Notes: generated from the letters alone by a model not told the origin. A stretch of 25,343 nt of DNA from Deltaproteobacteria bacterium (GCA_017861215.1 JAGFXN010000006.1:1-25343), one strand, 5' to 3'; counted from the first letter of the stretch, positions 1-25,343 are shown. Numbers and translations are program-made.

Positions 1-418
1 GCACTTCAAGCCCGAGGAAAATGGTCATCAGGTCGGTGCCTGCGGCCATCAGCATCATACCGACCGTGGCAAAGAGAATCAGCGGGTAAATTTCGCCCTG
101 ATTGCACCCTTCGCGGACAATATATCTGTCGGTGATCAGAATGCTCATTGCGGCAGAGATCAGGAAAATAACCTTGAAGAATATGGCAAAGTTGTCTTGG
201 ACAATCGTACCGCTGAATCCTTCAAGCGGGTAACCCCATCCTGATACCAGAGAAAAGAGAGTGACGATTATCCCGGCAATGCTGAGGTAACCGAGATACG
301 CCGTGCTCTCCCCCTTTACAAAGACGTTGATCAATAGAAGTGCCATCGCAAAGAGTGAAAGTATCACCTCAGGCGCTATCACAGCCATGTTTATCGCTGG
401 AATAACAATTGTTTCCAT
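1..418 (-). CDS. nuoN: NADH-quinone oxidoreductase subunit N (5' part; runs off the window edge)
   Basis: Not in the ORF track; translated by hand from ATG at 418 (SD GGAGG upstream): METIVIPAINMAVIAPEVILSLFAMALLLINVF...QGEIYPLILFATVGMMLMAAGTDLMTIFLGLEV, a typical NuoN N-terminus, directly downstream of nuoM. Confidence 0.95.
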   Translation of the reverse strand, partial: METIVIPAINMAVIAPEVILSLFAMALLLINVFVKGESTAYLGYLSIAGIIVTLFSLVSGWGYPLEGFSGTIVQDNFAIFFKVIFLISAAMSILITDRYIVREGCNQGEIYPLILFATVGMMLMAAGTDLMTIFLGLEV

Positions 419-462
419 CTATTTCCTCCGGTATCTTTTTAGCGGATATTATCTAATAACTG

Positions 463-540
463 TTACTGCGGATGACCGGCAGGCATCGCTGGATGGCCGG
501 CAGGCATTCCTTCAGGCATCGGCTGGTGTCCGGCGGGCAG
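463..540 (-). repeat. Intragenic (M/L)PAGH repeats at the NuoM C-terminus
   Basis: LPAGHQ-PMPEG-MPAGHP-A-MPAGHPQ; near-identical DNA units GGATG(A/G)CCGGCAGGCAT 21 nt apart on the + strand. Confidence 0.85.
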
Positions 541-2079
541 CCCGCCTTGCGGCAGCACCGGCATTGCCTGCGGTTGAACAGCGGTAACCGGCTGGGCAAG
601 CCTGGTCTGCTGAATGATTTTATCAAGTGCCGGGGCCATTGTTCTGGTAAAAGGTGTCGGGTAAAGCCCCATGAAGAAAATCATAAAGACCAGTGGAGCC
701 ATAATGGCTATTTCTCGTGCATCAAGATCCAGAAGCTTCTGGTTCTTCGGGTTGTCTAGCTTGCCGAACATTACGCGCTGGAACATCCAGAGCATGTAGA
801 CGGCAGAAAGGATAACCCCGCTGGAGGCGATGATTGCATACCAGCGCAGGTTGCTTTCAAAAGCGCCGATCAGAACCAGGAATTCACCGACAAAGCCGTT
901 CGTTCCCGGAAGTCCGATGGACGAGAAGGTAACAATCATGAAAATAGTAGCAAAGATCGGCATCTGCTTCGAAAGGCCGCCGAAGTCGGTAATGAGACGT
1001 GTATGCCGGCGTTCATAAATGAAACCGACGATAAGGAAGAGTGCGCCGGTGGATACACCGTGATTCAGCATCTGCAGCATGCCGCCCTGCAGGCCCATTT
1101 GATTGAGGGAGAATACCCCGAGCATGACGAAACCGAGGTGGGCTACTGATGAGTAGGCAACCAGCTTCTTCACATCCTCCTGCACCATAGCAACCAGTGA
1201 TGCGTAGATAATGCCGATTACCGAGAGGGTGGCGATCAACGGGGTAAACTTCTCGACGGCATTCGGGAAGAGCGGCATGGCAAAACGAACATAACCGTAG
1301 GTACCCATTTTGAGGAGGACAGCGGCAAGTATTACCGAACCGGCTGTAGGAGCTTCTGTATGGGCATCCGGCAACCAGGTGTGCAGCGGAAACATCGGCA
1401 CCTTGATGGCAAAGGCAAGGGCAAAGGCCAGAAACATCCAGGTCTGGGTAGTCGGGTCAAGGTTCATGCCGAAGAAATTAAGGAGACTGAAATCCGTAAC
1501 TCCCATACTCAGCCCCTTGAAGTAGAGGACGATCAGGGCAACAAGCATGAGCAGCGAGCCGACCATGGTGTAGATGAAGAACTTGACTGCAGCGTAAATC
1601 CGGTTCTTGCCGCCCCAGATGCCGATGATGAAGTACATCGGGATCAGCATGACTTCCCAGAAGATGTAGAAGAGAAAAAGGTCAATCGATATGAACGCGC
1701 CGATCATGCCGACCTGGAGCAGAAGCAGGCAGGCCATGTACCCTTTCACCTTTTCTTCCACAGCTTTCCAGGTGGAGAGCACGGCAATCGGCATGATGAA
1801 CGTGGTAAGCATTACCAGCCAGAGGCTGATGCCGTCAATACCGACATGATAGTTCATCCGGAACGGACCTGCCTGTATCCAGGGCATGTTCAGAACAAAC
1901 TGATAGTCGGCATTGGTAACGAAGCCGGTAACCAGCGGCAGCGACACAAGGAAAGTAAGGATTGTCACTGCAAGGGTGAACCCTCTCAACAGTCCATGAT
2001 TCTCGCCGGGGATGAACAACAGCACGAGTACCCCCGCGAGAGGGAGAAAGGTTATCAGGCTGAGAATAACTTCATTCAT
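463..2079 (-). CDS. nuoM: NADH-quinone oxidoreductase subunit M
   Basis: 538 aa multi-TM antiporter-like subunit with FYIFWEVMLIPMY, AFAIKVPMFPLHTWLPDAHTEAPTAGS and LLKMGTYG motifs; located between nuoL and nuoN. Confidence 0.97.
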   Translation of the reverse strand: MNEVILSLITFLPLAGVLVLLFIPGENHGLLRGFTLAVTILTFLVSLPLVTGFVTNADYQFVLNMPWIQAGPFRMNYHVGIDGISLWLVMLTTFIMPIAVLSTWKAVEEKVKGYMACLLLLQVGMIGAFISIDLFLFYIFWEVMLIPMYFIIGIWGGKNRIYAAVKFFIYTMVGSLLMLVALIVLYFKGLSMGVTDFSLLNFFGMNLDPTTQTWMFLAFALAFAIKVPMFPLHTWLPDAHTEAPTAGSVILAAVLLKMGTYGYVRFAMPLFPNAVEKFTPLIATLSVIGIIYASLVAMVQEDVKKLVAYSSVAHLGFVMLGVFSLNQMGLQGGMLQMLNHGVSTGALFLIVGFIYERRHTRLITDFGGLSKQMPIFATIFMIVTFSSIGLPGTNGFVGEFLVLIGAFESNLRWYAIIASSGVILSAVYMLWMFQRVMFGKLDNPKNQKLLDLDAREIAIMAPLVFMIFFMGLYPTPFTRTMAPALDKIIQQTRLAQPVTAVQPQAMPVLPQGGLPAGHQPMPEGMPAGHPAMPAGHPQ

Positions 2080-2117
2080 TGAATCTGCTCCTTTATTATC
2101 TCAACAGTCAAAGTCTC

Positions 2118-4112
2118 TTAACGGAACACATAAAAAGCTAGGATCGCTACTACGCCAAGTGCCATCCCCATAGCATAGTTATGCACATAGCCGGACTGAA
2201 GTCCCTTTAGTGCGGCGGCAAAACCCATCACCAGCTTCGCGGTTCCGTTGACAACTCCGTCAACAATCACTACGTCAAACCCTTTCCAGAGAAGATTGCC
2301 GAACGCTTTGCAAGGGTTAACGAAGATAAAATCGTACAGTTCGTCGATGTACCATTTGTTAAAGACGAATCTGTACAGTGTCGGGAACGTTGCGGTGAAC
2401 TTCTCCGGAAGACTCCTGTTGGCCATATACATGGTAAATGCAATGGAAATACCGATGAGGGCAATGACTACCGAGCCGGCCATCAGCCCGAACTCAAGCG
2501 CATGGGAATGATGTGCGCCAGTGTGAGCATATTGTTTGCCATATTCGTTCGCAAGTTCAAAGACAGGATCAAGCCAGTGCTCGAAATAGTTGGGCAGCAT
2601 ACCCAGCAGTTTCGGCATGCCGATATAGCCGCCGACCACTGCGAGCAAGCCAAGTACCATTAGCGGGATGGTAATTACCAGCGGTGACTCGTGGAGATAC
2701 TCCTTGACCTTCGGGTTGATCCGGCACTCACCGAAGAAGGTCATGAATACCAGCCGGAACATGTAGAACGCCGTAAAGCATGCGGCAACACAGCCGACAC
2801 CCCAAAGGACTATATTCACTCCGCCGTGATACGGGTTGGCAAATGCCTGCCAGAGAATCTCGTCCTTGGAGAAGAAGCCGGAGAAACCGGGGATACCGGC
2901 AATGGCTATGGTAGACACAAGGAAAGTAATGAAGGTAATCGGCAGCGCCTTACGCAGGCCCCCCATATTGCGCATGTCCTGCGCATCGTCATGGAGGTGC
3001 CCTTTATGCAGGGCATGGTGCATGGCATGGATGACCGAACCGGACCCGAGGAACAGGCAGGCCTTGAAGAAAGCGTGGGTCATCAGGTGGAAGATACCGG
3101 CACCGAAAGCTCCGACCCCCATTGCCAGAAACATGAACCCCAACTGGGAAACGGTCGAGTATGCCAGAACTCTCTTGATATCATTCTGGGCGGTACCGAT
3201 GGTAGCAGCAAAGATCGCTGTAGCTGCGCCGACTACAGCAACCACCAGCATTGTCTCCGGAGCCTTGATGAAGACGAAACTCATTCTGCCGATCATGTAC
3301 ACACCGGCGGTAACCATGGTGGCGGCATGGATGAGTGCCGATACCGGTGTCGGACCTTCCATCGCGTCAGGCAGCCAGGTAAAGAGTGGAATCTGGGCTG
3401 ATTTACCGGTAGCACCGACAAAGAAGCAGAGCGTAGCGATAGTGACGATGCCACCATAAGGGAGGAGGTGGGAGGCTGCCTTAATTTCAACGAAATTGAC
3501 TGTCCAGATATTGTGATTACTGCCAAGCCACCAGTACAGCAGAAAAAGCCCGAGGAGAAAGCCGAAGTCACCGACCCTGTTCATGACGAAGGCTTTCTTG
3601 GCAGCATCGCCGGCCGACTTCTTCTCAAAGTAATAACCGATCAGCAGGTAGGAACAGAGACCAACTCCCTCCCAGCCGATGAACATGACAAGCATGTTGG
3701 CGCCGAGTACAAGGAGAAGCATCGACATGCAGAAAAGATTCAGGTAGGCGAAGAATCGGTAAAACCCCTCTTCGCCATGCATGTAGCCGATTGAGTAGAG
3801 GTGGATGAGCGTACCGACTCCGGTAACTACCATAATCATGACAGCGGATAAAGGGTCCACCAGAAAAGCCATGTCAGCCTTGAAACTGCCGGCCTGGATC
3901 CAGGTGTATACCACCTTCTCGAATACCCTCTGTTCGGCGGGCATACCGACCAACTGCATCAGGATTCCACAGGAGACGAGAAACGACAGGAATATCATCA
4001 GCGTGCCGAGGCCGCCGATAACCGTCTCGTTCTTGATCTTCTTGCCGAATAAGCCGTTGATCAGAAAGCCGATCAGTGGAAAGAGTGGTATGAGCCATAC
4101 ATTGTCAAGCAT
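2118..4112 (-). CDS. nuoL: NADH-quinone oxidoreductase subunit L
   Basis: 664 aa; FIGWEGVGLCSYLLIG, NRVGDFG, GKSAQIPLFTWLPDAMEGPTPVSALIHAATMVTAG and C-terminal KWYIDELY lateral-helix region. Confidence 0.98.
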   Translation of the reverse strand: MLDNVWLIPLFPLIGFLINGLFGKKIKNETVIGGLGTLMIFLSFLVSCGILMQLVGMPAEQRVFEKVVYTWIQAGSFKADMAFLVDPLSAVMIMVVTGVGTLIHLYSIGYMHGEEGFYRFFAYLNLFCMSMLLLVLGANMLVMFIGWEGVGLCSYLLIGYYFEKKSAGDAAKKAFVMNRVGDFGFLLGLFLLYWWLGSNHNIWTVNFVEIKAASHLLPYGGIVTIATLCFFVGATGKSAQIPLFTWLPDAMEGPTPVSALIHAATMVTAGVYMIGRMSFVFIKAPETMLVVAVVGAATAIFAATIGTAQNDIKRVLAYSTVSQLGFMFLAMGVGAFGAGIFHLMTHAFFKACLFLGSGSVIHAMHHALHKGHLHDDAQDMRNMGGLRKALPITFITFLVSTIAIAGIPGFSGFFSKDEILWQAFANPYHGGVNIVLWGVGCVAACFTAFYMFRLVFMTFFGECRINPKVKEYLHESPLVITIPLMVLGLLAVVGGYIGMPKLLGMLPNYFEHWLDPVFELANEYGKQYAHTGAHHSHALEFGLMAGSVVIALIGISIAFTMYMANRSLPEKFTATFPTLYRFVFNKWYIDELYDFIFVNPCKAFGNLLWKGFDVVIVDGVVNGTAKLVMGFAAALKGLQSGYVHNYAMGMALGVVAILAFYVFR

Positions 4113-4157
4113 TACGGACTCCTTGAGTAAAATGATTCTTTTGCAGCACTGCCCTGA

Positions 4158-4460
4158 CTACCACTTCAGCATGTTCATGTCTTCAACATCGTTTGATTCG
4201 CGGTTCTTGTAAAAGGCAATCATCAACGCCAGACCGACAGCAGCCTCGGCAGCCGCAACAGTCATTATGAAGAAGACAAAAACCTGTCCGTCGAGATTCC
4301 CCAGGAACCTTGAAAAGGCGATAAAAGTGAGATTGACCGCATTCAGCATCAATTCAACACACATGAAGATGACGATGGCATTCCTGCGAGTAAGAACACC
4401 GATCATGCCGATAGCAAACAGAATTGCGCTTAAGATGAGGTAGCCGTTAAGTGAAACCAT
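4158..4460 (-). CDS. nuoK: NADH-quinone oxidoreductase subunit K
   Basis: 100 aa, 3 TM; [20 protein letters not shown] and [11 protein letters not shown]. Confidence 0.98.
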
Positions 4461-4478
4461 GTCTATATCTCCTGACTG

Positions 4479-4982
4479 CTACAGTTTTTTCTTGGAGAGA
4501 ATAACTGCGCCAATAATTGCTACCAGCAACAGCACCGAGGTAATCTCGAACGGAAGAAGAAACTCGGTATAAAGAGACTTGCCGATAAGCTCGGTATGTC
4601 CGACTTTAGCGATCAAAGCGGAGTCAACAACACCTTTCGTGCCGGTAAGGGAACTTCTCCAGAGCAGATACCAGGTCTGAATGAGCAGCAGGACTCCGGT
4701 CATAACACCGAGGAAAAGAGCATGGTTAGTCCTTCCGCCTGACTCGCTCTTGAGATTAAGGAGCATGATGACGAAGACAATCAGAACCATTATGGCGCCG
4801 GCATAGACTATGATCTGAATGGCAGCCATGAAATGAGCTTCAAGCATGACATAAAGGGTGGCAAGACAGAAGAAAGTCATGATTAGCGACAGGGCGCTGT
4901 TAATCGGGTTCTTGTTGGTTATCACCAGTATGCTGGAGATGATGGCGATTGCAGCCACAAGGCTGAAAAACAAGGTTTCCAT
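4479..4982 (-). CDS. nuoJ: NADH-quinone oxidoreductase subunit J
   Basis: 167 aa; NPINSAL, QIIVYAGAIMVLIVFVIMLL, LLPFEITSVLLLVAIIGA. Confidence 0.97.
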   Translation of the reverse strand: METLFFSLVAAIAIISSILVITNKNPINSALSLIMTFFCLATLYVMLEAHFMAAIQIIVYAGAIMVLIVFVIMLLNLKSESGGRTNHALFLGVMTGVLLLIQTWYLLWRSSLTGTKGVVDSALIAKVGHTELIGKSLYTEFLLPFEITSVLLLVAIIGAVILSKKKL

Positions 4983-4992
4983 TGCTGCTCCT

Positions 4993-5391
4993 TTATTTCT
5001 TTTCTAGCAGTCTTTCTTTATTAAATACAAAATCGGAACGCTGGTAACTGGCAAGTTCAAAGGTCTGAGTCATGCCGATAGCATCAACCGGACAAGCTTC
5101 TACGCAGTAACCGCAAAAGATGCAGCGGAGCATGTCGATTTCGTACCTGGCGGCAAACTTGTCATGGTTTGCGTCCTCGCCGGCTTCAACCGTGATACAC
5201 TTTGCCGGACAGACAGTCGGGCATAGGTAGCAGGCGACACATTTGGCGCTGTTGTGCGAAACCTTCAGCGTGTGAAGTCCGCGAAAATTCGGTGCAACCA
5301 CCGGCCTCTCTTCCGGGTACTGGAGAGTAATCGGTTTCTTGAAGAGATGTTGCAGTGTTATCAGCAGACCTTTAATAAGGGGTACAATCAT
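4993..5391 (-). CDS. nuoI: NADH-quinone oxidoreductase subunit I (2x[4Fe-4S])
   Basis: 132 aa; TLQYPEE, CVACYLCPTVCP and CIFCGYCVEACP. Confidence 0.97.
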   Translation of the reverse strand: MIVPLIKGLLITLQHLFKKPITLQYPEERPVVAPNFRGLHTLKVSHNSAKCVACYLCPTVCPAKCITVEAGEDANHDKFAARYEIDMLRCIFCGYCVEACPVDAIGMTQTFELASYQRSDFVFNKERLLEKK

Positions 5392-5434
5392 TTGCGTATC
5401 CTCTCCACAGATTCAGTCGGGGACTTAATGTATA

Positions 5435-6481
5435 CTACTTCTGAAAAAGCGTGATCCAGAATGCATTCCCCATGATAAGAAACAGGGTCAGCGGCAAAAA
5501 GACCTTCCAGCCAAGCTTCATCAGCTGGTCGTAGCGGTAGCGTGGGTATGTTGCCCGTATCCAGATACAAATGAACATGAGAACATAGACCTTGGCAATG
5601 AAGTTGAGAACAGAAGGCAACGGCCCGTGCCAGCCGCCCAGAAAAAGGGTTGTTGTTACGGCACAGACTGTCACCATATTGGCATACTCTGCCATGAAAA
5701 ACATGGCGTACTTCATGCTCGAATACTCGGTGCAGAAGCCGGAAACAAGTTCTGTCTCCGCTTCAGGGAGGTCGAACGGTGTCCGGTTGATTTCAGCCAG
5801 TGAACAGATGAAGAATAGTATCCCGGCAACGAACAGGAACGGATTGCGGAAGATATACCAGCCGAAAAGTCCCGCCTGGTCGGCAACTATCGCCTGCAGG
5901 GAAAGCGACTGGGAGACCATGAAGACGCAGACTATCGCCAGCCCGGCAGCAAGTTCGTAGGAAATCATCTGGGCAGAGGCGCGCAGGCCACCAAGCAGGG
6001 AGTATTTGCTGTTTGACGACCATCCGGCCAGAACAATGCCGTATACGCCGAGAGAAGCCATGGCCAGGATATAAAGAACACCGATATTGAGGTCAAAGAC
6101 TGTCCCGGTCTGGTCAGCGTAGGCAGCTATCTGCAGAGGCACCTTGTACCCCATCACTTCGATGGTATCCCCGAAAGGGATGACAGCAAAGGAAATGAAA
6201 GCCGTAATCAGGGCGACGAGCGGTGCCAGAACAAAAGCGAACTTGCTCGCCTCCGCCGGGATGATCTCCTCCTTGAAGAAGAGCTTCAGTCCGTCGGCAA
6301 TCGGCTGCAGAAGCCCGATAGGGCCGGTTCTGTTCGGTCCGATCCGCACCTGCATATGACCGATGATCTTCCGCTCGGCGTAGGTGGCATAGGCAACGGT
6401 AAGCAGAACGAAAACAAATGCCACAAGCACTTTTAGTATCATTGCTCCGTAGTATATGAGCGGTAGTCCTAATATTTCCAT
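5435..6481 (-). CDS. nuoH: NADH-quinone oxidoreductase subunit H
   Basis: 348 aa; ERKIIGHMQVRIGPNR, QPIADGLKLFFKE, RTPFDLPEAETELVSG, WIRATYPRYRYDQLM. Confidence 0.98.
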   Translation of the reverse strand: MEILGLPLIYYGAMILKVLVAFVFVLLTVAYATYAERKIIGHMQVRIGPNRTGPIGLLQPIADGLKLFFKEEIIPAEASKFAFVLAPLVALITAFISFAVIPFGDTIEVMGYKVPLQIAAYADQTGTVFDLNIGVLYILAMASLGVYGIVLAGWSSNSKYSLLGGLRASAQMISYELAAGLAIVCVFMVSQSLSLQAIVADQAGLFGWYIFRNPFLFVAGILFFICSLAEINRTPFDLPEAETELVSGFCTEYSSMKYAMFFMAEYANMVTVCAVTTTLFLGGWHGPLPSVLNFIAKVYVLMFICIWIRATYPRYRYDQLMKLGWKVFLPLTLFLIMGNAFWITLFQK

Positions 6482-6531
6482 GCTATCCTCTTCCCCTCTT
6501 CCAGAATGTTATATCTGTGACGAAGAATCTT

Positions 6532-9012
6532 CTATTTGCTGACTGTTACGTAGGTTACAGGAGACCCGGTTGCAATGTTGTTGATTGAGTTGCTGTCAAA
6601 GTGATACGGAGCAAAGACAACTCCTTCCGGCATACGGAGCCCGACTTTAACCGGCAGAGAAAGCTCACCGCTGGCAGATTTTACCTTTACCGTATCCCCT
6701 TCAGCAACACCCAGCCTGGCTGCATCCTTACGTCCCAGTTCGATGTATTGCTCAGGGCAGACCAACATCGGTCCCTCGCCAAAACGTGACATCGTCCCGC
6801 AGTGATAAAGAGCACTGCCGATTACAAGAGCGAATTTTCCCTGTTCCGCAGCAGGCGCAGACCCGGTAACCGCGACAAGTTTCGGTGCAATGTTAACAGG
6901 ATAGACGCTACCGTCATCGCCCAGGTTCTCGAATGTCAGACCTTCGTAACCAGATGTCGTGGCTGCAATCTCTTTAAGGAGTTCGGCGGCATCAGAAGAA
7001 ACGGCTGCACCTGAAAGTTTGCCTATCAGTCCGGCAAAGATTTCCCGGTCACTCCTTGACAGTCCAACAGCCTTGACAGCCTTTCTGATACGCTGCACGG
7101 CACGACCGGCGCTGGTGAAGGTGCCGCATTTTTCGGCAAACGACTTTACCGGCAGAACGACGTCAGCCATTTGGGCTGTTTCAGTCAGGAAAAGATCCTG
7201 GACAATAAGGAACGGCACAGCATCAAGGGCTTTTACGATCTTTGCCCTGTCAGGATAGGAGACAACAGGATTTTCACCGGCAACATACAGCAACTTGACC
7301 GCTCCGCTCATGCAGCCATCGATAATCGCCGCGGCGTCCCTGCCACCGGAGGTCGGGTGGATGCCCAGGTCGGCAGCCCCCTGACTGTTATTCTTCTCGG
7401 CAAGAATAAGGAGGCCGCAGCCCTCCTTGCCAACTTTACCGGTAAGAATAGCAAGGTTCGCCAGCGCCTGCGCCAGTGCCTTGCCATGACCCGGATAGGC
7501 AAGGCCGAGAGGCATAAGGATGAGAGCCTTGTCAGCCTTCGCATAGTCACGGGCAAGCTCTCTGATTGTCTCTGTAGGAATCCCTGTCGATTCTGAAGCA
7601 CTGTCGAGAGAAATTTCAGCAAGTGCCTTGTTGAGAGCTTCGAAGCCCTGTGCCGAGCTGTCCGCCAGGCCTTCGTCAACCAGTACCTTTGCAATGGCAT
7701 TGACAAGCGCAACTTCGCTGGCCGGCTTATGTACATAGGTCGTTGCGTCAGGAAGCTTTGACAGCTTGCCGCTCTTGTCAGAGATTATTCTTAAATCCAC
7801 CCCTTTACGCTTGACGCCGAGATTGATCTCGAAGCCGATAACAGGATGTGTTTCATAGGCATCGGTCTTGACAACAAGGAGCAGGTCAGTCTTCTGGATG
7901 TCAGCGATGACTGAAGGGGATGAGGTAATGCCGAAACTCTCTTTCATCCCTTGGGTAAGAGCTGCGTGAGCATAGCCGGCTGAATGGTCAATGCTGTCTG
8001 TGCCGACTGTACCCTTGAAGAGCTTTCTGAAAAGGAGCAGCTCCTCATTTGTTAGTCTCGGGGTCACGAGACCGGCAATGGCGGATGCATCGGCTGATTT
8101 TTGCTCCGCAAGTTTGGCAGCAATCAATGCAAGCGCTTCATCCCAGGCAGCAGGCACAAGCCCGCCATTTTTACGGATCAGAGGTGTTTGCAGACGCTTC
8201 TCGCTGTTAACAAACTGATAGGCAAAGCGGCCGCGGCCGCAGAGCTGGCCGTTGTGAAACCCCTGGTCCTCATCGTAGATAGTCGTCAGGACCTTGTCGT
8301 CCTTGACACCAAGAGTCAGCTGGCAGCCAGTTGCGCAGTACGAGCAGACAGACTTGACCTTTTTTAGCGCCCACCATCTGGCCTTGAACTTGAACGGCTT
8401 GGCAAGCAGCGCACCAACCGGGCAGACAGAAATGCAGGAGCCGCAGTATTCGCAGTCGAGCTTACCGTCAAAAGGTGTGCCGATTTTTGCCTCAATACCG
8501 CGGTTTACAAATGAGTAGGCTCCGAAGGAAACTATTTCATCACAAATACGCGCGCATTTGCCGCAGTGAATACAGCGGTTCTGATCACGCTCAATGAGTG
8601 GGTTGTCGTAGTCGATCTCCCAGCGAAACTTTTCGTCAGTGAAATCATTTCTATCAACTTTATATTCGTAGGTAAGGTTCTGTAGATCACAGTCTCCGGC
8701 AGCATCACAGACAGGACAATCAAGCGGATGCTTGAGCAGGAGCAGTTCAAGAACAAGTTTTCTGGCTTTGATAATCTCATCAGTGGTTGTACGGACAATC
8801 ATCCCCTCAGATACAGGAGTTGTACAAGCCGGGATAAGACGCCCTTTCATCTGCTCGACTTCAACCAGACACATACGACAACCGCCGAACGGATGCAGCT
8901 TCTTGTCATGGCAGAGTATCGGTATCCGAATGCCGGCAGCCTTGGCAGCATCGTATATCGTAGCATCTGGAGCTACGGCAACCTGTATGTCGTCTATAGT
9001 AAGATTAACCAT
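6532..9012 (-). CDS. nuoG: NADH-quinone oxidoreductase subunit G, long FdhA/HydA-like form
   Basis: Likely start is ATG 9012 (MVNLTIDD, GAGG-type SD upstream) rather than 9033. Motifs: CHDKKLHPFGGCRMC..C (2Fe-2S), HPLDCPVCDAAGDC, CIHCGKCARIC, CEYCGSCISVCP, CSYCATGC..C, plus a molybdopterin-oxidoreductase-type body and C-terminal domain. Sits between nuoF and nuoH. Confidence 0.93.
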   Translation of the reverse strand: MVNLTIDDIQVAVAPDATIYDAAKAAGIRIPILCHDKKLHPFGGCRMCLVEVEQMKGRLIPACTTPVSEGMIVRTTTDEIIKARKLVLELLLLKHPLDCPVCDAAGDCDLQNLTYEYKVDRNDFTDEKFRWEIDYDNPLIERDQNRCIHCGKCARICDEIVSFGAYSFVNRGIEAKIGTPFDGKLDCEYCGSCISVCPVGALLAKPFKFKARWWALKKVKSVCSYCATGCQLTLGVKDDKVLTTIYDEDQGFHNGQLCGRGRFAYQFVNSEKRLQTPLIRKNGGLVPAAWDEALALIAAKLAEQKSADASAIAGLVTPRLTNEELLLFRKLFKGTVGTDSIDHSAGYAHAALTQGMKESFGITSSPSVIADIQKTDLLLVVKTDAYETHPVIGFEINLGVKRKGVDLRIISDKSGKLSKLPDATTYVHKPASEVALVNAIAKVLVDEGLADSSAQGFEALNKALAEISLDSASESTGIPTETIRELARDYAKADKALILMPLGLAYPGHGKALAQALANLAILTGKVGKEGCGLLILAEKNNSQGAADLGIHPTSGGRDAAAIIDGCMSGAVKLLYVAGENPVVSYPDRAKIVKALDAVPFLIVQDLFLTETAQMADVVLPVKSFAEKCGTFTSAGRAVQRIRKAVKAVGLSRSDREIFAGLIGKLSGAAVSSDAAELLKEIAATTSGYEGLTFENLGDDGSVYPVNIAPKLVAVTGSAPAAEQGKFALVIGSALYHCGTMSRFGEGPMLVCPEQYIELGRKDAARLGVAEGDTVKVKSASGELSLPVKVGLRMPEGVVFAPYHFDSNSINNIATGSPVTYVTVSK

Positions 9013-9052
9013 CTCGACCTCTGTCTCCCTCAAAATTTCTCAGGTGAAGCTG

Positions 9053-10693
9053 TTACTCGATCGCCATGAAGCGGCAGGCATCATAGCATGACTTGCACTT
9101 GGTACATTTTTCCTTGATCAGTTCGGCAACCTGTCCTTTTTCCCATTTAATAGCATCAACCGGACAGGCCTTGAGACAGGCGCCGCATTTGACACATTTC
9201 TCGGGTATAACCTGCCAGAGGAGAAGTTCCTTGCAGCAGTTGGAAGGACAGCGCTTGTCGTTTATGTGAGCCTCATACTCTTGGCGGAAATACTTGATTG
9301 TGGAGAGAATCGGATTAGGAGCTGTCTGGCCAAGACCGCAGAGCGAAGCCTTCTTGATGGTGGTACCCATTTCGAGAAGTTTCTCGATGTCAGATGCCTC
9401 ACCTCGCCCTTCGGTGATCTTCTCAAGGATATCGAGCATCGCTTTCAGACCGATCCTGCAGGGAACGCACTTGCCGCAGGACTCGTCACGAGTAAAATTA
9501 AGAAAGAAGCGGGCAACGTCAACCATGCAGGTTGTTTCGTCCATGACGACCAGTCCGCCGGAACCCATCATGGCACCAGCCTTGATCAGTGAATCATAAT
9601 CAACAGGAGTGTCGAGAATATCCGCCGGTATACAACCGCCGGAAGGCCCGCCGGCCTGAACAGCCTTGAACTTCCTGTTATTGGCGATACCACCGCAGAC
9701 GCTGTAGATAACATCACGGACAGTCATCCCGGCCGGAACTTCGACAAGTCCGGTATGCTTCACCTTGCCGGTGACCGCAAAAATCTTGGTGCCCTTGGTT
9801 GTCTCGGTTCCCAGAGAAGCGTACCATTCTGCACCTTTAAGGATGATATGGCGGACGTTGGCAAAAGTTTCAACATTATTGATATTAGTCGGCTTGCCCC
9901 AGAGGCCCTTGACAGCCGGGAACGGCGGCCGGGGACGCGGCATGCCGCGCTCGCCTTCAATAGAGGCCATCAGCGCGGTCTCTTCTCCGCAGACGAACGC
10001 TCCAGCGCCCTTTTTGATTCTGAGATCAAAATCAAAACCGAATCCCATGACGTTTTTGCCGAGATAGCCCTTTTCGTAGCAGACATCGATGGCCATCTGC
10101 AGGCGCTCAATAGCCAGAGGATATTCGGCCCGGACATAGACATAACCGTAGGTGGCGCCGATAGCGAATCCGGCGATCATCATCCCCTCGATGATACAGT
10201 AGGGGTCGCCTTCGAGGATAGAACGGTCCATGAATGCACCGGGATCACCTTCGTCGGCATTGCAGATGACATATTTCAGCTTTCCGGGTGATGCGGCACA
10301 GAAAGACCACTTCATGCCGGTGGGGAAACCTCCGCCGCCGCGCCCTCTGAGGCCGGATTTCTTAACAAATGTATTATAATAAGGCTTGGCCTTGCGCTTC
10401 TCAAGAATCGTCATATTGACAATGTGTTCATTGACAATGTTTTCGACCTCTTCCGGCTTAACAAAATCGTAGGTGACACGCCCCTGCTCTTCGGTGATGA
10501 TATCGACCAGAACATCGTTGGCACAGAGACCGCGACAGCCGGTCTTGATGACGTCACAGCGCTTGCCGACAACGGCACTAAGGCCCTTCTCGGCAATAAC
10601 CCTGACGAACTCGGCCTCGACCTCTTTGGCCCCCATCGAAACACCGCCGGTCCCCTGGCAAATCAGAATTTTTATTGCTGCATTTTCGCTCAT
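9053..10693 (-). CDS. nuoF: NADH-quinone oxidoreductase subunit F, HydB/HndC-like multidomain form (apparently with an internal in-frame deletion)
   Basis: 546 aa; SGLRGRGGGGFPTGMKW, CNADEGDPGAFMDR, AFVCGEETAL, GGPSGG, CGKCVPCRIG..CGLG; N-terminal thioredoxin-like domain and C-terminal 2x CxxCxxCxxxC. Confidence 0.93.
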   Translation of the reverse strand: MSENAAIKILICQGTGGVSMGAKEVEAEFVRVIAEKGLSAVVGKRCDVIKTGCRGLCANDVLVDIITEEQGRVTYDFVKPEEVENIVNEHIVNMTILEKRKAKPYYNTFVKKSGLRGRGGGGFPTGMKWSFCAASPGKLKYVICNADEGDPGAFMDRSILEGDPYCIIEGMMIAGFAIGATYGYVYVRAEYPLAIERLQMAIDVCYEKGYLGKNVMGFGFDFDLRIKKGAGAFVCGEETALMASIEGERGMPRPRPPFPAVKGLWGKPTNINNVETFANVRHIILKGAEWYASLGTETTKGTKIFAVTGKVKHTGLVEVPAGMTVRDVIYSVCGGIANNRKFKAVQAGGPSGGCIPADILDTPVDYDSLIKAGAMMGSGGLVVMDETTCMVDVARFFLNFTRDESCGKCVPCRIGLKAMLDILEKITEGRGEASDIEKLLEMGTTIKKASLCGLGQTAPNPILSTIKYFRQEYEAHINDKRCPSNCCKELLLWQVIPEKCVKCGACLKACPVDAIKWEKGQVAELIKEKCTKCKSCYDACRFMAIE

Positions 10694-10726
10694 GACTGAA
10701 TTGTCCCTTACCGAAATAGTATCGAG

Positions 10727-11251
10727 CTACTTTTTCATTGGTCTCTGATTATAGTCTGCAATGATCTCTTCCACCTTCTGCACCGTCATTGAACCGTAGG
10801 TGGCATCATTGACCATGGCAAGAGGCGCCATCCCGCAAGCTCCGAGACAGGCGACCTTTTCGAAGGTATAGCGCAAGTCTGCCGATGTTTCCGCGTGTCC
10901 GATGTGAAGCTTGTCAAAAAAAGTCTCAACAATCCTGGTAGCACCCTGGACGTGACAGGCAGTACCAACGCAAACGCGGATGATGAAACGGCCGCGGGGC
11001 TTGAGATGGAACTGTGCATAAAAGGTTAGCACTCCGTAGATCTGGCTCGGATAAACATTGAGCCTCTCGGCAACAAGCTCTATCGTCGGCTTCGGAACAT
11101 ACCCATACTCGTCCTGAATCCCCTGAAGAACCGGCATCAGGTTGCCGTGAAGGGTGAGATATTTATCGATAACCGCATTTGCTGCCGTCAAATCGATCGG
11201 CTCTTCAACCTTCTCTTCAGTTTCACTATTTTGGGCGGTTGCGTTACTCAT
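10727..11251 (-). CDS. nuoE: NADH-quinone oxidoreductase subunit E ([2Fe-2S])
   Basis: 174 aa; VLQGIQDEYGYVP, GVLTFYAQF, CVGTACHVQG, CLGACGMAP. Confidence 0.96.
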   Translation of the reverse strand: MSNATAQNSETEEKVEEPIDLTAANAVIDKYLTLHGNLMPVLQGIQDEYGYVPKPTIELVAERLNVYPSQIYGVLTFYAQFHLKPRGRFIIRVCVGTACHVQGATRIVETFFDKLHIGHAETSADLRYTFEKVACLGACGMAPLAMVNDATYGSMTVQKVEEIIADYNQRPMKK

Positions 11252-11277
11252 GGACTTCCATCTCCTTTGCAGGGAGT

Positions 11278-12450
11278 TTAACGGTCAATTTCACCCAGAA
11301 CGATATCAAGGGTTCCGATTACAGCTACAAGGTCGGCAATCATGGCGCCTTTTGCCATCTTCTCGATAGCAGAGAGATTGACAAATGAAGGGGGACGAAC
11401 TCTCATCCGGTATGGCTTGTTACCGCCGTCACTGACGAGATAAAAACCCAGCTCGCCTTTCGGCGCCTCCACTGACTGGTAAATCTCACCTTCAGGAACA
11501 GGGAACCCTTCGCTGGCAATCTTGAAGTGATGGATAAGACCTTCGATTGAGTTATAGACGTTCTCTTTCGGCGGATAGCAGACCTGCGGCTCGTCTGCGA
11601 GCACCGGACCAGGCTTGAGAGCTTTCAATGCCTGGGAGATTATGTTCACTGCTTCGCGCATTTCAATAAGGCGGACCTTGTAACGGTCGAAGGTGTCACA
11701 CTTCTCGCCGACAGGAACCTTGAAGCTGTACTTGTCATAACCGCTGTACGGGTTGTCGCGGCGAAGGTCCCAGTCAACGCCGGAGCCACGCAGCGCCGGA
11801 CCGGTGATCCCTGCATCGATTGCGTCCTCGGCAGAGATCACGCCGTTACCGACAGTCCGCTGCAACCAGATGGTGTTCTTGGTGAGAAGCCCCTCGTAGG
11901 TATCGAAGAAACCGGGGAAAGTGTCGATAATTTCCTGGACATCCTTTTCAAACCCGGCATAGACATCGGCTGAAAGCCCGCCGACGCGGTAGTAGTTGCT
12001 CGTCATGCGTGCACCGGAAAGCTTTTCATACAGCTGCATAACCTTCTCACGCTCGCGGAAGGCATAGATGAATACTGTCATGGCGCCGATATCGAGAGCG
12101 TGACAGGCAAGCCATACCAGATGAGACTTGAGACGGGTCAGCTCCGCCGTAATGACACGGACCGTTTGTGCCCTCTCAGGCACCTCGATACCGAGAAGCT
12201 TTTCCACCGCCAGGACATACCCGAGATTGTTGCTCATCGGCGCCAGATAGTCCATTCGGTCGGTCAGCGGCAGTGCCTGATGATAAGTCCTGTACTCGGA
12301 AAGCTTTTCAATACCGCGGTGGAGATAACCGATATGCGGGGTAATCTTGCGGATTATCTCACCGTCAAGTTCGAGTACCAACCGCAAAACCCCGTGTGTT
12401 GACGGATGCTGCGGTCCCATGTTTAGTGTCATTGTCTCTATTTGTGCCAT
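11278..12450 (-). CDS. nuoD: NADH-quinone oxidoreductase subunit D
   Basis: Likely start is ATG 12450 (MAQIETMTLNMGPQHPSTHGVLRL); IGYLHRGIEK, VEAPKGELG, C-terminal DIVLGEIDR. Confidence 0.97.
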   Translation of the reverse strand: MAQIETMTLNMGPQHPSTHGVLRLVLELDGEIIRKITPHIGYLHRGIEKLSEYRTYHQALPLTDRMDYLAPMSNNLGYVLAVEKLLGIEVPERAQTVRVITAELTRLKSHLVWLACHALDIGAMTVFIYAFREREKVMQLYEKLSGARMTSNYYRVGGLSADVYAGFEKDVQEIIDTFPGFFDTYEGLLTKNTIWLQRTVGNGVISAEDAIDAGITGPALRGSGVDWDLRRDNPYSGYDKYSFKVPVGEKCDTFDRYKVRLIEMREAVNIISQALKALKPGPVLADEPQVCYPPKENVYNSIEGLIHHFKIASEGFPVPEGEIYQSVEAPKGELGFYLVSDGGNKPYRMRVRPPSFVNLSAIEKMAKGAMIADLVAVIGTLDIVLGEIDR

Positions 12451-12499
12451 TGATTTTTCACCCCTGCAGAGTGTTGAATACATGTATGTGTTTAGCGGA

Positions 12500-12985
12500 T
12501 CAGGAAAGGCGCCCCTTGTATGGCTCCCTATCCGGTCCCTGGAGTGGATAGTCCTTGCGCAGCGGATGACCGGCCCAGTCGTCCGTCATCAGAATCCTGC
12601 GCAGGTCAGGATGGCTATTGAAGGTTATGCCGAATAGATCGTACACCTCGCGCTCAAGCCATTCCGCTGTAGACCAGACCTTATAGACAGTATCGATCGA
12701 ACAGCAGCTCTCGCTGACTTGCGCCTTGATCCTGAGCCTGTCCTTGTTCGGGATGGAGTATAAATTGTAGACCATCATGAATCTCGGCTCCTGTCCAAGA
12801 TAGTCTACCGCGGTAACATCGGTCAGCAGGTTGAAGGCAAGAGCTGTCTTCAGGAAACTGCAGATGTCGACAATATTCTCTTTCTTCACGGTAACGGTGA
12901 CTTCGCCGCGAAATTCCTTGATGTCGACGATGTCAGCAGCGAAACGCTCTTTCAGCTTGATTACTGCACGATTATTTTCTGCCAT
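12500..12985 (-). CDS. nuoC: NADH-quinone oxidoreductase subunit C
   Basis: 161 aa; WLEREVYDLFGITF, HPDLRRILM, GHPLRKDYPL. Confidence 0.97.
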   Translation of the reverse strand: MAENNRAVIKLKERFAADIVDIKEFRGEVTVTVKKENIVDICSFLKTALAFNLLTDVTAVDYLGQEPRFMMVYNLYSIPNKDRLRIKAQVSESCCSIDTVYKVWSTAEWLEREVYDLFGITFNSHPDLRRILMTDDWAGHPLRKDYPLQGPDREPYKGRLS

Positions 12986-13018
12986 ATCAGCCGTACCTCT
13001 TCCTTTACTCTTGATAGC

Positions 13019-13531
13019 TTATGCAGCGGAGTCGTAACGCTCACCAAGACCGATTGTCGATCCGAAGGAGTTGCGCTCCCGCATTATCTTTTCCTGAAGC
13101 TTGATCAAGCCAAAGAGCAGAGCTTCCGGACGGGGAGGGCAACCCGGGATATAGACATCGACCGGTAAAGCTTCATCAACCCCCTGCACAACACTGTAGG
13201 TATCAAAAATTCCGCCTGAACAGGCGCAGGCCCCCATGGCAATCACCCATTTCGGCTCCGGCATCTGCTCATAAACCGTCATGATGACCGGCAGCATCTT
13301 TTTGGTGACGGTCCCGGCGATAATAATGCAGTCGGATTGACGCGGGGATGCACGGAAAATTATCCCGAAACGGTCAAGGTCATTGTGGGACGCCCCTGTT
13401 GCCATCATCTCGATGGCACAGCAAGCAAGACCGAAGGTCATCGGCCAGATGGATGATTTGCGTGCCCAGTTGACAAGGCCGTCCAGAGACGCGGTGAGAA
13501 TGTTATCTCCAAGAGGATTATCTACTCCCAT
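13019..13531 (-). CDS. nuoB: NADH-quinone oxidoreductase subunit B
   Basis: Likely start is ATG 13531 (MGVDNPLG), overlapping the nuoA stop by 10 nt; [45 protein letters not shown]. Confidence 0.97.
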
Positions 13532-13878
13532 TCCAAGGCTCCTTTTTTCCATACATAAATATAGCCGACGAAGAGGATTACCACGAATACCCCCATCTCC
13601 ATAAGGCCAAAAACCCCCAGACGCTTGAAAAGAACCGCCCAGGGGTAAAGGAATACACACTCTATATCGAACAGAATAAAAAGCATGGCTATTATGTAGA
13701 ACTTGATGGAGAAGCGCTCCTGCGCGCTACCTACAGGCTCGCAACCGCTTTCATACGGCTGAAGTTTGAGCGGCGAAATCTTTTTCTGACCGATAAGCGC
13801 TGAGAATACGACCGAGCCAAGCCCGAAACAGAGCGCAACCACCAAAAGTAAAATTATCGGGAGATATGCACCTAACAT
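13522..13878 (-). CDS. nuoA: NADH-quinone oxidoreductase subunit A
   Basis: Likely start is ATG 13878 ([15 protein letters not shown] upstream); [31 protein letters not shown]. Confidence 0.97.
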
Positions 13879-13957
13879 CTGATCCTCCGTCCACCCATTT
13901 ATTGCAAGCTCGTCGCCAATCACCCTGTTATTTCAGATAATTGGGAAACCCTTGCAT

Positions 13958-13975
13958 TACTGTATACAGTATACA
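13958..13975. promoter_or_regulatory. Palindromic operator candidate just downstream of the nuoA promoter
   Basis: Perfect 14-bp palindrome TACTGTATACAGTA (13958-13971), overlapping a tandem GTATACA repeat (13962-13975). Confidence 0.7.
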
Positions 13976-13984
13976 ATGCGGCGC

Positions 13985-14013
13985 AATTTAGGTCATTTAA
14001 CCTTCTTTGTCAA
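13985..14013 (-). promoter_or_regulatory. Sigma70-type promoter of the nuo operon
   Basis: Minus strand TTGACA (14013-14008), 17-nt spacer, TAAATT (13990-13985); AT-rich tract upstream. Confidence 0.75.
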
Positions 14014-14093
14014 GGGAAAAAATCTCTTAATCTTTGCCTTTTTTTCAATAGCTCCTGCTAATAAAGACGGCCACAAATTAGCCGATTAATGCC

Positions 14094-14123
14094 TTGACAC
14101 GATTCGCGGTTATGTGCTAACTC
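14094..14123 (+). promoter_or_regulatory. Putative sigma70 promoter of hemL
   Basis: TTGACA (14094-14099), 18 nt, TAACTC preceded by TGn. Confidence 0.5.
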
Positions 14124-14166
14124 TTCGTAAATCATAGTGTTTCTCAATTCAGTCTGCGAGGGTTAC

Positions 14167-15450
14167 ATGAACCACACAAAATCAAGTCAGCTTTTTGCTG
14201 CCGCAAAAGAGATCATTCCTGGCGGCGTCAACAGCCCGGTACGGGCTTTCAAATCCGTTGGCGCCGATCCGGTTTTCATAACCCGCGCAGCCGGCTCACA
14301 CATTTTTGATGCTGACGGCAACGACTATATTGATTATGTCGGCTCCTGGGGTCCGATGATTCTTGGTCACTGTCACCCTGATGTGGTTGCTGCCGTCAAA
14401 AAGACTGCCGAAAGCGGCTGCAGCTTCGGCGCACCGACAGAACTCGAAATCAGACTGGCGGAAATGGTCATCGACGCTGTACCGTCCATCGAGATGGTCA
14501 GGATGGTAAGCTCCGGCACCGAAGCAACGATGAGCGCCATCCGCCTTGCCCGCGGCTATACCTGCCGCGACAAGATCATGAAGTTTTCCGGCTGTTATCA
14601 CGGGCACTCCGACGCCCTGCTTGTCAAGGCGGGTTCCGGCGCCGCCACCTTCGGCGTTCCCGATTCCCCCGGCGTTCCGCAGGACTTTGCCAAGCACACC
14701 CTTACCGCTGCCTTCAACAGTCTGGATTCAGTCAAGAGACTGATTACTGAGAACAAGGGTCAGATCGCCTGCATCATCATTGAACCGATTGCCGGCAACA
14801 TGGGGACAGTACCGCCGCAGCCCGGCTTTCTCGAAGGACTTCGCCAGCTCTGCAGCGACGAAGGTATGGTGCTCATCTTTGACGAGGTCATGTCCGGTTT
14901 CAGGGTGGCGCTTGGCGGCGCACAGGAGGTCTACGGCGTAACTCCCGACATGACGACACTCGGCAAGATTATCGGCGGCGGACTTCCGGTAGGCGCGTTC
15001 GGCGGCAAAAAGGAGATCATGTCGCTCCTCTCACCGTCCGGGGGAGTATACCAGGCCGGAACACTTTCCGGAAACCCCCTGGCAATGGCCGCCGGCATTG
15101 CCACTTTGAAGCTGCTTCAACAGCCCGGCTTTTATCAGCAGCTTGAAGAGAAGAGCGCCTATCTTGCTGCCGGGATCGCCAAAGCAGCACAAGATGCCGG
15201 CTACCCGCTCTTTTCCACCCGTGTCGGCAGCATGATCTGCGCCTTCTTCACCAAGCAGGAAGTGACTGACTGGGAGAGCGCCGCTACCTGCGACACCAAG
15301 GCTTTTGCTACCTATTTCCGCGCCATGCTCGAAGAAGGAATTTATCTGGCGCCGTCCCAGTTCGAGACGGGTTTCGTCTCAATCGCCCACACCCGCGAAG
15401 AGCTTGACAGAACCATAGCCGCCGCAGGAAAATGTTTCCGGCTGCTGTAA
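14167..15450 (+). CDS. hemL: Glutamate-1-semialdehyde 2,1-aminomutase
   Basis: ATG 14167 (MNHTKSS, SD GAGG); [55 protein letters not shown] (PLP lysine). Confidence 0.98.
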
Positions 15451-15516
15451 ACGGCTGCCAGACAGTTTCTGCTCGCAATGTCAGCCTGCGGACAGGCGCC
15501 AGAACACAAATCGCTG

Positions 15517-15545
15517 TTGACAGCCTTTGTCTGGCATGTTATGTA
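15517..15545 (+). promoter_or_regulatory. Putative sigma70 promoter of the atpZIBE block
   Basis: TTGACA (15517-15522), 17 nt, TATGTA with upstream TGn. Confidence 0.5.
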
Positions 15546-15589
15546 ATTCAGGTTTTGCTGCCCCTTACACGCTGCTTTTTGATAACTAC

Positions 15590-15835
15590 ATGGCCCTAAG
15601 TGAAGACAAGAAAGAGCTGCTGCGGATTCTGGGCAACGTCTCAAGCATGGGAATTTCGGTGGCTGTTGCCATTGCCATCGGTGTTGCCATGGGACTGCAG
15701 CTTGACAAATGGTTCAACACTGCTCCCTGGTTTTTCTTCATCTTCCTCTTTTTCGGAATTGTTGCCGGATTCAGGAATGTTTACCGGGTTTCCAGCAAAG
15801 AGATTCATAGGGATGAAGCTGATCACGATAAATGA
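15590..15835 (+). CDS. atpZ: AtpZ/AtpI-family small membrane protein (F0 accessory)
   Basis: From ATG 15590: MALSEDKKELLRILGNVSSMGISVAVAIAIGVAMGLQLDKWFNTAPWFFFIFLFFGIVAGFRNVYR; two TMs with the GxxLDxW..T.PW pattern; start codon uncertain (no clear SD). Confidence 0.85.
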   Translation: MALSEDKKELLRILGNVSSMGISVAVAIAIGVAMGLQLDKWFNTAPWFFFIFLFFGIVAGFRNVYRVSSKEIHRDEADHDK

Positions 15836-16205
15836 GGGAAATGTCCAGGCTGTTATTATCAAAGGGAGTCTGCTGCTTCTGGCTGTTCTGTCTGTTGCCG
15901 GTTTTTTCTTTGTTTCGGCACGCTTTGCCTGCAGCGTTCTTGCCGGCGGCGCACTGACACTGCTTAACCACTGCTGGCTGAGAAGTATCCTGGAACGGGT
16001 ACTCTCCGGACAGACCGAAAATGCCGCAAGATACACCTTGCTCCGCTACCTGTTGCGGCTTACGTTGATAGCTGTCGCGGTAGTTGCTCTTTTCAGGCTT
16101 CATGTTGACATCGGCGGACTTTTTGCCGGGCTGTCAATACTGGTTATTGCGACCATAACAGTTTCCATATATTCACTGGTGCATCACAAAGGAGAATCGT
16201 CATGA
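15813..16205 (+). CDS. atpI: ATP synthase protein I
   Basis: Likely ATG 15813 ([10 protein letters not shown]...); about 4 TMs, immediately upstream of atpB with an ATGA overlap. Confidence 0.8.
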
Positions 16206-16891
16206 TCCACCCCATACTTTTCCTGCAGTTTTTCCGTGAGCTGCTTGCTCCGCTCCATATCTCTGCAGCCGGAATTGACGCGATTGCCTACACCTGGCTG
16301 ATCATAGCCCTGCTGGCAATGGTCTCGATTGTGGCAACCAAAGCCGTCAAAATGGTTCCAGGCGGACTGCAGAACTTCATGGAAGTCGTCGTTGGCGGCA
16401 TCGAGAACATGATCGTCGAAACCATGGGTGAGCATGGCCGTCCGTTCTTCCCGCTGATCGCAACCCTTGCCATCTTCATCCTCGTCTCAAACCTCATTGG
16501 ACTTATTCCCGGATTCTTTCCGCCGACTGCCAACATCAACACCACCGCCGCCTGTGCTGTCGTCGTATTCGTGATGACCCATGTCGTCGGTGTTAAAGAG
16601 CACGGGGTAAAGTACATCAAGCATTTCATGGGGCCAATCATCTGGCTCGCACCGATGATGTTCTTCATCGAGGTCATCGGCCACTTCAGCCGGGTCATCT
16701 CCCTCACGCTCCGTCTTTTCGGAAACATGAACGGTCACGAACTCGTCCTGATGATCTTCTTCGGCCTGGCCCCTTTCATGGTGCCGCTGCCGATGATGCT
16801 GATGGGTGTGCTCGTATCCTGCATCCAGGCATTTGTATTCATGCTGCTGGCGATGATCTATATACAGGGCTCACTGGAGCATGCACATTAG
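16202..16891 (+). CDS. atpB: ATP synthase F0 subunit a
   Basis: 229 aa; [36 protein letters not shown] (essential Arg), [12 protein letters not shown]. Confidence 0.98.
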
Positions 16892-17042
16892 AATCAGGTT
16901 AAGGTAGAGATAGAGGAAATCCACAACCTGCTCTCGGGATCAGGGAACAAAGGATTTGGAAGTTGACTCTGCTGTTCACTATTCACAACTTTTTTCCTAT
17001 ACAATTTAGGAAATATAAACCAACCGCAGAAGGAGAAAGAAA

Positions 17043-17318
17043 ATGAGCTTTTTTACAATGTGTGTACTCGCAGCAGGCATCGGCATGGCACTCGGCACCC
17101 TCGGCACCGGCATTGGTCAGGGACTGGCAGTCGCCCGCGCCGTTGAAGGCGTTTCCCGCAACCCCGGCGCATCCGGCAAGATCCTCACCACCATGATGAT
17201 CGGTCTCGCCATGATCGAGTCGCTCGCCATCTACGCTCTCGTTGTCTGCCTCATCATCCTCTTTGCCAACCCGTACAAAGATATCGCCATCAAGCTTGCG
17301 GAAACTGTAGCAAAGTAA
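17043..17318 (+). CDS. atpE: ATP synthase F0 subunit c
   Basis: 91 aa; GxGxGxGQG, SRNP loop, MIESLAIY carboxylate; SD AAGGAG. Confidence 0.98.
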   Translation: MSFFTMCVLAAGIGMALGTLGTGIGQGLAVARAVEGVSRNPGASGKILTTMMIGLAMIESLAIYALVVCLIILFANPYKDIAIKLAETVAK

Positions 17319-17337
17319 TTTGTTCCTTTCCAGGAAG

Positions 17338-17381
17338 GCAATAAAAAAGGGGGAGCCATTTGGCACCCCCTTTTTTATTGC
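17338..17381. terminator. Intrinsic terminator after atpE (bidirectional geometry)
   Basis: GCAATAAAAAAGGGGG-AGCCATTTGGCA-CCCCCTTTTTTATTGC: long inverted repeat with A/T tracts on both sides. Confidence 0.9.
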
Positions 17382-17512
17382 TTCAACTGCATGCAGCAGC
17401 TTCCTACTTTCCCCTACGCGGCTCTGATCACCACAAACCTCGCCCCGTTACCATGTTCAAAGGGTATCGCCAGAATTCTTCGCCGAACTGATCTACAGCC
17501 ACCACAACAACT

Positions 17513-17531
17513 GATAATGATTTTCATTTGC
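17513..17531. promoter_or_regulatory. Fur box
   Basis: GATAATGATTTTCATTTGC matches the classical GATAATGATAATCATTATC consensus at 15/19; the 7-1-7 core TGATAAT-G-ATTTTCA has 1 mismatch; overlaps a putative -35. Confidence 0.8.
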
Positions 17532-17555
17532 AAATTTAACCCGACATGCTAGTAT
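17528..17555 (+). promoter_or_regulatory. Putative promoter of the 95-aa secreted protein gene
   Basis: TTGCAA (17528-17533), 16 nt, TGn-TAGTAT (17550-17555); SD GGAGG at 17584. Confidence 0.55.
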
Positions 17556-17594
17556 GAACTTACAAGCAGCAAAATTAATGAATGGAGGCGGGCC

Positions 17595-17882
17595 ATGAAA
17601 CGGATATTAGGAATGCTTACGATCTTGGCAACAACCGCTTTGCTTTCAGTAGCGACTGTCATGGGCGCTGAAGCTACTATGGGTGTCATAGATCAGAAAG
17701 ATCAATGTCTGCTGGTAGCGGCAAATTGTGCTAACAGCGTAGATTCAATAAGCCAGAGAATTGAGCGGCTGAACAAAGAGATTGCCAAAGGTACGGATGT
17801 GTACACTACTGATGAGTTGCAAAGACTCAGGGATAAGCTGGATGATGCAGTCAGAACACTGGACGACCTGATCAGAAGTTAA
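17595..17882 (+). CDS. Small secreted/periplasmic hypothetical protein with CX6C motif and helical C-terminus
   Basis: Good SD; signal-peptide-like MKRILGMLTILATTALLSVATVMGA; KDQCLLVAANC..VDSISQRIERLNKEIAKG..VYTTDELQRL, a pattern I recall from small Geobacteraceae-type hypothetical proteins; has its own promoter and terminator. Confidence 0.85.
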   Translation: MKRILGMLTILATTALLSVATVMGAEATMGVIDQKDQCLLVAANCANSVDSISQRIERLNKEIAKGTDVYTTDELQRLRDKLDDAVRTLDDLIRS

Positions 17883-17933
17883 TTTCCGGTACCAATGGTA
17901 CCCATCAGAAGAGTAGTAGAACTAGCAGGAACG

Positions 17934-17958
17934 AGGGGGACAGAAAGTGTCCCCCTTT
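17934..17958 (+). terminator. Hairpin terminator between the convergent 95-aa gene and degP
   Basis: AGGGGGACA-GAAAG-TGTCCCCCT followed by a short T run. Confidence 0.7.
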
Positions 17959-18061
17959 CCTTAGTGCTCCCTCCGGAATAATTTTTAATTTTATAGCCTC
18001 TATCCAGGGATCAGGTTTTCACTATTCAGCACCCTGGACATACTGACAAAACAGGAGCAGC

Positions 18062-19453
18062 TTATTCCATTCTGACCGCTATGTACCGAGAACTATCGCC
18101 ATGCTTTACCAGCAAGCGTAGCGCCTTATCCTTCTTGCCTGCAGCCAGAGCCTTATCGTACTCCTCGACAGTTGCGATCTTTTTACCGTTCACCTCTTTT
18201 ACTATGTCGCCCCGCTGGATCCCGGCAAGCATGGCCGGACTGTCGGCTTTCACCTCGGCAACCACAACTCCTGCCGTATCCTTCAGACGCATCGCAGCGG
18301 CCAACTCCTTGGTGAGCTGGCGTACGGCAAGGCCAAGCCTGTCCGCACCATCGGTCGCTTCTTCATCGTCACCATCCTTCATCTTGTCGATCGTCAGGGG
18401 CAAGGTCACCTCTTTGCCGTCACGCATAATCCTTACCACAACATTTTTACCCGCAGGAGTCGCCGCAACAAGGCGCGGCAGGTCACTCATCTCCTTGATC
18501 TCCTTGCCGTCAAAGAAAAGGATTATATCGCCGGTTTTGATGCCGCCCTTCTCTGCCGGGCCTTCCGGCAGAATCTCGCTGACCAGCGCACCCTTTTCCC
18601 CGGAGAGCCCGAAGGAGTCCGCCAGCTCTTTCGTCACCGCCTGAACAGATACGCCGATCCACCCTCTGGTAACTTTCCCCTTGTCCCGCAACTGCGGGAT
18701 GATCGATTTCGCCATGTTTACTGGTATGGCAAAGCCGATCCCCTGCCCTCCGGCAATTATGGCTGAATTGATACCGATAACTTCACCGGCGGCATTGATC
18801 AGCGGACCGCCGGAATTACCGGGATTGATCGAGGCATCAGTCTGGATAAAGTCGTCATAAGGTCCGCTGCCGATCACCCGCCCCTTGGCACTGACGATCC
18901 CCGCAGTAACAGTCTCTGCCAGCCCGAACGGATTGCCGATCGCCATAACCCATGCACCGACTTCAAGCTCGTCACTGTTACCCAGGAACGCAACCGGCAG
19001 CTTTTCGGCAGAGGTGACCTTTATCAGCGCCAGATCAAGCTTGGCGTCACTCCCTTTCAGTTCACCCTTCAGCTCCCTGCCGTCATGCAGCTTCACTTTG
19101 ATTTCGTCAGCTCCGTCGACGACATGGTTGTTGGTAAGGATATAGCCGTCTTCACTGATGATAAAGCCTGAACCGAGACTCTTCTGTCTCTGTGCCTGGG
19201 GACGCTGCTCATCGAAAAACCTGTCAAAGAAATCCTGGAAAGGGTCATTGCCGAAAGGAGAGTTGCCATACTGCCGCGGCTGCTGACGGCGCTGTTTTGT
19301 TTTTTTCTCCGTGCCAATATTGACCACCGTCGGTTTCAGTTTTTTTGCCAGTTCGACAAAATCCGGCGGTGAATATTTGGCCATAGCCGGCAGGGGTGTC
19401 ATGATCCATGCTGCCAGAAGAGTTGCTGCCAGAAAAAAGACGGTTTTTCTCAT
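18062..19453 (-). CDS. degP: DegP/DegQ (HtrA, Do family) periplasmic serine endoprotease with two PDZ domains
   Basis: 463 aa; signal peptide, SLGSGFII, TNNHVV, DLALIKV, FIQTDASINPGNSGGPL, two PDZ domains; SD AGGAGG. Confidence 0.95.
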   Translation of the reverse strand: MRKTVFFLAATLLAAWIMTPLPAMAKYSPPDFVELAKKLKPTVVNIGTEKKTKQRRQQPRQYGNSPFGNDPFQDFFDRFFDEQRPQAQRQKSLGSGFIISEDGYILTNNHVVDGADEIKVKLHDGRELKGELKGSDAKLDLALIKVTSAEKLPVAFLGNSDELEVGAWVMAIGNPFGLAETVTAGIVSAKGRVIGSGPYDDFIQTDASINPGNSGGPLINAAGEVIGINSAIIAGGQGIGFAIPVNMAKSIIPQLRDKGKVTRGWIGVSVQAVTKELADSFGLSGEKGALVSEILPEGPAEKGGIKTGDIILFFDGKEIKEMSDLPRLVAATPAGKNVVVRIMRDGKEVTLPLTIDKMKDGDDEEATDGADRLGLAVRQLTKELAAAMRLKDTAGVVVAEVKADSPAMLAGIQRGDIVKEVNGKKIATVEEYDKALAAGKKDKALRLLVKHGDSSRYIAVRME

Positions 19454-19485
19454 TACTGACCTCCTTGCTGAATATCTAGAGAAAA

Positions 19486-19514
19486 AAACTAATCACCGCA
19501 ACGCCCCATGTCAA
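19486..19514 (-). promoter_or_regulatory. Putative sigma70 promoter of degP
   Basis: Minus strand TTGACA (19514-19509), 17 nt, TAGTTT (19491-19486). Confidence 0.6.
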
Positions 19515-19526
19515 GAACCTCCCTAC

Positions 19527-19557
19527 AAAAAAAACCCGCCCTTTGAGGGGCGGGTTT
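19527..19557 (-). terminator. Intrinsic terminator of the CoA-transferase gene
   Basis: Minus strand AAACCCGCCC-CTCAAA-GGGCGGGTTT followed by a long T run. Confidence 0.9.
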
Positions 19558-19581
19558 CTTGTTACGCTATGAAGCCTGAGA

Positions 19582-21168
19582 CTATTCGCAGAGGTCGAGC
19601 TTGACGTCCCAGTTCTTGACCTTCATGGTGCCGTTCTGCGCCAGGTTGAGGTGCATCTTGAAGGCGCGATCCCACAGTTGGGGCTCGTGGCCGATCCCCT
19701 TGGCCAGGGTTTCCTTCAGGGCCATGTGGTAGTAATCGGTGAGGATCGGCTTGTAGTCCGGATGGGCACACTTCTCGATGATCTTCAGGGCACGGTCGCG
19801 CGGGCAGAGTCCACGGAGGTCGGCCAGACCCTGCTCGGTCACCACGCAATCAAGGTCGTGCTCGGTGTGGTCGATGTGAGAGCAGTGCGGCACCACACAG
19901 GAGATGCCGTTCGGGTCGGTCTTGGACGGACGACTCGACGGGGTGTGCATGATCTTCAGGTAGCCGTTGCGCAGGAAGTCGCCGGAACCGCCGAGGCCGT
20001 TGATCATCCGGGTACCGCCAACCAGGGTGGAGTTGGCATGGGCGTACATGTCGATCTCGACCGGGGTGTTCATGGCGATACAGCCGAGACGACGGATCGG
20101 CTCAGGAGCATTGGAGATGGAAAGCGGACGAAGCGTAATCTTGTCGAAATACCGCTCCCAGTTCTCGAAGAAGCGCGGGAAGCCCGGGGTCTCGGAGAGC
20201 GACAGCGAGCAGGAAGAGGCACAGAGCAGGTTGCCGCCGTCGAAAAAGTCAAGCATGGTATCCTGCAGAACCTCGGTGTAGACCGACAGGTTGCGGAACG
20301 GGCCCTTGGCCAGGCCGCCGATGACGGCGTTGGCGATGGAGCCGACGCCGGACTGCAGCGGCAGCAGGTTCTCGGGGAGACGCCCCATCTTGATCTCGTG
20401 GGAGAAGAACTCCATGATGTGGCCGGCGATGGCTGCGGAGGTGTCATCCTCCTCGGCAAAGGCGCGACCTTTGTCGCGCAGTTTGGACTCGACGATGGCG
20501 ACGATCTTGTCCGGATCGCACGGCACGTAGGGGGTGCCGATGCGGCTGTTGGCCGCGGTGATCAGGAACGGTGCGCGGTGAGGCGGCTTCTGTTGCATGT
20601 GGATATCGTGTATCCCTTCGAAGGAGGGCTGTCCGGTGTTCACCTCGATGATGATCTTGTCGCAGAGGTTGATCGCTTCGGCAACGATACCGCAGGAGGT
20701 GGTCAGGACCAGGCCGCAGTCCTCGGTGATGGCCGAGACTTCGATGATGCCGATGTCGTAGCGGCCATTGCCGGTGTAGAAGCCGTAGCTGATGTCCTGG
20801 GCGAAATGGCCGAGGTGCTTGTCGCCCATCCGAATGCGGCCGGCATTGATCCCGGCGGCGATGTTCTTGCCGGTCTGGTAAGGCCAGCGGCGGTCGATCA
20901 TGTCAAGGGTTGCCCAGCGGTCTTCGGTTTCGGCTCCGACGGAGGCGCCGATGAAGAGGTTGAATTTCAACTTGCCCTGCAGATTGTTTTTCTCAACATG
21001 CTCTGCAAGAGCGATGGGCACAACTTTCGGGTAACCGGCCGGGGTGAAGCCGGACCACATGAGGTCCTGGCCGTTGCTGAAGAACTTGATAGTGTCCTCG
21101 GGCTTCATGACCTTGCTTAAGAGTGACTTGCGACGAACGCGACTATCCAACGTACCGAATTCAGACAT
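19582..21168 (-). CDS. ato: Acetate:succinate CoA-transferase / acetyl-CoA hydrolase family protein
   Basis: 528 aa; WSGFTPAGYPK, FIGASVG, RRWPYQTG, LQSGVGSIANAV, YTEVLQD, NTPVEIDMYAHANST, MINGLGGSGDFLRN, VVTEQGLADLRGL; SD GGAGG. Confidence 0.93.
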   Translation of the reverse strand: MSEFGTLDSRVRRKSLLSKVMKPEDTIKFFSNGQDLMWSGFTPAGYPKVVPIALAEHVEKNNLQGKLKFNLFIGASVGAETEDRWATLDMIDRRWPYQTGKNIAAGINAGRIRMGDKHLGHFAQDISYGFYTGNGRYDIGIIEVSAITEDCGLVLTTSCGIVAEAINLCDKIIIEVNTGQPSFEGIHDIHMQQKPPHRAPFLITAANSRIGTPYVPCDPDKIVAIVESKLRDKGRAFAEEDDTSAAIAGHIMEFFSHEIKMGRLPENLLPLQSGVGSIANAVIGGLAKGPFRNLSVYTEVLQDTMLDFFDGGNLLCASSCSLSLSETPGFPRFFENWERYFDKITLRPLSISNAPEPIRRLGCIAMNTPVEIDMYAHANSTLVGGTRMINGLGGSGDFLRNGYLKIMHTPSSRPSKTDPNGISCVVPHCSHIDHTEHDLDCVVTEQGLADLRGLCPRDRALKIIEKCAHPDYKPILTDYYHMALKETLAKGIGHEPQLWDRAFKMHLNLAQNGTMKVKNWDVKLDLCE

Positions 21169-21297
21169 CTTCTACCTCCTTTGTTTGATTTGGGGTTCAC
21201 AGCCTGGCTATGAAAAGCCCTTTGTTAAAATCAAAAGTTAAGATGCGACACAGAAAAATAAATCTTCTCGATAGAGTCTACAAAAAAGTAGAACCGG

Positions 21298-21326
21298 ATT
21301 CTACTGAAGGGGGTCTGTTTCGTCAA
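21298..21326 (-). promoter_or_regulatory. Sigma70-type promoter of the CoA-transferase gene
   Basis: Minus strand TTGACG (21326-21321), 17 nt, TAGAAT (21303-21298). Confidence 0.7.
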
Positions 21327-21426
21327 GATAAAAATATAATAATTCAGCACTCTACAATACCGTTGAGCTTGACTTCGCAATATGCTAAAAGTGAAAAAAT
21401 TTCAGCGATACTTGCCGGAGGGGATG

Positions 21427-21900
21427 ATGAGCGAGCATGGTGATTTCTGTTACACATTGGAAGGCGCTCTGGAGATGGCGATCAGCATGGAGAGCGACGG
21501 TTTCCGCAACTACCTTGAGGCTCTGCGCAAGGTCGAATCGAAGTCAGCCAGAGCGATCCTGAAAGATGCCGCCCTTGATGAACTGGCGCACAAATATGAA
21601 CTGGAAAAGGCCCTTGTTGAAGGCAACATGACCGCCGGAGCGCTTGACAAGCCGCTCCCCACCATGAACCTTGATGCCGTCCTCGTCAAAAAGGAACTGC
21701 GGCCGGATTCAGACGCCAGAGAGGCGCTGGCCTATGCGATCCATCTTGAAAACGGCGCCATCCTCTTTTACAAAAAGATGGCCAACGCCTGTGCCGGCGC
21801 TCCCATGGGAAAACTGATGGAGCGCCTCGTAGCCGACGAGAGCCGGCATCTGCAGCAGCTTGAAGATCTCTACGAAGAACATTTCATGACAGAAAACTGA
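21427..21900 (+). CDS. Rubrerythrin/erythrin-like di-iron ferritin-fold protein (no rubredoxin domain)
   Basis: Two E...ExxH units (MES...DELAH; LEN...DESRH); start ATG 21427 (or 21424) after SD GGAGG. Confidence 0.88.
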   Translation: MSEHGDFCYTLEGALEMAISMESDGFRNYLEALRKVESKSARAILKDAALDELAHKYELEKALVEGNMTAGALDKPLPTMNLDAVLVKKELRPDSDAREALAYAIHLENGAILFYKKMANACAGAPMGKLMERLVADESRHLQQLEDLYEEHFMTEN

Positions 21901-21902
21901 AG

Positions 21903-22427
21903 TTGACGAATCTTCGTAATATTGCAACCATCCTCGTCGGCAAGGTCTTTGACGTCGAACAGTTTGAAGTCGAAATCGGCGCCAAGGGGTGGCATACCTT
22001 CCAGGTGATTCGCCACCCCGGCGGGGTGGCGGTTCTGCCGCTGCACGCTGACGGCACGGTTACCCTGATACGTCAGCCCAGACCGGCGGTCGGCATGGCG
22101 CTGCTCGAACTCCCTGCCGGCCGACTCGACCCGGAAGAGTCACCCGAGAACTGCGGTCGCCGGGAACTTCTCGAAGAGACCGGTCTGGTCGCTGACAACT
22201 TTCACCCGATCGGCATCATCCACTCATCACCCGGTGTTTTTGACGAAGTAATCCATCTCTACGTCGCCACCGGCCTTACCCAGCATACTCCCGCCCCTGA
22301 AGCTGACGAAGATATCGAACCGGTGAGAATCCCTGTTGCCGAAGCCCTGCGCATGGCGCGGCAGGGGCTCATAACCGATGGCAAGACCATCGCCGCACTC
22401 TTCCGGGGAGAACCGTACTACCGATGA
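21903..22427 (+). CDS. NUDIX hydrolase, ADP-ribose pyrophosphatase-like
   Basis: TTG start; full Nudix box GRLDPEESPENCGRRELLEETGL; downstream SPG proline typical of ADPRases; HPGGVAVLP and ITDGKT motifs. Confidence 0.9.
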   Translation: MTNLRNIATILVGKVFDVEQFEVEIGAKGWHTFQVIRHPGGVAVLPLHADGTVTLIRQPRPAVGMALLELPAGRLDPEESPENCGRRELLEETGLVADNFHPIGIIHSSPGVFDEVIHLYVATGLTQHTPAPEADEDIEPVRIPVAEALRMARQGLITDGKTIAALFRGEPYYR

Positions 22428-23338
22428 TTCTGACCGCCCGTACCACCAGTGAGCAGAGCGGCCGGCGCCTTGATGACGCTGCCAAGGAGCTTTTCCCCCA
22501 ACTCTCCAAAACCCAGATACGCCGCATCATCGACCTGGGTGGCTGCGCCGTCAATCAGGTCATGGTCCGGGTCGCCTCCCGCGAACTCGCCGGTGGCGAC
22601 GAGATCATCCTCGGCGTCATGGAGCCGGAGCGGTTTGTCGATGTCAAACTCGTTGCCGATGATCTCCTCTATGAAGACCACAACTTTCTGGCGCTGAACA
22701 AGGCCCCCGGCATCAACAGCCAGCGCACCCCCTATCAGTTCAAGGGAACGGTCGAGTACGCTGTCGGCCAGTATCTGCGCAAAACAGGCAGCAAAGAGCC
22801 GGCGCGGGTCATCCACCGCCTCGACCGGGGGACATCCGGGGTCATGTTCTTCCCGAAGAACAAGCAGGCAGCCACCTGGATATCTGATCAGCTGAAAAAC
22901 GGCCGGGTGGAAAAGGTCTACTGGGCAATTGTCACCGCGACTCCTGACGAGGAGTGCTGGCGGGTTGACGAACCGATCGGCAAGCTCAACAAGTTCCGCT
23001 ACGGGGTAATCCTCCCCGGCAAACCGTCAATCACCGAATTTCGCGTGCTCGCCAGCGGCGCCGGCGCTGTCCTCGTCGAAGCCAGGCCGCTGACCGGCAG
23101 GACCCACCAGATCAGGGTACATCTGACCCACGGCGGCCTGCCCATAGCCGGCGACGCTCCATACGGCGGTGTCCCGGCCGAGAGGATGTTTCTCCACTGC
23201 CGCAGCATGGCTTTCCAGGGGCGCAAGGGCGAAAACATCCGCGCCCAGGCGCCGCTTGACGACAGTTTCCGGCGCATGGCGGCGGCGCATCAGCTGGAGC
23301 TGCCGGAACAGCACGCCATCAGCTCTCCAGGGATGTAA
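22424..23338 (+). CDS. RluA-family (RluC/RluD-like) rRNA pseudouridine synthase
   Basis: N-terminal S4-like segment; LNKAPG, HRLDRGTSG (catalytic Asp), KVYWAIV, TGRTHQIRVH, GDAPYG; ATGA overlap with the NUDIX gene. Confidence 0.93.
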   Translation: MILTARTTSEQSGRRLDDAAKELFPQLSKTQIRRIIDLGGCAVNQVMVRVASRELAGGDEIILGVMEPERFVDVKLVADDLLYEDHNFLALNKAPGINSQRTPYQFKGTVEYAVGQYLRKTGSKEPARVIHRLDRGTSGVMFFPKNKQAATWISDQLKNGRVEKVYWAIVTATPDEECWRVDEPIGKLNKFRYGVILPGKPSITEFRVLASGAGAVLVEARPLTGRTHQIRVHLTHGGLPIAGDAPYGGVPAERMFLHCRSMAFQGRKGENIRAQAPLDDSFRRMAAAHQLELPEQHAISSPGM

Positions 23339-23428
23339 CTGCCGGACCCTTTCGCTCGCACAGACATGGAGCGGTACGCTCTCACCAACCCATTTTTCTG
23401 CTGTTCATTGCTACGCTTCCTTTCTGGT

Positions 23429-24070
23429 CTAATCGAGGTTCAGGAGCGCGGGAAGAGAGTGGACGCCGTCCAGCAGCCAGCGGGCAGCACTGAAATCACC
23501 ACCCCTGTTCATGTCGCCGGGGATCGCCGCTACGACGAGACCGGCCCGGGCGGCAGAGGTGACACCCCGCTCTGAATCCTCTACTGCGAGACAGCGGCCG
23601 GGATGAAGTCCGGCATGGGCACATGCGGTCCGGTATGGCTCCGGATCGGGCTTTGCTGCGCCGTAGTCCTCGCGGGTGAGGATAAAATCAAAATAGCCGA
23701 GCAGCCCGCTACTGCGGTGCATCTGCATGAAATGTTCTCTTCTGCAGCTGGTGACGATCGCCATGGGTATCCTGCCGTGCAGCCGCACCAGGGTATCGGT
23801 GGCCCCCGGGATAACCAGCGATTCCGCTCCCAAAAGCTCGGCATAGATGCCATCGCGAAAACGGCGCAGCTCTCCGGCACCTATGGCGGTCTGTCCTGGT
23901 ACTGCGGCGAGATGCAACACACTCTCCCCTTTGCGAAGGGAGATATCGCAAAAGTCTTCGAGCGAAAGCGCCACTCCGGCGCGCGCCAGTGCCTCGGCAT
24001 TGGCCTGGAAATAAAGGTGCTCGGTCGCCATCAGCACGCCGTCATTGTCCCAGAATATCGCATCAAACAT
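23429..24070 (-). CDS. HAD-superfamily (IA) phosphatase/hydrolase
   Basis: Likely ATG 24070: MFDAIFWDNDGVLMATE (DxD motif I), IVTS (motif II), KPDPEPY, EDSERGV (motif IV). Confidence 0.9.
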   Translation of the reverse strand: MFDAIFWDNDGVLMATEHLYFQANAEALARAGVALSLEDFCDISLRKGESVLHLAAVPGQTAIGAGELRRFRDGIYAELLGAESLVIPGATDTLVRLHGRIPMAIVTSCRREHFMQMHRSSGLLGYFDFILTREDYGAAKPDPEPYRTACAHAGLHPGRCLAVEDSERGVTSAARAGLVVAAIPGDMNRGGDFSAARWLLDGVHSLPALLNLD

Positions 24071-24270
24071 CGTCAATTCTACCTGCTGAATGAGGGTCTT
24101 ACGCGCCACTTGCCCTGCAGGACGCAACGGCTGGCGGCGGACCGGTGGTTTTTGGCCCGGCCCTGCCGTTTGGTGGCGGCTGCGTCTTTTCAGGTTTTTT
24201 GCTTGCTACATGAGGGGGAAGGGGTCGGACACCGACAAAGGACATTTTTCTCGCAGACCTTCCTTGTGTC

Positions 24271-25275
24271 TCATGTCGGGGGCCGACCGCTTGCACCGCT
24301 TTCCTTGTTATTCTTGCCCGGGATTGCAGAAATCCGGTCTCCCTCCGGATCGCCGGCAGGGCTGTATTGGCAGGGGGTTACTCCCCGGTAGAGGTTGTCG
24401 GGCGGAGGGGTGCCGCGCTGTTCGTGGGAAAGAGTGCAATCCGTGTAATGGAGCTGGTCTTTCCGGTTGCAGCTGATCAAGGCGCGGACCACGTCGGCAC
24501 TGATGGCCCCTTTCAGCGCCAGCACGGTGACTTCCTCCAGGGCCGTGCGCAGATCGTAGGAGCTTGGTCGATAGGGCCTGGGGGAGATGAGCGCGTCAAA
24601 TACATCGCTGACGGCCACGATTTCCACGTTTCTGTTCCGCAGTGCAATCCCTCGCGGATAGCCCGAGCCGTCGCACCGTTCATGATGATCCCGGGCGGTA
24701 ATCGCCGCCGGATGGTTCGAGTCCTTTAAAAAATAACTCAGCAGAACGTACCCCGCCGCGGCATGATGGCTCAGCTGCATCCGTTCGTGCTCGTTCAGCG
24801 GGGTCGATTTGTTGCATATCGCCAGCGGCACGCAGGCTTTGCCGAAATCATGGCACGACGGTGCCGCAAACTCCCTTGACAGGGCCTTCCTGTCCTCAAA
24901 GAGTTCCTGGGCCAGCAACTGGGACAGAGCGAAAACCGTCAGGATGTGGCGGTAGGTATAGGGATCGTGGGCCTTGAAGTAACCGTAGATATCCAGCAGG
25001 GGCTGGATAAATTCGACCTGCTGCAGAGAGTCGAAAACCGCTTTTGTCCGTGCCGGCTTGGAAAAGATATGGCTATAGGGTGGCTGCTCGACATAGCTGC
25101 GCAGGTCTGCAGCGACCGTGCCGTACTCCATCAGCCGCATGGGGGAAAACATCTCCATCCGCGCCGAGCGGGCCACATCCGTCATGGTCTCCGGCGTCAG
25201 GCAGCTGCCGGCAGGAAGCAGTTCCCTGCGATCAAGGGTATGAACCGGGTAGCACAACTGCAGTGGTTTTTCCAT
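24271..25275 (-). CDS. Stand-alone HD-GYP domain protein (putative cyclic dinucleotide phosphodiesterase)
   Basis: DPYTYRH, CHDFGK (HD), HHERCDGSGYPRG, DVFDALISPRPYR; SD AGGAGG. Confidence 0.9.
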   Translation of the reverse strand: MEKPLQLCYPVHTLDRRELLPAGSCLTPETMTDVARSARMEMFSPMRLMEYGTVAADLRSYVEQPPYSHIFSKPARTKAVFDSLQQVEFIQPLLDIYGYFKAHDPYTYRHILTVFALSQLLAQELFEDRKALSREFAAPSCHDFGKACVPLAICNKSTPLNEHERMQLSHHAAAGYVLLSYFLKDSNHPAAITARDHHERCDGSGYPRGIALRNRNVEIVAVSDVFDALISPRPYRPSSYDLRTALEEVTVLALKGAISADVVRALISCNRKDQLHYTDCTLSHEQRGTPPPDNLYRGVTPCQYSPAGDPEGDRISAIPGKNNKESGASGRPPT

Positions 25276-25343
25276 GGCTCCCTCCTGCTATAGACAGCGA
25301 AAAACCAGCGGGTAAAGAAAAAATGCCGTGGTGATCTCTACCC

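Follow-up and report, generated by a model that had tools for sequence, protein, structure and literature searches.

The window analysed here is a stretch of 25,343 nucleotides from the MAG of a Deltaproteobacteria bacterium (GCA_017861215.1 JAGFXN010000006.1:1-25343), in which the genes of a complex I lie in the order nuoA-B-C-D-E-F-G-H-I-J-K-L-M-N, every one of them on the minus strand (Table 1). The core subunit set NuoA-N is encoded in a single operon: subunits A to M are assigned by Pfam, and the nuoN fragment is recognised by comparison with the NuoN of relatives, as it shows 57-70% identity across all 139 residues to the ORF located 3′ of nuoM in most related loci. No Pfam match was obtained for this fragment because it ends ahead of the antiporter domain. 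A preliminary description of this DNA had spoken of a complete 14-subunit operon, which holds for the gene order from nuoA to nuoN but not for nuoN itself, of which only the 5′ fragment is present. The likely start codons of nuoB and nuoG are the ATG at 13531, which has a GGAG upstream of it, and the ATG at 9012, respectively. The C-terminal tail of NuoM is rich in Pro, Met and His (LPAGH..MPAGH..MPAGH).

Table 1. Genes of the complex I operon and features of NuoF, in coordinates of the window.
Feature	Position	Strand	Basis
nuoN 5′ fragment, 139 aa, ended by contig edge (base 1)	2..418	-	match to relatives
nuoM, antiporter-like	463..2079	-	Proton_antipo_M, 274 bits
nuoL	2118..4112	-	Proton_antipo_N/M/C
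nuoK	4158..4460	-	Oxidored_q2
nuoJ	4479..4982	-	Oxidored_q3
nuoI, 2x[4Fe-4S] (N6a/N6b)	4993..5391	-	Fer4 dicluster families
nuoH	5435..6481	-	NADHdh, 420 bits
nuoG, BfuA-type subunit	6532..9033	-	Pfam
nuoF, BfuB-type subunit, 546 aa in the window	9053..10693	-	Pfam, structure alignments, conservation
NuoF C-terminal 2x[4Fe-4S] ferredoxin domain (B3/B4), with CVKCGACLKACP and CTKCKSCYDACR	9056..9214	-	Pfam Fer4 families
NuoF hinge/B2 Cys3His site, HINDKRCPSNCC (H476, C482, C487, probably also C354); contains CPSNCC	9233..9268	-	
NuoF B1 (= N3) [4Fe-4S] ligands C406, C409, C412, C452	9335..9478	-	
NuoF GGPSGGC, bifurcating-type SLBB motif	9632..9652	-	
NuoF ADEGDPGAFMDR, NAD(H)/FMN-site motif with bifurcating-type Asp150, Ala153, Met155	10223..10258	-	
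In-frame 141-bp (47-aa) nuoF deletion, junction after F109, ahead of glycine-rich loop	10364..10366	-	
NuoF thioredoxin-like N-terminal domain (B5 site: C12, G17, C46, C53, C57)	10394..10693	-	structural-homologue alignment
nuoE, BfuC/HydC-type [2Fe-2S] subunit (C1 = N1a)	10727..11251	-	2Fe-2S_thioredx, 172 bits
nuoD	11278..12483	-	Complex1_49kDa, 391 bits
nuoC	12500..12985	-	Complex1_30kDa
nuoB, N2 cluster, tandem-Cys motif	13019..13531	-	Oxidored_q6; start analysis
nuoA	13522..13878	-	Oxidored_q4; start analysis

In NuoF, Pfam recognises the Complex1_51K, SLBB and NADH_4Fe-4S domains and a C-terminal Fer4 dicluster, and the motifs quoted in the preliminary description were all found in the minus-strand ORF (CNADEGDPGAFMDR at 10223-10258, GTKIF, CPSNCC, CVKCGACLKACP and CTKCKSCYDACR); a GRGGGGF loop of the FMN/NAD(H) site is present as well. 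The first 100 residues align with the thioredoxin-like domain of the solved HydB/NfnB chains 7t2r_B, 7q4v_B and 9n5u_B. The thioredoxin-like Cys domain that had been described is, therefore, present, but with only three (C12, C53 and C57) of the four canonical [2Fe-2S] cysteines. Position 17 is Gly, not Cys, in the Desulfuromonadales clade, to which a clade-specific invariant Cys46 has been added; judging by the conservation pattern, Cys46 may be a substitute ligand for the lost Cys17. The four-Cys B5 site of BfuB holds either [2Fe-2S] or Zn; in NfnABC, the B5 cluster is Zn and is dispensable.

The remaining cofactor ligands of NuoF are strongly conserved. Those of B1, the hinge site and B3/B4 show no variation among the nuo-embedded homologues (16 from Desulfuromonadales and three from Nitrospirota), and the eight B3/B4 cysteines are invariant across these 19 and 60 soluble homologues, while they are absent in classical NuoF. 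In most solved structures (HydB/NfnB), the B2 hinge site holds Zn. Cys354, which directly follows GGPSG and is the sole other Bfu-specific invariant Cys besides C482 and C487 in the hinge-site comparison, is probably the fourth ligand here, putatively of Zn as well. The C-terminal 2x[4Fe-4S] domain of the B subunit is the side that faces ferredoxin in Bfu enzymes. In NuoF, the mean identity of this domain within the order is 77%, versus 81-90% for the core, and this closeness points to purifying selection on the C-terminal domain.

The two neighbouring subunits are of Bfu type as well. NuoE, with the motifs CVGTAC...CLGAC, has HydC/BfuC chains as its best solved matches (170 bits to HydC 8a6t_C versus 79 bits to Nqo2). 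NuoG combines the Pfam families Fer2_4, NADH-G_4Fe-4S_3, Fer4_Nqo3, Molybdop_Fe4S4, Molybdopterin and Molydop_binding, and has a wire of five clusters (one [2Fe-2S] at the N-terminus, one [4Fe-4S] with a His ligand, two more [4Fe-4S] and an N7-type [4Fe-4S]) as well as a formate-dehydrogenase-like domain that is devoid of cofactor. Across 18 nuo-embedded homologues, its 19 Cys and His102 do not vary, and its best solved relatives are FdsA chains (393-409 bits). An active formate dehydrogenase was excluded, as NuoG lacks the Mo-ligand Cys/Sec-His pair and has Ala in place of the ligand (SAGYAH versus CARVCH in FdsA); among its homologues, the Mo-ligand position is Ala in 12, Cys-Tyr in three and deleted in three.

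The NuoEFG head almost certainly has a HydABC/Bfu-type architecture, as the alignment scores, the marker residues, the cofactor ligands and the tree agree with the resemblance to a HydABC module that the preliminary description had put forward. The comparison of bifurcating with non-bifurcating homologues suggested there gives NuoF 605-685 bits against bifurcating B subunits (7t2r_B 685, 7q4v_B 673, 9n5u_B 672, 8oh5_B 661, 8a6t_B 635 and 7p5h_B 605), but 399 bits against Thermus Nqo1 (2fug_1) and 342-364 bits against non-bifurcating FdsB from the PDB. Additionally, NuoF stays below the cut-offs of TIGR01959 (486 bits versus 559 needed) and NF008436 (368 versus 749) and, consequently, is not a canonical compact NuoF. 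According to Losey et al. 2020, bifurcating beta subunits are marked by extra Fe-S domains, by A/E and M within DPG-x-F-x-DR, by a Phe that takes the place of Tyr in GAGA-x, and by GGPSG. All four are found in NuoF (Ala153/Met155, Phe233, GGPSG at 348-352 and the extra Fe-S domains), whereas the classical NuoF of relatives has T/K, Y and GGAST at the marker positions; the "G-A-F-M" marker of the preliminary description is essentially that of Losey et al. (A and M in DPGAFMDR). Asp150 is the counterpart of BamH Asp219, which adjoins FMN N5, and is replaced by Glu in classical NuoF.

Phylogeny places the window NuoF in a clade with 100% support that is nested within soluble BfuB, and a long branch (1.22 + 1.22 substitutions per site) separates classical NuoF from the BfuB side. 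A grouping with non-bifurcating subunits, which had been named beforehand as an outcome that would speak against a bifurcating-type head, was not seen: NuoF falls inside the BfuB radiation in the tree, and the distance to characterised non-bifurcating FdsB and S. wolfei HydB, neither of which was taken into the tree, is given by the PDB scores. Nuo-embedded Bfu heads were recovered independently in both published host groups, Desulfuromonadales and Nitrospirota, which are apart in the free tree; the AU test (p = 0.45) leaves a single clade admissible, so that the Bfu module may have entered nuo once or twice.

The domain layout previously given for NuoF holds, but it left a deletion in this copy out of account. 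While NuoF measures about 590-601 residues (~593) in every relative examined, the window copy has 546, and the intact allele, P0004, equals it except for a VDQQ...VIDE segment that is absent from the window. There is a GTT microhomology at the junction, and the deleted form is recorded solely for this contig, the remaining members of its cluster being fragments. The loss of these 47 residues may mean that this NuoF enzyme is impaired or that the contig was mis-assembled. For experimental work, a copy with such a deletion is badly suited.

Both the architecture and the idea of coupling are already known. Schut et al. 2022 (Front Microbiol 13:946711, PMC9304861) gave the name Nuo-Bfu to a predicted complex I of 14 subunits whose input module is BfuABC (BfuB clades 38 and 39), took Geobacter sulfurreducens as the example, and predicted that it oxidises NADH and reduced ferredoxin jointly to reduce menaquinone and pump protons. 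The general NADH/ferredoxin-menaquinone coupling of the preliminary description is the same hypothesis and concerns a predicted function; the window is, thus, a confirmation and not a discovery. Gene order, the position of Bfu-type E/F/G in the middle of nuoA-N, lineage, predicted cofactors and proposed reaction are the same in both, and no essential difference was seen; the window copy of NuoF has its 47-residue deletion. What the window adds to current knowledge is this clean deletion and an N-terminal metal site that is altered order-wide. In the openly searchable literature, we found neither an experimental or biochemical test of any Nuo-Bfu nor a structure of a Geobacter complex I.

The solved soluble Bfu enzymes used for comparison, all from the family built on a BfuBC core (Schut 2022, Li 2025), were NiFe-HydABCSL (7t2r), FeFe-HydABC (7q4v, 8a6t and 7p5h) and NfnABC/StnABC (9n5u and 8oh5). 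The match of NuoF to their B subunits sets in shortly before the glycine-rich loop and runs as far as the C-terminus, including the FMN-site residues, B1, the hinge and B3/B4, and NuoE matches their C subunit. By contrast, the third-substrate module is here a membrane quinone reductase with a proton pump instead of a hydrogenase or an NADP site, and menaquinone as acceptor (-74 mV) has a potential above that of NAD, whereas theirs lie between NAD and ferredoxin. Closer in lineage is BamGHI, of the class II benzoyl-CoA reductase of Geobacter metallireducens, which belongs to a related genus, has a HydBC-like module and is reportedly reduced both by NADH and by reduced ferredoxin, the latter via 2-oxoglutarate:Fd oxidoreductase (bioRxiv 10.64898/2026.04.10.717634). 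Its domain set is the same, but BamGHI is soluble and its electrons go to an HdrA-type module instead of a quinone pump; likely BamH-type paralogues from one related genome share 56-58% identity with the window NuoF and 51% with the intact P0004. With the classical N-module (NuoEFG / Nqo1-3 of E. coli and Thermus thermophilus), the head shares homologous subunits, the FMN-N3-N1b-N4-N5 wire, and the membrane and Q modules, although classical NuoF is shorter (about 420-445 residues), has neither the N- nor the C-terminal Fe-S domains and is ~41% identical to the window NuoF.

The reading that we favour, to which we give about an even chance, is that of a Nuo-Bfu complex I that would join the oxidation of NADH and ferredoxin to menaquinone reduction and proton pumping. 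Besides the head architecture, and the physiology and genetics given below, the reported reduction of the paralogous BamGH(I) module by both ferredoxin and NADH speaks for it. An ordinary Q-module and pumping arm (NuoA-D, H-N) would have had its NADH-input module swapped for BfuCBA (HydCBA-like), that is, nuoE, nuoF and nuoG. NADH would give a hydride to FMN, while reduced ferredoxin would dock where the C-terminal domains of NuoF and NuoE meet the N-terminal domain of NuoF, and its single electrons would pass by way of B4/B3 and of C1, the mobile cluster of NuoE, to the [B1-FMN-C1] site, the flavobicluster. The merged electrons would leave via B1, the NuoG clusters, NuoI and N2 of NuoB to menaquinone, driving proton pumping, with the net reaction NADH + 2 Fd(red) + 2 MQ -> NAD+ + 2 Fd(ox) + 2 MQH2. 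The mean donor potential would be about -390 mV instead of -280 mV and, therefore, the energy per menaquinone would rise from about 40 to about 61 kJ, which would cover 3-4 H+/2e-, a cost that NADH alone could not pay with menaquinone. Driven backwards by the proton gradient, the complex might produce NADH and reduced ferredoxin from menaquinol.

The opposite direction of coupling was given as an example in the preliminary description, with NADH bifurcated to quinone and ferredoxin (2 NADH + MQ + 2 Fd(ox) -> 2 NAD+ + MQH2 + 2 Fd(red)). The synthesis of pyruvate and 2-oxoglutarate on H2 or formate needs reduced ferredoxin, which speaks for such a reaction, and it would be about neutral energetically (+206 mV and -220 mV; potentials from PMC9304861). 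However, no energy would be left over for pumping, yet a full pump arm is encoded, and acetate oxidation yields excess ferredoxin instead of consuming it. All characterised Bfu enzymes, moreover, place NAD(H) and ferredoxin on the same side, with the third substrate opposite, and we consider NADH as the bifurcation donor highly improbable.

Menaquinone is more positive than NAD and, as a consequence, both half-reactions are downhill and coupling is not thermodynamically required. NADH alone could follow the FMN-B1-NuoG path as in classical complex I, and the extra domains might be a mere entry port for ferredoxin, so that NADH (at FMN) and ferredoxin (at the C-terminal domain) would be oxidised independently into one chain to menaquinone, functionally as in ferredoxin-dependent NDH-1. 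Such a dual input is exergonic for both reactions (potentials from PMC9304861), its wire is that of classical complex I, the ferredoxin-facing domain is conserved, and related genomes produce reduced ferredoxin, nearly all of them without Rnf. Nevertheless, no characterised Bfu enzyme turns over unless it has NAD(H) as well as ferredoxin, and the bifurcating-type FMN-site residues (Asp150, Ala153, Met155 and Phe233) are retained, with no reversion to the classical set. We regard independent oxidation as rather unlikely, and obligate coupling of NADH and ferredoxin as a serious possibility that falls somewhat short of an even chance. Among the points against Nuo-Bfu coupling are the altered N-terminal metal site of the clade (Cys17 -> Gly) and the 47-residue NuoF deletion in this copy.

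The use of ferredoxin in some mode is, in our opinion, likely. The Geobacter TCA cycle yields reduced ferredoxin along with NADH and NADPH among its products and, therefore, ferredoxin must be re-oxidised; the alpha subunit of 2-oxoacid:ferredoxin oxidoreductase was found in 31/31 related genomes and RnfD in only 1/31. The Nuo-Bfu complex would, in Rnf-less acetate oxidisers, re-oxidise the ferredoxin from 2-oxoglutarate:ferredoxin oxidoreductase, although there are other candidates for ferredoxin oxidation in Geobacter, such as the essential ETF/b-cytochrome cluster GSU2795-2797. If, instead, ferredoxin were no substrate, the complex would be an ordinary NADH:menaquinone oxidoreductase with Bfu-type domains as inherited baggage, whose role might be structural, electron-buffering or protective, like N1a and N7 of classical complex I. 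NuoF passes the cut-off of the NCBIfam equivalog NF010120 (NuoF; 398 bits versus 389), the N-terminal metal site is degenerate in the clade, the thermodynamics needs no ferredoxin, and no experiment in the openly searchable literature shows its use. By contrast, two distant lineages retain all eight B3/B4 cysteines and the hinge ligands without change, and the C-terminal domain is almost as conserved as the core. Additionally, classical NuoF is encoded in a second, separate nuo operon in all the relatives whose second NuoF locus was examined, and this retention of a classical complex I in the same genomes argues for distinct roles; no such operon was found in this MAG, whose genome is 78% complete. 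In G. sulfurreducens, the classical "type E" complex I (GSU3429-3445) is dispensable, whereas the orthologous Nuo-Bfu-type cluster (GSU0338-0351) is essential on acetate. Inherited baggage is, in our view, an improbable explanation.

Taking the favoured reading to its full extent, the Geobacter-type complex I would be obligately confurcating, with turnover only if NADH and reduced ferredoxin are both oxidised, and would be the main route of TCA-ferredoxin re-oxidation, with a higher H+/2e- on low-potential menaquinone than any NADH-only complex I could reach and reversible to NADH and reduced ferredoxin, a proposal that we make tentatively and hold to be on the doubtful side. If Nuo-Bfu does couple the oxidation of NADH and ferredoxin to menaquinone reduction, this would explain how ferredoxin from the TCA cycle is disposed of without Rnf in Geobacter and its relatives, how a useful proton yield is obtained with low-potential menaquinone, and why G. 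sulfurreducens cannot do without Nuo-Bfu but can dispense with its classical complex I. Such a coupling would, additionally, tie soluble flavin-based bifurcation to chemiosmotic pumping, with a bearing on the evolution of the NADH module of complex I, and, should confurcation be obligate, no other member of the Bfu family that sits in the membrane and pumps ions would have been demonstrated to work before it.

The nuo operon of the window, whose nearest named relatives are Geobacteraceae, lies entirely on the minus strand of contig C65, which belongs to a metagenome-assembled genome (MAG) of 1.88 Mb in 294 contigs that is 78% complete. Upstream of it, in divergent orientation, are an aminotransferase gene and atpI/atpB, which is consistent with the arrangement in G. 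sulfurreducens, where the ATP-synthase genes GSU0333-0334 adjoin nuo GSU0338-0351. The 3′ end of nuoM (463-540) encodes a tail rich in Pro, Met and His, in which the repeat (L/M)PAGH occurs three times (LPAGHQPMPEGMPAGHPAMPAGHPQ). Additionally, two small ORFs of 95 and 127 aa (17595-17882, plus strand, and 16983-17366, minus strand) are found between atpB and the gene of a DegP-like protease; a Pfam search gave no match for either.

Genes of the nuo operon in the window
Gene	Position	Strand	Remark
nuoA	13522-13878	-	
nuoB	13019-13531	-	
nuoC	12500-12985	-	
nuoD	11278-12483	-	
nuoE	10727-11251	-	
nuoF	9053-10693	-	
nuoG	6532-9033	-	
nuoH	5435-6481	-	
nuoI	4993-5391	-	
nuoJ	4479-4982	-	
nuoK	4158-4460	-	
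nuoL	2118-4112	-	
nuoM	463-2079	-	
nuoN, first 139 codons	2-418	-	cut by contig end

It is firmly established that the head of this complex I has the architecture of bifurcating (Bfu) enzymes, with NuoF, NuoE and NuoG corresponding to BfuB, BfuC and BfuA (HydB, HydC and HydA types). The preliminary description had recognized in NuoF the domain layout of HydB, and this observation is borne out by the motifs it quoted, all of which are present, by the Pfam domains (FMN, SLBB, N3-cluster and C-terminal dicluster ferredoxin domains) and by the alignment of residues 1-100 with the N-terminal, thioredoxin-like domain in HydB/NfnB structures. When compared with all solved structures, NuoF scores 605-685 bits against bifurcating subunits (NiFe-hydrogenase B subunit 7t2r, 685; NfnB/StnB 9n5u and 8oh5, 672 and 661; FeFe-HydB chains 7q4v, 8a6t and 7p5h, 673, 635 and 605), whereas classical subunits and the non-bifurcating FdsB chains reach 342-399 bits (Thermus Nqo1, 399; E. 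coli NuoF, ~344; FdsB chains, 342-364). Similarly, NuoE scores 170 bits against HydC and 79 against Nqo2, and NuoF does not reach the cut-offs of the main equivalog models that NCBI provides for NuoF. Four features were put forward by Losey et al. (2020) to recognize beta subunits that bifurcate, namely additional Fe-S domains, Ala/Glu plus Met in DPG-x-F-x-DR, a Phe replacing the Tyr of the FMN site, and GGPSG; all four are found in the window NuoF (A153, M155, F233 and GGPSG348-352). Its Asp150 is the counterpart of BamH Asp219, which adjoins FMN N5 and was highlighted in a 2026 BCRII preprint. On these sequence grounds, NuoE and NuoF are of the Bfu type and not classical.

The closest solved relatives of NuoG are alpha subunits of NAD-dependent formate dehydrogenases (393-409 bits, vs 257 for mycobacterial NuoG and 189 for Thermus Nqo3), and neither its 19 Cys nor His102, together the predicted ligands of five Fe-S clusters, vary across 18 nuo-embedded homologues. 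Formate dehydrogenase activity is nevertheless ruled out by the lack of the Mo-ligand Cys/Sec-His pair, and, since this pair is missing, NuoG is by prediction an electron wire. The position is occupied by Ala-His in the window and Geobacteraceae, by Cys-Tyr in the Desulfuromonas/Geopsychrobacter branch (loci L027, L028 and L031) and by a 3-residue gap in Nitrospirota (L037, L040 and L041).

In a survey of 80 loci with BfuB-like proteins in named genomes, whose neighbourhoods were scored with the Nuo proteins of the window, full nuo neighbourhoods were limited to 16 loci of Desulfuromonadales and 3 of Nitrospirota; the remaining loci have only E and F, with or without G-like genes, and correspond to soluble enzymes. 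In a maximum-likelihood tree of 89 sequences, rooted with the classical NuoF of related genomes, the window NuoF belongs to a clade of Desulfuromonadales nuo-embedded proteins (100% support) that is nested among soluble BfuB, while classical NuoF is set off by a branch whose length is 1.22 + 1.22 substitutions per site. In the free tree, the nuo-embedded proteins of Nitrospirota group on their own, and a single origin of both nuo-embedded groups was not rejected by the AU test (p = 0.45).

According to column counts, every nuo-embedded protein keeps the ligands of the B1 cluster, the H476/C482/C487 hinge, the eight cysteines of clusters B3/B4 and all markers. By contrast, neither appended domain is present in the classical paralogues, which have CDEMEPGTYKDR, Tyr and GGAST at the marker positions. 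A Cys3His zinc site has been described in T. maritima HydB, and we infer that C354, right after GGPSG, is the likely fourth ligand of this site in NuoF, since it is the only other Bfu-specific invariant cysteine. The C-terminal ferredoxin domain is not decaying, as its mean identity within the order (77%) is close to that of the catalytic core (81-90%).

Related genomes also contain a second nuo operon, of the classical type, with a NuoF of ~420-440 aa that is 41% identical to that of the window; examples carrying the motif CDEMEPGTYKDR are found at loci L097-L101 of genomes G004, G009, G014, G020 and G030. No such operon was found in the 78% of the genome that the window's MAG represents. Other BfuB paralogues of relatives (L102-L106, with L102 and L103 on contig C21 of G013) have no genes for Nuo membrane or Q-module subunits alongside. 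Two tandem paralogues of 635-637 aa, with Asp219 in ADEGDPG, are likely of the BamH type, and a further type of 527-570 aa reads GDEGDPGAYMDR.

The window NuoF has 546 aa, compared with 590-601 aa in the full-length orthologues examined. P0004, an intact allele from other metagenomes, is 100% identical except for 47 additional residues (VDQQ...VIDE) between F109 and V110. The deletion is thus clean and in-frame (141 bp, minus strand), lies right before the SGLRGRGG loop and shows a GTT microhomology at its junction (10364-10366). In alignments, the missing stretch lies ahead of the glycine-rich FMN loop and matches approximately residues 1-50 of Nqo1 and positions 1-40 of the TIGR01959 profile; within the order, no other part of NuoF is less conserved (mean identity 62%, with 11 of the 47 columns invariant). 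Records of the deleted form are confined to this contig; it may represent either a genuine allele or an error of assembly.

The N-terminal domain of NuoF (10394-10693) shows another peculiarity. In a comparison including loci L017-L031, the second canonical Cys of the [2Fe-2S]/Zn site is Gly17 in 16/16 Desulfuromonadales nuo-embedded proteins, in which Cys46, replaced by Val, Ile or Ala in other BfuB, is invariant; the Nitrospirota proteins retain the canonical CxxxxC. This pattern may reflect a ligand swap.

The reading of this operon as a Bfu-headed complex I is not new. Schut et al. (2022; PMC9304861) had already defined "Nuo-Bfu", predicting menaquinone as the third substrate and pumping powered by NADH and reduced ferredoxin being oxidised together; in the searchable literature, we found neither another paper using the term nor an experimental test. 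The interpretation in the preliminary description was right in kind but anticipated. Its example, NADH split to quinone and ferredoxin, is not supported, as it would leave no energy for the pumps and would separate NAD(H) from ferredoxin across the reaction, unlike every characterised Bfu enzyme. We prefer the published reading, in which NADH and reduced ferredoxin would be confurcated to menaquinone, although this chemistry is inferred. In NfnABC structures, the minimal bifurcating site is [B1-FMN-C1], B3/B4 pass electrons to ferredoxin, and the ferredoxin-binding tripod comprises the C-terminal domains of B and C and the thioredoxin domain of B; all three elements are retained in the window subunits. 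For the paralogous BamGH(I) module of G. metallireducens, reduction by NADH as well as by reduced ferredoxin is reported in a 2026 preprint.

With the potentials of Schut et al. (NADH ~-280 mV, ferredoxin ~-500 mV, menaquinone -74 mV), we calculate that NADH alone would yield ~206 mV, or ~40 kJ per menaquinone, paying for <3 H+ if the proton-motive force is near 150 mV, while the mixed donor pair would yield ~316 mV, or ~61 kJ, enough for ~4 H+. As menaquinone lies above NAD, coupling is not thermodynamically required, so the enzyme may instead have two uncoupled inputs, or may even use only NADH, with the additional domains being inherited.

In G. sulfurreducens, GSU0338-0351 proved essential on acetate/fumarate by Tn-seq, unlike the classical "type E" complex I (GSU3429-3445; Chan et al. 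2017). The 14-subunit enzyme is conserved in 6/6 Geobacter genomes, with NuoE and NuoF among the best conserved proteins, and the reduced carriers supplied by the TCA cycle are NADH, NADPH and ferredoxin (Butler et al. 2010). The alpha subunit of 2-oxoacid:ferredoxin oxidoreductase is present in 31/31 related genomes, including the window's MAG, and RnfD in only one of them (1/25 of those of high quality). These two counts support a physiological need for a ferredoxin-oxidising complex I.
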